Assembly: GCA_963763745.1 (NCBI GenBank)
Contig: CAVXQJ010000016.1
Location: 513,029 to 577,028 of the forward strand
Direction of reading: 5' to 3'
Source: an uncultured delta proteobacterium
Lineage (GTDB): Bacteria > Myxococcota_A > Polyangia > Polyangiales > Polyangiaceae
DNA length: 64,000 bases
Below, one piece after another: positions 1 through 64,000 of the stretch. A program made the translations under genes and the position numbers. How positions within the stretch are numbered: position 1 is the stretch's first letter; the number at the start of each line of letters is the position of its first letter. The notes below the pieces were generated by a model. The model did not search any database, was not told the DNA's origin, and was given only the letters and a program-made list of their open reading frames with translations.

Positions 1-639
1 GAAACGATCATGGACGGTCTTGCACTTGACCGAAGACTGTCACCGATGGTGCGAGGAGAGCGTGTGTCGCCTGGCATACTTGCGTACTTGCGTGGTGGCG
101 TGGGGTATGGAGGGAGTTGCCTTCCGAAAGACATTGCCGCGCTTCAGGCCTACGCACGTGGATGTGGAATTCCTACGCCCCTCCTCGACGCAGTCACCAC
201 GGTAAACATCGCGCGTCCGACGTCGATCGCGGACGTTCTAGGCCGGACGCTTTGCGGGCTTGAAGGAAAGACGATCGGCGTCCTTGGTTTGGCATTCAAA
301 CCGGAAACGGACGATCTGCGCGACTCACCAGCCCTGCCGCTCGTCGAAGAGTTGCTCAGGCGTGGTGCGCGTGTGCGCGCTTATGATCCAAAAGCGCATG
401 CTGCTGCCGCAGTGAAGCTTGGCGATCGTATCCAAATCGTTCTCGGCTCGGAAGAGCTTTTCATCGACGCACATGCCGCCGTCGTTACAACCGCATGGCC
501 GACGTTCAAGACGTGGGACTATGCAACGCTGGTTGACTCGATGAAGGAAAAAGTGATCGTTGACGGTCGCAACGCTTTACGCCACGTGGTGTGGCCCAGC
601 GGTACGCGGTACGTTCCCGTTGGTCGAGGGCTGGAATGA
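1..639 (+). CDS. Nucleotide-sugar (UDP-glucose/GDP-mannose family) dehydrogenase, C-terminal fragment (5' end outside window)
   Basis: ORF 10..639; catalytic-Cys motif GGSCLPKD and C-terminal UDP-binding domain pattern typical of the UDPG/MGDP dehydrogenase family; no start in window. Confidence 0.8.
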   Translation, partial: ETIMDGLALDRRLSPMVRGERVSPGILAYLRGGVGYGGSCLPKDIAALQAYARGCGIPTPLLDAVTTVNIARPTSIADVLGRTLCGLEGKTIGVLGLAFKPETDDLRDSPALPLVEELLRRGARVRAYDPKAHAAAAVKLGDRIQIVLGSEELFIDAHAAVVTTAWPTFKTWDYATLVDSMKEKVIVDGRNALRHVVWPSGTRYVPVGRGLE

Positions 640-1622
640 CGAGGCCGGGCGACGGCGTCTTGGCACGTTACGTAAGGGCACTGGATGTCGCATTCCGCGC
701 GCCGAACAAGCACTTGGCCCAGGAGCAAGCCCGCAACGTGCTGCTTGACATGGCGGCCGACGAGCGTGCGCTCAGAGCCACCGTTGCCCGCCATTTGTCG
801 CAAACCGAAAGTCTCAATACCAAGAATTTTCCGTCGCTCGGGTTCGAGATCTCGACGACACCCCATTATGCGCTCGTGGCGAACGCATTCTTTCCGCATC
901 CACGGGCGGACACGGACGTCACGTGCAACTCCGTGCATCACCACGGCGAGATGCTACTGACTACCGTCACGGCGTTTGGCTCCGGTTACGAGCATTGGCG
1001 GTTCACGACTCCGGAGGTGCTCGATCCCCAGCGTCATCTTTTCAGGATCGCCCTGGTTGATCGCGAGCTCCACAAACGTGGGCACGCCTCGTTCGTCGAC
1101 GCATACATGCCGCATGCTGTCATGTTCCCGCGGTCGCTCACGCTAACGTATGCACTGTGGAGCAGTCGCCGGCGCGTGAGGTGGACAGATCATGTGAAGC
1201 GTTGGAGGCTCTTTCGCGGTCGTGAGAAGGCGCTCCGCGCCGTCGCGGTTCGGCTCGGGCTCCGCCGCGCCCTCGATTTGAAGGTCGCACGCTACTTCGA
1301 CTACTATCCGGTCGACGGCGGCTTCTGCGGGATGCGCGAGCGGCAGCAGTTTGAGCGTGGCTCAAACGAAGACTATCTCCAGAATCTGTTCTTTATAATG
1401 CAACAAACGCAGTGCGACGATCTTGCCGTCGATATCGAGCGCCACCTCGGCTCGGGGCGTGTCATGAACGTGCTGGCGGTGCGGCGATTCCTCGAGAAGC
1501 TACGCCGTGGGGAGCCCATGGCGCCGCGGTTTTCGGACCGCATTCACATGGATATCCCGCACATGAACTTCAAGTCTGACGCAATCCTGCGGAACGTGAG
1601 CGCGCGCGCGCCGGCGGCATAA
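636..1622 (+). CDS. Hypothetical protein (His-rich; possibly cupin/oxygenase-like)
   Basis: Frame of ORF 591..1622 with start moved to ATG 636 (MTRPGDG) that overlaps the upstream stop as ATGA; protein-like composition; no confident family. Confidence 0.45.
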   Translation: MTRPGDGVLARYVRALDVAFRAPNKHLAQEQARNVLLDMAADERALRATVARHLSQTESLNTKNFPSLGFEISTTPHYALVANAFFPHPRADTDVTCNSVHHHGEMLLTTVTAFGSGYEHWRFTTPEVLDPQRHLFRIALVDRELHKRGHASFVDAYMPHAVMFPRSLTLTYALWSSRRRVRWTDHVKRWRLFRGREKALRAVAVRLGLRRALDLKVARYFDYYPVDGGFCGMRERQQFERGSNEDYLQNLFFIMQQTQCDDLAVDIERHLGSGRVMNVLAVRRFLEKLRRGEPMAPRFSDRIHMDIPHMNFKSDAILRNVSARAPAA

Positions 1623-1625
1623 GCA

Positions 1626-2465
1626 ATGAGCGCGAACTCTCTGCCTCGCCGAATCGTCAAGCGCGTCGCCAGGCGCGTCCTCGACGAAGATAAGTACAGC
1701 TACATCCAGTGTGGCGCCAAAGCGTGGGATATCTGGCGTGGCAGCTGGTACGAGCCCGAATTGGACATCATTCCCTTCGCCGTCAAACAGGGTGACGTCG
1801 TAATCGACGTTGGCGCGAATTTCGGGTTGTACTGCTATCACCTATCACGTGCCGTCGGTGTGACGGGCAAAGTATGGGCGTTCGAGCCCGTGCCTTTCAC
1901 GCACAAGACGCTGAAGCGTGTGGCCGGTGTCTTTAGCTTGAAAAACGTCGAAGTCGTTCCGAAGGGGTGCTCCGAGCGGAACGAACGAATCACTTTCAGT
2001 GTCCCACTCGCGCCGATGGGCACGATGAGCGCGGGCATGGCCTTCATTGGCACGCGAACGCACGACCACCCCGGCCGGGAGACGCAGGTTCGTTGGCAGG
2101 CAACGCGAGAAGTCAGCGGCGATGTCGTTCGCTTGGATGACTATATGCCCAGCGTCGCGGACATCTCGTTCTTGAAGTGTGATGTCGAGGGTGCCGAGCC
2201 GTTCGTATTTAGAGGGGCGACGCGATTGCTCGACAAGCACTTACCAACACTCGTCTGTGAGATTAACCCGTTCTATCTCGCAGGATTCGACATGCAACTC
2301 GACGATTTGCTTGGGCCCCTGTACGCGCGTGGATACGAGAGCTATCGTCTCGATGATGCGACGAAGAAGCTTGTGCGCGTGAAACCGACCGATATCGTCG
2401 AGGACAACTACGTCTTCGTGCACCCGCGGCGCCGCGCGCGCCTCTTAGCGTTACTACAATCATAG
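1626..2465 (+). CDS. FkbM-family methyltransferase
   Basis: VIDVGANFG ... FEP motifs characteristic of FkbM-type SAM methyltransferases; sits in sugar-nucleotide gene context. Confidence 0.75.
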   Translation: MSANSLPRRIVKRVARRVLDEDKYSYIQCGAKAWDIWRGSWYEPELDIIPFAVKQGDVVIDVGANFGLYCYHLSRAVGVTGKVWAFEPVPFTHKTLKRVAGVFSLKNVEVVPKGCSERNERITFSVPLAPMGTMSAGMAFIGTRTHDHPGRETQVRWQATREVSGDVVRLDDYMPSVADISFLKCDVEGAEPFVFRGATRLLDKHLPTLVCEINPFYLAGFDMQLDDLLGPLYARGYESYRLDDATKKLVRVKPTDIVEDNYVFVHPRRRARLLALLQS

Positions 2466-2469
2466 ACCA

Positions 2470-3243
2470 TCACGGCCACTTCTTCCACGCGGCGCGCCCG
2501 CTCGCCCATTCGTTTTCGAGAATGTGCTTGTCACGAAGGGTGTCGAGCGGATGCCAAAATCCGCGGTGCAAATACGAACCGAGTTGGCCGCTCGATACAA
2601 GACTCTCGAGCGGCTCGCGCTCCCAAACGGTGTCGTCGCCACCGATGTAGTCGAGCACCTTGGGCTCGAGGACGAAGAAGCCTCCATTGATGTAGCCGCC
2701 GTCGCCCATCGGCTTTTCTTGAAACCGCCGAACGCGTCCAGCGTCGAGCTCGAGCGCACCGAAGCGCCCTGCGGGTTGTACGGCGGTCAATGTCGCGAGG
2801 AGGCCATTTTTTCGGTGCGTTTCGATGAGCGCTTTGATGTCGATGTCCGCCACGCCGTCGCCGTAGGTCATACAGAACGGCTCCGCCTCGCTCAGGTGTG
2901 AGCGAACGCGCTTCACGCGCCCACCGGTTTGCGTCAACTCGCCCGTGTCGACGAGTGTCACGCGCCAGGGCTCGGCCTTTGTGTCGTGAACCTCCACGCT
3001 GTTTTTTGCGAGGTCGATCGTGACGTCCGAAGTGTGGAGGAAATAGTTCGCGAAGTATTCCTTGATGACATAGCCCTTGTAACCAAGCGCAACGACGAAG
3101 TCGCAGATGCCATGCGACGCGTAGATCTTCATGATGTGCCAGAGGATCGGCTTGCCACCAATCTCGATCATGGGCTTCGGGCGAACGGCGGTCTCTTCGC
3201 TGAGCCTCGTACCAAGACCTCCTGCGAGAATGACGGCTTTCAT
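2470..3243 (-). CDS. rfbF: Glucose-1-phosphate cytidylyltransferase
   Basis: [18 protein letters not shown]...[18 protein letters not shown]-terminus and length (257 aa) match RfbF/DdhA. Confidence 0.85.
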
Positions 3244-3270
3244 GAGACTCGACCGGGTATCATGACGCTT

Positions 3271-4092
3271 CTACCAATCCAAGCCCGTCTCCGCACCGAA
3301 CCACGCGACGCGCAACACCGAACGGGCACGGTCGAGCGGCTTGTCGGGACCGAGTCGCGTGAGGAGAGTCGCCAGAAGACCGTCGACGTCGCGATCGGAC
3401 GCTCGGCGCAATGCGCTCAAGTAGAGCTGGCGTCCGGGCTGAAGGCGATCGCGCATCATCTCCCATGCTCGACTCCCGTGTGATCGCGACATCCAATCCG
3501 CAACGACCCAACCGATGGTGGTGCACTTCGCTTCACGAAGGCGCGCGACCAATGCGTCGGCATCGAACAGGGGATGGAGGACTACGCGTTCGAGATCGCG
3601 GACGGACCACGAAAAGCTCTTGAGCAGCTTGTCCTTGAAGACGTTCACCACGAGCACAACCGCGTGATCGTGAAAGTCGGGGACCAGACAATCGAAGCCG
3701 TGCTCGCGCGAGTGCGTCGCGCGTTGGATCATGTCCGTGACCTGTAGTCTGCACATACCCGGCGGGCCGACGTGACCTTCGACGTCGATGCACACGTGGT
3801 CGATTGCGGCGACGACGTTCACGTAGCTGTGAAGCCGCTGGACGATGGGCCAACCTTTGCGACTCGCAAGGCGCGCGACCCGCGCAACGTCGCGCGGTGC
3901 GACGCGCACGTCCACGTCCGTCAACATGCGCTCCGCCGGATCGTCATACAACGTGTACGCCGATACGATCCCCTTCACCGGAAGCACCGGAATTCCCTCC
4001 GCGTCACACGCCTCGATGAACGTGCGCGCCGCGCGCAAGTACGTCATGTGGCGCGCCCACGCGGCGACCTTCGACGAAGCTTCAGCGGCCAC
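3271..4092 (-). CDS. Uncharacterised nucleotidyltransferase-family protein
   Basis: GIPVLPVKG...DVDVRV pattern resembling the NTP_transf_5-type family; 27 nt upstream of rfbF on same strand. Confidence 0.45.
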   Translation of the reverse strand: MAAEASSKVAAWARHMTYLRAARTFIEACDAEGIPVLPVKGIVSAYTLYDDPAERMLTDVDVRVAPRDVARVARLASRKGWPIVQRLHSYVNVVAAIDHVCIDVEGHVGPPGMCRLQVTDMIQRATHSREHGFDCLVPDFHDHAVVLVVNVFKDKLLKSFSWSVRDLERVVLHPLFDADALVARLREAKCTTIGWVVADWMSRSHGSRAWEMMRDRLQPGRQLYLSALRRASDRDVDGLLATLLTRLGPDKPLDRARSVLRVAWFGAETGLDW

Positions 4093-4150
4093 GTTTCGAG
4101 GTGTAGCGCGTCATGGTATGTTCGTCGCCCTTCCGCGAGGGGTCTTCGAC

Positions 4151-5605
4151 ATGAAATTCGTCTATGCGCTCGGTGGTTGTTCGCTTCTTGCTGGGTTCGC
4201 GCTGTTCGATTGCAGCAGCCCGAGCCCGTGCACCGGTGCCTCATGCGTCGATGCGTCCCAAGTGCCCGGCGTGTCGGGCGGCGGCTGCGATTCGGGCAAA
4301 CCCGCTTCGCAAGGCGGATGCGCCGTCGACGACAGCGATGGGTTCTTCGTTTCGCTCACCGGGAGCGACACGGCGACGGGCGCGAAGACGGCGCCGTTTC
4401 AGACGATCAACAAAGGGATCTTGGCGGCCGCAGCGAACGCGCAGAAACCGAACGTCTACGTGTGCGCGGGGACGTACGCCGAGAATCTCGTGATTCAAAA
4501 TGCGCCCGCGGGCGTCGCGATTCACGGCGGGTTCGACTGCGCGAGTTGGGCGCCGGGCACCGCGCCGACGACGGTCGCACCCGCGTGGCAAACGGGGAGC
4601 ACGTCGCCGCAGTTCGTTCTTCACGTGCTCGGTGTTGCGGCGGTCGTGGAGGGCATGACGCTCACCGCGCCCGACGCGACGGACCCGGGCGCGTCGAGCG
4701 TCGTGGCGTACGTCGATGGATCGCCGGGGATGACATTTCGTCGTGCGACCGTGACGGCAGGCGCGGCGAGTGATGGTGTGACCGCTACACCTCCCGCGCC
4801 GCTTGCTGCAGCGGCGAACGGGAACGCTGGTGCGTTCGAGACGGTTGCACCAGCGAAGAGCTGTCAGTGCGCGTCGGATACGACGATTGGTGGACAGGGT
4901 GGTGGGCTCAACGATGCGGGCGTGCAGATCGACGCAGCGCCCGGTGCTCCGGTGATCAACGGCGACACGACGAAAGGGCAGGCGGGGATCGGCTACGACA
5001 TCGACGCCTCGTGTTTTGGCGGCGTCGGCTCCGACGGAATCGTGGGCAAAGCAGGCACGAGCACTGGAACGTATGGCGGGCTCACGAGCACCGGTTGGAT
5101 GCCTTCACCGGGCGGCGCGGGAACGAGCGGCGGCACGGCCCAAGGTGGTGGAGGTGCGGCGTGGCCCATCTCTGGGAACACGGCATGCGGCGGAAGTGGT
5201 GCGTGTGGAGGGTGCGGAGGGATTGGCGGAATGGGCGGCAGCGGTGGTGGTGGAAGCATTGCGGTTGCGGCATCGAGCTCCGTGCTGCGCGTCCAAGCAT
5301 CGACCATTCACGCCGGCAAAGCAGGTAACGGTGGTGATGGGAGTGCGGGTCAAGCAGGTCAGCCTGGTGGCACTGGTGGAGGAGGCGTGTGCACCGGCGG
5401 CAACGGCGGAACCGGCGGCGCAGGTGGCGCAGGTGGCGGCGGCGCCGGTGGCGTCTCGATCGGCATCGCGACGTTCGCGACGACACCGGACGTCGACGCG
5501 CAAAGCACCGTGCTCTCGGGCACCGCAGGTCAAGGCGGTCACGACGCGACGGCCACACAAACGAAAGCGATCGACGGCATCGCCGGCGCCGTTCACTCCT
5601 TCTGA
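4151..5605 (+). CDS. Gly-rich right-handed beta-helix lipoprotein (DUF1565-like)
   Basis: Start moved to MKFVYALGGCSLLAGFALFDC (lipobox) within ORF 3845..5605; FFVSLTGSDTATG...PFQTI resembles DUF1565 / pectin-lyase fold; long GGxGG tracts. Confidence 0.6.
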   Translation: MKFVYALGGCSLLAGFALFDCSSPSPCTGASCVDASQVPGVSGGGCDSGKPASQGGCAVDDSDGFFVSLTGSDTATGAKTAPFQTINKGILAAAANAQKPNVYVCAGTYAENLVIQNAPAGVAIHGGFDCASWAPGTAPTTVAPAWQTGSTSPQFVLHVLGVAAVVEGMTLTAPDATDPGASSVVAYVDGSPGMTFRRATVTAGAASDGVTATPPAPLAAAANGNAGAFETVAPAKSCQCASDTTIGGQGGGLNDAGVQIDAAPGAPVINGDTTKGQAGIGYDIDASCFGGVGSDGIVGKAGTSTGTYGGLTSTGWMPSPGGAGTSGGTAQGGGGAAWPISGNTACGGSGACGGCGGIGGMGGSGGGGSIAVAASSSVLRVQASTIHAGKAGNGGDGSAGQAGQPGGTGGGGVCTGGNGGTGGAGGAGGGGAGGVSIGIATFATTPDVDAQSTVLSGTAGQGGHDATATQTKAIDGIAGAVHSF

Positions 5606-5609
5606 TCGT

Positions 5610-8075
5610 TCATCGACCGCGCGGCGGCGGAGGCTGCGCGTTCAGCGGATCCTCCGGCCACGCGTGCCGCGGATACTTCCGCATCAGCTCGCGTCGCAGC
5701 TTCGGGTAGTGACGCTCCCAGAAACCGGCGAGGTCCGTCGTGACTTGCACGGCGCGGTGGTTCGGCGCGAGCAAGTGGAGGACGAGCGCGACGCGTCCGC
5801 CGCCGATGCGCGGCGTGTCGCGCAGGCCGAAGAAATCTTGAAGGCGTGATTCGACGTAGGGATCTTTTCCGGGCTCGTACGCAACGCGCGCGACGCGGCC
5901 GCTCGGGAGCGTGACGCGCGCGGGGGCGAGGCGATCGAGCGCGGCATGATCGATCGACGCGCGCACGAGATCGGCGACGCCCGCTTCGCGAAGCTCGGCG
6001 AAGCTCGCGCGGCCGTCGCAGCACGCGCGAAGCGCATTTTCGATCGCCGCATCATCGACGAGCGCGACGGACGCATCGACGCGATGCGCGAACGCGGCGC
6101 GCTCGCGCACGGAGTCGAGATCGCTCGCGTTCGACGGCGTGAACGCCGCCGCGCCGCGCTCCTTCGCGGCAGCGAACAAAAGCGCGCTCGCTGTTTCGCC
6201 CGCTGCGGCGGCGCGCGTCTCTTCGATCGCGAGCCCGTCGAAGCGAAGACGCGTGACGCGCTCGGCGCGCTCGGCTTGCGCGTTCCACTCGTCGCGTGTC
6301 TCTTCATCGAGTCGCTCGGGCGCGATCTCGACGAGCTGCTCCGGCGTCACTTCGCTCACGATGCGCGCCAAGACCGAGCTCCCGCGCTGCTCGACGTCGA
6401 CGACCACCATGAGCGGCGCGTCGCGCACGACGCTCGTCTCGGCGAGCTCCGCCTTTCCACCCGCGAGCGCGAGCGAACGCCCAGAAAGCCGCCGCGCCAC
6501 GCGATCCGTGTATCCTGCAAGTATCGCCGCGAGCAGCGCGTCCTCCGCCGCCTTCTCCGAGAGCCGCTGCTTCTCTCGAACGAGCCGGCGCAGTTGTTTG
6601 CGCGCGAGCTCGACGCGCCTCACCGCGCCGCGATCCACGTCTGTCATGTCGTGGAGGCTGTCCATCATCGCGAGCACGTCGGAGCGATCCGTCGGGAGGT
6701 CCGCCGCGCGAACGTGCTGGCCGGGGCGCATGCGCGTTGCGAGTCGGATGTCGCGTTCGCCGAGGAGCGCGGCGGCGGTGACTGCGTCGTCCGCGACGCC
6801 GCGCGCGATGCCTTCGACGACGACGCGCGCGACGCGCGGGTGAAGTGGAAGACGGATCATCGCGCGTCCGATGTCGGTGAGGCGCGGGTCGATCGCACCG
6901 AGTCGTGCGAGCAGATCCTCCGCCGCGGCGATCGCTTTTTGTGGTGGCGCGTCGAGCCACGCAAGCTCCTTCGGGTCGATCCCGTTCGCGCGAAGCTCGA
7001 GAACGACCTCGGCGAGATCGGCGCGGAGAAGCTCGGGTGTTTCGTGCTCCGGGCGCGCTTCGAAGTCCGCGCGCGAGTACAGACGAAACGCGCGTCCTTC
7101 ACGCGTGCGACCCGCGCGGCCGGCGCGCTGCACGCACGACGCGCGCGACGCCTTCTCGACGCGAAGCGACGGAAGCCCCGTGTACGGCGAATGCTCCGCG
7201 CGCCGCACGAGCCCGCTGTCGACCACGCATGCGACGCCGTCGATCGTCACGCTCGACTCGGCCACGTTCGTCGACACGATCACTTTGCGATCGCGCGACG
7301 GGAGCACGGCGCGATCCTGTTCGTCGGGTGGCAGGTCCCCGTGGAGCGGAAGAACGATCGCGCCGTGCTTCTGCGCGGCGCTCGCGCACGCGTCCATCGC
7401 GCGGCGGATCTCCGCTGCGCCCGGCAAGAAGACGAGCACGTGACCGTCCGTCTCTTCTGCGAGCGCGCGCCTCACCGCGGATGCGACGCGAAGCTCGAGG
7501 ACGCGATCATCGGGTGCGTCTTCATACGCGACGCTGACGGAATACGGACGCCCCGCGGAGCGCACGATCGGCGCGCCCAAGAACTTCGCGATGGGCTCCG
7601 CGTCGAGCGTCGCGGACATCGCGACGATGACGAGATCGCGCCGCGTCGTCTCTCGCAGCCGCTTGATTCGCGCGAGCGCAACATCGGTGTGCACGCTTCG
7701 TTCGTGGATCTCGTCGAGCACGATCGCCGACACGTTCTTCAAATCCGGATCGCTCGACAGCATTCGACCGAGCACGCCTTCGGTCACGAAGACGAGACGC
7801 GTGCGCTCGCCGCGCGCTTCTTCGAATCGCACGACGTACCCGACGCTCTCGCCGACTCTTTCGCCGCGCTCCTCCGCGACGCGACGCGCCGCCATGCGCG
7901 CTGCGATCCGCCGCGGCTCGAGCACGATGACGTCGCGTTCGAGCGCATCGAGAAGCATCGGCGGGACGCGCGTCGTCTTCCCCGCGCCCGGCGGCGCTTC
8001 GAGCACGCACGCACCCGCGCGCGCGATCGCATCGCGCACCTCACTGAGCACGTCGTCGATCGGAAGCGGCTTCAC
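5610..8075 (-). CDS. hrpB: ATP-dependent RNA helicase HrpB (DEAH-box)
   Basis: 821 aa; Walker A PPGAGKTT, DEIH box, HA2 and HrpB C-terminal region. Confidence 0.9.
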   Translation of the reverse strand: MKPLPIDDVLSEVRDAIARAGACVLEAPPGAGKTTRVPPMLLDALERDVIVLEPRRIAARMAARRVAEERGERVGESVGYVVRFEEARGERTRLVFVTEGVLGRMLSSDPDLKNVSAIVLDEIHERSVHTDVALARIKRLRETTRRDLVIVAMSATLDAEPIAKFLGAPIVRSAGRPYSVSVAYEDAPDDRVLELRVASAVRRALAEETDGHVLVFLPGAAEIRRAMDACASAAQKHGAIVLPLHGDLPPDEQDRAVLPSRDRKVIVSTNVAESSVTIDGVACVVDSGLVRRAEHSPYTGLPSLRVEKASRASCVQRAGRAGRTREGRAFRLYSRADFEARPEHETPELLRADLAEVVLELRANGIDPKELAWLDAPPQKAIAAAEDLLARLGAIDPRLTDIGRAMIRLPLHPRVARVVVEGIARGVADDAVTAAALLGERDIRLATRMRPGQHVRAADLPTDRSDVLAMMDSLHDMTDVDRGAVRRVELARKQLRRLVREKQRLSEKAAEDALLAAILAGYTDRVARRLSGRSLALAGGKAELAETSVVRDAPLMVVVDVEQRGSSVLARIVSEVTPEQLVEIAPERLDEETRDEWNAQAERAERVTRLRFDGLAIEETRAAAAGETASALLFAAAKERGAAAFTPSNASDLDSVRERAAFAHRVDASVALVDDAAIENALRACCDGRASFAELREAGVADLVRASIDHAALDRLAPARVTLPSGRVARVAYEPGKDPYVESRLQDFFGLRDTPRIGGGRVALVLHLLAPNHRAVQVTTDLAGFWERHYPKLRRELMRKYPRHAWPEDPLNAQPPPPRGR

Positions 8076-8077
8076 AA

Positions 8078-8139
8078 AAGATCGAAGGTCAGAAGAACCA
8101 AAATTCTTCTGACCTTCTGACCTTCCTGCTTCTCTTCTG

Positions 8140-8140
<1 letters not shown>
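8078..8140 (-). terminator. Rho-independent terminator-like hairpin; repeat family 3 copy 1 (approximate coordinates)
   Basis: Perfect 14-bp inverted repeat gaaggtcagaagaa / ttcttctgaccttc with 6-nt loop, followed on minus strand by a CUUUUG tract; lies directly 3' of the Q-rich gene. Confidence 0.5.
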
Positions 8141-9039
<899 letters not shown>

Positions 9040-9181
9040 GTGGGCGATCTCCTGTTTTGCGCGGCCTGAGCCGCCGTCTTTCGCGCGGGAAAGTGTCGCA
9101 GGTTTCTCGCAGAAGTGAAAGACCGCAAAATAAGGCAAAAACAGGGCGAAAACGGCATGTTTGTGCGAAAACGTTCATCGC

Positions 9182-10195
9182 ATGGAACTCGCGACGTGCA
9201 CGACGCTCGGGCTCGGTGGCGAGGCGCGAAGGCTCATCGAGGCGCGCGACGAGCGCACATTGATCGACACGGTGCGCGAGTGTGACGCGCGCGGCGAGCC
9301 GGTGTTCGTTCTCGGCGGTGGAAGCAACGTCGTCTTCGCCGACGAAGGATTCGATGGAACGATCGTGCGCGTCGCGACGCGCGGCATCGTGATCGGCGAC
9401 GGAGTGATCGACGTCGCGGCGGGCGAGCCGTGGGACGATCTCGTTTCGTGGATGGTGACGAGTGGCCTCGCGGGCACGGAGTGCATGTCGGGCATTCCCG
9501 GTCTCGTCGGCGCGACGCCGATGCAGAACGTCGGCGCGTACGGACAAGAAGTGAAGGACACGCTCCGCGAAGTGCGCGTGTGGGATCGTCAGAGCGCGCG
9601 CATGATGGCGCTCTCGCGCGAAGCATGCCGACTCTCGTATCGCCACAGCATGCTCAAGGAGACCGCGTCGCGATGGATCGTCTTGCGCGTCGCTTTCTCC
9701 GCGTCGAAATCATTGCAGAGTGCACCCATTCGGTATGCCGAGCTCGCGCGAGCTCTCGGCGTGAAGGAAGGCGACACGGCGCCGCTCGCGCGCGTTCGCG
9801 AAACCGTGATCGCGCTGCGAAGAGCGAAGGGCATGGTCCTCGATCCGAACGACGCGGACACGAAGAGCGCGGGTTCGTTCTTCGTGAACCCGACGATGGA
9901 CGAAGCGGCGTACGAAGCGCTCTCCGCGCGCGCGAACGAAAAGGTGCCGCGGTTTCAAGACGGCGATCGCGTGAAGGTGCCGGCAGCGTGGCTCATCGAG
10001 CGCGCGGGGTTTGCGAAGGGGACGGCGCGCGGGGCTGCGGCGATTTCGACGAAGCATGCGCTCGCGATCACCAATCGTGGCGGGGCGACGACGAAGGAAG
10101 TGATGGAGCTCGCACGCGCGGTGAGGGATGGGGTGGAGGGGAAATTTGGCGTGCGGCTCGAGGTGGAGCCGGTTTTGGTGGGGTGTTCGATTTGA
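9182..10195 (+). CDS. murB: UDP-N-acetylenolpyruvoylglucosamine reductase
   Basis: FAD-binding N-terminus (FVLGGGSNVVF) and MurB C-terminal domain; start chosen at MELATCTTLG. Confidence 0.9.
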   Translation: MELATCTTLGLGGEARRLIEARDERTLIDTVRECDARGEPVFVLGGGSNVVFADEGFDGTIVRVATRGIVIGDGVIDVAAGEPWDDLVSWMVTSGLAGTECMSGIPGLVGATPMQNVGAYGQEVKDTLREVRVWDRQSARMMALSREACRLSYRHSMLKETASRWIVLRVAFSASKSLQSAPIRYAELARALGVKEGDTAPLARVRETVIALRRAKGMVLDPNDADTKSAGSFFVNPTMDEAAYEALSARANEKVPRFQDGDRVKVPAAWLIERAGFAKGTARGAAAISTKHALAITNRGGATTKEVMELARAVRDGVEGKFGVRLEVEPVLVGCSI

Positions 10196-10204
10196 CGGGG
10201 GAGA

Positions 10205-10370
10205 AGAGGGGCACCCCTCCGCCGTGCTCGCCGTCGTCCTCGCTCGTGCTCGCCGGCAATGCGTGCAATATACATGTTTCGGCTGCGCGCGAGCTTGCGG
10301 GCGACGGCTGCGCGCGGCGGGTCCCCTCAGGCGTTCGCTTCGCGAACGCGAGGGGACGGGGTCTTCAATG
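10205..10370. repeat. MITE-like palindromic repeat family 1, partial copy A (approximate)
   Basis: Shares the family-1 modules ctcgtgctcg, tgcaatatacatgtttcg, gctgcgcgcgagcttgcgggcga and cccctc..gcgttcgc-t/g-aagcgaacgc..gagggg with copies at 18.8 and 25.5 kb. Confidence 0.6.
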
Positions 10371-10403
10371 GGTCGCTCGCGGTGATGGGCTGCGAAACGG
10401 TAC

Positions 10404-10526
10404 GGGCTGTCGTGTGATTGCACGCCAAACGCGAAAGATTCCTGCCAGCGCCGAGTGAGCAGCGAGTCGTGATTGCGCTGTCATGAATCTTTCGCTGGGG
10501 ATTGGCATGCAATCACACGACAGCCC
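10404..10526. repeat. Palindromic hairpin element family 2, copy 1; overlaps start of DUF559 gene (approximate)
   Basis: Arms gggctgtcgtgtgattg...gcgaaagattcctgccagcgc and gcgctgtcatgaatctttcgc...caatcacacgacagccc are reverse complements; second copy at 11.2 kb. Confidence 0.65.
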
Positions 10527-10863
10527 TTCTCAGTTCTTTCTCATCCAACGTGCGCGCGAGATGCGGCGTGAGCCGACTCGGAGCGAAGCTTTGCTCTGGG
10601 CGCAGATTCGCGGGCGCAAGCTCGGCGCTCGCTTTCGCCGGCAGGCTCCGCTCGATCGCTACATCGTCGATTTCTACGCGCCGTGCCACCGGCTCGTCGT
10701 CGAAGTCGATGGCGCAATTCACGATTCGCGAATCGAAGCCGATGCGATTCGCCAACGCGAAATCCAAGCGCTCTTCGGCGTTCGCTTCATTCGCATTCGC
10801 GCAGAGCTCGTCGAGCGCGACGTGCGCGCCGCCGTCCAGCTCGTTCGCGCCGCGCTCATATGA
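10483..10863 (+). CDS. DUF559 (Vsr-like endonuclease fold) domain protein, paralog 1
   Basis: RSEALLW...FRRQAPLDRYIVDFYAP...VVEVDGAIH matches the DUF559 signature; N-terminal 17 codons lie in the family-2 hairpin. Confidence 0.7.
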   Translation: MNLSLGIGMQSHDSPSQFFLIQRAREMRREPTRSEALLWAQIRGRKLGARFRRQAPLDRYIVDFYAPCHRLVVEVDGAIHDSRIEADAIRQREIQALFGVRFIRIRAELVERDVRAAVQLVRAALI

Positions 10864-11242
10864 GCGCCGCGCAGATGATGTCGAGTGCGGCTTGGATGTC
10901 GCGCTCGACGAGGTCGGACGAGATTCGGAGAACGCGGACGCCGTAGAGACGAGCAAGCTCAGCGTCGCGCCGCGCATCGCGCTCGCGTTGCTCCGCGTGA
11001 ATGCCACCGTCGACTTCGATGACGAGCTTGTAAGAAGCAACGAAGAAGTCCGCGATGAACGGATGAAGCGGATGCTGCCGCCGAACGCGAACGCCGAGCT
11101 GTTTGCCGCAAACGCGGCGCCAAAGCAGCGCCTCGCTTCGTGTCGGAGCTTTGCGCATCTCGCGAGCGCGTTGCGTGATTGAGAAGAGCGAAGGGCTGTC
11201 GTGTGATTGGTCGTGCATGCCAACTACGAGCGAAAGATTCAT
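10856..11242 (-). CDS. DUF559 domain protein, paralog 2 (convergent, 3' ends overlap by 8 nt)
   Basis: MNLSLVVGMHDQSHDSPS...RSEALLW...RRQHPLHPFIADFFVASYKLVIEVDGGIH; N-terminus is nucleotide-identical to the paralog over about 50 bp, the rest diverged at DNA level but conserved as protein. Confidence 0.7.
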   Translation of the reverse strand: MNLSLVVGMHDQSHDSPSLFSITQRAREMRKAPTRSEALLWRRVCGKQLGVRVRRQHPLHPFIADFFVASYKLVIEVDGGIHAEQRERDARRDAELARLYGVRVLRISSDLVERDIQAALDIICAALI

Positions 11243-11327
11243 GACAGCGCACTCACGCCTCGCTGCTCACTCTGCGCTGGCAGGAATCTTTCGCGTTCGG
11301 CGTGCACGACCAATCACACGACAGCCC
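11193..11327. repeat. Palindromic hairpin element family 2, copy 2 (inverted relative to copy 1; approximate)
   Basis: gggctgtcgtgtgattgg...cgaaagattcatgacagcgc / gcgctggcaggaatctttcgc...caatcacacgacagccc. Confidence 0.65.
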
Positions 11328-11385
11328 GAAGTGTTCGCGCCACCAACCTGCGACGAGCCCCCATCCCCGCTACCAACCCACCTCA

Positions 11386-11473
11386 ATTTCGGCGAAGCCG
11401 AAATATGAGGGGGCGCCAACACGCGCAGGCTCGAAACTTCCGCCTCACGCGTCTCGTGCGTGAAGTTTCGAGC
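11386..11473 (-). terminator. Two tandem hairpins at the 3' end of the radical-SAM operon (approximate)
   Basis: atttcggc-gaa-gccgaaat palindrome and gctcgaaacttc...gaagtttcgagc 12-bp stem with 21-nt loop spanning the rSAM stop codon at 11445. Confidence 0.3.
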
Positions 11474-12593
11474 CGAGCATGTTGGCGGGGGGAGAGAGAA
11501 GCAGAAGCAACAAACCGCACAACGCGCGGACACTCCGGATCCCCCCATCCCCCGCACCCAAAAACCGCGAAACCGCCTTGCACCCGCCACGACACACGTC
11601 GCGCAAGGCACACGCATCACACGGCGCGCTCGTCCCGTGCGCCGCCACTTCACCCGGCTCCAAAAAACTGCACGGCGCGCTTCGCCCATCGGAGCGCACC
11701 GCGGACAGCGCCGCGCCCGCTTCGCAACCGAAGACGCCGAGCGCGCGCAAGTCGGCCGCGCGATCGTAGAGCGCGTCGGAGAGGAGCGCGACCATCGCGC
11801 AGTCGATGCGGAGGCGAAAACCCGATGCGTGCATTCTGCACACGATGTGCTCGATCGCCTCTCCCAGCGACGCGACTTGTTCGCGCGTGAGACGCTTCGC
11901 GAGGTAGTCGAGCTTCGCAGCGCGGCCAGCCGGTTTGTATCGGAGGAGCTGCGCTTCGCGCGCGCCGAGATCGCGAGCGCGCGCGATCGTGTCGCCCAGC
12001 GCGGGGAAGCTCTGGCGCGTGAGGACGACGTTGACGCCGAACGGGACGTTCGCTTCGTGGAGGAGTCGCATCGCGCGCTCGGCGACGCGCGCGCCGGGGA
12101 ACGCGCGGACGGAGCGATACACTTCGTCCTCGCCGTCGTAGCTCACGTTGACTTGCGCGAACGCGCCGAGCGCGCGTGCCTTGTCGCGCGTCATGCCGAC
12201 GCCGCTCGTCGTGACGACGGGGATGAGGCTGTGTGCGCGCGCTCTCTTTGCGAGCTCGCCGAGGTCGTCGCGAAGGAGCGGCTCGCCGCCGCCGAACGCA
12301 ACCGTGAAGACGCCGCTCTGCGCGAGCGCTTCGAGCGTACGTTCGAGCGCGTCGCGTTCGACGTGCGCGCCATCGGGGCGCGCATCGAGATAACAACCTT
12401 CGCATCCGACGTGACACTGCGACGTGACCGCGACGTGCGCCTCGAGCGGCGCGCTCTTCGTGATCGCGATGTCGCGCCACGCATCGCCGCCGTCGATTCC
12501 AATCTTGCGCGCACCTTCGCGATCGAGCGCGACGAGCGCCGCGGGCTCATCGACCCGCACCCATGCCCCCCAACTCTCGATGCGCGTCCTCAC
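11445..12593 (-). CDS. Radical SAM enzyme with C-terminal SPASM domain (peptide-modifying maturase-like)
   Basis: CHVGCEGC (CxxxCxxC) radical-SAM cluster motif and C-terminal CDACALRDVCRGGC (Cx2Cx5Cx3C) SPASM motif. Start set at GTG 12593 because it overlaps the upstream peptide stop as GTGA; the long 645-aa ORF upstream of this point is Arg-rich off-frame junk overlapping two real genes. Confidence 0.75.
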   Translation of the reverse strand: MRTRIESWGAWVRVDEPAALVALDREGARKIGIDGGDAWRDIAITKSAPLEAHVAVTSQCHVGCEGCYLDARPDGAHVERDALERTLEALAQSGVFTVAFGGGEPLLRDDLGELAKRARAHSLIPVVTTSGVGMTRDKARALGAFAQVNVSYDGEDEVYRSVRAFPGARVAERAMRLLHEANVPFGVNVVLTRQSFPALGDTIARARDLGAREAQLLRYKPAGRAAKLDYLAKRLTREQVASLGEAIEHIVCRMHASGFRLRIDCAMVALLSDALYDRAADLRALGVFGCEAGAALSAVRSDGRSAPCSFLEPGEVAAHGTSAPCDACALRDVCRGGCKAVSRFLGAGDGGIRSVRALCGLLLLLLSPPANMLGSKLHARDA

Positions 12594-12829
12594 GACTCCG
12601 TCTCCGTCCCCGACTCCGACGCCGTCCCCGTCTCCGTTCCCGACCCCGACTCCGACTCCGTCTCCGCCTTCGCCGCGACGATCGCCGCGCACGCCGCGGC
12701 CACGATCGCACCCGCCGCGATCTGCGCGATGAACAGCGTGTCGATCACGCTCCCGATGCTCGAACAGTTCGCGCCGTGCCCTTCGCGCACGACGACGACG
12801 TGGTCTTCGAGCTCTTTCGGGTCGCTCAT
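12590..12829 (-). CDS. 79-aa small protein: hydrophobic helix plus C-terminal (E/G/A)(T/S) dipeptide-repeat tail; candidate substrate/precursor of the adjacent radical-SAM enzyme
   Basis: MSDPKELEDHVVVVREGHGANCSSIGSVIDTLFIAQIAAGAIVAAACAAIVAAKAETESESGSGTETGTASESGTETES; ATG overlaps the upstream gene stop (ATGA) and its stop overlaps the rSAM GTG (GTGA); about 90% G/C at codon third positions in this frame. Confidence 0.55.
   Translation of the reverse strand: MSDPKELEDHVVVVREGHGANCSSIGSVIDTLFIAQIAAGAIVAAACAAIVAAKAETESESGSGTETGTASESGTETES
12596..12675. repeat. Imperfect hexanucleotide microsatellite (GACTCC/GTCTCC/GTCCCC)n of about 13 units (approximate)
   Basis: Read on minus strand it encodes the ET/ES/GT tail of the small peptide; the -1 frame gives GD/GV repeats; a related (GGGGAC/GGAGAC)n tract encodes the (GD)n C-terminus of HflX at about 27393-27445. 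Confidence 0.6.
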
Positions 12830-13803
12830 AGGCCGAAGCTCTCGAGGTATCGGACGTCGATGCCATAGAGGACGATGAACGCGGCAGACGCAACGGCGGC
12901 GACGGAGACGATCGCGCGACCGACGCGCGCGGCGCGGGTGTGCGCGCCCGCGAGACCCCATGCGCGTGCGACGAGGATGATGGGGAACATCGCGGCGGGG
13001 AGCGCCAAGAATGGCGTCGCGTGCCCGCGCTCGTACGCCGTCGCGAGGACCGCGGCGAATGTTGCAAGATACACGCAAATGAGGGCGGCTTTTGGCGCGA
13101 ATCGGAGCATCGATCGCGCGCTCGCGCCGCGGAGCTTTCGAGCGCTCGCGGCGATGCCGAGCACGCCAAAGACGACGAGCACCCCGATCGACGCGCGAAA
13201 CACGAAGCGACGACGCGTCCACCGCGCGACGCGAGCGACGAGATCGGGCGCGCTCTTGCCCGCGCGGGCGGCGGCGTGCTTCGCGGCGGTCGCGTCGCCG
13301 CGTTCCGTCGCGAGGTCGACGAGGCGCGACGCGGCTTGCGCGCGGAGCGGCACGTCGCTCTTCGGCTCGTCGAGGAGCGCATCGAGCTCGCGCTCCGCGT
13401 CGGCGGGTCGCGCGAGCTTCGACGCGTAGCTCTCGGCGACGAACATGCGCGCCTCGGTACGCACTTCGCCCGGCGGGAACGCTTCGAGATCGCGCGCGAG
13501 CCCGTCGACGAGCGCGGCGTTCGCTTGCGCGTTCGGATCGCGGCGTGCGCGTTCGAGCTTCACGAGCGGCGCGAAGTCGCCTTCGGATCGATCATGCAGC
13601 CAGCGCGCGCGCGCCGAGGAGCGGAGCGCCCAGCGATTCGACGGATCCGTTTGGATCGATGCTTCGTAGTGCGCGAGCGCGCTCGCGAAATCGAGATCGC
13701 GCTCTTCTTGCTCGGCCGCCGCGTAGAGACGCTCCGCCTCGGCGCGTGATGACGAGTCGCTCGATGCGACGGCGATGGCGCCAAAGAGAATGAGCGCGGT
13801 CAC
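12826..13803 (-). CDS. Membrane protein with N-terminal signal peptide, periplasmic TPR-like region and C-terminal multi-TM domain
   Basis: MTALILFGAIAVASS signal; helical TPR-like segment (ALAHYEASIQTDPSNRWAL...); 4 predicted TM helices at C-terminus; first gene of the coupled three-gene unit. Confidence 0.6.
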   Translation of the reverse strand: MTALILFGAIAVASSDSSSRAEAERLYAAAEQEERDLDFASALAHYEASIQTDPSNRWALRSSARARWLHDRSEGDFAPLVKLERARRDPNAQANAALVDGLARDLEAFPPGEVRTEARMFVAESYASKLARPADAERELDALLDEPKSDVPLRAQAASRLVDLATERGDATAAKHAAARAGKSAPDLVARVARWTRRRFVFRASIGVLVVFGVLGIAASARKLRGASARSMLRFAPKAALICVYLATFAAVLATAYERGHATPFLALPAAMFPIILVARAWGLAGAHTRAARVGRAIVSVAAVASAAFIVLYGIDVRYLESFGL

Positions 13804-13831
13804 GCAGGGAAGTTGATGCAGCGCGCGAGCG

Positions 13832-15682
13832 TTGTACAGAGCAAACGTGCTCTGCTACTCGTGTCGCGTGCGGCGTTCCGTTTTTGCGCTGTCGCTTCTG
13901 CTCTTCGCAGGTTGCAAGGGATGCAAAAACGAGCATCCGTACGTTCCGTACACGATCGCCGACGACGCGGGCGACGCAGAGGTCGCCGCAAGCGACGCGG
14001 GCGATGACGCCATCGCGCCGATTCACGAGACCTCCGCGACGCAAGCGCCCGCCGGAACGGCGCGATGGACGCTCGATGGCGTGACGCTCGTCGCGCCGAC
14101 CGGAATGGTGTTCGAGCTCGGCGTCGTTCGCGACTTCGATGGTGACGGCAACAAAGACGCCGCCGCGATCGCGCGACGCGACGGACAAGAAGGCGATCTC
14201 GGGACGCTGCTCTATTACCGCGGCGATCCGGCGGGCCTGCGATCTCCGCTGACGGTCGCGCCGTCGCCGACGTTTGCGCCGGCGGGCGCGGCGTGTACGG
14301 CGAAGCGGAGAATGTCCGCCGTCGGTCGTCACTCGCTCTTCGTCGAGCTCGGCGCGCTTTGCACGGCGCCTTCTCCGAAAGAGCCGTCGCGACAAATCTC
14401 GGTGTGGACGCTGCGAGCCGAGCCGCGCGTGCACTTGTCGGCGCAAGTGATCGATCCGCCGGGCGCGCCGAAGCTCTCGTTCGTCGTCGATGCGAGCGAC
14501 GCGGACGGCGATGGGCTCGATGACGTCCTCTTGCGCGCGTCGGTCGAAGGCGGAGACGCGCCGTTCGAGCCGCTCCCGCGCGCGGATGCGACGCTGCGAT
14601 GGTTCGATCGTCCCGCCGGCATGAGCCGCGATCCCGACGGGCCCGATGGATCGCTTCGCGCGTTCGCCGCGGGTCTCGCGATTCGCGCGGCGAAGGCGAA
14701 GGATGCGCCGCAAGTGCTCGCGCAGGCGCGCGCGGTGCGCGTGCTTTGGAGCGCGCTGTGCGGCGATGGTCGATCGCCGCGCGTCGTGAAGATGTTCGGC
14801 GGCGCACCCATCACGTGCGGCGCGAGCCGCGCGCTCGAGGAAGCGGGTCTCGCGGAGGCTCGCGCGCACGCAGCGCTCGGCGATCCGCTCGGCGCGATCG
14901 CCGCGCTCGATCGCGCGCAAGTCCCGCCGGCGACGAAGACCGCGCAGCGAAGCAAAGACGCGGAGAATTGGATCGCGCAGATCGCGCCCGTGACGCAAGC
15001 GACGCAAGTGCGCTCGATCGCCGCAGTGCCGCAGTCGTCGCGATCGACCGCGCCCGCGTGGGGCGCGCTCGCGTTCGAGCCTTCGGGCAAGCTCCTCGTG
15101 CGCACGGCCGCGGGCGTCGTGCGCGTCGATCCCGAGCAAGGCGACGAGACGGACGCGAGCGATCAGAAGACGTGGGGCGAGGCCGTCGTGTCGCCCGATG
15201 GATCGCAGCGATTCACCGAAGCGTTCGAGCCGTGCGACGGCGCCTCGCTCCACGCGACGTTCACGCCCACCGACGGAAGCGACGCGACCGATGTGCTCTT
15301 GCCGATCGCGTCGCACACGCTCTCGCGTTGCACGAACGCAAAGGGAACGCCCGCGCCCGTCGTGCCGCTCGCGAACGGTCTTGGTGGTCTCGAAGTGATC
15401 ATCGCGGGCGAGCCCATCTTGGTCACCGCGGGTCACGCGTCGCTCCTTCGCTCCGCGCTCGGTCAACCAACGCCGCACGGTTCCGCGCGCTCGCCGGACG
15501 GCAAGACCTTCGCGTTCGCGACGTCGCTCGGCGTGCTCGTCCAAGGTCCGACGAAGTCGCGCGTCCTTCGTCAGGCGACGCTCGATGGAACGTACGCCGA
15601 GCAGCGCGATTGCACCGCCTCCGACGACGGAACGCGCGTCGCATGCGTTCGCGCGGGCAAAGCGTGGGTCGCTACGTTCTGA
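13832..15682 (+). CDS. Lipoprotein with FG-GAP/VCBS-like Asp-Gly motifs
   Basis: ORF 13832..15682; lipobox LLLFAGC (alternative GTG start at 13868 gives MRRSVFALSLLLFAGC); DFDGDGNKD and DADGDGLDD calcium-binding-like motifs. Confidence 0.55.
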   Translation: MYRANVLCYSCRVRRSVFALSLLLFAGCKGCKNEHPYVPYTIADDAGDAEVAASDAGDDAIAPIHETSATQAPAGTARWTLDGVTLVAPTGMVFELGVVRDFDGDGNKDAAAIARRDGQEGDLGTLLYYRGDPAGLRSPLTVAPSPTFAPAGAACTAKRRMSAVGRHSLFVELGALCTAPSPKEPSRQISVWTLRAEPRVHLSAQVIDPPGAPKLSFVVDASDADGDGLDDVLLRASVEGGDAPFEPLPRADATLRWFDRPAGMSRDPDGPDGSLRAFAAGLAIRAAKAKDAPQVLAQARAVRVLWSALCGDGRSPRVVKMFGGAPITCGASRALEEAGLAEARAHAALGDPLGAIAALDRAQVPPATKTAQRSKDAENWIAQIAPVTQATQVRSIAAVPQSSRSTAPAWGALAFEPSGKLLVRTAAGVVRVDPEQGDETDASDQKTWGEAVVSPDGSQRFTEAFEPCDGASLHATFTPTDGSDATDVLLPIASHTLSRCTNAKGTPAPVVPLANGLGGLEVIIAGEPILVTAGHASLLRSALGQPTPHGSARSPDGKTFAFATSLGVLVQGPTKSRVLRQATLDGTYAEQRDCTASDDGTRVACVRAGKAWVATF

Positions 15683-16300
15683 TCAAGCCGAGGAGCTGAT
15701 CAGCGCAGCGCGGATGGTGCGCGCGAGGAGCTCCGTCGCAGCCGAAGGCGACAGCTGCATCGCGTAACGCATCGTGTCCCACGTGCGACCGTGCGAGAGG
15801 AGATCGAGCGTATCGAGGAGCTCGCGGCGCGACTCGCTCGCGTCGAGCTCTTCGGCGAACACTTGCTCCACCTCGCGACGACGGCGCTGCCACGCTTCGT
15901 CCGTCGCGCGTCCGATCGCGGTCGAACCGGTCTTTGGCGTCGCACCGACGACGGATGCCGCGCGCCGCACCGGCGAGCAAAACTCGAGCTCGCGCCCGCG
16001 CGCTTCGGCGAACGCATTCACGCGTTGATCGAGCGTGAGTCGCGCGTCGACGTACGCCTTCATCGGCCCGACGCGCCGCGCGTGCTCCTCGACCGCCGCG
16101 ACGAACAAGTCCTCGCGCGAAGGAAAATGCTGACGAATCGATCGCACGGCGACGCTCGCGCGCTTCGCGATCTGACCTGCCGTCGGCGCGAGGTTCCCTT
16201 CCTCGATCAAGTCGATGAGCGACGCGACGATCGCCTTGTGCGTACGCGCGGACCGCTCGCGCCGGCCGTCCCGTCTCTCGAGCGCTCGCTGCGGAAGCAT
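15683..16300 (-). CDS. TetR/AcrR-family transcriptional regulator
   Basis: N-terminal HTH (AGQIAKRASVAVRSIRQHFPSREDLF) typical of TetR family; about 200 aa. Confidence 0.8.
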   Translation of the reverse strand: MLPQRALERRDGRRERSARTHKAIVASLIDLIEEGNLAPTAGQIAKRASVAVRSIRQHFPSREDLFVAAVEEHARRVGPMKAYVDARLTLDQRVNAFAEARGRELEFCSPVRRAASVVGATPKTGSTAIGRATDEAWQRRRREVEQVFAEELDASESRRELLDTLDLLSHGRTWDTMRYAMQLSPSAATELLARTIRAALISSSA

Positions 16301-16314
16301 TCACATGAGGGGTA

Positions 16315-16734
16315 TCACGGAGTGACGGTGAGCGTTCCGTGCATCGTCATGTAGTGGCCGGGGAACGTGCAGATGTAAGGATACGTTCCGGCCGCTGGGG
16401 CGGTGAACGTCACCTCGACTTGTCCACCGGGCTGGCTGAGGCCCGTGTGCGCGAGGACGTCGGCGCTGCCCTTCGGAACGTAGCCGGCCGCTTCGCCCGC
16501 CGTCATTCCCGCCGTCGCGACCTCGGCTTCTTTGCCCGGGCTGACGAGCACCCAGTTGTGCTTCATCGCCTGGGACGTCGCGTGGTTCGTCAAGACGACG
16601 TGCACCGTCTGACCGCTCTTCACGGTGAATGCGGTCTTGTCGTACGCCATCGTCTCGCCGACCGTGCCGAGGTTGATCTCGGCGGTGCCTTTGCACGCCG
16701 TCACGAGCGCGAGACACGCGATGAGCTTTTTCAT
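16315..16734 (-). CDS. Azurin-like blue-copper protein (cupredoxin) with lipoprotein signal
   Basis: Trimmed from ORF 16315..17526 to MKKLIACLALVTAC; copper-ligand motifs HNWVL and CTFPGHYMTMHG as in azurin. Confidence 0.8.
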   Translation of the reverse strand: MKKLIACLALVTACKGTAEINLGTVGETMAYDKTAFTVKSGQTVHVVLTNHATSQAMKHNWVLVSPGKEAEVATAGMTAGEAAGYVPKGSADVLAHTGLSQPGGQVEVTFTAPAAGTYPYICTFPGHYMTMHGTLTVTP

Positions 16735-16796
16735 GCCCCGGTTGTGCCGCCGCGAAGCGCGCAGGTCAAGTCGAAATATATGGGATCCCATACATC

Positions 16797-17555
16797 TCAA
16801 CGCAGTTGAAATGCCCCGATCACGTCGGCGCGCTTCACGGGTCCGCCGTGGCCCAAGTAGAAGGTCTGAACGCCGAGATCGAGGAGCGCCTGGATGTTCT
16901 TTCGGTTCTGCGCGGGGTCGGCTTGATAGAGGTGCTCGCCGGGCGAGTGTGGAAAGAAGAGCCCGCCGAGCGCACCGCCCGCGATCATGTCGCCGACGAA
17001 CGCGGTGTGATCGGCGAGCAAGATGACGATCGATCCGGGCGTGTGGCCCGGCATCTCGATCACTTTTCCGGCGATGCCCCACGGCGCGAGATCGATCGCG
17101 TCGTTCGGACGCACGATGATGTCCGGCACGAGCTCGGGGTATTCGGTCGTGAGAAATGGCTTGAGCACGGCGCCCGTGAAGCCAGTCGGTTTGAGATCGT
17201 CGTCGTGACCTGCCGCGGCGAGCGAAAAATCGCCGAGGCCGAGCATGACCTTCGCTCCGGCGAGCCTTTGGATGTCGGCTGCGAGACCGGCGTGATCGGC
17301 GTGGCCGTGCGTCACGACGACGAGCCCGACCGAGCTCCTCGCGACGCCGCGCTCGGCGAGCGCCGCCGCGAGATCGTCCATGTCGCCGAGAGTCCCCGAA
17401 TCGACGAGCACGGGATGCCGCGTGCGAATCATGAACACGTTCGAGAGACGCAGCGGGATTTGGACGATCTCCGCGGACCCACCACTGGTGAGGGGCGCCT
17501 TCCCGACGACGGTGGGTCCGGCGCAAGCGAAGAGGAGAGGGAACAGGAAGATCAA
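16797..17555 (-). CDS. Metallo-beta-lactamase-fold hydrolase (likely exported); start uncertain
   Basis: VTHGHADHAG HxHxDH motif; trimmed from ORF 16797..18539; only in-frame ATG is at 17432 (MIRTRHP) but a conserved beta-strand plus LLFACAG lipobox precede it; possible TTG start at 17555 lies inside repeat family 3 copy 2. Confidence 0.55.
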   Translation of the reverse strand: MIFLFPLLFACAGPTVVGKAPLTSGGSAEIVQIPLRLSNVFMIRTRHPVLVDSGTLGDMDDLAAALAERGVARSSVGLVVVTHGHADHAGLAADIQRLAGAKVMLGLGDFSLAAAGHDDDLKPTGFTGAVLKPFLTTEYPELVPDIIVRPNDAIDLAPWGIAGKVIEMPGHTPGSIVILLADHTAFVGDMIAGGALGGLFFPHSPGEHLYQADPAQNRKNIQALLDLGVQTFYLGHGGPVKRADVIGAFQLR

Positions 17556-17640
17556 AAGATCAGAAGGAGAGAAGTGGGGTTTCGAACCACAAATTCTTCC
17601 TGATCTTCTGATCTTCCTGTTCACTCTTCTTCCTAGCGTA
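17540..17640. repeat. Repeat family 3 copy 2: AT-richer hairpin element (approximate)
   Basis: gaacaggaagatcaaaagatcagaagga ... ccacaaattcttcctgatcttctgatcttcctgttc; related to copies at 8.1 kb and 45.8 kb. Confidence 0.6.
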
Positions 17641-17642
17641 CG

Positions 17643-18056
17643 ATGAGTGCGGTGCGGTTTGCGATGGTTCTCGTGGTGGCGGCGTTTGCGGTCGACGCGC
17701 GTGCGGACGATGCGGCGCCGAGCGATGTCGATGTCGCATTGCGGTGTCCCGCGTCGCAAGGGACGGGGCGCGTGCGGTGCACGGTCGATGCGACGGCGCA
17801 GTCGGGGCGCGCGATTTCGTGGGCGGACGTCGTCGTCGTGTCGACGCCCGCGTTCGCGACGCCGCTCCGCGGACGCCTCGCGCCGGAGGACGCGATCGAT
17901 CAGACGCGCGATCGGTGGCGTTGGGAGTTCGCGCTCGCCGCGCGAACGCGAGGTCACGGCGACGTGACGGTGCGCGTGCGCGCGATCGTATGCGTGCAGA
18001 ATGCATGCAAACCGTGGCACCGCGACGTCACCGCGCCCCTCGTCGTCGGCGAATAG
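17643..18056 (+). CDS. Secreted hypothetical protein
   Basis: Signal peptide MSAVRFAMVLVVAAFAVDARA; 137 aa; no known domain recognised. Confidence 0.45.
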   Translation: MSAVRFAMVLVVAAFAVDARADDAAPSDVDVALRCPASQGTGRVRCTVDATAQSGRAISWADVVVVSTPAFATPLRGRLAPEDAIDQTRDRWRWEFALAARTRGHGDVTVRVRAIVCVQNACKPWHRDVTAPLVVGE

Positions 18057-18101
18057 TGCAAAAGTTGGCCCTCGTCGCTGACGGGGTTTAGCGGTGGAAG
18101 C

Positions 18102-18809
18102 ATGTTCTCGCTTCCCGGCCGACTGCGCGCGACGACGCTCGGCGATTTGCTCGGCGTGCTTCACCGCGCGGGCGCGAGCGGAACCCTCGAGCTCACCGAA
18201 GATCGCGGGCGCACGCACCGCGTCCACATCACGTCGGGGCTCGTCACGTCCGTCGAGCTCGATGGCGCGAGCCCGCCGCTCACCGATCTCCTGAAGACCG
18301 CCGGTGCGCTCGACGACATGACGATTCGTCGCGCGGTGCTCCGCGCTCTCACCTCGCAGCGCCTCGTCGGCGAAGTGCTCGCGTCCGACTTCCACGTGTC
18401 GCCCAACGTGATCGACGTCGCGCTGCGCGACCAGCTCGTCTTGCGGCTGCGCGCGCTCGAGTCGATCGAAGACGCGCGCGTCGGCTTTCGTGCGTGCGTG
18501 CGTCCGCCGCGCGAAGCTCTGCGCGATCGTCCGCTCCAAGCGAGCGAGTTTCTACGCGGCCGCCGCCGCGCGCGCGATCGCGACGCGAAGACGCAAACCC
18601 CAACCCCCGCTCCATCGCGCGACTCGAGCGCGTACACGCTGCTCGGCGTGGAGCGCGACGCGGACGCTGCGGAGATCCGCCGCGCGTTTCGGCGTCTCGC
18701 GCGGGAGCTGCATCCTGATCGACATCCGGAGGCGAGCGAGGGTGAGCGACGCGCGCTTGCGTTGAAGTTCGCGCAAGTCGCGGCGGCGTATCAGGCGCTC
18801 GTCGCCTGA
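18102..18809 (+). CDS. DUF4388-domain protein with C-terminal DnaJ (J) domain
   Basis: N-terminal TTLGDLLGVL...GTLEL (DUF4388-like) and C-terminal YTLLGVERDADAAEIRRAFRRLARELHPDRHP with HPD motif. Confidence 0.7.
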   Translation: MFSLPGRLRATTLGDLLGVLHRAGASGTLELTEDRGRTHRVHITSGLVTSVELDGASPPLTDLLKTAGALDDMTIRRAVLRALTSQRLVGEVLASDFHVSPNVIDVALRDQLVLRLRALESIEDARVGFRACVRPPREALRDRPLQASEFLRGRRRARDRDAKTQTPTPAPSRDSSAYTLLGVERDADAAEIRRAFRRLARELHPDRHPEASEGERRALALKFAQVAAAYQALVA

Positions 18810-19136
18810 ATTTCTCCCCCCGCTCGTGCTCGGGCTCGTCCTCGGTCATGCTCGGCGGCCGATGCATGCATTGTACATGTTTCCGCCTGCGCGTGACCTT
18901 GCGGGCGAGCCCTGCGCGCGAGCGTCCCCCTCTCGGTGTCGGCCCAAAGCGGCCGCCACCGAGGTGGGAAGTGTCTTCACTTTCTCATTGAAGACCATTC
19001 CCCCTCGCGTTCGCGAAGCGAACGCATGAGGGGGACGCTCGCGCGCAGGGCTCGCCCGCAAGCCGCGGTGAGGATGTGTCGTGGCTCTGGACCGCGGCGA
19101 GGACGAGCCCGAGCACGAGCGGGGGGAGAACTTCTC
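18809..19136. repeat. MITE-like palindromic repeat family 1, full-length copy B (about 328 bp, nested inverted repeats; approximate)
   Basis: Terminal inverted repeats atttctccccccgctcgtgctcgggctcgtcctcg / cgaggacgagcccgagcacgagcggggggagaa; inner IR cttgcgggcgagccctgcgcgcgagcgtccccctc / gagggggacgctcgcgcgcagggctcgcccgcaag; central gcgttcgcgaagcgaacgc palindrome. Confidence 0.7.
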
Positions 19137-19141
19137 GAACC

Positions 19142-20002
19142 TCAATGCAACGCGTTCAACTGCAACAGCTGCAACTTCGCTTCCGGCGTGAAATGCGAAT
19201 CCGGAAAACGATGGATGAGCGTGCGCCACGTGTTCTTCGCTTCGTTCCACGCTTCGATGTCCATCTGACTCAGCGCGAGCATGCGGAGCGCATCGTCCTG
19301 GATCTCTCGATCTTGTGACGCGTCCGAGAGCTGCGTGAGGATCGGGAGCGCGTCGCGCGCGCGCCCGAGGTGGCGGTACGCGTCGGCGAGCCCGAGGCGC
19401 ACGTTCGGCGCGATCGACGAGCTGTCTTTGCATTTCAACGAGTCCTCGTACGCGCTCGCCGCTTCTTGCCAGCGCTGCACGCGCGCCTTGTCGAGCCCTT
19501 GCTCGTAGCTCGCCGCGGCGAGCTCGTTCTTCGCGCGTTCCACCGCGTCCGCGAACGCGGCTTGCTCGGCCTTCGTGATCGGCTCCTTCTTGATCGCTTC
19601 GTAGCCGTCGACGATCTCGATGCGCTTGCCTTGACGAATGAGCTCGTAGAACAGCACGGCCTTCTGCTCCGCGCGCGCGCGCTCTTCGTCGCGCTTCTCG
19701 GTCTCGCGCGCTTCCTTGCGGAGGCGCTCGTTGTCGGAGGTCTTCGTGTCGGTCTCCGCGCGGATCGCATCGACGCGCGCGTCCCATGCGAACTTCAACG
19801 CGACGAACACGACGAGCACGAACACGATGTACGCCGTCGCGCTGTTCCACGAGAGCCGCCGCTCGTAGCCGCCTTGCCGCTTCGCGATCGACTTGATGTC
19901 CGCGGAGAGCGCATTCGTCAGGTTGTTCGTCTTGATGACGAGCCCGCGCGACTCGATGATCTCGCGCTTGATGTCGCGCAGCTCGTCGTCGACTTCGTGC
20001 AT
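19142..20002 (-). CDS. Membrane protein with N-terminal coiled coil, one TM helix and C-terminal TPR-like domain
   Basis: Trimmed from ORF 19142..20074 to MHEVDDELRDIKREI; TM segment TAYIVFVLVVFVALKFAW; Lys/Glu-rich coiled coil; AT-richer codon usage than neighbours. Confidence 0.5.
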   Translation of the reverse strand: MHEVDDELRDIKREIIESRGLVIKTNNLTNALSADIKSIAKRQGGYERRLSWNSATAYIVFVLVVFVALKFAWDARVDAIRAETDTKTSDNERLRKEARETEKRDEERARAEQKAVLFYELIRQGKRIEIVDGYEAIKKEPITKAEQAAFADAVERAKNELAAASYEQGLDKARVQRWQEAASAYEDSLKCKDSSSIAPNVRLGLADAYRHLGRARDALPILTQLSDASQDREIQDDALRMLALSQMDIEAWNEAKNTWRTLIHRFPDSHFTPEAKLQLLQLNALH

Positions 20003-20043
20003 GGCGAGGTGCAAATACCACGAATTTGCTGCATTCTGCACGT

Positions 20044-21521
20044 ATGCTCGCCGCGCTCTTCTTCGCCGCCGCAACGATCAACATCACGCCCGCCGACGAC
20101 TACAAGAAGATCGAAGCTGCGCAGCCGGGCGACGAGGTCGTCATCGCGCCGGGCAAGTACGCCTTCCGCGTCTACCTCACGCAGCAAGCGCCCGCGAACA
20201 ATCCGATCGTCATCCGCGCCCAGGATCCGGCGAACCCGCCCGTGTGGGATCTCTCCGCGCAGAACGTGGAGGACGCGCCCGGAAGCTACACGGCCGGCGA
20301 TCGCGGGCGCGGGTGCTGGCAACTCTCGGGCGCGACGAACATCACGATCGAGAGCATCGTCTTCACCGGTTGTCACACCGCGTCGTTCAACTCGGCGGGC
20401 ATTCGCTACTACGAGACGACGACCGGCTTGATGATTCGCGACTGCGTCTTCAAGAACAACGACGACGGCCTCACCGGCGGAACGCAAAACAGCGAAGCGA
20501 CCGTCGAGTTCTCCGAGTTCGACTCGAATGGCAACTTGAACGCATCGAACGGATCACCGACGCACAACATCTACATCTACGGCGGCACGTTCACGCTGCG
20601 TTATTCGTACCTCCACGATCCGACGCAAGCTCAGAATTTTCACATCCGCGCGACGCAAGCGCTCATCGAGTCGAACTGGATTACGCACGGCAAGAGCTAC
20701 GAAGGCGACTTGATGCCGAGCGACGACTTCTCCGGCAACGGCCCGTTCTCGCAGTCGATGATTTTCGCGGCAACGTGATCGTGCAGGGAAACCCGGCGAA
20801 TCACTCGCAGATCATTGCAGTCTACAACGATGCGGGCGTGGCGAACCTCACGATGCACGTCGAGGCGGTGAACAACACGGTCATCGCGGCCGCGCCGCAG
20901 GGCGCGCTCATCCACTTGTCGAACGCGGACGGCACGAAGATGAACGGCGTCATGTCGAACAACATCCTCGTCACGTCGACGACGGCCTACGCGATCGAGG
21001 ACACGCAAAACGGCGCGATGAGCGGCCAGAACAATTGGCTCATGACGGGCACGAGCCCGGGCGCGCTCACCGGATCGGTTCTCGGGAGCGCGCCGGGATT
21101 TCAAACGGCGCTCGCGTATCGATTGGACACGGGAAGCGCCTGCATCGGCGCGGCCGCATCCGTGCAGAATACACCCATCTCCGAGTACTACTTGGACGAC
21201 AAGACGACGCGCATGTACCGCGCGCGCGCGTCCGTGAAGGACATCGGCGCGTTCGAACAGGCGACGACGGGAAGCGGGATTGGTCCGTATGGGACGCAGC
21301 CGGAGCCGGACGGTGGGGTGAATTTCGGAGACGGAGGCGGAGTCGGGGACGGAGGCGGGGGCGGAGACGGAGGCGGGGGCGGAGACGGGGGCGGAGCCGG
21401 AGGCGGAGGCAGCGGCGGGTGCGGATGCGATGTCGTCGGGGCGAGCTCGTCTTCTTATTTCGGCGTCGTCATGCTCGCGATCGGGCTTGCTTGCCGGAGG
21501 CGCGCGCGGCGTGGTACCTGA
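20044..21521 (+). CDS. Secreted parallel beta-helix protein with Gly-rich linker and MYXO-CTERM-like C-terminal sorting tail; apparent -1 frameshift near 20760-20778
   Basis: Signal peptide MLAALFFAAAT; N-part in frame of ORF 20026..20778, C-part in frame of ORF 19893..21521; adding one T to the T4 run at about 20762-20765 joins ...PFSQSMIF to RGNVIVQGNPANH...; C-terminus GGCGCDVVGASSSSYFGVVMLAIGLACRRRARR. Confidence 0.6.
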
Positions 21522-21533
21522 CGCGCGGCAATC

Positions 21534-22097
21534 ATGGGAACGACGACCGACATCCGCAAAGGGCTGAGGCTTCAGATCGACGGCGTGCCGTATCGCGTGA
21601 TCGAGCACCAGTTCGTCAAGCCCGGCAAAGGCCAGGCGTTCACGCGCGCGAAGATTCGCAACTTGCTCACGGCGAACGTGATCGAGCGCACGTGGAAATC
21701 GGGCGAGTCGGTGGAGCTCGCGGACATCGAAGAGCGGAAGATGACGTACTCGTGGGCCGAAGGTGAAGACCTCGTCTTCATGGACTCGTCGACGGGCGAT
21801 CAGATCAACGTCGGCAAAGACAAAATCGGCGAAGACGTTCGTTGGATCTCCGAAGGGATGGACCTCGAGGTCACGCTCTTCAACGGCAACCCGATCGGCG
21901 TCGAGATCCCGTCGACGGTCGTCTTGCAGATCACGGCGAGCGAGCCGGGCATCAAGGGCGACACGGCGAGCGGCGCGACGAAGCCCGCGACGCTCTCGAC
22001 GGGCGCGGTCGTGAACGTTCCGCTCTTCATCAAAGAAGGCGAATGGATCAAAGTCGACACCGAGAGCGGGAACTATCTCGAGCGCGTGAACAAGTGA
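21534..22097 (+). CDS. efp: Elongation factor P
   Basis: 187 aa; KPGKGQAF motif and three OB/KOW domains typical of EF-P. Confidence 0.9.
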   Translation: MGTTTDIRKGLRLQIDGVPYRVIEHQFVKPGKGQAFTRAKIRNLLTANVIERTWKSGESVELADIEERKMTYSWAEGEDLVFMDSSTGDQINVGKDKIGEDVRWISEGMDLEVTLFNGNPIGVEIPSTVVLQITASEPGIKGDTASGATKPATLSTGAVVNVPLFIKEGEWIKVDTESGNYLERVNK

Positions 22098-22104
22098 GCG
22101 TGAC

Positions 22105-23019
22105 GTGAGCGCCGAGCTCGACGCGATCGCCGCGAAGATTCGCGAGAACGTCCGCAAGCGCGCCGACGGCGACATCGACGTGATGCGTTCGCGCAAAGCG
22201 TTCGAGGCGATGGGCAAGCTCGCTAAGCCGGCGGAAGGCGTGAAGCACGCCTCGTCGGAGGTCCTCGGCGTTCGTTGCGACGTCACCGTGCCCGCCGAGC
22301 ACGATCGCGATCGCAGCATCATTTATTTTCACGGCGGAGCGTTCGCGCTCGGCGCGCCGGAATTTTATCGCGCGTGGCTCTCGCATCTCGCGGTCGCATG
22401 TCGCGCGGAGGTGTGGGCCGTCGATTATCGGCTCGCGCCCGAGCATCCATTTCCTGCGGCGCCCGACGATGCGCTGCGCGCATGGCGTGGCGCGCAAACG
22501 ATCACGAAGCTGACATCGGCCCGCGTCGTGATGATGGGCGACTCGGCCGGCGCGAACCTCACGCTCGCCACGATGATCGCGGCGCGCGACGCAGGACTGC
22601 CTCTGCCCGCGGCCGCCGTGCTCATCTCGCCGTGGATCGATCTCGCGCTCGGCGGCGCGTCGGTCGCGTCGAACCGCGAGCGCGATCCGCTCATTCGCGA
22701 AGGCGACAGTCGCGCGTACGCCGCGCTCTACGCGGGTCAGGCTTCCACGAGCGACGCTCGCATCTCGCCGCTCCACGGAGCCCTCGCAAAGCTCCCGCCG
22801 ACGTACGTCCAAGTCGGCAAAGACGAAATCCTCTACGACGACGCAACGCGCTTCGAAGCGAAGGCGCGCGCGGCCGGTGTCGACGTCACGCTCGACGCGT
22901 TCGATGGCGTCTTCCACGTGTGGCACTTGCTCGCGGGCGTCGCGCCCGAAGCGAACGACGCGATCTCGCGCATCGGCGAGTTCGTTCGGCGCGTCGTGCC
23001 CTCACGCGAGCCTCACTGA
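22105..23019 (+). CDS. Alpha/beta hydrolase (HSL-family esterase/lipase)
   Basis: HGGAF oxyanion motif and GDSAG nucleophile elbow; GTG start. Confidence 0.8.
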   Translation: MSAELDAIAAKIRENVRKRADGDIDVMRSRKAFEAMGKLAKPAEGVKHASSEVLGVRCDVTVPAEHDRDRSIIYFHGGAFALGAPEFYRAWLSHLAVACRAEVWAVDYRLAPEHPFPAAPDDALRAWRGAQTITKLTSARVVMMGDSAGANLTLATMIAARDAGLPLPAAAVLISPWIDLALGGASVASNRERDPLIREGDSRAYAALYAGQASTSDARISPLHGALAKLPPTYVQVGKDEILYDDATRFEAKARAAGVDVTLDAFDGVFHVWHLLAGVAPEANDAISRIGEFVRRVVPSREPH

Positions 23020-24134
23020 ATGTCGAATTTGAAGTCCGGGCCCCACGAGTTCGTGGAGGACGGGAACACGTCCGTCGTCGTGACGGTCGACGAGCAAGCC
23101 GAGATGGTGATGTTTCCGTGCGGGCCGCTCACCGTGAACGGATAACTCGGGCCGTCCTTGCGCGGGAGCACGGTGTTCACGTTCGTCATGTAGACGCCGA
23201 TCACGTAAGCCGTGTTCGCTTGCACGGTGTACGAGATGTTCGATCGATAGAACTGCTCGGTGCTGGCGCCAGTCACGTTCGAGCCGAGCGCGAGCTGCGT
23301 TTGGCTCGTGTTCCAGATCTCCGCGTGGATCGAATCGCTCGAGGCGAGGTTCGCCTTCCATTCGACGCCGCTGATCGTCTGCGATTGCGCGAACGTCACC
23401 GTGTAGGCGCGCACGCTCCACACGCTCGAGCTTCCTGGATCGTAGAGCGTGCCCGTCGGCGGGAAGATCTCGACTGCTGTCTCCGTGACGGTGCACGTCG
23501 AGTTCGCGCATATCCCGTTGCACACGACGCCGCATCCGCCGCAGTTCGCGGTGTCCGTCGTCGTGTTCGCGCAGTACGGCGAGCCCGCGTCGGGCTCGCA
23601 GAGCGTCTGACCTTGCGGGCACGTCGAGCCGCATTTCCCGGCGTCGCACGCCGTGAGCTGTCCGCATATGACGCCGCACGCGCCGCAGTTCGAGTTGTCG
23701 CTCGACGTGTTCGCGCAGTACGGACCTGCGTCGCCGCCGTCGGGCGCGCAGATCGACGTGGGCTGCGCGCATTGGAGCGCGCATTTTCCCGCGACGCATT
23801 TCTGATTCGTCGTGCACTTGGTTCCGCACGCGCCGCAGTTCGTGTCGTCGGTCTGCGTGTCGACGCAAGTCGAGCCGCAAATCTTCGTGTTGTTCGAGCA
23901 CGTCGTGCCGCACTTGCTCGCGCTGCACACTTGGCCGGACGGACACGCGTTGCCGCACGCGCCGCAGTTCGCGTTGTCGTTCGAGACGTTCACGCAGGAC
24001 GATCCGCAGAGCGTCCCGCCGCCGTCGCACTGCGAGCTCCCGCCGTCGTCGCCGGCGATGAGCCCACCCGTGGCGCACGCCATCACGGTCGCGAGGGCGG
24101 TGATCAAACCAATGACGATGCGTCGTCGTGTCAT
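23013..24134 (-). CDS. Lipoprotein with six Cys-rich NCGACG repeats (myxobacterial disulfide-repeat type) and a C-terminal beta-rich domain
   Basis: Lipobox ALATVMAC; repeats ...NCGACGxxCxxGQxCxxGxC...; paralogous architecture at 36774..37607. Confidence 0.65.
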   Translation of the reverse strand: MTRRRIVIGLITALATVMACATGGLIAGDDGGSSQCDGGGTLCGSSCVNVSNDNANCGACGNACPSGQVCSASKCGTTCSNNTKICGSTCVDTQTDDTNCGACGTKCTTNQKCVAGKCALQCAQPTSICAPDGGDAGPYCANTSSDNSNCGACGVICGQLTACDAGKCGSTCPQGQTLCEPDAGSPYCANTTTDTANCGGCGVVCNGICANSTCTVTETAVEIFPPTGTLYDPGSSSVWSVRAYTVTFAQSQTISGVEWKANLASSDSIHAEIWNTSQTQLALGSNVTGASTEQFYRSNISYTVQANTAYVIGVYMTNVNTVLPRKDGPSYPFTVSGPHGNITISACSSTVTTTDVFPSSTNSWGPDFKFDIQ

Positions 24135-25450
24135 GGCACTTCCCGAAATCCCTTTCCCACTTTTTCGGCGATGCGGGCTTCCGCTTCGACGAGCGCCTCA
24201 CCCTCCGAGGCGAACGACTTCGTTTTGACCTCGAATGTGCCGTAGCGCACGCGATGTTTCGTGCCGACGACCTCGATCTCCCAGAACGCGTTCGTCTCGT
24301 CGTCGCGCATCTCGAAACGCCTTATTTTCGGGGCGATCCCGGTTCCGGCGGACTTCTGCGTTTTTTCGAAGAGTTGGACCGGAGCGGGTTTCTCTTTCGG
24401 GTGCGGATGGAATTCGGCGTCCGCGCGCTCGCCGACGTAGCTCGGGAAGCGCGGCACGCCTCCATCGGACAGCTCTTGGTAACGGAACGTGATGATCGTT
24501 CCGATCGCAGGCGGGTGCTCGCGCTCTTTGTCCGAGAAGCCCGTGCCGACGTTGAAGCGCGTGCCGTCTTCGAGCTCGACGACGAGCGCGCCGAGCCGGC
24601 CCTTGTGCTTTCCCATGCCGGCGACGTGCTCGACGATCTTCGCCTCGGCGTCGTGGAACGTCTTCACTTTGAGGAGCGTCGTCGAGCGGCCGGCTTCGTA
24701 TTTCGATCCGGGCTTGCGAAGCATCATGCCTTCGCCGCCGAGCGCCTCGACGCGCGCGAGCTCCTCCTTCAGATGCGCTTCGTCGCGGCAGGTCTCGTGC
24801 GGATGCATCCTTGCATATTGCAACTTCTCGCCGACGACCTCGCGGATGTGAGCGAGGCGCTCTTCGAACGTGCCGCCGTGCTTGGGCGCGTCGAAGACGA
24901 GGTACTTGAGCGTCTTCCACTCCGGCGGCTTGTCTTGCCGCTTCACGATACCGACGGTTTTCTGAAACGTCTTTCGCCCGCCCCACAGCTCCCCGTCGAG
25001 CGGCGTCTTCGGAAGATCCGCGATGAACCAATCGGGCGCGTGAAAAACATTTCCGAGGCGCGAGATGAACTGCACGCCATCCCAGTACGCGCGCACGCCG
25101 TCGAGCTTCTCGCTCATCCACCAACCCTCGAGCGCGATGTCCATCTCCCACTTGTGCGCGAGGAGAAGAGGCGGCGCTTTGTCGGGCGCGTCGACCTCTT
25201 CGCCGTCTTCGTTGACGATCTTCTTGCGAGCGGGTTTTCCGGCGAGCTCCACGTTGCCGAGCCGCGCCTTCTCGGCTTCGTCGCCGCGATACGCGCGAAT
25301 GTGTTTGCACGTGCGCTGCTCGATGCCGAGCGATTGATTGCGCCACGCAGGACACGTGCACGAGTACACGCCGCCCACGTTCTTCAGCGTGTAGATGGAG
25401 GAGCCAGAGCCTTGAACTTCGACGGATGCGCCGTCTTCGAGATCGGGCAT
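24131..25450 (-). CDS. ATP-dependent DNA ligase with N-terminal SWIM zinc finger and C-terminal WGR domain
   Basis: KLDGVRA (motif I KxDG), LDGELW (motif III), LLKVK (motif V); SWIM CTCPAWRNQSLGIEQRTCKH (CxCx14CxH); C-terminal FWEIEVVGTKHRVRYGTF WGR-like; trimmed from ORF 24131..25654 because the first 68 codons are read-through of repeat family 1 copy C. Confidence 0.8.
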   Translation of the reverse strand: MPDLEDGASVEVQGSGSSIYTLKNVGGVYSCTCPAWRNQSLGIEQRTCKHIRAYRGDEAEKARLGNVELAGKPARKKIVNEDGEEVDAPDKAPPLLLAHKWEMDIALEGWWMSEKLDGVRAYWDGVQFISRLGNVFHAPDWFIADLPKTPLDGELWGGRKTFQKTVGIVKRQDKPPEWKTLKYLVFDAPKHGGTFEERLAHIREVVGEKLQYARMHPHETCRDEAHLKEELARVEALGGEGMMLRKPGSKYEAGRSTTLLKVKTFHDAEAKIVEHVAGMGKHKGRLGALVVELEDGTRFNVGTGFSDKEREHPPAIGTIITFRYQELSDGGVPRFPSYVGERADAEFHPHPKEKPAPVQLFEKTQKSAGTGIAPKIRRFEMRDDETNAFWEIEVVGTKHRVRYGTFEVKTKSFASEGEALVEAEARIAEKVGKGFREVP

Positions 25451-25470
25451 GGTGGCGAGATATATCAGAG

Positions 25471-25695
25471 GTTTCTCCTCCGCTCGTGCTCGGGCAGGGG
25501 TCTCCCCCCGCTCGTGCTCGGGCTCGTCCTCGTCAGCGGCGGACGATGCGAGCAGCGTGAATGTTCCGCCTGCGCGTGACCTCGCGCGCAGCCCGGCGCG
25601 CGCAGAGCCGCGCGGAGGCGAAACATGTATATTGCACGCATTGTCGCCGAGCACGGCCGAGCATGCCGGCGAGCACGAGCGGGGGAGAAATCTCG
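25471..25695. repeat. MITE-like palindromic repeat family 1, copy C (approximate)
   Basis: Left arm ctccgctcgtgctcggg (duplicated) ...gcctgcgcgtgacc; right arm cgaaacatgtatattgcacgcattg...ggcgagcacgagcgggggagaaatctc; lies between divergent ligase and hflX starts. Confidence 0.65.
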
Positions 25696-27520
25696 CCTAT
25701 ACTCCGCCCCCTTGGAAATCTACGGCAACACATCCGGCCTCTCGCCGTCCGCGAAGAAGACGCTCGAGCGCATCTATCGCCGGCGCGTGCCCATCGACAC
25801 GCTCGTCACGCCCGAGCTCCAGCGTTCGCTCGTCGATGCGTCGATCGAGACGGGCCGACAAGTCGGCGTGCTCGTGCATCGCTCCGGGCAAGTCGATTAC
25901 GTGATCGCGGGCGACGCGGGGAAGCTCGAGCTTCCGAACGTCGGACGCTTGCGCGCCGCGGAGGGACGCCTTCGCGGTCTTCGATTGATCCACACGCACG
26001 TGCGCGGCGAGCCGCTCACGCAAGACGATCTCATCGACCTCGTGCGGCTTCGGCTCGATCTCGTGTGCGCGATTCAGCTCGCGCCGACGGGCGAGGTGCG
26101 CGCGCTCTCGTATGCGCACAACGTTCCGGGGCAGCCGCCGTATCGCGTCATCGGACCGCTCCTTCCGGGCCGCGCGGATCTCGACGTCGGCAGGCTCGTC
26201 TCGGATCTCGAAGCCGAGTTCGGCAAGCTCGCAAAGGGCCGCGCCGTCCGCGCGAAGGACGGCCGCGCGATCTTGATCTTCGTGAACGAGAAGCGAGACA
26301 GAGATGGCTGGCACACGCAGGTCAAGATGCACGAGCTCCGCGAGCTCGCGCGCACGGCGGGCGTCGAGGTCGTCGATTCGATCGTTCAGGCGCGCGAGAA
26401 GGTCGATCCAAAAACCATCATGGGGCAGGGCAAGCTCGACGACGTCATCTTGCGCGCCGCCGAGCTCGACGCCGACGTCCTCATCTTCGACCGCAACCTG
26501 AGCCCGTCGCAGTCGAGCGCGATCGGCAAGACGAGCGAGCTCAAGATCATCGATCGCAGCCAGCTCATCTTGGACATCTTCGCGCAGCGCGCCGAGAGCA
26601 AAGACGGCAAGCTCCAAGTCGAGCTCGCGCAGCTGAAATATTCGATGCCGCGCCTCGGGCAAAAAGACGACTCGCTCTCTCGCCTCACGGGCGGCATCGG
26701 CGGACGCGGGCCGGGCGAAACGAAGCTCGAGATCGGACGACGCCGCGCGAAGGAGCGCGTCGCGCACCTCGAAGCGCAGCTGAAGAAGCTCGGCAAGCAA
26801 CGCGAGCAGCGCCGCCGCAAGCGCTCGCGCGAAGGCGTGCCGACGGTCGCCATCGTCGGCTACACGAACGCCGGCAAGAGCACGCTGCTCAACACGTTGA
26901 CGGGCGCCGACGTCCTCGCGGAAGACAAGCTCTTCGCGACGCTCGACACGCGCTCTCGCGTGCTCAAGGTCGGTTGGGCGGGCTACGGCGATCGCGAGGT
27001 CGTCGTGACGGACACGGTCGGTTTCATCCGGGACCTGCCGAAGGATTTGTTCGCTGCGTTCCGCGCGACGTTCGAAGAAGCGGCCGACGCCGATTTGCTC
27101 TTGCACGTCGTCGACGCGAGCGATCCCGCGAAAGACGATCACATCGCGACGACCGCCTCTGTGCTCGAGCAGCTCGATCTCGCGAATGTGCCGCGCGTGC
27201 TCGTGTTCAACAAAATCGATTTGCTGGAACCGCTCGAAGAAAAATCGCTCGCACGCGCGAACCCCGACGCGGTGCTCGTGACCGCGACCAAGCGCGACAC
27301 GCTGCGGCCTCTCATCGAGCGCATCGCGGCGGAGCTCGCGACGCGGTGGGAAGACGCGGCGAAGGTTCCGAGCGGGGCCTCTGTCGGGAGCGGAGTCGGA
27401 GATGGGGACGGGGACGGAGACGGAGACGGGGACGGACGCGGGCACGGCGATGCCGAGGAGCTGACGACGCTCGACGCGATGCTCGAAGCCGCGGGGCGAA
27501 AGCGGCGGCGGAGCTCGTAA
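25625..27520 (+). CDS. hflX: GTPase HflX with about 200-aa N-terminal extension and C-terminal (GD)n tail; start uncertain
   Basis: HflX N-domain (RAILIFVNEK...ELRELARTAGVEV), G-domain GYTNAGKSTLLN / DTVGF / NKID; ORF ATG at 25625 lies within repeat copy C, alternative TTG/GTG starts downstream. Confidence 0.8.
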   Translation: MYIARIVAEHGRACRRARAGEKSRLYSAPLEIYGNTSGLSPSAKKTLERIYRRRVPIDTLVTPELQRSLVDASIETGRQVGVLVHRSGQVDYVIAGDAGKLELPNVGRLRAAEGRLRGLRLIHTHVRGEPLTQDDLIDLVRLRLDLVCAIQLAPTGEVRALSYAHNVPGQPPYRVIGPLLPGRADLDVGRLVSDLEAEFGKLAKGRAVRAKDGRAILIFVNEKRDRDGWHTQVKMHELRELARTAGVEVVDSIVQAREKVDPKTIMGQGKLDDVILRAAELDADVLIFDRNLSPSQSSAIGKTSELKIIDRSQLILDIFAQRAESKDGKLQVELAQLKYSMPRLGQKDDSLSRLTGGIGGRGPGETKLEIGRRRAKERVAHLEAQLKKLGKQREQRRRKRSREGVPTVAIVGYTNAGKSTLLNTLTGADVLAEDKLFATLDTRSRVLKVGWAGYGDREVVVTDTVGFIRDLPKDLFAAFRATFEEAADADLLLHVVDASDPAKDDHIATTASVLEQLDLANVPRVLVFNKIDLLEPLEEKSLARANPDAVLVTATKRDTLRPLIERIAAELATRWEDAAKVPSGASVGSGVGDGDGDGDGDGDGRGHGDAEELTTLDAMLEAAGRKRRRSS

Positions 27521-27590
27521 CGTTCACAATTCTTCACGCGCGGAAGAGCTTGCGGCAGCATCGAATCGGTCACACGAAGACGCCTGCAAA

Positions 27591-28733
27591 ATGAGCATCG
27601 GCCGAATCCTGATTTTTCTCGCGATCGTCCTCTCGATCACGGCGGGCATTCACTACTTCTTGTGGATTCGGCTCGCGCGCGATCCCGCGTGGTCCGCGCC
27701 GATCGTGAAGGGCATGGGATGGGCGCTCGCCGCGCTCGCCGCGTCGATTCCACTCGGGCTCATCGCGTCGCGCTCGCTGTCGCGCGAGGCGGCGTCGCCG
27801 TTTTCGTGGATCGCCTACGGGTGGATGGGCGTGATGTTCGTTTTGTTCCTCACGCTCCTGCCGATGGAGCTCGTTCGCGTGGGTGCGCGCATTGGGGGCG
27901 TCGATCCGGAGCGTCGCGTCGCGCTCGCGCGGATCCTCGCGGGCGCCGCGGGCGTCATCGGTTTGCTCGAGAGCGGCGTCGGGCTCGCGTCGGTGCTCTC
28001 GCGCGTCGCCGTGAAGCAAGTGCGCGTTCCGATCGCGAAGCTCCCGAAGGGTCTATCCGGCTACACGATCGTCCAGCTCACCGACATCCACGTCGGTCCC
28101 ACGATCGGCCGCGCGTTCATCGATCAGATCGTCCGCACGACGAACGCGCTCGCGCCGGACATGGTCGCGATCACCGGCGACCTCGTCGACGGCTCCGTCA
28201 AAGATCTCGGCGCGCTCGTCGAGCCGCTCAAAGAGCTCCGCGCGAAGGACGGCGTGTTCTTCGTGACGGGCAACCACGAGTACTATTCGGGGGTCGACGC
28301 GTGGATCGCCCATCTTCGCACGCTCGGAATACGTGTATTGCGCAACGAACGCATCGAGCTCCGAGAGGGGCTCGACTTGGCCGGCGTCGACGACACGAGC
28401 GCGCACAACTTCGGCCACGGTCACGGTCAGGACGTCCCTCGCGCGATGGCGGGCCGCGACGAATCGCGCGCGATGGTTCTGCTCGCGCATCAACCGAAGG
28501 CGATCGTCGATGCGTCCAAGCACGGCGTCGATCTCCAGCTCTCGGGTCACACGCACGGCGGACAGATCTGGCCGTGGGGATACGCGGTCAGGCTCGATCA
28601 ACCGCACGTCGCGGGTCTTCACGATCACGACGGCACCGCGATCTACGTCTCCGCGGGCACCGGTTATTGGGGACCGCCGATGCGCGTCGGCGCGCCCGCC
28701 GAAATCACGCGCATCGAGCTCGTTGCGACGTGA
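27591..28733 (+). CDS. Membrane-anchored metallophosphoesterase (calcineurin-like)
   Basis: Four N-terminal TM helices then DIHVG...GDLVD...GNHE...GHTH motifs. Confidence 0.8.
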   Translation: MSIGRILIFLAIVLSITAGIHYFLWIRLARDPAWSAPIVKGMGWALAALAASIPLGLIASRSLSREAASPFSWIAYGWMGVMFVLFLTLLPMELVRVGARIGGVDPERRVALARILAGAAGVIGLLESGVGLASVLSRVAVKQVRVPIAKLPKGLSGYTIVQLTDIHVGPTIGRAFIDQIVRTTNALAPDMVAITGDLVDGSVKDLGALVEPLKELRAKDGVFFVTGNHEYYSGVDAWIAHLRTLGIRVLRNERIELREGLDLAGVDDTSAHNFGHGHGQDVPRAMAGRDESRAMVLLAHQPKAIVDASKHGVDLQLSGHTHGGQIWPWGYAVRLDQPHVAGLHDHDGTAIYVSAGTGYWGPPMRVGAPAEITRIELVAT

Positions 28734-28764
28734 ATAACGACGCGTCGGAACGCGTCGGACGCTC

Positions 28765-29508
28765 GTGACTTCCTTGCGTGGCGCCGCCACGCTCATCTCG
28801 ATTCTCTTCGCGTGCGCGTGTCAGCCGATGGTGTTTCCACGCACCGCGGAGATCGCACAGCCGAAGAGCGTCTCGCTGCAAGGCGGTGTGCAGCTTCTGT
28901 CGCTCGAGCCACAATCCGTCGTCGAGCTCTCCGGCGCCGGAAAGAGCGCGACGGTGGGATTCTTTCCCGATTGGGATCTCGAGCTCCACGTCGGGCTCGG
29001 TCGATGCGAGACGGGTCTCGTGCTCGTCGACTTCGGCGGGATGGCGGAGCTTCGCTGCATGGCGCTTCGGCGTCCGATCAGCATCGCGTTCTCGGGCGCC
29101 GCGGGCGCTGCGGCGTCGTCGGGGATTGGCTTCGCACCCGCGGCTCGCCTCGGCATCGACGTCAGCCATCGCTTCGGAAGCTTCGAGCCGCTCATCGACG
29201 TCTACGTCACGAGCGCGGCGCAGCAGCACTTCATCCAAACCGGCATCGCGAACGATCCCGTCGTTGGTCCGGTCGGCGATACGATGGGACGCCACGAAAT
29301 CCGCCTCACGATCCCGATCGGCTTCGCGATCCTCTTTCCCGACAAAGCCCACTTGCCGCTGAATCCCACGCTGCGCTCCCTCATCTTCGGAGTCGAGCCG
29401 TGGTTCGTGCTCGCGTCGCTCAAAAACATACAGTTCGATCCAATCGTCTCGAGCTACCAGACGGATCGCTTCGGCGTCGGATTCACGATGAGCCTCGCCT
29501 TCCGCTGA
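28765..29508 (+). CDS. Hypothetical lipoprotein
   Basis: Lipobox LFACAC; 247 aa, beta-rich, no recognised domain. Confidence 0.45.
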   Translation: MTSLRGAATLISILFACACQPMVFPRTAEIAQPKSVSLQGGVQLLSLEPQSVVELSGAGKSATVGFFPDWDLELHVGLGRCETGLVLVDFGGMAELRCMALRRPISIAFSGAAGAAASSGIGFAPAARLGIDVSHRFGSFEPLIDVYVTSAAQQHFIQTGIANDPVVGPVGDTMGRHEIRLTIPIGFAILFPDKAHLPLNPTLRSLIFGVEPWFVLASLKNIQFDPIVSSYQTDRFGVGFTMSLAFR

Positions 29509-29527
29509 GCGGTGATAAGCTCTTCTG

Positions 29528-29992
29528 ATGCGCGCGATCCTTTTTGCATGTGCAGTCGTCGTCGCAGCGTGTAGCTCCTCCACGCCCAGCAACTCCGATG
29601 GTGGAACCACGGGCGACGGTACCGCGGAGCAAGCGTGCGTCGATGCGATCAACAACTATCGCGCGACGCTGAGCCTCCCGTCGTACACGCGATGGAACGC
29701 CGAAGAGTCGTGCGCGGACGGGCAAGCCAAGAGCGACTCGCAGAGCGGCAAAGCACACGGCGCGTTCGGACAATGCACCGAGAACGCGCAGAACGAGTGC
29801 CCTGGTTGGCCCGGCCCGCCGTCGTCGATGATCGGCAACTGTCTCGCCATGATGTGGGCCGAAGGACCGGGCGCCGATTTTTCGACGCACGGCCACTACA
29901 TCAACATGTCGAGCACGCAGTACACGCAAGTCGCGTGCGGCTTCTACACGCTCTCCGATGGGAGCGTGTGGGCAGTCCAAGACTTCCGATGA
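29528..29992 (+). CDS. CAP/SCP/PR-1 superfamily lipoprotein
   Basis: Lipobox VVAAC; GHYINMSSTQYTQVACG CAP signature. Confidence 0.6.
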   Translation: MRAILFACAVVVAACSSSTPSNSDGGTTGDGTAEQACVDAINNYRATLSLPSYTRWNAEESCADGQAKSDSQSGKAHGAFGQCTENAQNECPGWPGPPSSMIGNCLAMMWAEGPGADFSTHGHYINMSSTQYTQVACGFYTLSDGSVWAVQDFR

Positions 29993-30010
29993 CGTGCTAA
30001 GTCGGAGGGC

Positions 30011-31678
30011 ATGACACGTTCGGTTCGCGCGCCGCGCGGCTCGGAGATTTCTTGCAAGGGCTGGGTGCAAGAGGCGGTGCTGCGCATGCTGCACAACAAC
30101 CTCGACGCCGAGGTCGCCGAGCGCCCGGATGATCTCATCGTCTACGGCGGCACGGGCAAAGCCGCGCGCTCGTGGGAAGCGTTCGACGTGATCGTGCGCG
30201 AGCTTCGCGAGCTCGCATCGGACGAGACGCTGCTCGTGCAATCGGGGAAAGCAGTCGGCAAATTCAAGACGCACGACATGGCGCCGCGCGTGCTCATCGC
30301 GAACTCGAATTTGGTTCCGAAGTGGGCGACGTGGGACGAGTTTCGCCGGCTCGAAGCGCTCGGCCTCACGATGTTCGGGCAGATGACCGCGGGCTCGTGG
30401 ATCTACATCGGCACGCAAGGAATTCTCCAAGGCACGTTCGAGACGTTCGTCGCCGCGCGGCGCGCGTATACGAAACGCACGGGAAAGCCCGCGGATTGGG
30501 TGCTCACCGCGGGCCTCGGCGGAATGGGCGGCGCGCAACCGCTCGCCGCGACGATGAGCGGCATGTCGTGTCTCGCCGTCGAGGTCGATCCGGCGCGCAT
30601 CCAGAAACGCCTCGAGACGCGCTACGTCGACGCGCAAGTCGAGAGCCTCGACGAAGCGCTCGATCGAATCGAAGCAGCACGCAAAGCGGGCAAGCCGACG
30701 AGCCTCGGGCTTCTCGGCAACGCCGCGGAGATTTATCCCGAGCTCGCGTCGCGCGGCGTCGTCCCGCCGCTCGTCACCGAACAAACCGCCGCGCACGATC
30801 CGCTGAACGGTTACATCCCGCTCGGTTTGTCGTTGCAAGAAGCCGCCGAATTGCGCGCCGAAGATCCCGAAGGCTACATCGAGCGCGCGAAGGCGAGCAT
30901 GGCGGAAGAAGTCACGGCGATGCTCGCGATGAAAAAAGCGGGCGCCGAAGTCTTCGATTACGGAAACAACATTCGCGCGTGCGCGAAGGAAGCGGGCGAG
31001 GAGCGCGCGTTCGAGATCGAGGGCTTCGTCCCGCTCTACGTGCGTCCGCTCTTCTGCACGGGCAAAGGTCCGTTTCGTTGGGTCGCGCTCTCGGGCGATC
31101 CCGAGGACATCGCACGCACGGACGAAGCCGTCCTCGCGGCGGTCGACGATCCGGATCTCAAGCGATGGATCGAGATGGCGCGCGAGCGCGTGAAGTTCCA
31201 GGGCCTCCCCGCGCGCATCTGCTGGCTCGGCTACGGCGATCGCGCGCAGGTCGGTCTCGCGTTCAACGAGCTCGTTCGCACCGGAAAAGTGAAGGCGCCG
31301 ATCGTCATCGGTCGCGATCACCTCGATTGCGGATCGGTCGCGTCACCGAACCGCGAGACCGAGTCGATGAAAGACGGCTCCGACGCGATCGCCGATTGGG
31401 CGATCCTGAACGCGCTCGTGAACACGGCGGCCGGCGCGAGCTGGGTGAGCTTCCATCACGGCGGCGGCGTTGGCATCGGCATGTCGCTACACGCGGGGAT
31501 GGTCGTCGTCGCGGACGGAACGAAAGAAGCCGCGATGCGCCTCGAGCGCGTCCTCACGAGCGATCCCGGAATGGGCGTCATTCGTCACGCGGACGCGGGC
31601 TACGCAGAAGCGATCACCTTCGCGAACGAGCACGGCGTTCACGTGCCGCACCTCGTCAAAGACCCCACTTCGCTTTGA
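30011..31678 (+). CDS. hutU: Urocanate hydratase
   Basis: 555 aa; full-length match to HutU pattern (NAD-binding [11 protein letters not shown]-terminal catalytic region). Confidence 0.9.
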
Positions 31679-32624
31679 GATACGTCTCGATCGCCGCGCG
31701 ATCGTTGTCGTTGAGGACCTTCGCGTAGAGGATGATTTCGCCGATGAGCCCGCAGTAGCTCCGATAGCCGCTCGACCCTGCGACGTAGCCCACGAAGTTC
31801 GACGTTCGCGTGACGTTCTTCGGCGTCGTCATGAAGTTGTTCACCGCGGTGACCGCGTTGCCATCGAGGTAGAGGTACCCGCTCGTCGATGCGTTTTCCG
31901 GCGATTGCGGCAAGACTGCTTCGTAGACGTGCGTGATGCCGTTGACCCAAGTCGTGCCGCCGTCTGCGGTGACGTTGCCCGTTCCGTTCGTCACTTCGCT
32001 CGCGATCCGGAAATCGCCCGACGTCGTGTTGCCCGGCGTTGGGTTGCGACCCAACCAAACTTCGCCGTTCGTGGTCGTGTCGTCTGGCGCCATGTCGAGG
32101 AAGCCGGACGCGTTGCCGATGAACGAGCTGTTGCAATCTTGAGGCTGCGCGACGACGAAAATGGCGAGCCCGTTCGTGAAGTCGGAGAAGCCCGACGACA
32201 CGGCAAAACAATTCGCGAAGTACGGATTGAACGACCACGCGGGAAGCCCGTGGAGCGAGTTCGTGAGGAGCGAAGGCGCGCTACACGACGCGTCGTTCGA
32301 GCTCACCGTGTAGCTCTTCGGCGAGCGATCCGTCCACGTGGAGAGTCCGCCGTCGACCGCGTTCGCGCCGAAATCCGCGGAGAGCCAAAGCTCGAGACCG
32401 GCGATCGACGTTGGCGAGAACCCCGCCTCGACCGGCGCGTCCGCCGAGACGTCGCTCGGTGCGTCGGCACCTGCGTCCGTCGCGGTGTCGATCGCGACGT
32501 CGGATGCGTCGTTCCCACGCAAATCGTCGAGCGGCGTGAGTAGCGTGCACGCCGTGAATGCCGCCGCCGCTGCGATCGTGAAATACCTGCCCCGCACGAG
32601 CCAAGGTTCGCAGACTTGCATCAT
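31656..32624 (-). CDS. Secreted concanavalin-A-like lectin/glucanase (LamG-like) domain protein
   Basis: Trimmed from ORF 31656..33326 to MMQVCEPW...AAAAAFTAC signal; C-terminal LamG-like [37 protein letters not shown]; convergent 23-nt overlap with hutU. Confidence 0.55.
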
Positions 32625-32651
32625 CGACTCAACTCGGCTTTCACTGGGGCG

Positions 32652-32975
32652 ATGCCGACGCGCAAGCGTTACCTCTTCGTGTGCACGAACCGTCGCAAGG
32701 ACGACGATCCGAAAGGCTCGTGCGCGCAGAAGGGCTCGGAGAAGATCGCCGATGATCTCAAGGCCGCGATCGCGAAGCTCGGCGCGCAAAAGACGATTCG
32801 CGCGTGCAAGACGAGCTGCTTGGATCTGTGCGAATGGGGCGCGTCCATCGTCGTCGAGCCGGATCACGTCGTCTACGGTCGCGTGACGGAATCGGACGTC
32901 GAGGAGATCGCGCGCGCGACCGCCGAGGGCCGCATCGTCGAGCGCTTGCGCATCACCCCCGCGACGGAGAAATGA
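32652..32975 (+). CDS. Thioredoxin-like [2Fe-2S] ferredoxin family protein
   Basis: RYLFVCTN...GSC...C...LDLCEW four-Cys pattern; start moved to MPTRKRYLFVC. Confidence 0.55.
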   Translation: MPTRKRYLFVCTNRRKDDDPKGSCAQKGSEKIADDLKAAIAKLGAQKTIRACKTSCLDLCEWGASIVVEPDHVVYGRVTESDVEEIARATAEGRIVERLRITPATEK

Positions 32976-33413
32976 GTGGCAGCGTTTCGTTTCACCGAGC
33001 GCCTCGCGGGCAAGATGTACTTGCTGGGCGATCCGCTCGTGGAGCGCGACGTGTCGCTCGACATCGACGCGCACTTGCGCAAGCTGACGACGCGCATCGC
33101 CCAGGTGACGGGGCGCATCCGCGCTGACGGCCTCGCCGCGAACGCGCCGCTGCAAGGCACGCTCGGTCTCCACGCGCTCCACGATCGACGCGTCCCGTAC
33201 GATCTTGCGTTCACGGACGACCAAGGCCGGAGCCTCCGATTGCGCGGCGAAAAAGATCTGAGCTGGCTCGCGCCCGTCGAGACGCTCGTCGTGATGCACT
33301 TCACGATCGGCACGTCCGAAGCGCACGCGTGGCGCGAAATCGCGCGAGGCACCTTGCGCACGACCAACACCGCGAGCGCGCTCGTGCGCTCCTTACGCTT
33401 TGCGCCGATTTGA
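32976..33413 (+). CDS. Hypothetical protein
   Basis: GTG start immediately after upstream stop; 145 aa; no recognised domain. Confidence 0.4.
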   Translation: MAAFRFTERLAGKMYLLGDPLVERDVSLDIDAHLRKLTTRIAQVTGRIRADGLAANAPLQGTLGLHALHDRRVPYDLAFTDDQGRSLRLRGEKDLSWLAPVETLVVMHFTIGTSEAHAWREIARGTLRTTNTASALVRSLRFAPI

Positions 33414-33428
33414 TCTTCGGAGGTTTTC

Positions 33429-33977
33429 ATGGAGCGTCTCGTCCCGGAATCGACCGTGCTCTTGGTGGTGGACGTGCAAGAGAGGCTCGCCGCAGCGATG
33501 CCGCCGAACGCGCTGGAGCGACTCGTGCATAATACACGCATACTCCTCGACGCCGCGCGTTTGTGCGGCGTGCACGTCGTCGTGACGGAGCAGTACCCGA
33601 AGGGTCTCGGGAAGACGCTTCCCCCGCTCGCGGAAAAAATCTCGGTGCCGCCGATCGAAAAGCTCGACTTCAGCGCATGGGACTCGTCCGCAGTGCGCGA
33701 CGCGATCGCCGCGCGGCCGCACAAGAGCGTGATCGTCGCAGGCATGGAGTCGCACGTGTGCGTCTTCCAGACGGCGCGCGATCTCGTGAAGGCAGGCTAC
33801 CAGGCGCACGTCGTGTCGGACGCGGTCGCCTCGCGCACGGAAGAGAACCGCCTCGCCGGTCTCGCGCTCGCCGAACGCGCGGGCGCGATCGTGAACGTCA
33901 CGGAGACGATCGCGTTCGACTGGGTGCGCCGCGCCGAAGGCGACACGTTCAAGGCGATCTCGAAGCTCGTGCGCTAG
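33429..33977 (+). CDS. Isochorismatase-family cysteine hydrolase
   Basis: LLVVDVQ...AGMESHVCV catalytic Cys context typical of isochorismatase-like hydrolases. Confidence 0.8.
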   Translation: MERLVPESTVLLVVDVQERLAAAMPPNALERLVHNTRILLDAARLCGVHVVVTEQYPKGLGKTLPPLAEKISVPPIEKLDFSAWDSSAVRDAIAARPHKSVIVAGMESHVCVFQTARDLVKAGYQAHVVSDAVASRTEENRLAGLALAERAGAIVNVTETIAFDWVRRAEGDTFKAISKLVR

Positions 33978-34459
33978 CTCACATCCATTGCAAGGAGCGC
34001 CGCGCGGAACGCGGCGAGCTCCTCTCCTTTGATACGCCCGCCGTATCTTCGCACGAGCGCGCGCAGCTCGGGACTGGAGATGTGGCAGCGGCGGCTGATG
34101 AGGCGGTGCTTGCGGACGTAAGCGAACACCTGCCGCATGCGCGGGAGCGAGACGGCTTCGACGCTCGCCGCGAAACGAACGCGCATCGCTTCGAGCTCTT
34201 CAGAGGCGAACTGCTCGTATGGTTTTCGCGTCTCGCGCTCCGACTCCCAAGGCCCGCCACTGCTCTCGTAGTGAATGCCGTCACGCCACACGCTCTTGTC
34301 GGCGAAGTGGCTCCAATGCACTTCGCCTTTCGGCACGCTCGGATCGAGCTCGAGCCACGGCGTTTGCATGCCGGAGATCGAGGCCGCCGTCAGTCGTCCG
34401 CGCGCATCGTATCGAAGACGGAGAACGCGGTCGCCGAGACGCTCCTCGATCTGCGCCAT
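33974..34459 (-). CDS. Hypothetical protein (161 aa)
   Basis: Trimmed from ORF 33974..35020 to MAQIEERLGD...; upstream part of that ORF is Arg-rich off-frame. Confidence 0.45.
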   Translation of the reverse strand: MAQIEERLGDRVLRLRYDARGRLTAASISGMQTPWLELDPSVPKGEVHWSHFADKSVWRDGIHYESSGGPWESERETRKPYEQFASEELEAMRVRFAASVEAVSLPRMRQVFAYVRKHRLISRRCHISSPELRALVRRYGGRIKGEELAAFRAALLAMDVS

Positions 34460-34461
34460 GC

Positions 34462-35049
34462 TCAATTCGTGATGAGCGCGTAGACCTCGTCGATGGTCGT
34501 CCCGCTCTGGTCGACTTGCATCTCGAGCGCGCTGCCGACGAACGCGTAGCGCGCGTGCTGCGTTGGCGTCGCGGAAGGGCAGGTCCCCGTGATGTCGAGC
34601 TCGCCGCTCGCGGGCTCCGTTCCGATCGAGCTTGTGCGTGAAATGGTTTGCGGGTTCGTGATGGCAGCGGCTTCGATGTCCCAACCGCCGCTCGTCTTCG
34701 TGAGCTGGAGCGCTGCTTGAACGGATCCGACGGTGCCGCTCGCGCCGTTCGGACCGGTGAAGACGGTGGCCGACTTCAAGATGTAGACGCCGCCGACGAG
34801 CGGCGTGGTCTGTCCCGCGAACGGCGGCGCGGACTCTGCGAGCTCTTGAATCGTGATCGTCGGTGCGAGGCCCACGTCGACTTGGTTGCACGCTCCGCCA
34901 TCGTTCGGCGGAACGACGACGTCGACCTTGGACGAGTCTTTCACGCTCACATCGGTCGCGTCGGCTGCCGCATCGGTCGCGCTCGAGTCGTCGCTGATCT
35001 GTCCGCCGCACGCGGCACAAGCGAGAACGACGACGACGACGCGCATCAT
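34462..35049 (-). CDS. Hypothetical lipoprotein
   Basis: Trimmed from ORF 34462..35304 to MMRVVVVVLACAACGG lipobox; start overlaps upstream stop (TGATG). Confidence 0.5.
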   Translation of the reverse strand: MMRVVVVVLACAACGGQISDDSSATDAAADATDVSVKDSSKVDVVVPPNDGGACNQVDVGLAPTITIQELAESAPPFAGQTTPLVGGVYILKSATVFTGPNGASGTVGSVQAALQLTKTSGGWDIEAAAITNPQTISRTSSIGTEPASGELDITGTCPSATPTQHARYAFVGSALEMQVDQSGTTIDEVYALITN

Positions 35050-35288
35050 CACCCTTGCTTGGGCTCGCTCGACTGACCTTCGAGCCAGAGCTTCGTCACC
35101 TTGAGCTTGCCGGGAATGCGCGACGGCCCGAGCTCGACGTTGATCTTCGCGCCCGGGGTGAGATCCTTGGAAGCCGCGAGCGACACGACCGCATCGAAGG
35201 AGAGCTCTCCCGTTCCTTCGATGTTCACCTTGCCGAAGCCCGCTTCCTTCTGAAACGAAACGACCACGCCTTTTCCGGTCTGCGCCAT
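35049..35288 (-). CDS. Small OB-fold (cold-shock-like) protein
   Basis: MAQTGKGVVVSFQKEAGFGKVNIEGTGELSFDAVVSL follows the G.V..F....GFG.I cold-shock pattern; 79 aa. Confidence 0.4.
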   Translation of the reverse strand: MAQTGKGVVVSFQKEAGFGKVNIEGTGELSFDAVVSLAASKDLTPGAKINVELGPSRIPGKLKVTKLWLEGQSSEPKQG

Positions 35289-35356
35289 GACTCGAGCGTA
35301 TCACGCCAGATCGTCACCGAACTTGACATCTTGTCTGGCCATGACAGAGTGACGAC

Positions 35357-36769
<1,413 letters not shown>

Positions 36770-36773
36770 GACC

Positions 36774-37607
36774 TCATTGCTTCGTGAAGACGAGGGCTCG
36801 GCCGTCCGGCGCATAAAGCGTCACCGTCGTCGGCGTGGCTTGGTATGTCGTGTACGCGAGTGTGCCTGTGAACGGGCAGCTCTGCGTGAGCGTGATCGAT
36901 CCGGCGCTCGCGACGAACGACCCGTTCGCGCGGCCCGTGCTTCCATCGTTCCCCGCGTCGTCGATGTCGTTGTCGACGAGCGCGTACTTGCCCGCGGCGA
37001 CTTCGTTCGTGATGCAGTAGGTCGCGCCCGTGGGTCCGCTGCCGCTGTCTGCGCCCGCGTACGCGTACGCGGCCGTCACGACGTACGTGCCGTCGACGAC
37101 GAAGCCGCCGTCGACCGCCGGCATCGCACTCGCGACGAACACCTCCGCGACGCTCGCGCCGATCTGAACGACCGCGTTGCACGCCGTGGCGGCATCCGTG
37201 TGCGCGTCCTGCGATGCGTCCGGAGCCGCACACGTCCCATCTGTGCACGATGTCGCATGCGGACAGACGACGCCGCACCCTCCGCAGTTGAACGAGTCGG
37301 CTTGCAAGTTCGCGCAGAACGTTGCGCCCGTTGTGCCACATGCCGTCGGGCTGGTGGGCGGACAGTCTTCGCACGTCGAGCTCTGACACAATTGGTTCGG
37401 AGCGCACGCAAGGCCGCATCCACCACAGTTGTCTCGATCGCTCGCCGTGTCGACGCACTGCCCATTGCACAGACCCACGCCCGCGTCGCAGGCGTTATCG
37501 GTGTACTCGACGTCGTACGTTCGGCACGCGCCGAAGATCGCGATCACGACGACGATGACCGAGCGACGCGACACGCTCGCAGCGTAACGCAAACGTGAGG
37601 TTGTCAC
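36774..37607 (-). CDS. Lipoprotein with Cys-rich NCGGCG repeats (paralogous architecture to 23013..24134)
   Basis: Lipobox IAIFGAC; DNCGGCGLACAPNQLC and FNCGGCGVVCPHATSC repeats. Confidence 0.6.
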   Translation of the reverse strand: MTTSRLRYAASVSRRSVIVVVIAIFGACRTYDVEYTDNACDAGVGLCNGQCVDTASDRDNCGGCGLACAPNQLCQSSTCEDCPPTSPTACGTTGATFCANLQADSFNCGGCGVVCPHATSCTDGTCAAPDASQDAHTDAATACNAVVQIGASVAEVFVASAMPAVDGGFVVDGTYVVTAAYAYAGADSGSGPTGATYCITNEVAAGKYALVDNDIDDAGNDGSTGRANGSFVASAGSITLTQSCPFTGTLAYTTYQATPTTVTLYAPDGRALVFTKQ

Positions 37608-37696
37608 TTTGTCAGCGCACCAACCATCCTACGGGGATCGCGGACAAGCTGTCGGACTTCAGTAAGGAATACCGCGGGAAATAGCAGGTTTTGTGA

Positions 37697-37712
37697 TGGC
37701 ACGTCGCTCGCA
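37697..37712 (+). promoter_or_regulatory. Candidate sigma-54 (-24/-12) promoter upstream of gspC (approximate)
   Basis: TGGCAC-gtcgc-TCGCA: GG and GC dinucleotides separated by 10 nt as in the TGGCAC-N5-TTGCA consensus; about 20 nt upstream of the gspC ATG; a sigma-54 activator is encoded 1 kb upstream. Confidence 0.35.
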
Positions 37713-37731
37713 GAGACGGACCCTTTGAAGT

Positions 37732-38694
37732 ATGGCCACGCCGTTCGATCAACTCCTCAAACGCCACTTTTGGGCGCCCACGCTCGCGCTGACCTCGGTC
37801 GCCGCGTTCTTCGGCGCTCGTGGCGTGGGTAACCTCTTCGGCGCGAGCCTCGGCGCGGACGACAAGCAACTCTCCGCGCCGCCGATGGCGACGAAGGCCG
37901 CACCCGCCTCGTCGAATGCAACGCAAAAGGCGACGAGCGCCGATCCGATCCTCGCGCGCAACCCGTTCGATTCGGTGACGGGACCGCTCCTTCGTGGCGT
38001 CGGCGACGACAACGCGATCGCAGTCCCCGTGGACATGAGCGATCCGACGAACGCGCCCACGTGCGACGGCGTGAAGGTCTTGATCATCGCCGCCTCGTCG
38101 GATCCGGATTGGTCGTTCGTCGCGCTGCAGGCCCCGGGCGATACGAAGAGCGTGCTTCGCCGTCGTGGCGGTGACTTCGCCGGTAAAGAGGTGAAGTTCG
38201 TCGGTTGGGATCGCGTGTGGCTCTCGGGTGGCGGTCAGCTCTGCCAAGCTTCGATGTTCAATCCGCAGGGCCCGCCTCCGACGACGCCCGTCGCGAGCGT
38301 CGCGCAACCTCCCCCCGCGGGCGGCGCGGGCGCCGTTCCGGACGACATCAAAAAAGGAATCGTTCGCATCAGCGCGACGGAGTTCAACATCGACCGCGGC
38401 ATCGTCGACAAGATCCTCGAGAACCAAGCCGAGCTGATGAAGCAGGCGCGCATCGTTCCCGAGCAAGAGAACGGCAAGGTCGTTGGCATTCGCCTCTTCG
38501 GCGTCCGCAACGACACGCTCCTCGGCGCGCTCGGAATGGAAAACGGCGATCGCCTTCAATCGATCAACGGATTCGACATGACCTCGCCCGAAAAAGCGCT
38601 CGAAGCCTACGCGCGACTTCGCACCGCCGATCACATGACGGTCGCGATCAACCGCAAAGGCTCCAACACGAACCTGGATTACAACATCAAATGA
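37732..38694 (+). CDS. gspC: Type II secretion system protein C (N-terminal TM, C-terminal PDZ)
   Basis: TM helix then C-terminal PDZ-like VVGIRLFGVRNDTLLGALGMENGDRLQSINGFDM; first gene of T2SS operon. Confidence 0.7.
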   Translation: MATPFDQLLKRHFWAPTLALTSVAAFFGARGVGNLFGASLGADDKQLSAPPMATKAAPASSNATQKATSADPILARNPFDSVTGPLLRGVGDDNAIAVPVDMSDPTNAPTCDGVKVLIIAASSDPDWSFVALQAPGDTKSVLRRRGGDFAGKEVKFVGWDRVWLSGGGQLCQASMFNPQGPPPTTPVASVAQPPPAGGAGAVPDDIKKGIVRISATEFNIDRGIVDKILENQAELMKQARIVPEQENGKVVGIRLFGVRNDTLLGALGMENGDRLQSINGFDMTSPEKALEAYARLRTADHMTVAINRKGSNTNLDYNIK

Positions 38695-38942
38695 ATCCCG
38701 AGACCCCGCTCCTCAAACAGACTCTTCGCACGACGGCCCTCATGGTCGTTCCCGTCGCGGCGTTTCTCGCGATCTTGAGCGCCGTCGCGCTCTTCGCCGT
38801 TCCGTCGTCTTCTCCGAGCGGCGCGACCAAGGAAGAGCGCGTCGTCACCGCGGGCGACAAGTCCGGCGATCAAGCGACGACGCCAGTCGCCAACCCGCGC
38901 ATCCCCGGCGCTCGCGCGACCGTCAAACCGAACAAGAACTGA
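38691..38942 (+). CDS. 83-aa single-pass membrane protein inserted between gspC and gspD
   Basis: ATG overlaps gspC stop (ATGA); MNPETPLLKQTLRTTALMVVPVAAFLAILSAVALFAVPSSS...; ends 2 nt before gspD start; last 83 codons of ORF 38205..38942. Confidence 0.5.
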   Translation: MNPETPLLKQTLRTTALMVVPVAAFLAILSAVALFAVPSSSPSGATKEERVVTAGDKSGDQATTPVANPRIPGARATVKPNKN

Positions 38943-38944
38943 TC

Positions 38945-41492
38945 ATGCGCGCATCCACGCTTTCGCTCGTCGCCGTCACCGCGCTCGTGAGTGCGTATTC
39001 GACCGTGCTCTTCGCGCAGCGCACGATCCAGCGCGTGCCAACCGTCGCCACGACCACCACGGCGGCGACTGGAAATCCGGGCGCTCCTCCAACGACGACC
39101 ACGCAAGGCGGCGGTGCTGGAGGCGGCGGTGCGGGAGGAGGAACGACGGGCAACACGACGCAACCGCAACAAGGCGGCGGCGCGGGTGGTGGTCAGCGCA
39201 CGACGGGCCCCGGCGGAAAAGCGCAAGGCGACACGGCGGCGCTCCCGCAATTCGAACAAGGCGTCGAATACGAACCGCGCGATCCCAATTACAAAGTATC
39301 GCTCTCGCTCGAAGACGCGGATCTCGCCGAGCTCGTACGCGTCATTGGCCAGCTCACGGGCAAACGCTTCATTTTTGGCGGCAAAGTCCGCAACATCAAA
39401 GCATCGATTTATGCGCCTCAAAAAGTGACGGTCGGCGAGGCGTATCAAGCGTTCTTGTCGATCCTCGAGACGAACGGGCTCACCGTCGTTCCGCACGGGC
39501 GCTTCCTGAAGATCGTCGAGACGGGCGGCATCGCGACGCAAGCCACGCCGACGTACAACGCGGGACAAGCCGCGCCCGGCGAAGATCGCTACGTGACGCG
39601 CATGCTCCGTTTGCAGCACGCGCCCGCCGACGAGATCGGCAACGTGCTCGGTCACTTCAAATCGAAGGACGGCGACATCACAGTTAGCGGCCTCCGGCAA
39701 CTTGCTCATCATCACGGACACGGGCGCCAACATTCGCCGCATGATGCAGATCGTCGAGGAGATCGACGTGGGCGCGGCGGGCGACCAAATGTGGATCGAG
39801 CCGATCCACTACGCGTCTGCGGCGGAGATCGCGTCGCGCATCAACGAGCTCTTCGAGCTCAAAGGCGGCGGCGAGAAGGGCAAAGGCGGCGGCGGTGGCG
39901 TCGGCGATTTGCACGTGACGAAGGTCGTCGCCGACGAACGCTCGAACTCGGTCATCATCGTGTCGACGGAGCGCGCTTACATGCGCATCCTCGAGTTCAT
40001 CAAGCGACTCGACGTGCCGCAAACGGGCGAGGGCGAGATTCACGTTCTCCCGCTGCAGCACGCGGACGCCGTCGAGCTCACGAAGACGCTCAACGAGCTC
40101 GTGCAAGGATCGAACACGGCCGCCGGCGGCGCGGGCAGGCCAGGCGCGGGGAAGGACTCGGCGCCCGTCCTCACGCAAGTCTTCGAGGGCGGCATCAAGC
40201 TCAGCGCCGACAAGGCGACGAACTCGATCGTCATCACGTCGTCGCTGCGCGATTTCGCGTCGCTCCGCGCGGTCGTCGATCGCCTCGATCAAGCGCGCCG
40301 TCAGGTCTTCATCGAAGCCGTCATCATGGATCTCTCGGTGACGCGCTCGACGCAGCTCGGTTTGAATTTTCACGGCGGCGGTTTGAGCGATCTCGGCATC
40401 GGCGGCGGACAGTCGCTTCTCTTCGGCGGTCTCAATCCGCTCGAGACGGTGAGCCCGCTCGGATCCGATCCGTCGATCCTCCAAGGTCTCGCGCTCGGCT
40501 TGCGCGGACCTGGCATCCCCGGAACGGAGAGCGCGAACGTGACGGGACAAACGATTCCCGCGTTCGGCGTGATCCTTCAAGCGCTCACGACGGCGGGCGA
40601 CACCGACGTCCTCTCGACGCCGCACATCCTCGCGACCGACAACATCAAAGCGGAGATCAACGTCGGACAGAACATCCCGCTTCAAACGAACATCGGCGGA
40701 CTGCCTCCGACGGGCGGCGCGGGCGGCTCGACGGCGCTGCCGACGGGCTTCGGTTTCGGCTTCGGCGCTTCGCCCGCGCGCCAAGACGTCGGCACCAAGA
40801 TCACGATCACGCCGCACTTGAACGAATCGAACGAAGTGCGTTTGGAGCTCGCGGAAGAAATCAGCGAAGCAGGCGACGCGATCGGCCAGCTCGGCGTCGT
40901 CCCGATCACGAAGCGCACGGCGAACACGCAGCTCGTCGTGAAAGATCAGCAGACCGTCGTCATCGGCGGGCTGATGCGCAATCGCCTCGCGCACCAAGAG
41001 ACGAAGATCCCGATCCTCGGCGACATCCCGCTGCTCGGCATCCTCTTCCGTCAGACGACGAACACCGTTCAGAAGTCGAATCTGCTCCTCGTGCTCACGC
41101 CGTACATCATTCGCGAGCAGGCGGATTTGCGCGCGATCTTCGAGCGCAAGATGCAAGAGCGCCAGGAGTTCCTCGATCGCTACTTCGTATTCTCCGAAGA
41201 TCACGATTACAAACCAGTCAAAGACTATTCGCGCACGAACGGGCTCCTCGAGGACATCAAAGCCACGTATCGCGCAGTCGACGAGCGCGAGCGCATCGAA
41301 GAGATCATGCGCCCGCGCGACGTCATCGGACACGCGCCGGGCGAGCCTCTCGATCTTCCGTCGCAAATGCGCTCCGGCGCCGGCGGCGGGACGACATCCA
41401 CCGAAGCGAAGCCGCCGACGGAGCAAGCGGGCAAGCCGGCCAACATCACGGTGACGCCGCCCGTTCGCAACATCGAGCGCATGGAGAAGTGA
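38945..41492 (+). CDS. gspD: Type II secretion system secretin GspD, interrupted by an apparent +1 frameshift near 39684-39692
   Basis: Signal peptide, N0-N3 domains (frame of ORF 38945..) then NLLIITDTGANIRRM and secretin domain (frame of ORF 39702..41492); removing one G from agcggcc reads DITVSASGNLLIITD. Confidence 0.8.
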
Positions 41493-43341
41493 TGCGCGAA
41501 GAACGATTCCTCGGAGAGCTGCTCGTTCGCCGCGGTCTCGTCGCCGAGGATCGCCTCGAGCCGCTTTACGCAGTTCAAAAAGAGCGCGGCGTGGCGCTGA
41601 CCGATTTGCTCGTGAACCAGCAGCTCGTCGATCCCGAGGCGGTCGCGCGCGCGGTCGCCGACGAAGCACAGCTCGCGGTCGTCCTCACGATCGATCCGGA
41701 GAAAATCCCAAACGCGATCGCGACGCGCACGCCCATCACGTTCGCGAAGAACCATCGGCTCCTCGCGTTCGCCGAGGACGATCAGTTCGTCCACGTGTAT
41801 TGCGCCGATCCGTTCGATACCGCGCCGCTCGACGATTTGCGATTGCTCTTCGGCAAGCCGGTCGAGTGCATCGTCGCGCCCGCCGAGAAGATCGTCGACG
41901 CCATCAACCGCGTCTTCGAGCGCGAAGCAGGCGGCGGCGAGCTCGAGACCGAAGCCGGCGAGGTGCACGAAGAAGAGGGCGGCGGAGACATCCTCGACTC
42001 TGACGACGAAGCGCCCGTCATTCGCTGGGTGAACTCCCTCTTTTTGCACGCGATGAAAGAGCGCGCGAGCGACATTCACATCGAGCCCGAAGAGAAGAGG
42101 TCATCGTTCGATATCGCATCGACGGCGAGCTCTACGTCGCGCGTCGCGCGCCGCGAAACTTCATGAACGCGATCATCTCGCGCGTGAAGATCGAGAGCGC
42201 GCTCAACATCGCAGAGAAGCGCTTGCCGCAAGACGGACGCATCACGAAGAAGATCGCCGGCAAGGGATTCGACATCCGCGTCTCGACCATCCCGACGAGC
42301 CGCGGATACGAGCGCATCGTCATGCGTCTCTTGAACAAGTCGAGCGTGCTCCTCGACCTCAGCGATCTCGGGTTCTCGCCGCGCGACTACGCGCTGATGG
42401 ACACCCTCATCCGCAGGCCCGACGGCATCATCCTCGTCACGGGCCCCACCGGCTCCGGAAAGACGACGACGCTCTACGCGTGCATCAACCGCATCAACGA
42501 TCCGAACATCAACATCCTCACCGCGGAGGACCCGGTCGAGTACGAGATCTCGGGTATCCACCAGGTGCACGTTCAACCGAAGATCGGTTTGACGTTCGCG
42601 AGCGCGCTCCGCGCGTTCTTGCGCCAAGACCCCGACGTCGTCATGGTCGGCGAGATCCGCGACAAGGAAACCGTCGACATCGCGATCAACGCGTCGCTCA
42701 CCGGTCACCTCGTGCTCTCCACGATCCACACGAACGACGCGGCGGGCGCCATCACGCGCATGATCGACATGGGCGTCGAGCCCTTCTTGATCCGTTCGAG
42801 CGTGATCGGGATTCTCGCGCAGCGCCTCGTGCGCGTTCTTTGTCCGCATTGCAAAGAGCCTTACGAGGCTCTCGACTCGGAGCTCGAAGAGCTCGGGCTC
42901 GGGCAAGATCGCATCGCGTGGCGCGGGCGTCGCCGCACGCGCGAGGGCACGGGCTACTACCCGCGCGGCACGCCCGATCGCGACGTGCTCGATCTCGAGC
43001 GCGGCGTGCGTCCGATGTTTTTTCGCGCGCGCGGCTGCGAGAAATGCGCGAACACCGGTTTTTCCGGGCGACGCGGCATTTACGAGTTGCTCTTGATCGA
43101 CGACCAAGTCGGACCGCTCGTTCTCCGCAGCGCCGACGCGCAAGCGATCAAACGCGCCGCGCAAGACCAAGGCATGGACACGCTCCGCGACGACGGCGCG
43201 CGCAAAGTGCTCGCGGGTCTGACGACGGTCGAAGAGGTCCTCGCCGCGAAGGGCGAAGACGTCGATCCCATGACACCGTCATCCACCTCGACTCCACCCG
43301 TGTCCGCGCGTACCGTCGCGCCAGTCACTGCGCGGGAGTAA
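41492..43341 (+). CDS. gspE: Type II secretion ATPase GspE, interrupted by an apparent -1 frameshift near 42095-42102
   Basis: N1E domain, then [11 protein letters not shown] (frame 1) continues as (R/E)[12 protein letters not shown]...NAIISRVK in frame of ORF 42163..43341; Walker [12 protein letters not shown]; tetracysteine CPHC...CEKC. Confidence 0.8.
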
Positions 43342-43344
43342 GAG

Positions 43345-44775
43345 ATGGCGGTCTTCGAATACCGCGGAGTCCTCGTCGCGAGCGGGAAGCAGGTGCACGG
43401 CTTCCGCGACGCCGACAACGCACGCGTCTTGCGCTCGGCGCTGAAGCGCGAAGGCGTTCTCCTCACGAACGCGACCGAAGACACCAAAGCGCAAGGCCAG
43501 AAGGCTTCGCGCAACATCGATTTCGCTCGGGTTCTTCCGCCGCATCGGCGTCGGCGATGTCGCGATGATGACGCGCCAGCTCGCGACGCTCGTCGGCGCG
43601 GGCATCCCGCTCGTCGAAGCCGTCTCGGCGCTCGTCGATGCAAATGGAGAAGCCCGAGCTCCAGCGCGTGCTCACGCAGGTGCGCGATCGATTGAACGAA
43701 GGTCAGTCGCTCGCGAAGGCGCTCGAAGCGCACCCCAAAGTGTTTCCGGCGCTCTACGTGAACATGGTCGCCGCCGGCGAAGCATCGGGAACGCTCGAGC
43801 AAGTGCTCATGCGTCTCGCGGACTTCCAAGAGAATCAAGCGAAGCTGCGCGGCAAAGTCTCCGCTGCGCTCGCTTATCCCGTTTTGATGATCATCATCGG
43901 CACCGCGCTCATCAGCGTGATGATGGTCGCCGTCGTGCCGAAGGTGACATCCATCTTCGCGAGCCTCGGCCAAGCGCTGCCTTGGTACACGGCGACGCTC
44001 ATCTTCATCTCCGACGTGGTCAGCTCGAACGAGACCGTCGGATTCGTGCTCACGCTCGGCACGCTCACGTCGATGCGCAAAGCGATGACGAAGCCGGCGA
44101 CGAAGAGCGGCGCGGAAGACACGCAGCAAAACACGGCAAGCCTCGTGTGGGTCGTCGTGACGGCGGTGTTCGCACTCACGCTCATCCTCGCCGCGTTCGC
44201 GGTGTCGTCGCTCGTCGCTTATGCGATCGGCATCGGTCTCGGAATCTTCGGCGGCGTCTTCTTGTCGCGCTTCGTCGCGTTTCTCGGAAAGCCCGAGGGG
44301 CGTTTGTGGCGCGACACGATGATCCTCGAAATCGCCGCTCATCGGCCCGCTCGCGCGCATGCTCGCGGTCGCGCGCTTCTCTCGCACGCTCGCGACGCTC
44401 CTTCAAAGCGGCGTGCCGCTCCTCAAGGCGATGGAGATCGTGAAGAACGTCCTCGACAACGCGAAGCTCGAGAAGGTCGTCGAGACCGCGGCCGGATCGA
44501 TCCGCGAAGGCGAGTCGATCGCCGCGCCGCTCAAACGAAGCGGAGATTTCCCGCCGATCGTGACGCACATGATCGCCGTCGGCGAGAAGAGCGGCGAGCT
44601 CGAGACGATGCTCGAGAACGTCGCCAAGGCCTACGACACGCAAGTCGACACGCGCGTTCAGGCGCTGACGAGCTTGCTCGAGCCGCTCATCATCGTCTTT
44701 CTCGGCGGCGCCGTCGGCTTCATCGCGTTTTCGATTTTGATGCCGCTCATCCAGATGAACGACTTCGTGCAGTAA
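43345..44775 (+). CDS. gspF: Type II secretion inner-membrane platform protein GspF, interrupted by three apparent +1 frameshifts (about 43526-43533, 43637-43641, 44326-44332)
   Basis: Four collinear frame segments (ORFs 43345.., 43565.., 43638.., 44359..44775) each matching successive GspF regions, e.g. ITRQLATL and SPLIGPLARMLAVARFSRTLATLLQSGVPLL. Confidence 0.75.
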
Positions 44776-44779
44776 GAAG

Positions 44780-45181
44780 ATGAAGACCTCGCAAAAAGTA
44801 TTTTTCCCGTGGGAGCGCCGGCGAGGGCTGCTCGGTGCGATCGCGCGGACGCGCGGGCGGTTCATCTTGGGCGCGATCGCCGTCATCGTTCTCGTCGTGT
44901 GGATCAGCCGGCGCGAAGAGCACGCGGCCGCGGTGCGCGCGACGCGCGCGACGATCGACACCGCGTTTCACGCGATGATTCAGTATCGCGCCGACCACGC
45001 CGGGCATTGCCCGCGCGATTGGAACGAAATGGTCGCAGCGGCTTACTTGCATGACGTCCCGCTCGACGCGTGGGGACGCCCTTTGCGACTCACGTGTCCA
45101 GGCCGGCGCGACGCGGCCGGATTCGATCTGGAAAGTGACGGACCCGACGGCATCGCCGGTGGGCTCGATAGAGTTGAATGA
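44780..45181 (+). CDS. GspG-like pseudopilin paralog lacking a canonical prepilin leader/cleavage motif
   Basis: TM helix GAIAVIVLVVWI then pilin-like ...AFHAMIQYRADHAGHCP and GspG-type C-terminus LDAWGRPLRL...DGPDGIAGGLDRV; no G-F/V-T-L-x-E site. Confidence 0.5.
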   Translation: MKTSQKVFFPWERRRGLLGAIARTRGRFILGAIAVIVLVVWISRREEHAAAVRATRATIDTAFHAMIQYRADHAGHCPRDWNEMVAAAYLHDVPLDAWGRPLRLTCPGRRDAAGFDLESDGPDGIAGGLDRVE

Positions 45182-45336
45182 TGATCAAGGAGACGAATAT
45201 GCGAATCGCAAAACAGTTGATGTTCTCCCATGGGGGGGACAGGGGGGGCAAAGCCCCCCGTTGGGATCGAGCTGCAGGCGAGATCCGCAGGGAAGTGAGC
45301 GCGCAAAGCGCGCGAGAAGGGACGCAGTCCCTTCTT

Positions 45337-45750
45337 GTGACTAACAAGCATTTCTCCAAGGCGCTGCGCCGTTCACTCTCACGCGGCGTCACGCTCGTCG
45401 AGATTCTCATCGTGCTCGCGATCGTCGGGCTCATCGCGGGCGGCATTGCCGTCTACGCGGTGCCGAAGTTCCAACAAGCGCAAAAAGACAACACGAAGAA
45501 CTCGCTCAAAGCGCTTCACGCCGTCGCCGAAGCGTGGCGCGCGAATCACGGAAACGATTGCCCGACGGTCCAACGCCTCAAAGAGGAGAAGGAGCTCGCG
45601 GCCTCGAGCGACATCAACGACGCATGGGGCGATCCCTACAAGATCCAATGCGACGACGACGCAACCTCCGTGATCAGCTGGGGCCCGGACAAGAAAGAGG
45701 GCACGCAGGACGACATCAAGTTCCCGGACAACACACCGGCCAAGCAGTGA
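45337..45750 (+). CDS. gspG: Type II secretion major pseudopilin GspG
   Basis: GTG start giving 17-aa leader MTNKHFSKALRRSLSRG|VTLVEILIVLAIVGLIAG; C-terminal DAWGDPYKIQCDD...ISWGPDKKEGTQDDIKF GspG signature; 138 aa. Confidence 0.75.
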   Translation: MTNKHFSKALRRSLSRGVTLVEILIVLAIVGLIAGGIAVYAVPKFQQAQKDNTKNSLKALHAVAEAWRANHGNDCPTVQRLKEEKELAASSDINDAWGDPYKIQCDDDATSVISWGPDKKEGTQDDIKFPDNTPAKQ

Positions 45751-45751
45751 A

Positions 45752-45925
45752 GAGAGGCTTTGGGCTTTGGGCCTTGGGCTTTAGGAAGAAAGATGAACAG
45801 GAAGATCAAAAGATCAGGAAGAAGAGTTGGGGGGGAATCCTCACTCCATTCTTCTGATCTTCCCGATCTTCCTGTTTTCACTTTCTTTCGCCTAAAGCCC
45901 AAGGCCCAAAGCCCAAAGCCTCGCG
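45752..45925. repeat. Repeat family 3 copy 3: about 175-bp compound hairpin with perfect 32-bp outer inverted repeat, immediately downstream of gspG (approximate)
   Basis: Outer IR gaggctttgggctttgggccttgggctttagg / cctaaagcccaaggcccaaagcccaaagcctc; inner stem gaacaggaagatcaaaagatcaggaagaag / cttctgatcttcccgatcttcctgtt. Confidence 0.65.
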
Positions 45926-46638
45926 CGCTTCGTGCGCACCAGCGCGCTGTCACGCTCGTCGAGATTCTCATCGTGCTTCTCATCGTGACGCTGCTCTTGG
46001 CTGGCGTCGTGATGGGGTCGGGGCAGCTCGCCAGCGCGAAGTTGCACAAGAGCGCGACCGCGCTCACGGGCCTCATTCGCGTCGCGTACGTGCGCGCGAC
46101 GGTCACCGCGCGCAGCGAGCGCATCGTGTTCGACATCGACAACAGCAAGTTCTGGCTCGAAGAGTCCGAGCAGCCGATGCTCGTCCAAACGCACGACACG
46201 ACCGGCACGGGCGGCGCAGACCCCGTCACTGCCGCGGAGCAACAAGCGCTCGCCGAGACGGCACGACTCGTCCATGGCCCCGAGGCGCCGCGCGCGACGT
46301 TTCACAAGGTCAAACCAGGCTTGTACGCGGCAGGCGACAACCAAGGCGGGTCGGATCAAGGTCTCCCGTTTGGAATCAAGTTCAGGGCGGTGCAGACCGC
46401 CCACGACGAAGAAGCACGTACGAAGGGGCGCGCATATTTGTATTTCTGGCCTGGCGGGCTGACCGAGCGCGCGCACGTCGTGTTGCGAAAAGGCGATTCG
46501 CTCGCAGACGCAGACGCGGAGACGCTCGTCGTCGCGCCCCTCACCGGCTCCGCCGTCATCAAAGCGGGCAACATCTCTTTTCCCACCATCACGGACGAAA
46601 AGGATCTCTCCGAACGCGTCGATCAGGGCTCGCCATGA
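45793..46638 (+). CDS. gspH: Minor pseudopilin GspH-like; start uncertain (only in-frame ATGs lie inside the upstream hairpin repeat)
   Basis: Pilin N-terminus RA|VTLVEILIVLLIVTLLLAG; 4-nt overlap with gspI; leader would be 52 aa if ATG 45793 is used. Confidence 0.55.
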   Translation: MNRKIKRSGRRVGGESSLHSSDLPDLPVFTFFRLKPKAQSPKPRALRAHQRAVTLVEILIVLLIVTLLLAGVVMGSGQLASAKLHKSATALTGLIRVAYVRATVTARSERIVFDIDNSKFWLEESEQPMLVQTHDTTGTGGADPVTAAEQQALAETARLVHGPEAPRATFHKVKPGLYAAGDNQGGSDQGLPFGIKFRAVQTAHDEEARTKGRAYLYFWPGGLTERAHVVLRKGDSLADADAETLVVAPLTGSAVIKAGNISFPTITDEKDLSERVDQGSP

Positions 46639-47354
46639 AGTCGCGTGGCTTTTCCCTTCTCGAGGTCATGGTCGCGCTCGCGATCTTCGGGTTGATGATC
46701 TCGGGCATTTTGGCTGCGCAGGCCGGGCTTGCGGCGAGCAACAAGAAGGCCGCCAACATGGGCCAAGCCACGACGCTCGCCCGGTGCAAGATGACCGAGC
46801 TCGAAGAAAAGTTGATGAAGCTCGGTTATCCCGCGATCGACGACATCGACAATGGCGTCATCTGCTGCGAGGCAACCGACCTAACGACGTATTCTTGCGA
46901 TTACAAAGTAGAGAAAATCATCATGCCGGATCCGCCGACGAGCGCGACGGATCTCGACGCCGGCGCGGCGAGCCTCCTCGGCCTCAATGATGGCGGCTCG
47001 ACGGCGACGCTCGATTTCGACGGCGGGCTCGGCGCGATGGGCGCCATGCTCGGACCGGCGGCGGGCACTGGAGGCGCGTCGGGTCTCGTCGATATGGCGA
47101 TGGGGATCGTTTATCCGATGATGAAGCCGATGATGGAAGCTTCCATTCGGAAGATCACCGTTACGGTGCATTGGAAAGAGGGCCCGAACCCAGTCGAATT
47201 CGTTCTCGCGCAATACGTGACGAACCCGCAGACGGGTGGATTTCAGGGCGGGTTCTTCGGCGATGCAGGCGGTCCGCTTCCAACCGGATCTGGTGCGCCG
47301 CCGGTGAAGGGCGCGCCGCCGGTGCGGACCGGAACCGCAGGAGCGCCGTTCTAA
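46635..47354 (+). CDS. gspI: Minor pseudopilin GspI-like
   Basis: MKSRGFSLLEVMVALAIFGL prepilin motif (G|FSLLE); ATGA overlap with upstream gene. Confidence 0.65.
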   Translation: MKSRGFSLLEVMVALAIFGLMISGILAAQAGLAASNKKAANMGQATTLARCKMTELEEKLMKLGYPAIDDIDNGVICCEATDLTTYSCDYKVEKIIMPDPPTSATDLDAGAASLLGLNDGGSTATLDFDGGLGAMGAMLGPAAGTGGASGLVDMAMGIVYPMMKPMMEASIRKITVTVHWKEGPNPVEFVLAQYVTNPQTGGFQGGFFGDAGGPLPTGSGAPPVKGAPPVRTGTAGAPF

Positions 47355-48046
47355 TGCGCAATCGTTCTCGCTCCCGCGGCCTCACGCTCGTCGAAGTGCT
47401 CGTCGCGCTCGCCGTGCTGACCATGATCGGCGTGCTCCTCTATGGCGTGTTCGACTCGCTCGCCCATGGCAAGAAAGCCGAGAGCATCCGCGGGGAGCGA
47501 GCGCGCGAAGGCCGCTCCGCCGTTCTGCGCATCACGCGCGAGATGCAAAGCGCATTTCTCTCGATGCACAACCCGGGGAACGTCGCGCTCCAAACGCGCG
47601 TCGTCGCGTTCATCGGCCAGAACGCGCAGCCGTTCGATCGTCTGGATTTTCAGGCTTTCGCGCATCGCCGTGTCGAAGCCAAGAGCCATGAGTCGGACCA
47701 AGCCGAGATCGGTTATTTCGCTTCACCCGATCCGAACGTCGACGAAAAAATGGATCTCGTGCGACGCGAGCAAACGCCCGCTGACATGGACGCGAAGCGC
47801 GGCGGCGTCGTGAACGTGCTCTGCGAAGACATCGAGAGCTTCGACGTGCGTTATCTGGATCCGCAAACGAGTCAGTGGCTCGAGGCGTGGGACACGACCC
47901 AAGCGCTCGGCCAACAAGGACGGTTGCCGCTCGAAGTACGGCTCACGCTCACGCTCAAACACGTGCCCGCTGGTTTGCAATCGACATACACGACCAAGTT
48001 CATGATGCCGATGCAGATGCCTCTCACCTTCGGGATCCCGCAATGA
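47354..48046 (+). CDS. gspJ: Minor pseudopilin GspJ-like
   Basis: MRNRSRSRGLTLVEVLVALAVLTMIG prepilin motif; trimmed from ORF 47171..48046. Confidence 0.65.
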   Translation: MRNRSRSRGLTLVEVLVALAVLTMIGVLLYGVFDSLAHGKKAESIRGERAREGRSAVLRITREMQSAFLSMHNPGNVALQTRVVAFIGQNAQPFDRLDFQAFAHRRVEAKSHESDQAEIGYFASPDPNVDEKMDLVRREQTPADMDAKRGGVVNVLCEDIESFDVRYLDPQTSQWLEAWDTTQALGQQGRLPLEVRLTLTLKHVPAGLQSTYTTKFMMPMQMPLTFGIPQ

Positions 48047-49422
48047 GACCGCGAAAGAAGACTCGCAAGTCGCGCAAGCGCGGGATCGCTCTCATCATGG
48101 TGCTCGGCGCGCTCACGATTCTCACGATGATGCTCGCGGAGTTCCAGGCGGACACGAGCGCGACGCTCGCGAGCGCGATGGCCGATCGCGATGGCGTTCA
48201 AGCGGAATACAATGCTCGTTCGGCGGTCAATCTCTCGAGGCTTCTCATCTCGATGGAACCAACGATTCGACAGGCCATCGCGCCGCTCTTCGCGATGATG
48301 CAGCGCGCACCGCCGCAGCTTCCCGTCTGGGAGTTCTCGGACAAGTTGCTCGCGCCATTCAACGACAAAACCGCAAACGACGAGTTCGCGGCCTCCATCA
48401 AAGTGAGCTTTGGGACCGGCAAGAACCTCGGCCTGCCCGCGGGTCGCTTCGAAGTGAAGATCGTCGACGAGGACGCCAAGATAGACGTCAACCTCGGCGC
48501 GTCGAACGACATCGCTCACATCCGCCTCGCCAAAGAGCTCATGGGCTTGATGGCGCCGCCGCAATACAACCCGCTATTCGAGCAGCGCGACTCGGCAGGC
48601 AACTACCACGATCGCATGACCATCTGCGCGGCCATCATCGACTGGGCCGACGTCGACGAGCTCGCGATGAATTGCGACATGCAAACGCCAAACGCGCCAC
48701 CGAGCGCGGGCGTCGAGGACGCGTATTACCAACTACTCGCCGTCAAACCTTATCGTCGTAAGAACGCTCCATACGATTCACTCGAGGAGCTCCACATGGT
48801 GCGCGGCATCACCGACGATTTCTGGGCGACGTTCGTCGATCCCGATCCGACGAAGCCCGAAAAGCGCGTGATGACGGTGTGGGGACAAGGCGCCGTGAAC
48901 GTGAACAGCGCGAACGCGCAAACGCTCCTCGGCGTCGTGTGCTCGGGCGCGCCGACGGCCACGATCTGCACCGATCCGACGCAAGCTGGCATGTTCCTTT
49001 CGGGCATGATGATGGCGCGCGCCATGACGATGGGCGCTCCGCTCTTCGGCACCGTGAACGACTTCATCGCGATGATGAAGGGCTCGGGTCCGATGGGCGG
49101 CATCCTCAAAGGCATGGGCATGACGCCCGTGAAGTTCCTCTCGGAGGCGGAGTTCGCAAAGACGATCACGACCGAGAGCAAGGTGTTTTCGATTTATGCC
49201 GTCGGCGTCATCAAAGGATACAAACGCGAAACGCGGTTGCGCGTCGTCGAGGTCGTGGATTTTCGAAACGCGCCGAATCTGACGGGCGCGCCGACAGGCG
49301 GGGCCGGATCGCCGAGCGCATCACCAACGAGCCCGCCACCCGCATCCACCTCTGCGCTGGCGAGTGGGCCCATCACCATGCCGGCGACCGGCGGCAACGT
49401 GATTTATTTTCGGATCGACTAA
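48043..49422 (+). CDS. gspK: Minor pseudopilin GspK
   Basis: RKRGIALIMVLGALTILTMMLAEF GspK-type N-terminus; ATGA overlap with gspJ; trimmed from ORF 47875..49422. Confidence 0.7.
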   Translation: MRPRKKTRKSRKRGIALIMVLGALTILTMMLAEFQADTSATLASAMADRDGVQAEYNARSAVNLSRLLISMEPTIRQAIAPLFAMMQRAPPQLPVWEFSDKLLAPFNDKTANDEFAASIKVSFGTGKNLGLPAGRFEVKIVDEDAKIDVNLGASNDIAHIRLAKELMGLMAPPQYNPLFEQRDSAGNYHDRMTICAAIIDWADVDELAMNCDMQTPNAPPSAGVEDAYYQLLAVKPYRRKNAPYDSLEELHMVRGITDDFWATFVDPDPTKPEKRVMTVWGQGAVNVNSANAQTLLGVVCSGAPTATICTDPTQAGMFLSGMMMARAMTMGAPLFGTVNDFIAMMKGSGPMGGILKGMGMTPVKFLSEAEFAKTITTESKVFSIYAVGVIKGYKRETRLRVVEVVDFRNAPNLTGAPTGGAGSPSASPTSPPPASTSALASGPITMPATGGNVIYFRID

Positions 49423-49434
49423 AAGGAAGAGCGA

Positions 49435-50952
49435 ATGGCCAGGTATCTCGGAATCGACATCGGCACGACGAGCGTGAAGGCGGCAGTGCTCCGCGTCGCG
49501 TATCGCAAGCTCGTGCTCGAAGGTCTCGGCTCCGCGCCCATTCCTCCGGACGGAGATCGCGCAGCGGCGATTCGCGAAGCGTCGCAGGCGGCGCTCGGTC
49601 AAGGCGCGGCCGACGGCGTCGCGACGGCCATCCCCGGAACCGAGATCACGCTCCGCACGGTGCGCATCCCCGAGAGCGCGCAGCGTCAGCTCGCCGAGGT
49701 CCTTCCGTTCGAGCTCGAGTCGCAGCTCCCGTTCGATCTCGACGACGCGATCCTCGATTACCGCGTCATCGAGGGTGCGACGAACGACGAAGGCCTCGCC
49801 GTTCTCAGCGCGGTCACGCGCGTCGATGACGCGCGCAAACGCGTCGATCTCGTGAAGAGCGCGCTCGGCACGGAGCCCGAGCGGCTCGGCGTGGGGCCGT
49901 TTCCGCTCGCGAACCTCGCGCCGTATGCGGCCGAGCTCCGCGCGGAAGGGACCGTTGCGCTGCTCGATCTCGGAACGAAGACGAGCGACCTCCTCTTCAT
50001 GCAAGGCGGCGAGCCCGTCTTCGCGCGCACGCTCTCGCTCGGCACCGAAGGTCTCCCACAGACGGCGGCGAGGCTCGCGCGCGAAATCCGTCTGTCGCTC
50101 GCCGCGTTCCGCGCGCAGGGCGGCGTGCTTCCGAACGAGATTTACCTGTGCGGCGGCGGCGCGTTCGTGTCGGGCGCCGAGTCGTTCCTCGCGGCGGAGC
50201 TCGAGCGACCCGTCGTGCGCATGCCTGCGCTCTCGATGGAGCTCGGCGAGCGCGTGGGTCGCATCGCGAACGACTTCCCGCTCTACGCAGTCTCGATCGG
50301 GCTGGCACTATCGCTCTCCTCGCGCGATGGCGGGCTCGACATGCGCAAAGGCCCGCTCGCGTACGAGCGCGGATACGGATGGATGCGCGATCGCATCCCC
50401 GCGCTCGTCGGTCTCGGCGCGGTGATCGCCGTGAGCTTCGTGTTCTCGTCGTGCACGGGCGTCTACGCGGCGTCGAAGGAGCGCACCACCCTCGAAGCGG
50501 CGCTCGGCAACGTGACGAAAGAAGTCTTCGGCGAAGAGACGACGAGCGCCGAGCACGCGACCGAGCTCCTCGCCGCGCAAAACGCGACGGAAGAAGATCC
50601 CCTCGCGCACGCCGACGCGTTCGACGTGATGGTGCGCCTCAGCGAGCACATCCCGCAATCGATGACGCACGACATCGAAGAGCTCGACGTGCAGAAGGGC
50701 CACATCGTCGTTCACGGCATCGTCGGCACGATCACCGAGGCGCAATCCATCGTGACGTCGCTCGCCACCGAGAAGTGCTTCTCCGACGTGAAGAACACGC
50801 GCATCAGCCAAGTCGTCGGAGGCGAGCGACAGAAATACGTGATCGAGTTCGACCTGAAGTGTCCGGAGGACGTGAAGGCGGTGAAGAAGAAGACGGACTC
50901 ATCGGCGTCCGGAAGCGCAGCGTCGAGCGCGACCAGCGCAGCGGGGAAATGA
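49435..50952 (+). CDS. gspL: Type II secretion protein GspL (cytoplasmic actin-like domain, TM, periplasmic domain)
   Basis: YLGIDIGTTSVKAAVL actin-like fold N-terminus, TM helix IPALVGLGAVIAVSFVF, periplasmic C-domain. Confidence 0.65.
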   Translation: MARYLGIDIGTTSVKAAVLRVAYRKLVLEGLGSAPIPPDGDRAAAIREASQAALGQGAADGVATAIPGTEITLRTVRIPESAQRQLAEVLPFELESQLPFDLDDAILDYRVIEGATNDEGLAVLSAVTRVDDARKRVDLVKSALGTEPERLGVGPFPLANLAPYAAELRAEGTVALLDLGTKTSDLLFMQGGEPVFARTLSLGTEGLPQTAARLAREIRLSLAAFRAQGGVLPNEIYLCGGGAFVSGAESFLAAELERPVVRMPALSMELGERVGRIANDFPLYAVSIGLALSLSSRDGGLDMRKGPLAYERGYGWMRDRIPALVGLGAVIAVSFVFSSCTGVYAASKERTTLEAALGNVTKEVFGEETTSAEHATELLAAQNATEEDPLAHADAFDVMVRLSEHIPQSMTHDIEELDVQKGHIVVHGIVGTITEAQSIVTSLATEKCFSDVKNTRISQVVGGERQKYVIEFDLKCPEDVKAVKKKTDSSASGSAASSATSAAGK

Positions 50953-51554
50953 TCATGGCGCAACGGAAACCCTTCTTCGAACGCTTCGGCCTCAACGCGC
51001 GCGAGCAGCGGCTCGCGCAGATCTTCGCCGTCGTCGCTGCGGGCATTCTTCTTCTCGGCGTGCCCATCGGACTCGAGTCGTGGGTCGCGTCGAAGCGCTC
51101 GGGCAACACGGAGCTCCGCGAGGCCATCGATGCGGTGCAAGCGTCGCGCGCGCAGATGCGCGCCTCGCAGTCGAAGCGTGACGCCATCACGAACCGCTAC
51201 GCGCGCAAAGCCCCCGAGCTCGGCGGCTACCTCGAGCAAATGGCGCGCAAACAAAAGCTCGAAGTGACCGACTCCGTCGACCGTCCGCCGCTCCCGATCG
51301 GCAAGCACTACACGGAGCGAAGCACCACGATCCACCTGAAAAAGGCTGGTTTGCTGTCGATCTCGAAATTCATGGAGTCGCTCGAGCAAGCGGGCACGCC
51401 CATCGCCATCAACCGCCTCAACTTGCGACGGCGCACGGGCGAGCAGGATTCGTACGACGTCGAGCTCGGCATCTCCGCCTACGATCGCAACGACAAGCCC
51501 AGCGCCGACGCGAAGGACGCGGGCGCGCGCGCACCGAAGGAGAGGAACAAGTGA
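50949..51554 (+). CDS. gspM: Type II secretion protein GspM-like
   Basis: Single TM (IFAVVAAGILLLGVPIGL) plus periplasmic domain; ATGA overlap with gspL and GTGA overlap with gspN. Confidence 0.55.
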   Translation: MIMAQRKPFFERFGLNAREQRLAQIFAVVAAGILLLGVPIGLESWVASKRSGNTELREAIDAVQASRAQMRASQSKRDAITNRYARKAPELGGYLEQMARKQKLEVTDSVDRPPLPIGKHYTERSTTIHLKKAGLLSISKFMESLEQAGTPIAINRLNLRRRTGEQDSYDVELGISAYDRNDKPSADAKDAGARAPKERNK

Positions 51555-52588
51555 ATCGGTGGAAGGAGCTCCTTCGCAAATACGGCAAGTGGGTTGCGTA
51601 CCCGCTCTTCTATTTGTTCATGTTCGTCCTCTGTCTTCGGCTCGTGTTTCCTTACGAGAAGGTGCGCGAGCGCATCGTCGCGAGCTTCAACTCGCAACAG
51701 CATCCCGGCCCCGGGCAGCAGCAGCTCTCGATCGACGAAGTCGGCGGGTGGTGGCTCACGGGCGTTCGCATCAAAGGCATTCGCATCGTGAGCGCGCCGA
51801 GCGAGCCGGGCGGCGCGCCGAGCGAGATGAAGATCGACGAAGCGCGCGCGAAGATCGGCGTGCTCTCGGCGATGATCGGTCACACCGACGTGAGCTTTCA
51901 CATCGATGCATTCGGCGGCGAGATCGATGGCACGTTCGAAGACAGCGCGAAGGAGCGGAGCGTCGAAGCGGAGCTCGAGGGCGTCGACTTCACGCAGATC
52001 AACGCGCTCACCGATTTGCTCGGCTTGCCCGTCGAGGGCCACGCGAAGGGAAAGCTCCTGCTCGTGATGCCCGAGCAGAAAGCATCGAAGGGAAGCGGGA
52101 CCCTCACGCTCGACGTGGCCGACGTCGCGATCGGCGACGGCAAAGCGAAGCTGAAGAACGCGCTCGACTGGCCGAAGCTCGCCGTCGGTCCGCTCTCGCT
52201 CACCGCGGAAGCGAAAGACGGCGTGCTGAAGATCACGAAGCTCTCGGCGGGCGGAAAAGATCTCGAGCTCTCGGGCGAGGGAAAAGTCCAGATGCGCGAT
52301 CTCGCCAGCGAGAGCACCGTCGACGTGAACATGAAGTTCAAGATCAACGACAGCTACCGGAGCAAGAGCAAGCTCACCGAGGCGCTCTTCGGCGCGGCCG
52401 GCTCGACCAAGGGTGGCGACGTCGATCGATTCGTGCCGAAGATGAAGAGCGCGCACCGCGCCGATGGGTTCTACGCATTTCGCTTGCAAGGTTTGCTCGG
52501 CAAGCTCGATCCGCAACCGAATCCTTCGTACGGCGGGCCGATCGCGCCCGAGCCGCGCGGCACGGCTCCACCGGATCAAGGTCCGTGA
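51551..52588 (+). CDS. gspN: Type II secretion protein GspN-like
   Basis: N-terminal TM (YPLFYLFMFVLCL) and about 300-aa periplasmic domain in the position and with the length of GspN. Confidence 0.55.
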   Translation: MNRWKELLRKYGKWVAYPLFYLFMFVLCLRLVFPYEKVRERIVASFNSQQHPGPGQQQLSIDEVGGWWLTGVRIKGIRIVSAPSEPGGAPSEMKIDEARAKIGVLSAMIGHTDVSFHIDAFGGEIDGTFEDSAKERSVEAELEGVDFTQINALTDLLGLPVEGHAKGKLLLVMPEQKASKGSGTLTLDVADVAIGDGKAKLKNALDWPKLAVGPLSLTAEAKDGVLKITKLSAGGKDLELSGEGKVQMRDLASESTVDVNMKFKINDSYRSKSKLTEALFGAAGSTKGGDVDRFVPKMKSAHRADGFYAFRLQGLLGKLDPQPNPSYGGPIAPEPRGTAPPDQGP

Positions 52589-53355
52589 AGCTCGTCGGGG
52601 TGTGCCACTTGCCCGCGTTGCCCGGAAGTCCGCGCGCGGGACGCCATGCGATGCGCGCCGCGATCGATCGCGCGCGGAGCGACGCGCGCGCGCTCGAGCG
52701 AGCGGGCTTCGACGCGATCATCGTCGAGAATTTCGGCGACGCGCCGTTCTACAAAGACGAAGCGCCCAAGGTCGTGACCGCGGCGATGACCGCATGCGCG
52801 ATCGCCGTGCGCGAAGCGGCGCCGCGACTCTCGCTCGGGATCAACGTGCTCCGAAACGACGCGGGCTCGGCGCTCGCCGTCGCGGCGGCATCGGGCGCGT
52901 CGTTCGTTCGCGTGAACGTGCTCTCGGGCGCGCGCCTGACGGATCAAGGCGTGATCGAAGGACGCGCGGCCGAGGTGATGCGACTCCGCGCGGCGATCGC
53001 GAAGGGCGTGAGCGTGTTCGCCGACGTCGACGTGAAGCACTCCGCGCCCATCGCGGTGCGGCCTATCGAAGAAGAAGTCGCCGAGCTCGCGGACCGCGCA
53101 CACGCGGACGCGATTTTGGTGACGGGCGTCGCGACGGGCGCGCCACCGGACGAACAGGATTTGCTCCGCGTGCGCCGCGCGACTCGCGCGCCGGTGTACG
53201 TCGCGAGCGGCGCGACGGAAGAGACGGTCCGCGCGCTGCTCGATCGATGCGACGGCGTCCTCGTCGGGACGGCGATCAAGCGCGCGCGCCGCGCGGGAGG
53301 CCCCGTCGATTTCGCGCTCGCGAAGCGCTTCGTGCGCGCAGCCAAGAAACGATGA
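52585..53355 (+). CDS. BtpA/SgcQ-family TIM-barrel protein, translationally coupled to gspN
   Basis: GTG overlaps gspN stop (GTGA); VKLVGVCHLPALPGSP...IIVENFGD...LGINVLRND pattern of BtpA family. Confidence 0.65.
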   Translation: MKLVGVCHLPALPGSPRAGRHAMRAAIDRARSDARALERAGFDAIIVENFGDAPFYKDEAPKVVTAAMTACAIAVREAAPRLSLGINVLRNDAGSALAVAAASGASFVRVNVLSGARLTDQGVIEGRAAEVMRLRAAIAKGVSVFADVDVKHSAPIAVRPIEEEVAELADRAHADAILVTGVATGAPPDEQDLLRVRRATRAPVYVASGATEETVRALLDRCDGVLVGTAIKRARRAGGPVDFALAKRFVRAAKKR

Positions 53356-53804
53356 GACGCGTGCCGCGCGCGCTCGCGTTCTTTCTCGTGGTCGCGTGCG
53401 AGCCCCCGCCGACCGTGCAAGTCACGGCGCCGGTCGCGCCCGCGAGCGCGCAAACGCCCATCGCGATCGACGCGCGCCTCGAGCTCGAAGAAGGACCCGA
53501 CCCGAGCTTCGGCGAAGGCGCGACGAGCGTGCGCGCCGTCCTCGTCGTCGCGGCGCTCCAAACGCACAAGCAGCTCTTCGCCGTTCCGTTTCCATATCGA
53601 TGCGCGCGAAGACCGGGCAGCGATCTCGCGATCGAGTGCAGCGGCGACGACGGAAGCGCGTTCGCCACGCTGCGCGCCGACGAGCGCCACATCGTGGCGA
53701 CGGCGCGCGACTACGGCCGCCTCGATCGCAACATCGAAACGATCGAGCTCCCGCTCCCCGTAGGTGTGGTGGTCAACATCTACGCGCCCGCGAAGCTCCC
53801 GTAG
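53352..53804 (+). CDS. Small hypothetical lipoprotein, last gene of the T2SS transcription unit
   Basis: ATGA overlap with upstream gene; MRRVPRALAFFLVVAC lipobox. Confidence 0.45.
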   Translation: MRRVPRALAFFLVVACEPPPTVQVTAPVAPASAQTPIAIDARLELEEGPDPSFGEGATSVRAVLVVAALQTHKQLFAVPFPYRCARRPGSDLAIECSGDDGSAFATLRADERHIVATARDYGRLDRNIETIELPLPVGVVVNIYAPAKLP

Positions 53805-54781
53805 ATCAAAACGTGCCCATCACGAACATGCTCGCCGGGCCCGCGCCCACGCTCACCGTGGACGATTTTCGTCGCGCCGATCACGATGAACGTCACGCCG
53901 AGCGCCGCGAGCACGCCGCCCGCGATGAACCCGATGTCCGAAATCATCGCGAGCGTTCGCGCGTCCGAGAGCGCGTTCGTTTGGCTCGATGGGCACGCGT
54001 TGCCGTTGCACTGATTCTTGATGGTGCTCGTCTCGGAGAGCGACATCACGCCGGTGACGCTCCCGACGCCGATGCCGATGACACCCGCCGCGAGCGTCGC
54101 GATGCCGACGGTCATCCACGGGCCCGAGCGCGAAGGCCGCGCGTCGCTGCTCGTCGTCGACGTGGTCGTGGTCGTGGTGATCACCGGTGTGACGACCGCG
54201 GGCTTCACCGCGACCTCCGCGAGGTCGATGGGGACCTCCTTCGCCTCGCGCTCGAGAACTTGAACGCTCACGCGTCGCTCGATCGCGCCCGCCTTGGCGA
54301 CGATGACGTGCGTGCCGGGATCGAGCTTGCGCGGCAAGCCGACGGCGATCGCGGGGAGCACGACGTCGTCGATGGTCACGGTCGCGCTCTCGGGACCGCT
54401 CTTGAGCGTCACGCGAATCGATGGGACGCGCGACTCGAGATCGTCGGCGAGCTTCTGCGCGGCGGCGCGCGCCTCCGCGAACGGCGCGGGCTCGCCGGGT
54501 GCCTGAGGGATTCGCGCGATGCGCAGCGCTTCATCGCGCGCTTCGACGAGCATGTTCATCATCGACTCGGTCTTCGCGACCTCGAACGCCGTCGTCGGCA
54601 CGTGCATGATCGCGTCAGCGGCTTGGAACGCGCGCAGCGCGGCTTTGAAATCGCTCGCGTCGCGTTTCTGACGACCCTCGGTCATGTACGCGCGCGCCGA
54701 CTCGCGATCCGCGGGGCTCGGCTCGGTGGCGGACGCGCTCACGGCGAAGAAGAGGACGATGGCGGCTGCGGCGTGACGCAT
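53780..54781 (-). CDS. Exported protein with C-terminal TM helices; downstream partner of the Ser/Thr kinase
   Basis: Signal peptide MRHAAAAIVLFFAVSASA; Thr-rich linker; C-terminal TM; start overlaps kinase stop (TGATG). Confidence 0.5.
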   Translation of the reverse strand: MRHAAAAIVLFFAVSASATEPSPADRESARAYMTEGRQKRDASDFKAALRAFQAADAIMHVPTTAFEVAKTESMMNMLVEARDEALRIARIPQAPGEPAPFAEARAAAQKLADDLESRVPSIRVTLKSGPESATVTIDDVVLPAIAVGLPRKLDPGTHVIVAKAGAIERRVSVQVLEREAKEVPIDLAEVAVKPAVVTPVITTTTTTSTTSSDARPSRSGPWMTVGIATLAAGVIGIGVGSVTGVMSLSETSTIKNQCNGNACPSSQTNALSDARTLAMISDIGFIAGGVLAALGVTFIVIGATKIVHGERGRGPGEHVRDGHVLIYGSFAGA

Positions 54782-56340
54782 CAGAAGCCATCATCCACGT
54801 TCTTCGGGGTGGCTGTCGACTTCGACGTCGCCGTTGGCTTCGGCTTCGTCGTTGTTGTGGGCGTCGCGGCGCGCACGGTCGTCGCCGTCGCAGTCGGCGC
54901 TTGAGTCGCGGTGACCGCCGCGATCGTCGATGCCGTCGCCGGTGGCGTCGCGGTCGCGGTGGCTGTCGCGGTTGGTGGAGGCGGAGGCGGAATCCGTGTC
55001 TCGACCGCCGTCGTCACGGCGGGAGGCGGCGGCGAAGGCGAGGCCGTCGTGCGTTGCGTCGATCGCGCGAGCCCGACTCCGATCGCCATCGCAAGGGCGA
55101 GCGCGCACACGCCCATCACCGCACCGACGATGGCGAATCGCTTCCCGCGCGGCGTCACGCTGTTGCGCGGCGCGACGACCGCCGCGGATCCGAGCGTCGC
55201 CGAGCTCGGCACGTCGCTCCCAGTCACGAGAGCCTCGATGTGCACGTCCGACGGCGTCTGCGCCGTGCGCGTGCGAAACGCTTCGCCGATGCCGCTCGCC
55301 GAATCGGGGTTCGACGGCTTGAGCATCTGTTGCAGCTGTTGCCGTTGCTTCGCCGCTTCGAGCGCGAGGTCCACCGCTTTGCGCCGCGACTCCACGCGAT
55401 CGACGAGCTGCTTGTTCACGAACGCGGCGACGTCCGAGTGAAGCGTCGTGTGTCCGCTCGCCGCCATCGCTTGCTCGAGCATGCGCTGAAGCTCTTCGGC
55501 GCTCGAGATGCGCTCGGCGGCGTCTTTCGTGAGCGCGCGCATGACGACGTCCGCGACTTGGGGCGGCACGTGCGGCGGAAGCGCCGGCGGCGGTTTGTCT
55601 TGCGCGAGAAGGTTCAGCGTCGCGAGCTGGTTCTCGCCTTCGAACGGCGGGACGCCCGCGAGCATGTGATAGAGCACCGTGCCGATCGCCCAAATGTCGG
55701 CGCGGCGGTCGACGGGTTTGCCGAGCGCCTGCTCCGGCGCCATGTAGAGAATCTTTCCCTTCAAGAGTCCCGTGTTCGTGTCGCCCGCGACGCGATCGCG
55801 CGCCTTCGCGATGCCGAAGTCGATGAGCTTGGCCTGTCCCTTCGTGCTCACCAGAATATTTTGCGGCGACACGTCGCGGTGCACGACGTTCAAGAGCTCG
55901 TTCTTCTTGTCGCGGAGCTCGTGCGCTGCCTGCAGTCCCGCGCACGTGTCCGCGAGGATGCGGCACACGATGCCGACGGGGAGGCGCTGCGCCGTCTTCT
56001 CCGCCGCGCGAAAGAGCTTCGACAGCGAGTCGCCGTCGATCCACTCCATCGCGAGGTAGAGCACGTCGTGCTCTTCGCCGAGGTCGAGGATCTGCGCGAC
56101 GTTCGGGTGCTCGATGCCCGATGCGATGCGCGCCTCGTCGAGGAACATCTGCTGAAAGCGGAGATCGTTCGCGAAGAGCGGAAGGATCGTCTTCACCGCG
56201 ACGAGCTTCTCGAACCCGTGTTTTCCGTGTTGCCGCGCAAGCCACACGGACGCCATTCCGCCCTGCGCGATGGGACAGAGGAGCTCATACCGATCGAGCC
56301 GATGTCCTGGCTCGAGCCTTTGCTCCGGGCGCTCGTTCAC
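54781..56340 (-). CDS. Ser/Thr protein kinase with TM helix and Pro/Thr/Ala-rich C-terminus
   Basis: Hanks motifs: VAVK, HRDVSPQNIL, DFG, APE; TM AIVGAVMGVCALALAMAIGV. Confidence 0.9.
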   Translation of the reverse strand: MNERPEQRLEPGHRLDRYELLCPIAQGGMASVWLARQHGKHGFEKLVAVKTILPLFANDLRFQQMFLDEARIASGIEHPNVAQILDLGEEHDVLYLAMEWIDGDSLSKLFRAAEKTAQRLPVGIVCRILADTCAGLQAAHELRDKKNELLNVVHRDVSPQNILVSTKGQAKLIDFGIAKARDRVAGDTNTGLLKGKILYMAPEQALGKPVDRRADIWAIGTVLYHMLAGVPPFEGENQLATLNLLAQDKPPPALPPHVPPQVADVVMRALTKDAAERISSAEELQRMLEQAMAASGHTTLHSDVAAFVNKQLVDRVESRRKAVDLALEAAKQRQQLQQMLKPSNPDSASGIGEAFRTRTAQTPSDVHIEALVTGSDVPSSATLGSAAVVAPRNSVTPRGKRFAIVGAVMGVCALALAMAIGVGLARSTQRTTASPSPPPPAVTTAVETRIPPPPPPTATATATATPPATASTIAAVTATQAPTATATTVRAATPTTTTKPKPTATSKSTATPKNVDDGF

Positions 56341-56361
56341 GTCCTAGCAGTGTACGCTTTT

Positions 56362-57000
56362 TCAGCGGCGTCGTCGCGCGGCGCCGTCGGCGAGAATCCG
56401 CTCGATTTCAGCCGCCTCCACGCTTCGGCTGCGCAAACGCGCGAGCACCGCCTCGCGATCCGGATCGTCATCGCGTGGTCTGGCGACGGCGCGCGCGACG
56501 GTCGGCTGCGCTTGCGCGGCGATCATCGCGTCGGCGCGCTCGAGCACGGCTTGCGAGATTTGCATCTCCGCGGTCTGCGTGAGAATCGGGATGATGGCGT
56601 CGGCGGAAGAAGTAGGCGGTGGCGGAGGCGCGGGCGCGGCTTCGGCCTTGGGAGCGGACGCGGGCGGCGGCGGAATCGATCGCTTCACGTCGCGAAGCGC
56701 GCCGACGCGATCGACGAGCGACTTCGATTTCGAGTCGAGCCGCGTGAAGCGAAGCGACAGACCCGGCTCGCCGCCGAACGCGTTGGCTTTGTAACCGACG
56801 ACGCGACCCTCGCCGCGAATGAGCGGCGCGCCCGATGCGAGCGTGAGCTCGAAGCGCAGCACGACTCCATCGGGCCTTTGCTGCGCGCCGACGAGCGTCA
56901 CGCCCGTGCGCGAGATCGTCTCGAGCTCCGCTGCGAAGAATTCGTCTTCCGTCTGATACGGCCGCGTGATGCGGATGGCGACGGGCTTCTGGGCGCTCAC
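56362..57000 (-). CDS. PilZ-like domain protein upstream of the kinase
   Basis: GTG start at 57000 (MSAQKPVAIRITRPY...); RITR ... ETISRTG resembles degenerate RxxxR / DxSxxG PilZ motifs. Confidence 0.45.
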   Translation of the reverse strand: MSAQKPVAIRITRPYQTEDEFFAAELETISRTGVTLVGAQQRPDGVVLRFELTLASGAPLIRGEGRVVGYKANAFGGEPGLSLRFTRLDSKSKSLVDRVGALRDVKRSIPPPPASAPKAEAAPAPPPPPTSSADAIIPILTQTAEMQISQAVLERADAMIAAQAQPTVARAVARPRDDDPDREAVLARLRSRSVEAAEIERILADGAARRRR

Positions 57001-57029
57001 GAAATCAGAATACGCAAAGAACCGCGTTC

Positions 57030-58316
57030 GTGGAAAACTCCCTGCCAGTGAAACGCGTGCTCGTTTTGGGATCGGGATCGCGCGAGCACGCGCTCGTCTG
57101 GCGTTTGGCATCGGAGGGGTGCGAGGTGCTCGCGATGCCCGGAAACGCGGGGACGGCGTCGATCGCGCGAAATGTCGAGGGCCGCGCGGATGACGTGGCC
57201 GCGGTCGTTCTCGTCGCGAAGCGTGAACGCGTCGACCTCGTCGTCGTCGGTCCGGAGCTTCCGCTCGTGAAGGGCGTCGTCGATGCGCTCGAAGCGGAAG
57301 GGGTTCGCGTGTTCGGTCCGTCGCGCGCGGCCGCCGAGCTCGAAGGCTCGAAGGTCTTCATGAAGCGCTTCTTGAAGCGCCACGCGATCCCGACGGCAGA
57401 CTTCGAAGCGTTCGACGACGCGGACGCAGCCGAACGATATGTGCAGAATGCAAATAGGCCGCTCGTCGTGAAGACCGACGGGCTCGCCGCGGGCAAGGGC
57501 GTCGTCGTCGCGAAGGACGCGAACGAAGCGCTCGCTGCGGTGCGCGCCGCGATGCGCGACCGCGTCTTCGGCGACGCGGGGGCGCGCGTCGTGATCGAAG
57601 AGGTCTTGCCGGGCGAAGAGGCGAGCTTCCACGTGCTGACGGACGGCGAACGATTCCTCTCGCTGCCCGCCGCGCAAGATCACAAACGCGTCTTCGACGA
57701 CGATCGCGGACCCAACACGGGCGGCATGGGCGCGTACGCACCAGCGCCCATCGTGACGCCCGAGATCGCGCGCGCGGTCGAAGAGCGCGTCGTCGTTCCC
57801 ACGCTCCGCGGGATGAAGAGCGAGGGCCACCCGTTTCGTGGCGTCCTCTTCGTGGGCCTGATGATTCAGTCACCCGCGACGCCCCGGGTGCTCGAGTTCA
57901 ACGTGCGCTTCGGCGATCCGGAGGCGTGCGTGCTCGTTCCGCTCGTCGACGGGAGCTTGTTCGAATTGTTGCATTCTGCATCGATCGGCGAAATGCCCGC
58001 GAATGTCCGCACGAAGAAGGGCGCGGCGCTCGGCGTCGTGATGGCGGCGAGCGGGTACCCGCAGAAGCCGCGAACGGGCGACGCGATCACCGGGCTCGAT
58101 GCGGCGTCCTCCGCGGACGTGAACGTCTTTCACGCAGGAACGAAACGAGACGGCGATCGCGTGGTGACGAGCGGCGGGCGCGTCCTCTGCGTCACCGCGA
58201 CCGCGGACGATCTGAAGACGGCGCGCGATCGCGCGTACGGCGCGGTCTCGCGCATCCACTTCGACGGCGAGCACCACCGAACCGACATCGGCGCGCGAGG
58301 CATCCGCGGGGCGTGA
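57030..58316 (+). CDS. purD: Phosphoribosylamine--glycine ligase
   Basis: 428 aa; ATP-grasp fold with PurD N, A and C domains. Confidence 0.9.
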   Translation: MENSLPVKRVLVLGSGSREHALVWRLASEGCEVLAMPGNAGTASIARNVEGRADDVAAVVLVAKRERVDLVVVGPELPLVKGVVDALEAEGVRVFGPSRAAAELEGSKVFMKRFLKRHAIPTADFEAFDDADAAERYVQNANRPLVVKTDGLAAGKGVVVAKDANEALAAVRAAMRDRVFGDAGARVVIEEVLPGEEASFHVLTDGERFLSLPAAQDHKRVFDDDRGPNTGGMGAYAPAPIVTPEIARAVEERVVVPTLRGMKSEGHPFRGVLFVGLMIQSPATPRVLEFNVRFGDPEACVLVPLVDGSLFELLHSASIGEMPANVRTKKGAALGVVMAASGYPQKPRTGDAITGLDAASSADVNVFHAGTKRDGDRVVTSGGRVLCVTATADDLKTARDRAYGAVSRIHFDGEHHRTDIGARGIRGA

Positions 58317-58328
58317 AAACGTGCGAAG

Positions 58329-59684
58329 ATGGTCTGCGCCTTGGCCGAAATCGCACCGCTCACGCCCCTCCGCTACGATTTGGATCGCGCACCGCTCGCG
58401 AGCCTCATCGCTCCGCCGTACGACGTCATCTCCGAGACCGAGCGCCAAGAGCTCGCGGCGCGCCACCCGAACAACGTCGTTCGATTGATCCTGCCGCAAG
58501 GCGAGGGTGACGCGAAATACGCGAACGCGGCGAAGCTGCTCGACGAGTGGATCGCCAGCGGCGTCGTCGTGCGCGACAACGAGCCCGCGTTCTACAGGTA
58601 CGATCAGAGCTTTCTCCCGCCTGGCGGCGGTACCCAGACGATCACGCGGCGCGGTTTTCTCGCCGCGGTGCGCTTGCATCCGTTTTCGGATCGCGTCGTC
58701 CTCCCGCACGAGCGCACGCTCTCGGGTCCCAAAGAAGATCGCCTCAAGCTCTTTCGCGCGACGAAGACGCAGCTCTCGCCGGGCTTCATGCTCTATTCCG
58801 ATCCCCGCGGCGAGCTCGACGCGCCGCTCGAAACGGGCAGCGTCGTCACGGAGTTCGCGACGCCCGACGGCATTCACCACGTGCTCGCGAAGGTCACCGC
58901 GCGAGACGCGCTCGTCGCGATCGTCGACAACTTGAGAAAATCCACGCTCCTCATCGCGGATGGACATCACCGCTACGAAACCGCGATTCACTACCGCGAC
59001 GAGATCGGCGGGCCGGACGAAGCCGAGAATCGATACTTCATGACGTTCCTCGTCAACGGCGACGATCCGAACTTGGTCGTCTTTCCGACGCATCGATTGA
59101 TTCATTCGATCCCGAAGTTCGATCTCGACGAGCTCGTCGCGAACGCGCAGCCGCTCTTCATCATCATGCGTCGCGACGATCGACCCACGGCAGAGACGCT
59201 GCTTCAGTGGCTCGCGAAGGAAGCTCCGACGCGTCAAGGCTCATCCCCGCAAGCGGGGACCCCGGCGTTCGTCGTCGTCGCGCCCGACGGTCGCGCCGCG
59301 CTGCTCGCGATGAAGAAAGACGTCGACCTCGCCACGCACCCCACGCTCGGCCCGCTCAACCCCGCGCTACGCGTCACCGACGTCGCCGCGCTTCACGCGG
59401 GCGTGCTCGAGAATTTGCTCGGCATCTCGAAAGAAGCACAAGAGAAGAAAACGAACATTCGATATCCGCAGGACGCGCGCGCCGCGCTCGCCGATCTGCT
59501 CGCGAAGAAAGACGGCGCGCAGGCGCTCTTCTTGATGACCGCGACGCCCGTCGCCCAAGTGCGCGCGGTCGCGGAGGCCGGCGAGGTCATGCCGCAGAAG
59601 TCGACGTTCTTTCACCCGAAGGTTCCGACGGGCCTCGCGCTCCACACGCTCGATCCGGCGAGGTCCGTTCCGCGCGCGACGTGA
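58329..59684 (+). CDS. DUF1015-family protein
   Basis: 451 aa; pattern APPYDVIS...ADGHHRY characteristic of DUF1015. Confidence 0.75.
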   Translation: MVCALAEIAPLTPLRYDLDRAPLASLIAPPYDVISETERQELAARHPNNVVRLILPQGEGDAKYANAAKLLDEWIASGVVVRDNEPAFYRYDQSFLPPGGGTQTITRRGFLAAVRLHPFSDRVVLPHERTLSGPKEDRLKLFRATKTQLSPGFMLYSDPRGELDAPLETGSVVTEFATPDGIHHVLAKVTARDALVAIVDNLRKSTLLIADGHHRYETAIHYRDEIGGPDEAENRYFMTFLVNGDDPNLVVFPTHRLIHSIPKFDLDELVANAQPLFIIMRRDDRPTAETLLQWLAKEAPTRQGSSPQAGTPAFVVVAPDGRAALLAMKKDVDLATHPTLGPLNPALRVTDVAALHAGVLENLLGISKEAQEKKTNIRYPQDARAALADLLAKKDGAQALFLMTATPVAQVRAVAEAGEVMPQKSTFFHPKVPTGLALHTLDPARSVPRAT

Positions 59685-59696
59685 GCTCCCCGCAAC

Positions 59697-61235
59697 TCAC
59701 GTTCCGAGTCGGAACGTGCGCTCGTATCCCGCGTCGAGGTTGCGAATCACGACGTCGACGATCCCGCGCTCGTCGAGCGAGTAGCGCTCTTCGATGCGCG
59801 GCCCATCCGTGGTGCGCTCGACTCGGACCGCCGCCGCGTCGCGCTCCGCGAGGCTCGCGTCGAACGGGAAGCACACTTCGCCGAAGAGCGTCATGTCGCC
59901 GCCGGGCTTGCCCGATGCGTCGACCGCGCTGCACTCGAAGAAGCGATAGCGCCCGACGTTGTGCGCGGCGCGGTACGCGCGCGTGCGCGTGAGCGGACCT
60001 TGCGCGCGCGCGGGGAGCGCGGTGTCGGGCGCGAAGATCGCGTCGAACGTGATCTCGCGACCCGCGCCGCCCTCGCGAAACACGCCGAACGTACGCGCGT
60101 AGCGATCCACCAGCGAGAGCGCCGCGTTGCCATCGGCCGCGATGGCGAGCCCGATCGCGACGGCCGCGGACGGATACGGCGAGCGATGCACGCGACGACC
60201 GAAGCGATCGCGGAGCGTGCGCGCCACGATGGGGAGCTCGCTCGCGCCCCCGACGACGTAGATTCCGGCGATGCTCGCGAGATCGGGCTCGCGCGCCTCC
60301 GCTTCGAAGCGCGTCATCACGGGCGCCATCGCCGCGATGGTTCGTTCGACGAGCGGCGCGCACGCTTCGTAGAAATCAGAGGCGGGCAAGACGACCTCGG
60401 GTTTGGGCGCGAGCTTGCCGAGCGCATCTTCGAGATCGACGACGATCTTCCGCGAGCTCGGCTGGAGCCGCTCCTTCGCGTCGCGACATTGCGCGAGGAG
60501 CGAGCGCGCGCAGCGCGAGGGGAGCTCGGCGAGCTCGCGATCGACTTGAAGGAGCGCCGTGCGCGCGAGCACCTCGTCGAAGTCGTCGCCGCCGAGCCGC
60601 GCGAGCCCGCACGTCGCGAGCACCTCGTGCGCGGCGCCGCTCATGCGCACCGCGGATGCGTCGAACGTTCCGCCGCCGAGATCGTAGACGATGACGAGAT
60701 CGCGCCGCGCCGTGAGCGTGCTGCGATGGCGATGCGTGTACTCGAAGCCCGCGGCGGATGGCTCGTTGAGCATCGCGAGCGCATCGAAGCCCGCGCGCCG
60801 AAACGCGTCGAGCGTCGTGAGCCGCTGCGCGCCGAGCGCGTTCGCGGGCACGGCGACCGCCGCGCGAAGCTCGGTTGCCTTGGCGCGCCGCCGCGATGAC
60901 CGCTTCACGATTGCGTCGCGCACGTATCCGAAGAATCCGGTGAGCAATTCGCCGAACGTCACGACCGTGTCGCCGATGCGGACGACGTGCGACGGCCCGG
61001 CGTTCTCGGTCGCGAAGATTCGCTTGAACGAGCGCATCACGGTGAACGTCGGATCGTTCGTCACCGCGGCCGCGTCGAAACCGAAGCGGAGCTCGCCGTC
61101 GCGCGCGGCGACCATCGACGGGATCGCGGAGGCCGCGTCGCCTTCGTGATCGATGAAATCGACGACGGGATAATTCCCGCGATCCGCGAGCGCGACGACG
61201 GTCCGCGTCGTCCCAAAGTCGATCCCAAGCTCCAC
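59697..61235 (-). CDS. Hsp70-family ATPase lacking a canonical substrate-binding domain
   Basis: GIDFGTTRT, VYDLGGGTFD and GGASELP actin-like ATPase motifs; 512 aa, C-terminal region unrelated to DnaK SBD. Confidence 0.75.
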   Translation of the reverse strand: MELGIDFGTTRTVVALADRGNYPVVDFIDHEGDAASAIPSMVAARDGELRFGFDAAAVTNDPTFTVMRSFKRIFATENAGPSHVVRIGDTVVTFGELLTGFFGYVRDAIVKRSSRRRAKATELRAAVAVPANALGAQRLTTLDAFRRAGFDALAMLNEPSAAGFEYTHRHRSTLTARRDLVIVYDLGGGTFDASAVRMSGAAHEVLATCGLARLGGDDFDEVLARTALLQVDRELAELPSRCARSLLAQCRDAKERLQPSSRKIVVDLEDALGKLAPKPEVVLPASDFYEACAPLVERTIAAMAPVMTRFEAEAREPDLASIAGIYVVGGASELPIVARTLRDRFGRRVHRSPYPSAAVAIGLAIAADGNAALSLVDRYARTFGVFREGGAGREITFDAIFAPDTALPARAQGPLTRTRAYRAAHNVGRYRFFECSAVDASGKPGGDMTLFGEVCFPFDASLAERDAAAVRVERTTDGPRIEERYSLDERGIVDVVIRNLDAGYERTFRLGT

Positions 61236-61274
61236 GCGTCACGAATACCACCGGATGCGGTATAAGACCGACTC

Positions 61275-61844
61275 ATGCGTTCGAGCTCGCTCGCCTTCAG
61301 CGCTGCCCTTGCACTCGGCGCCGCATTCACGGCGTCTCCCGCGCGCGCGTTCGAAGACTCGACGCGCGGTCCTTTCTACGTGCAGGGCGAGCTCGCCTCG
61401 TTCGGCGTGTGGACGGACCTCCCGCTCGCGGGAACGCAAACGTATTGGCACCCTGACGTCGAGTTTGGCTACCACTTCACCGGCAGACACGACGGCTTGG
61501 TCCTCGGTCTTCGCCAAGGCTTCGACATCGGCCGCAATCACTACATGATCGGGCAAACGGTCATCCGCGCGGGCTACGACTTGGCGTTTCCGTTTCGCAA
61601 CGGCCGCTTCGAGCTCACCGTCGCGCCGTTCTCGACGATCGGCATCAACTACTTCTTCGACGGCCCGCAAGCCGGCGTGCACTTCAGCGTGGGAATCGAA
61701 GGGAAGCTCTTCTTCTTCCGCGGCGTCTATCTCCTCGTGAGGCCGATCGAGCTCTCAGCAGGGCAGTTCGTGAACCTCGGCTTCGGCGCGAAGAACGTCT
61801 ACTTCAACTTGAACGCAGGCGCCGGCGCTGGTTTCGCGTTCTAA
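61275..61844 (+). CDS. Outer-membrane beta-barrel protein (OmpW/OmpA-like small porin)
   Basis: Signal peptide ...FTASPARA; alternating hydrophobic beta-strands; C-terminal aromatic residue F. Confidence 0.5.
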   Translation: MRSSSLAFSAALALGAAFTASPARAFEDSTRGPFYVQGELASFGVWTDLPLAGTQTYWHPDVEFGYHFTGRHDGLVLGLRQGFDIGRNHYMIGQTVIRAGYDLAFPFRNGRFELTVAPFSTIGINYFFDGPQAGVHFSVGIEGKLFFFRGVYLLVRPIELSAGQFVNLGFGAKNVYFNLNAGAGAGFAF

Positions 61845-61949
61845 TGCCTGCTCCGCCGCACCCAGAAAAAAGGGTAGGTGGCTGGCGCGGACCTTGCTCG
61901 GTGTTTAGCTTCCGAGTTAGTTCATTGGATAGACGAGGAAGGTCCCACC

Positions 61950-64000
61950 ATGACTGAGAAGAAAGCTCCCCCGCCGCCCGCAGGCCGTGACGACGAACCG
62001 GTCGTGTTCGGCGATGAGCTGCCGGTGCTTCCGATTCGCAATGCCGTGCTCTTTCCGGGCGCGGTCGCCCCGTTCGACGTGGGCCGCGAGAAATCGGTCG
62101 CGCTCGTCGAAGACGTCGACAATCTGACGTCGCCCATCATCGCGATCTTCGCGCAGAAGGATCCGTCGACCGACGATCCCGGCCAAGACGATCTGCATCA
62201 GGTCGGCTGCGCGGCGCGCGTGCTGAAGGCGCTCAAGCATTCGAGCGGAAATTACTCGCTCATCTTGCAGGGCCTCACGCGCATCCAGCTCAGCGATGTG
62301 ACGCAAGGCGCGCCGTACATGAAGGCGAAGATCAAGCGGCTCGAAGAAGCCCCCGTCGGCGACGACGAGGCCGAGGCGCTCTCGATGAGCCTCCGCGACA
62401 TCGCGAAGCAAGTCATCCAGCTCATGCCCGAGCTGCCGCGCGAAGCGGGCTCGCTCATCGATTCGATCCAAGCGCCTGGCGCGCTCGCGGATCTCGTCGC
62501 GGCGAACCTCGACGCGCCGGTCGACGAGAAGGCCGCGCTGCTCGAGACGGTCGACGTGAAAGAGCGCATCCGCAAGGTGCTGCGTCTTCTCACGCGCCAG
62601 CTCGAGATCTTGAAGATGCGCGACCGCATCAACTCGCAGATCAAAGAAGAGATGGGCAAGAACCAGCGCGAGTACGTTCTCCGCCAACAGCTCAAGGCGA
62701 TCAAAGAGGAGCTCGGCGAGGACGACGGCGATCAAGGCGACCTCGACGGTCTCGAGGATCGCATCGCCAAGGCGAGCCTCCCGCAAGAGGCCGAGCAAGT
62801 CGCGAAGAAGCAACTCAAGCGCCTCCGCAACATGCAGGTCGGCTCGGCGGAGTACACCGTCGTCCGCACGTACCTCGATTGGATCATGGATCTGCCGTGG
62901 AACCAGCAGACCCCGGACAACCTCGAGATCGCGGCAGTCCGCAAAGTGCTCGACGAAGATCACTACGGCCTCGAGAAGGTGAAAAAGCGCATCCTCGAGT
63001 ACCTCGCCGTTCGCAAGCTGAAGAAGGACAAGAAGGGTCCGATCCTCTGTCTCATCGGTCCGCCCGGCGTCGGTAAGACGTCGCTCGGTCGATCGATTGC
63101 GCGCTCGCTCGGTCGCAAGTTCCACCGCATCTCGCTCGGCGGCGTTCACGACGAGGCCGCGATCCGCGGTCACCGCCGCACGTACGTCGGCGCGCTGCCC
63201 GGACAAATCATCCAAGGCATGAAGAAGGTCGGAACCATCAACCCGGTCTTCATGCTCGACGAGGTCGACAAGATCGGCCACGACTTCCGCGGCGACCCCG
63301 CGGCCGCATTGCTCGAAGTGCTCGACCCCGAGCAGAACTTCAGCTTCGCGGATCACTACCTCGAGATCCCCTACGACCTCTCGAACGTGATGTTCGTCGC
63401 GACGGCCAACATCGCCGACCCGATCCCCGCTCCGCTCCGCGACCGCATGGAGATCCTCGAGATCCCCGGCTACACGCGAAACGAGAAGCTCGCGATCGCC
63501 AAGCGCCACCTCATCCCGAAGCAGCTCGAGGAGCACGGCATCTCCAAAGAGCAGCTCGACATCACGGACAAGGCGCTCGACATCATCATCGATCAGTACA
63601 CGCGCGAAGCGGGCGTTCGTACGCTCGAGCGCCAAGTGGCGAGCGTCATCCGCGGCGTCGCGGTGAAGATCGCCGAGGGCGACCTCAGCCCACGCAAGAT
63701 CGAAACCGAAGAGCAGGTGCGCGAGTTCTTGGGCGCGCAACGCTTCTCGTCGGAAGTCGCGGAGCGCACCGAAGAGCCGGGCGTCGCGACGGGCCTCGCA
63801 TGGACGAGCGTCGGCGGAGAGATCCTCTTCATCGAAGCGACGAGCATGTACGGCTCCGGCAAGCTGCAGCTCACGGGTCAGCTCGGTGACGTCATGAAGG
63901 AGTCCGCGCAAGCGGCCCTCAGCTACGTCCGCGCCAACGCGGAGAAGTTCGGCATCGCCAAGGACTTCCTCGACAAGCGCGACATCCACATCCACATCCC
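61950..64000 (+). CDS. lon: ATP-dependent Lon protease, N-terminal about 683 aa (3' end outside window)
   Basis: Found by direct reading (not in ORF table because no stop in window): [21 protein letters not shown]..., LON N-domain, Walker [16 protein letters not shown], Walker [10 protein letters not shown]. Confidence 0.9.

What the first reader, a model, noticed from the sequence alone, without database searches (positions are those of the whole stretch)
45752..45925. Large compound hairpin (32-bp perfect outer inverted repeat plus inner stem) inserted directly after the major pseudopilin gene and swallowing the gspH start
It is a member of an AT-richer hairpin family also seen at 8.08 kb, where it behaves as a terminator with a U-tract, and at 17.54 kb. 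Placement right after gspG is the classic position for a partial terminator or attenuator, which keeps the major pilin subunit in excess over downstream minor pilins. The only in-frame ATGs for gspH lie inside the element, so the element may now provide the gspH translation start or have displaced it.
Basis: partly seen in the sequence, partly recalled or inferred. Interest (0 to 1): 0.5.

Follow-up and report, generated by a model that had tools for sequence, protein, structure and literature searches.

The report
Palindromic repeat forming the gspH start
A very stable compound DNA/RNA hairpin sits 3 bases after the major pseudopilin gene of a soil myxobacterial secretion operon; its core is an old copy of a previously undescribed palindromic repeat family that now supplies the start codon and a long removable leader for the next gene, and only its perfect outer arms are new.

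Summary
Arms 45754-45785 and 45891-45922 are a perfect 32-nt inverted repeat around an inner hairpin (RNA fold -124 kcal/mol, z = -13.8). The only in-frame canonical starts for gspH, TTG 45760 and ATG 45793, lie inside it.

The inner part (about 45786-45890) belongs to a dispersed palindromic repeat family whose arms are tandem GGAAGATC octamers. The window holds copies at 17.5 kb and, diverged, at 8.1 kb. At least 28 more were found in high-GC soil metagenome contigs. The family is not in Rfam and I found no paper on it.

The same element occupies the same gspG-gspH junction in four relatives, and a decayed half survives in a fifth. Three of the four keep the frame open from the element's ATG into gspH. 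So the core insertion looks old and supplies the gspH start and a cleavable leader. The outer GGGCTTT-heptamer arms occur only here and add about -75 kcal/mol.

Most likely effect (inferred): the hairpin buries the gspH ribosome-binding site and start, lowering GspH relative to GspG, and may protect the gspG transcript end. It is not a canonical intrinsic terminator.

Caveats: gspE and gspF carry four 1-nt frameshifts in this assembly, and a neutral tolerated insertion is not excluded.

Side finding: a T2SS-specific structured element, E2, lies upstream of gspG.

The parts
45754..45785 (+). Outer 5' arm, made of tandem GGGCTTT-type heptamers. It contains the in-frame TTG at 45760-45762.
   Evidence: Perfect 32-nt inverted repeat. 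TRF finds period 7 x3.9. Not found elsewhere in the window or in 1.6 Mb of held loci.
45891..45922 (+). Outer 3' arm, the exact complement of the 5' arm. Compared with relatives, the extra DNA on this side is 33 nt, so the reading frame is kept. It is read in the gspH frame as RLKPKAQSPKP.
   Evidence: and comparison with the L002 and L203 junctions.
45786..45890 (+). Inner hairpin, a member of the GGAAGATC-octamer palindromic repeat family. The core arms are about 45796-45819 and 45849-45877.
   Evidence: Folds alone at -49.3 kcal/mol, z = -5.4. Both arms hit the arm HMM (E = 1.3e-4 and 8e-4). Shares an identical 22-mer with the 17.5-kb copy. Orthologous copies are present in L002, L003, L004 and L203.
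45793..45795 (+). ATG inside the 5' arm of the inner hairpin. This is the annotated gspH start and gives a 52-aa leader. The A and U sit in a 2-nt internal loop and the G is paired. The AGGAAG at 45783-45788 that could serve as Shine-Dalgarno is paired.
   Evidence: P0001; N_methyl motif at residues 48-72 of this ORF.
45337..45750 (+). gspG (major pseudopilin by best match and synteny). The likely start is GTG 45337, giving leader MTNKHFSKALRRSLSRG|VTLVE. The stop is TGA 45748-45750.
   Evidence: Pfam N_methyl passes its cutoff. TIGR01710 gspG is the best NCBIfam hit but falls below its cutoff. The leader is homologous to that of L201, MKTTKRIRKALSRG.
45793..46638 (+). gspH (minor pseudopilin by best match and synteny). 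The mature part begins at 45949 (VTLVEIL...). Residue -1 is Ala, where relatives have Gly.
17533..17630 (+). Second family copy in the window, just upstream of ATG 17643. The upstream flank is coded on the minus strand, so this is a divergent context.
   Evidence: -65.1 kcal/mol, z = -7.5.
8076..8134 (-). Diverged, shortened family copy. It lies between the stop TAG 8142-8140 of a Q-rich membrane-protein gene and the GTG 8075 start of an HrpB-like helicase gene. It matches a terminator-like pattern.
   Evidence: (E = 0.01).

Best explanation
What it is (well supported). The element is a compound palindrome.
- Its core is an old copy of a dispersed, previously undescribed palindromic repeat family of soil Polyangiales (Myxococcota).
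- The family consensus is CGAGAG..(A/T)TGAACAGG-(AAGATCRG)2-3-AAGG, a variable loop, then the mirror image.
- This copy lies at the 5' end of gspH and now provides the gene's start codon and a long N-terminal leader.
- The insertion is tolerated because prepilin leaders are cut off by the prepilin peptidase.
- In this genome alone the palindrome has been lengthened at its base by a perfect 32/33-nt inverted repeat of GGGCTTT heptamers. The perfection suggests this is recent.

How it most likely works (inferred).
- In the gspG-gspH mRNA the element folds into a hairpin of about -124 kcal/mol that begins 3 nt after the gspG stop.
- The hairpin base-pairs the gspH Shine-Dalgarno-like AGGAAG and flanks its AUG, so free ribosomes cannot initiate.
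- In relatives the AUG lies 4-10 nt after the gspG stop. There, gspH would be translated only by ribosomes that have just finished gspG and melted the hairpin base, which is hairpin-enforced translational coupling.
- In the window the outer arms move the AUG to 42 nt after the stop. That should throttle gspH further, unless TTG 45760, 9 nt after the stop, is used instead.
- A 32-bp perfect RNA duplex is also the kind of substrate that RNase III cuts and that blocks 3' exonucleases. It may therefore leave a stabilised gspG transcript.
- The expected net result is much GspG and little GspH.
For: Structure and position:
- Perfect 32-nt inverted repeat, fold energy and z-score.
- In the minimum-energy structure the AUG lies in a 2-nt internal loop between long helices, and the SD-like run is paired.

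It is a repeat family:
- An identical 22-mer at 17.5 kb, and arm-HMM hits at 17.5, 45.8 and 8.1 kb.
- At least 28 full hairpins among the first 120 metagenome hits, all in contigs of 64-76% GC.
- No Rfam family and no literature hit.

Same site in relatives, with the frame open from the element's ATG:
- L002 has a 24-aa leader, L004 48 aa, L203/P0021 42 aa and the window 52 aa.
- L204 keeps a decayed 5' half whose GTG start sits where the element's ATG is.
- Hairpin-bearing lineages are scattered through the GspH tree.
- The 3' outer addition is 33 nt, so it is in frame.

A second gene uses a family copy as its start:
- L160 carries a 760-aa lipoprotein gene (GC3 0.97). The hairpin-encoded MMNRKIGRSE... 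precedes the lipoprotein signal LLAALAMAWVVLSC.

RNA-level signal:
- The sense strand folds better than the antisense strand in 18 of 23 copies, by 2.9 kcal/mol on average (Wilcoxon p = 0.003), with 60 versus 43 G-U pairs.

This junction attracts or keeps hairpins:
- 15 of 77 related junctions have z < -3.
- Windows with z < -3 make up 4.5% at the junction and 0.23% elsewhere within +/-3.5 kb.

Comparators: in-frame palindromic insertions and terminator-like MITEs are documented (PMC10969869).
Against: - No expression data exist. Every functional step is inferred from sequence.
- Most related operons (about 80%) have a short junction without a hairpin, so a hairpin is not required for the system.
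- Self-complementarity of the orthologous copies (0.67-0.76) is barely higher than identity between orthologues (0.63-0.69). Maintenance of the structure by selection is therefore not demonstrated.
- The alignment-based covariation test was uninformative.
- The sense/antisense bias could partly reflect how copies were sampled.
- The junction is almost the only non-overlapping gene boundary in the operon, so the enrichment may reflect tolerance rather than selection.
- gspE and gspF carry four 1-nt frameshifts in this assembly, and GspH has Ala instead of Gly at -1. The operon may be decaying, in which case the outer arms need no function.
Confidence: 0.5

Rival explanations
1. Neutral passenger. 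This is a selfish or slippage-prone palindrome sitting in one of the few places in the operon where an in-frame insertion is harmless, because the leader is cleaved. It has no regulatory role. Elongating and terminating ribosomes and helicases cope with the structure.
For: - The family also lies in divergent and convergent intergenic regions.
- The element is lost or decayed in many close lineages (L001, L201, L204, L205, L207).
- Self-complementarity is no better than orthologue identity.
- Most relatives lack any hairpin.
- The same logic explains the L160 lipoprotein case.
Against: - A -124 kcal/mol stem enclosing the only start codon can hardly be without effect on initiation.
- The reading frame is kept in four lineages despite different hairpin lengths.
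- There is a sense-strand folding bias.
- Unrelated hairpins have been acquired repeatedly at this junction.
Confidence: 0.3
2. Intrinsic partial terminator or attenuator after gspG. RNA polymerase terminates at the U-rich run after the inner stem, so fewer transcripts reach gspH and the genes after it.
For: - The inner stem is followed by UUUUCACUUUCUUUC.
- The L002 orthologue has CCUGUUUUUUCUUC.
- The 8.1-kb copy matches the terminator pattern on the coding strand.
- The position, directly after the stop of the most abundant subunit's gene, fits.
Against: - No terminator-like site is called at 45.75-45.93 kb or at the 17.5-kb copy.
- The full hairpin is followed by GCGCGC.
- The U-rich run is the pairing partner of GGAAGAAAG and is not conserved in L003, L004 or L203.
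- The stems are long, bulged and about 50% GC, unlike canonical terminators.
- Five of 22 family copies lie between divergent genes.
- A strong terminator would also starve gspI through gspK, and no internal promoter is evident.
Confidence: 0.12
3. By-product of operon decay. The T2SS of this organism is being lost, and growth of the palindrome over the gspH start is one more inactivating lesion.
For: - There are four window-specific 1-nt indels in gspE (42096) and gspF (43525, 43640, 44328), and none in the 4 relatives.
- GspH has Ala at -1 where all relatives have Gly.
- The ATG has been moved from 4-10 nt to 42 nt after the gspG stop.
Against: - gspG through gspK and the genes beyond align to relatives without frameshifts.
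- The frameshifted genes are still 78-97% identical in protein sequence.
- The indels may be long-read assembly errors. L003, another MAG, also shows a broken frame.
- The 33-nt 3' addition keeps gspH in frame.
Confidence: 0.15
4. DNA-level element. The palindrome acts as a cruciform, a protein-binding array or a GATC cluster, for example in replication, repair, methylation or recombination, rather than as an RNA structure.
For: - The arms are tandem octamers, each carrying GATC.
- The element is symmetric, so both strands look alike.
- The outer arms are perfect, as expected of DNA-templated palindrome extension.
Against: - GATC is often replaced by GGTC, GACC or GATT, with G-U-compatible changes.
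- Sense-strand folds are better than antisense folds.
- No partner protein or recombinase gene was seen. This was not searched systematically.
Confidence: 0.05

Closest known systems
Rickettsia palindromic elements (RPEs)
   Same: Both are short palindromic repeat families whose copies sit inside ORFs in frame and are read as part of the protein (PMC10969869). Here the frame is open through the hairpin in the window, L002, L004 and L203, and in the L160 lipoprotein gene.
   Different: The phylum and sequence differ. Here the element lies at the very 5' end, donates the start codon, and encodes a part of the protein that is removed (a prepilin leader or a signal-peptide n-region). Most other copies are intergenic. 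The arms are tandem octamers.
REP/BIME elements of enterobacteria (for example the malE-malF intercistronic REP)
   Same: Both are dispersed extragenic palindromes that are often intercistronic. From my own knowledge of the classical work, REPs can stabilise the upstream mRNA segment and set different expression levels within an operon. That is the kind of effect proposed here for gspG versus gspH.
   Different: REPs are 20-40 nt, carry a conserved GTAG head and are linked to RAYT transposases. None of these features was seen here (the RAYT was not searched for beyond this window). The present element is 100-170 nt and carries a start codon.
Correia/NEMIS elements of Neisseria and SPRITE/BOX/RUP of pneumococcus (MITE-like repeats)
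   Same: These are 100-150-nt inverted-repeat elements that are co-transcribed with genes and form long hairpins. Such elements can be terminator-like, and they can insert into one another to give compound structures (PMC10969869). Processing of Correia hairpins by RNase III is from my own knowledge.
   Different: No target-site duplication or parent IS was found here. The compound structure does not look like one element inserted in another, because the outer arms match no other repeat in 1.6 Mb of related sequence.
Hairpin-masked translational coupling (for example the MS2 coat-replicase pair or atpH-atpA in E. coli; my own knowledge)
   Same: The start site of the downstream cistron is buried in a stem that only ribosomes translating the upstream cistron can open. 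In the relatives the AUG lies 4-10 nt after the gspG stop, inside the hairpin base.
   Different: Here the masking stem comes from a mobile-type repeat and is far longer. In the window the AUG is 42 nt from the stop, beyond a terminating ribosome's reach. Nothing has been tested experimentally.
Rho-independent (intrinsic) terminators
   Same: Both are a stem-loop directly after a stop codon. The inner stem is followed by a U-rich run, and the 8.1-kb copy fits the consensus pattern.
   Different: The stem is about 75 bp with bulges. No U-tract follows the complete hairpin, and it is not called by the consensus scan.

Membership tests
Intrinsic (Rho-independent) terminator | Short GC-rich stem (about 5-20 bp) with a loop of 3-8 nt | tested here: not met
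   The consensus scan of 44500-47000 finds no site in 45750-45930. The predicted stem is about 75 bp, bulged and 52% GC.
Intrinsic (Rho-independent) terminator | U-tract immediately 3' of the stem | tested here: inconclusive
   The full hairpin is followed by GCGCGCUUCG, with no U-tract. The inner stem is followed by UUUUCACUUUCUUUC, but this run pairs with the 5' flank and is not conserved in L003, L004 or L203.
Intrinsic (Rho-independent) terminator | RNA 3' ends or a coverage drop at the site | not testable with these tools
   No transcriptome data are available.
REP/BIME (RAYT-associated extragenic palindromes) | Many dispersed copies, mainly extragenic | tested here: met
   There are three copies in 64 kb and at least 28 hairpins in a truncated metagenome scan. 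Contexts are intergenic.
REP/BIME (RAYT-associated extragenic palindromes) | 20-40-nt unit with a conserved GTAG/GTGG head | tested here: not met
   Units are 50-150 nt. The conserved ends are CGAGAG...CTCTCG and TGAACAGG...CCTGTTCA.
REP/BIME (RAYT-associated extragenic palindromes) | Cognate RAYT (IS200/IS605-like) transposase in the genome | not tested
   The genome outside the window could not be retrieved. The window's ORFs were not screened for it.
MITE | Terminal inverted repeats, 50-500 bp, non-autonomous | tested here: met
   The whole element is an inverted repeat of 50-170 nt and has no ORF of its own.
MITE | Target-site duplication flanking the element | tested here: not met
   Inspection of the flanks of about 30 copies shows no recurring direct duplication. 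Pairing simply fades beyond CGAGAG/CTCTCG. This was done by eye, not by a formal test.
MITE | Parent IS with the same terminal repeats | not testable with these tools
   No genome-wide search was possible. The single-arm hits in the metagenome scan were chance matches in membrane-protein genes.
RPE-like in-frame palindromic insertion | A repeat copy inside an ORF, with the frame kept and no stop | tested here: met
   This holds for the window, L002, L004 and L203 in gspH, and for the L160 lipoprotein gene. L003 is out of frame, possibly through an error in its A8 run.
RPE-like in-frame palindromic insertion | The inserted peptide is actually translated | not testable with these tools
   This needs proteomics or ribosome profiling.
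Hairpin-masked translational coupling | Downstream SD and start base-paired in a stem | tested here: met
   In the minimum-energy and centroid folds, AGGAAG 45783-45788 is paired, and the AUG is flanked by helices with only its A and U in a 2-nt loop.
Hairpin-masked translational coupling | Upstream stop codon within a ribosome footprint of the masked start | tested here: inconclusive
   Relatives have 4-10 nt between the stop and the ATG, so they meet this. In the window ATG 45793 is 42 nt away (not met), while TTG 45760 is 9 nt away (met if it is used).
RNase III processing site | Uninterrupted dsRNA of about two helical turns or more | tested here: met
   The outer stem is 32 bp and perfect. 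Actual cleavage cannot be tested here.

The most novel reading that the evidence does not exclude
Polyangiales may control pseudopilin stoichiometry at the RNA level with recruited structured elements. Under this reading:
- Hairpins would be repeatedly captured and kept in the cleavable leader-coding region of gspH (15 of 77 lineages, from several unrelated families) to gate its translation or processing.
- A T2SS-specific four-hairpin element, E2, would move between the 5' ends of gspG, H, J and K.
- In the window the two elements bracket gspG.
- The octamer family itself would be a portable 'ribosome-site + ATG + basic leader' module that can found new gene starts wherever the N-terminus is later removed.
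- Its arms, and the heptamer-built arms seen here and in L062/L064, would grow by templated addition of short tandem repeats.
Probability: 0.18. Interest if true: 0.65.

Novelty: new member of a known kind. Interest (0 to 1): 0.45.

Why it matters
- It documents an undescribed, widespread palindromic repeat family in soil myxobacteria.
- It shows a clean way for such repeats to become part of genes. A copy that lands in the part of a protein that is later cut off (a prepilin leader or a signal peptide) can donate the start codon without harming the mature protein.
- It is a warning for annotation. The unusually long 'leaders' of these pseudopilins are translated repeats.
- If the inferred effect is real, it is a simple, evolvable way of setting the ratio of major to minor pseudopilin. 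It could be tested with reporter fusions.
- The side finding, E2, is a candidate new cis-acting structured RNA specific to type II secretion operons.

Tried and rejected
1. Ancestral-start idea. Deleting 45754-45922 gives GTG(45747)AAGAGCGCG..., which reads MKSALRAHQRA|VTLVE with the GTG overlapping the gspG stop. I rejected this as coincidence because relatives carry the inner hairpin with its own ATG at the same place, and the same deletion in L203 does not restore a frame.

2. Retrieving the window's own genome or strain variants with the look-up of encoding contigs. GspI, GspH and the 133-aa ORF were all not on record. The outer arms therefore could not be checked in close strains.

3. Alignment-based covariation on the five orthologous hairpins. 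Indels make the alignment unreliable, and only the invariant base of the stem was recovered.

4. Comparing self-complementarity with identity between orthologues. The values are similar (0.67-0.76 against 0.63-0.69), so this gives no proof of selection on the structure.

5. Searching for the outer-arm heptamer array elsewhere. There is none in the window or in 1.6 Mb of loci.

6. Rfam. Only sub-threshold matches to eukaryotic miRNA-precursor models appeared, meaning 'any long hairpin'.

7. Literature searches for a myxobacterial REP or MITE, or for a hairpin after gspG. Nothing relevant was found.

8. Tracking the GC3 phase along the window to count frameshifts. At GC3 of about 0.8 this was too noisy.

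I repeated it in parallel on +/-3.5 kb.

10. 'Purine-arm-first' orientation relative to genes. I recognised this as trivial, because both strands of a palindrome read that way.

11. Metagenome hits without a partner arm. I checked them as possible IS ends; nearly all are chance matches in membrane-protein coding sequence such as TatC-like IFLIFLF.

Full report
**1. The observation**

The sequence shows a perfect 32-nt inverted repeat. Its arms are 45754-45785 (GAGGCTTTGGGCTTTGGGCCTTGGGCTTTAGG) and 45891-45922, separated by 105 nt. The spacer is itself a hairpin, with inner arms at about 45792-45876.

As RNA the region folds at -124.2 kcal/mol. Dinucleotide shuffles give -62.0 +/- 4.5, so z = -13.8. 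The inner part alone gives -49.3 kcal/mol, so the outer arms contribute about -75 kcal/mol. The outer arms are period-7 tandem arrays. GC content is 52% against 65% for the window.

The hairpin base begins 3 nt after the stop of the upstream gene (TGA 45748-45750).

**2. Gene identities**

The upstream ORF has a prepilin N-methylation motif above the Pfam cutoff. Its best NCBIfam hit is GspG. The downstream ORF's best hit is GspH, and it is followed by GspI-like and GspJ genes. All the equivalog scores are below cutoff, so the names rest on best match plus synteny: E, F, a G-like gene, then G, H, I, J, K.

In the gspH frame the only canonical starts between the gspG stop and the mature N-terminus (VTLVE from 45949) are TTG 45760 and ATG 45793, and both lie inside the element. 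A public annotation of the same sequence starts the gene at ATG 45793 (P0001). In that ORF the methylation motif sits at residues 48-72.

**3. The repeat family**

The inner arms share an exact 22-mer with a hairpin at 17533-17630 (chance expectation 0.01).

At least 28 of these, all in contigs of 64-76% GC, are full hairpins of one family. Most of the remaining hits are chance matches in membrane-protein genes.

The family consensus is CGAGAG..(A/T)TGAACAGG-AAGATC(R)G-AAGATC(R)G-AAGG, a variable loop, then the mirror image. The arms are therefore 2-3 tandem GGAAGATC octamers.

An HMM built from the arms finds the 17.5-kb and 45.8-kb copies (both arms each) and one arm of a diverged copy at 8.1 kb.

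Of 22 classifiable contexts, 15 lie between co-directional genes, 5 between divergent genes and 2 between convergent genes. This is a general intergenic palindromic repeat, not a class of terminators.

Rfam has no matching family, and my literature searches found nothing.

**4. Related genomes**

The window is from a Polyangiales bacterium. Its closest GspH sequences in the genome collection are 76-82% identical. In the protein database the closest, apart from the identical P0001, are up to 84% identical.

The same family hairpin sits at the same gspG-gspH junction in L002, L003, L004 and L203 (= P0021). In each case an ATG lies in the 5' arm (ATGAACAGGAAG = MNRK), 4-10 nt after the gspG stop.

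From that ATG the frame runs open into gspH in three of these relatives, despite different hairpin lengths:
- L002: 24 codons to the cleavage site
- L004: 48 codons
- L203: 42 codons
- the window itself: 52 codons

Only L003 is out of frame, next to an A8 run in a MAG.

L204 (P0013) retains just a decayed 5' half, GAGAGAGAGTGAGCAGGAACATCAGACGG. Its GTG start occupies the position of the element's ATG. L001, L201 and L205 have short leaders and no hairpin. L207 has a different element (E2) at the junction, plus a possible small remnant of the hairpin.

In a neighbour-joining tree of mature GspH, lineages with and without the hairpin are interleaved.

The most economical reading is one old insertion that became the gspH start, followed by repeated decay. 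Recurrent insertion at a hot spot cannot be excluded.

**5. What is new in this genome**

Compared with L002 and L203, the window has two extra segments at the base of the old hairpin. One lies after GTGAAGA on the 5' side. The other lies before GCGCGC on the 3' side and is 33 nt long, so the frame is kept. The two segments are exact complements of each other.

The heptamer array occurs nowhere else in the window or in 1.6 Mb of related and metagenomic loci.

I cannot tell how it arose. Two symmetric transpositions are implausible. Candidate routes are templated palindrome extension (strand switching at the hairpin, combined with slippage of a heptamer) or gene conversion from an unseen compound copy. 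The perfection of the arms argues that the event is recent.

Hairpins whose arms are built from other short tandem repeats occur at the same junction in L062 (GTCTTCA) and L064 (CAGGCTC). A 271-nt compound family member in L197 is built the same way. Repeat-built arms are thus a recurring feature of these genomes.

**6. Mechanism**

Shown (as a structure prediction): the AGGAAG run 6 nt upstream of AUG 45793 is paired, and the AUG is held between long helices.

Shown: in relatives the AUG is within 4-10 nt of the gspG stop. In the window it is 42 nt away, while TTG 45760 is 9 nt away.

Inferred from established knowledge of translation initiation and coupling:
- Free 30S subunits cannot load on such a site.
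- In relatives gspH would be translated mainly by ribosomes terminating at gspG.
- The outer arms in the window should reduce gspH translation further.

Inferred from established knowledge of RNase III and of 3' stem-loops: a 32-bp perfect duplex is a likely processing site and exonuclease barrier. This would favour a stable gspG transcript. If both strands of the stem are cut, the AUG would be separated from the body of gspH.

Supporting but weak evidence:
- Sense-strand folds are more stable than antisense folds in 18 of 23 copies (p = 0.003).
- Strong hairpins are about 20-fold enriched at this junction relative to the rest of the operon.

Canonical intrinsic termination is not supported for this copy. 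The 8.1-kb copy does fit the pattern.

**7. Why this site tolerates the insertion**

The prepilin leader is removed by the prepilin peptidase, which is established T2SS/T4P biology. In-frame DNA inserted there does not alter the mature protein.

The same logic appears in L160. There a 760-aa lipoprotein gene (GC3 0.97) can only start at the ATG of a family hairpin. The hairpin-encoded basic peptide MMNRKIGRSE... precedes the lipoprotein signal sequence.

The nearest analogues are the in-frame Rickettsia palindromic elements (PMC10969869).

**8. Caveats**

- No expression data exist.
- About 80% of related operons manage without a junction hairpin.
- Structural maintenance by selection is not demonstrated.
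- The window carries four lineage-specific 1-nt indels in gspE and gspF, and GspH has Ala at -1. These are either long-read assembly errors or signs that the operon is decaying. If it is decaying, the outer arms may be just another lesion.

**9. Side finding, E2**

Directly upstream of the probable gspG start (GTG 45337) lies a 112-nt element, 45226-45337, made of four small hairpins.

A covariance model built from four copies finds it only in T2SS loci, in about 1.36 Mb searched. It lies upstream of:
- gspG in the window, L004 and L204
- gspH in L207, with protein-level traces in P0017, P0031 and P0038
- gspJ in L001, L003 and L205
- gspK in L201

Across the ten copies, 95.5% of cells are paired. 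Twenty-one of 37 pairs show changes on both sides, against 6.2 +/- 1.9 in shuffles and at most 9 in slid controls. That alignment was fitted to the model, which favours the structure. E2 is not in Rfam.

In the window, gspG is thus bracketed by E2 on its 5' side and the compound hairpin on its 3' side.

**10. Verdict**

The element is a new family within a known kind (REP/MITE/RPE-like palindromic repeats). Two features stand out: it donates the start codon of gspH, and it has acquired a lineage-specific perfect extension. Interest is moderate (0.45). E2, and the recurrence of hairpins at this junction, are the parts most worth following up.

Noticed in passing
window 45226-45337 (also L001 7458-7569, L003 7455-7566, L004 5307-5414, L201 5290-5399, L205 2999-3107, L207 3027-3136): E2 is a conserved 112-nt element of four small hairpins that ends at the probable GTG start of gspG. 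A covariance model finds it only in T2SS loci. It lies upstream of gspG, gspH, gspJ or gspK depending on the genome. Covariation is strong: 21 of 37 pairs show double changes and 95.5% of cells are paired. It is not in Rfam. It is a candidate T2SS-specific cis-acting structured RNA.
   Followed up: partly
window 42096, 43525, 43640, 44328: There are four single-base indels, one deletion and three insertions, specific to the window. They split gspE into 2 frames and gspF into 4 frames. The 4 relatives are intact, and the encoded pieces are still 78-97% identical to them. These are either assembly errors or recent pseudogenisation of the T2SS ATPase and platform genes.
   Followed up: partly
window 45946-45948: GspH has Ala, not the near-universal Gly, at position -1 of the prepilin cleavage site (QRA|VTLVE). 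All relatives examined have G at this position.
   Followed up: no
L160 2749-2820 (+ strand): A 760-aa lipoprotein gene (GC3 0.97) has its only plausible start at the ATG at the 5' end of a family hairpin. The hairpin encodes MMNRKIGRSEAVRGRSSRSSDLPVQFSR, which lies ahead of the lipobox signal LLAALAMAWVVLSC. This is a second case of the family donating a start and a cleavable N-terminal extension.
   Followed up: partly
window 18808-19134 and 25448-25714: This is another nested palindromic family. The outer arms are 37-45 nt (..TTTCTCCCCCCGCTCGTGCTCGGGCTCGTCCTCG..). In the first copy they enclose a perfect 35-nt inner inverted repeat at 18898-19062. The arm motif is tandemly duplicated in the second copy.
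   Followed up: no
window 10404-10526 and 11193-11327: There are two copies of a ~125-nt MITE-like element with terminal inverted repeats GGGCTGTCGTGTGATTG. They lie about 670 nt apart in opposite internal orientation.
   Followed up: no
L062 5813-5942, L064 junction, L197 2545-2815: Other hairpins have arms built from short tandem repeats: GTCTTCA x3, CAGGCTC x4, and CACGAAG/CAGAGAC modules. Two of them lie at the same gspG-gspH junction. Repeat-built arms seem to be a general feature of palindromes in these genomes.
   Followed up: no
L201 2603-3004: In the closest available relative apart from the identical P0001 (GspH 84% identical), an extra 133-aa gene lies between gspG and gspH. Both gspG and gspH there have short leaders with neither element.
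   Followed up: no
window 45757-45785: The outer 5' arm carries three GGG tracts and two GG tracts spaced by 4 nt (GG-CTTT-GGG-CTTT-GGG-CCTT-GGG-CTTTA-GG). This is a weak G-quadruplex-type motif that could compete kinetically with the duplex. E2 also has two G7 runs.
   Followed up: no
window 45178-46638: gspG and gspH are in the same reading frame, separated by the single TGA at 45748-45750. Stop-codon read-through would therefore fuse them through the hairpin-encoded peptide.
   Followed up: no
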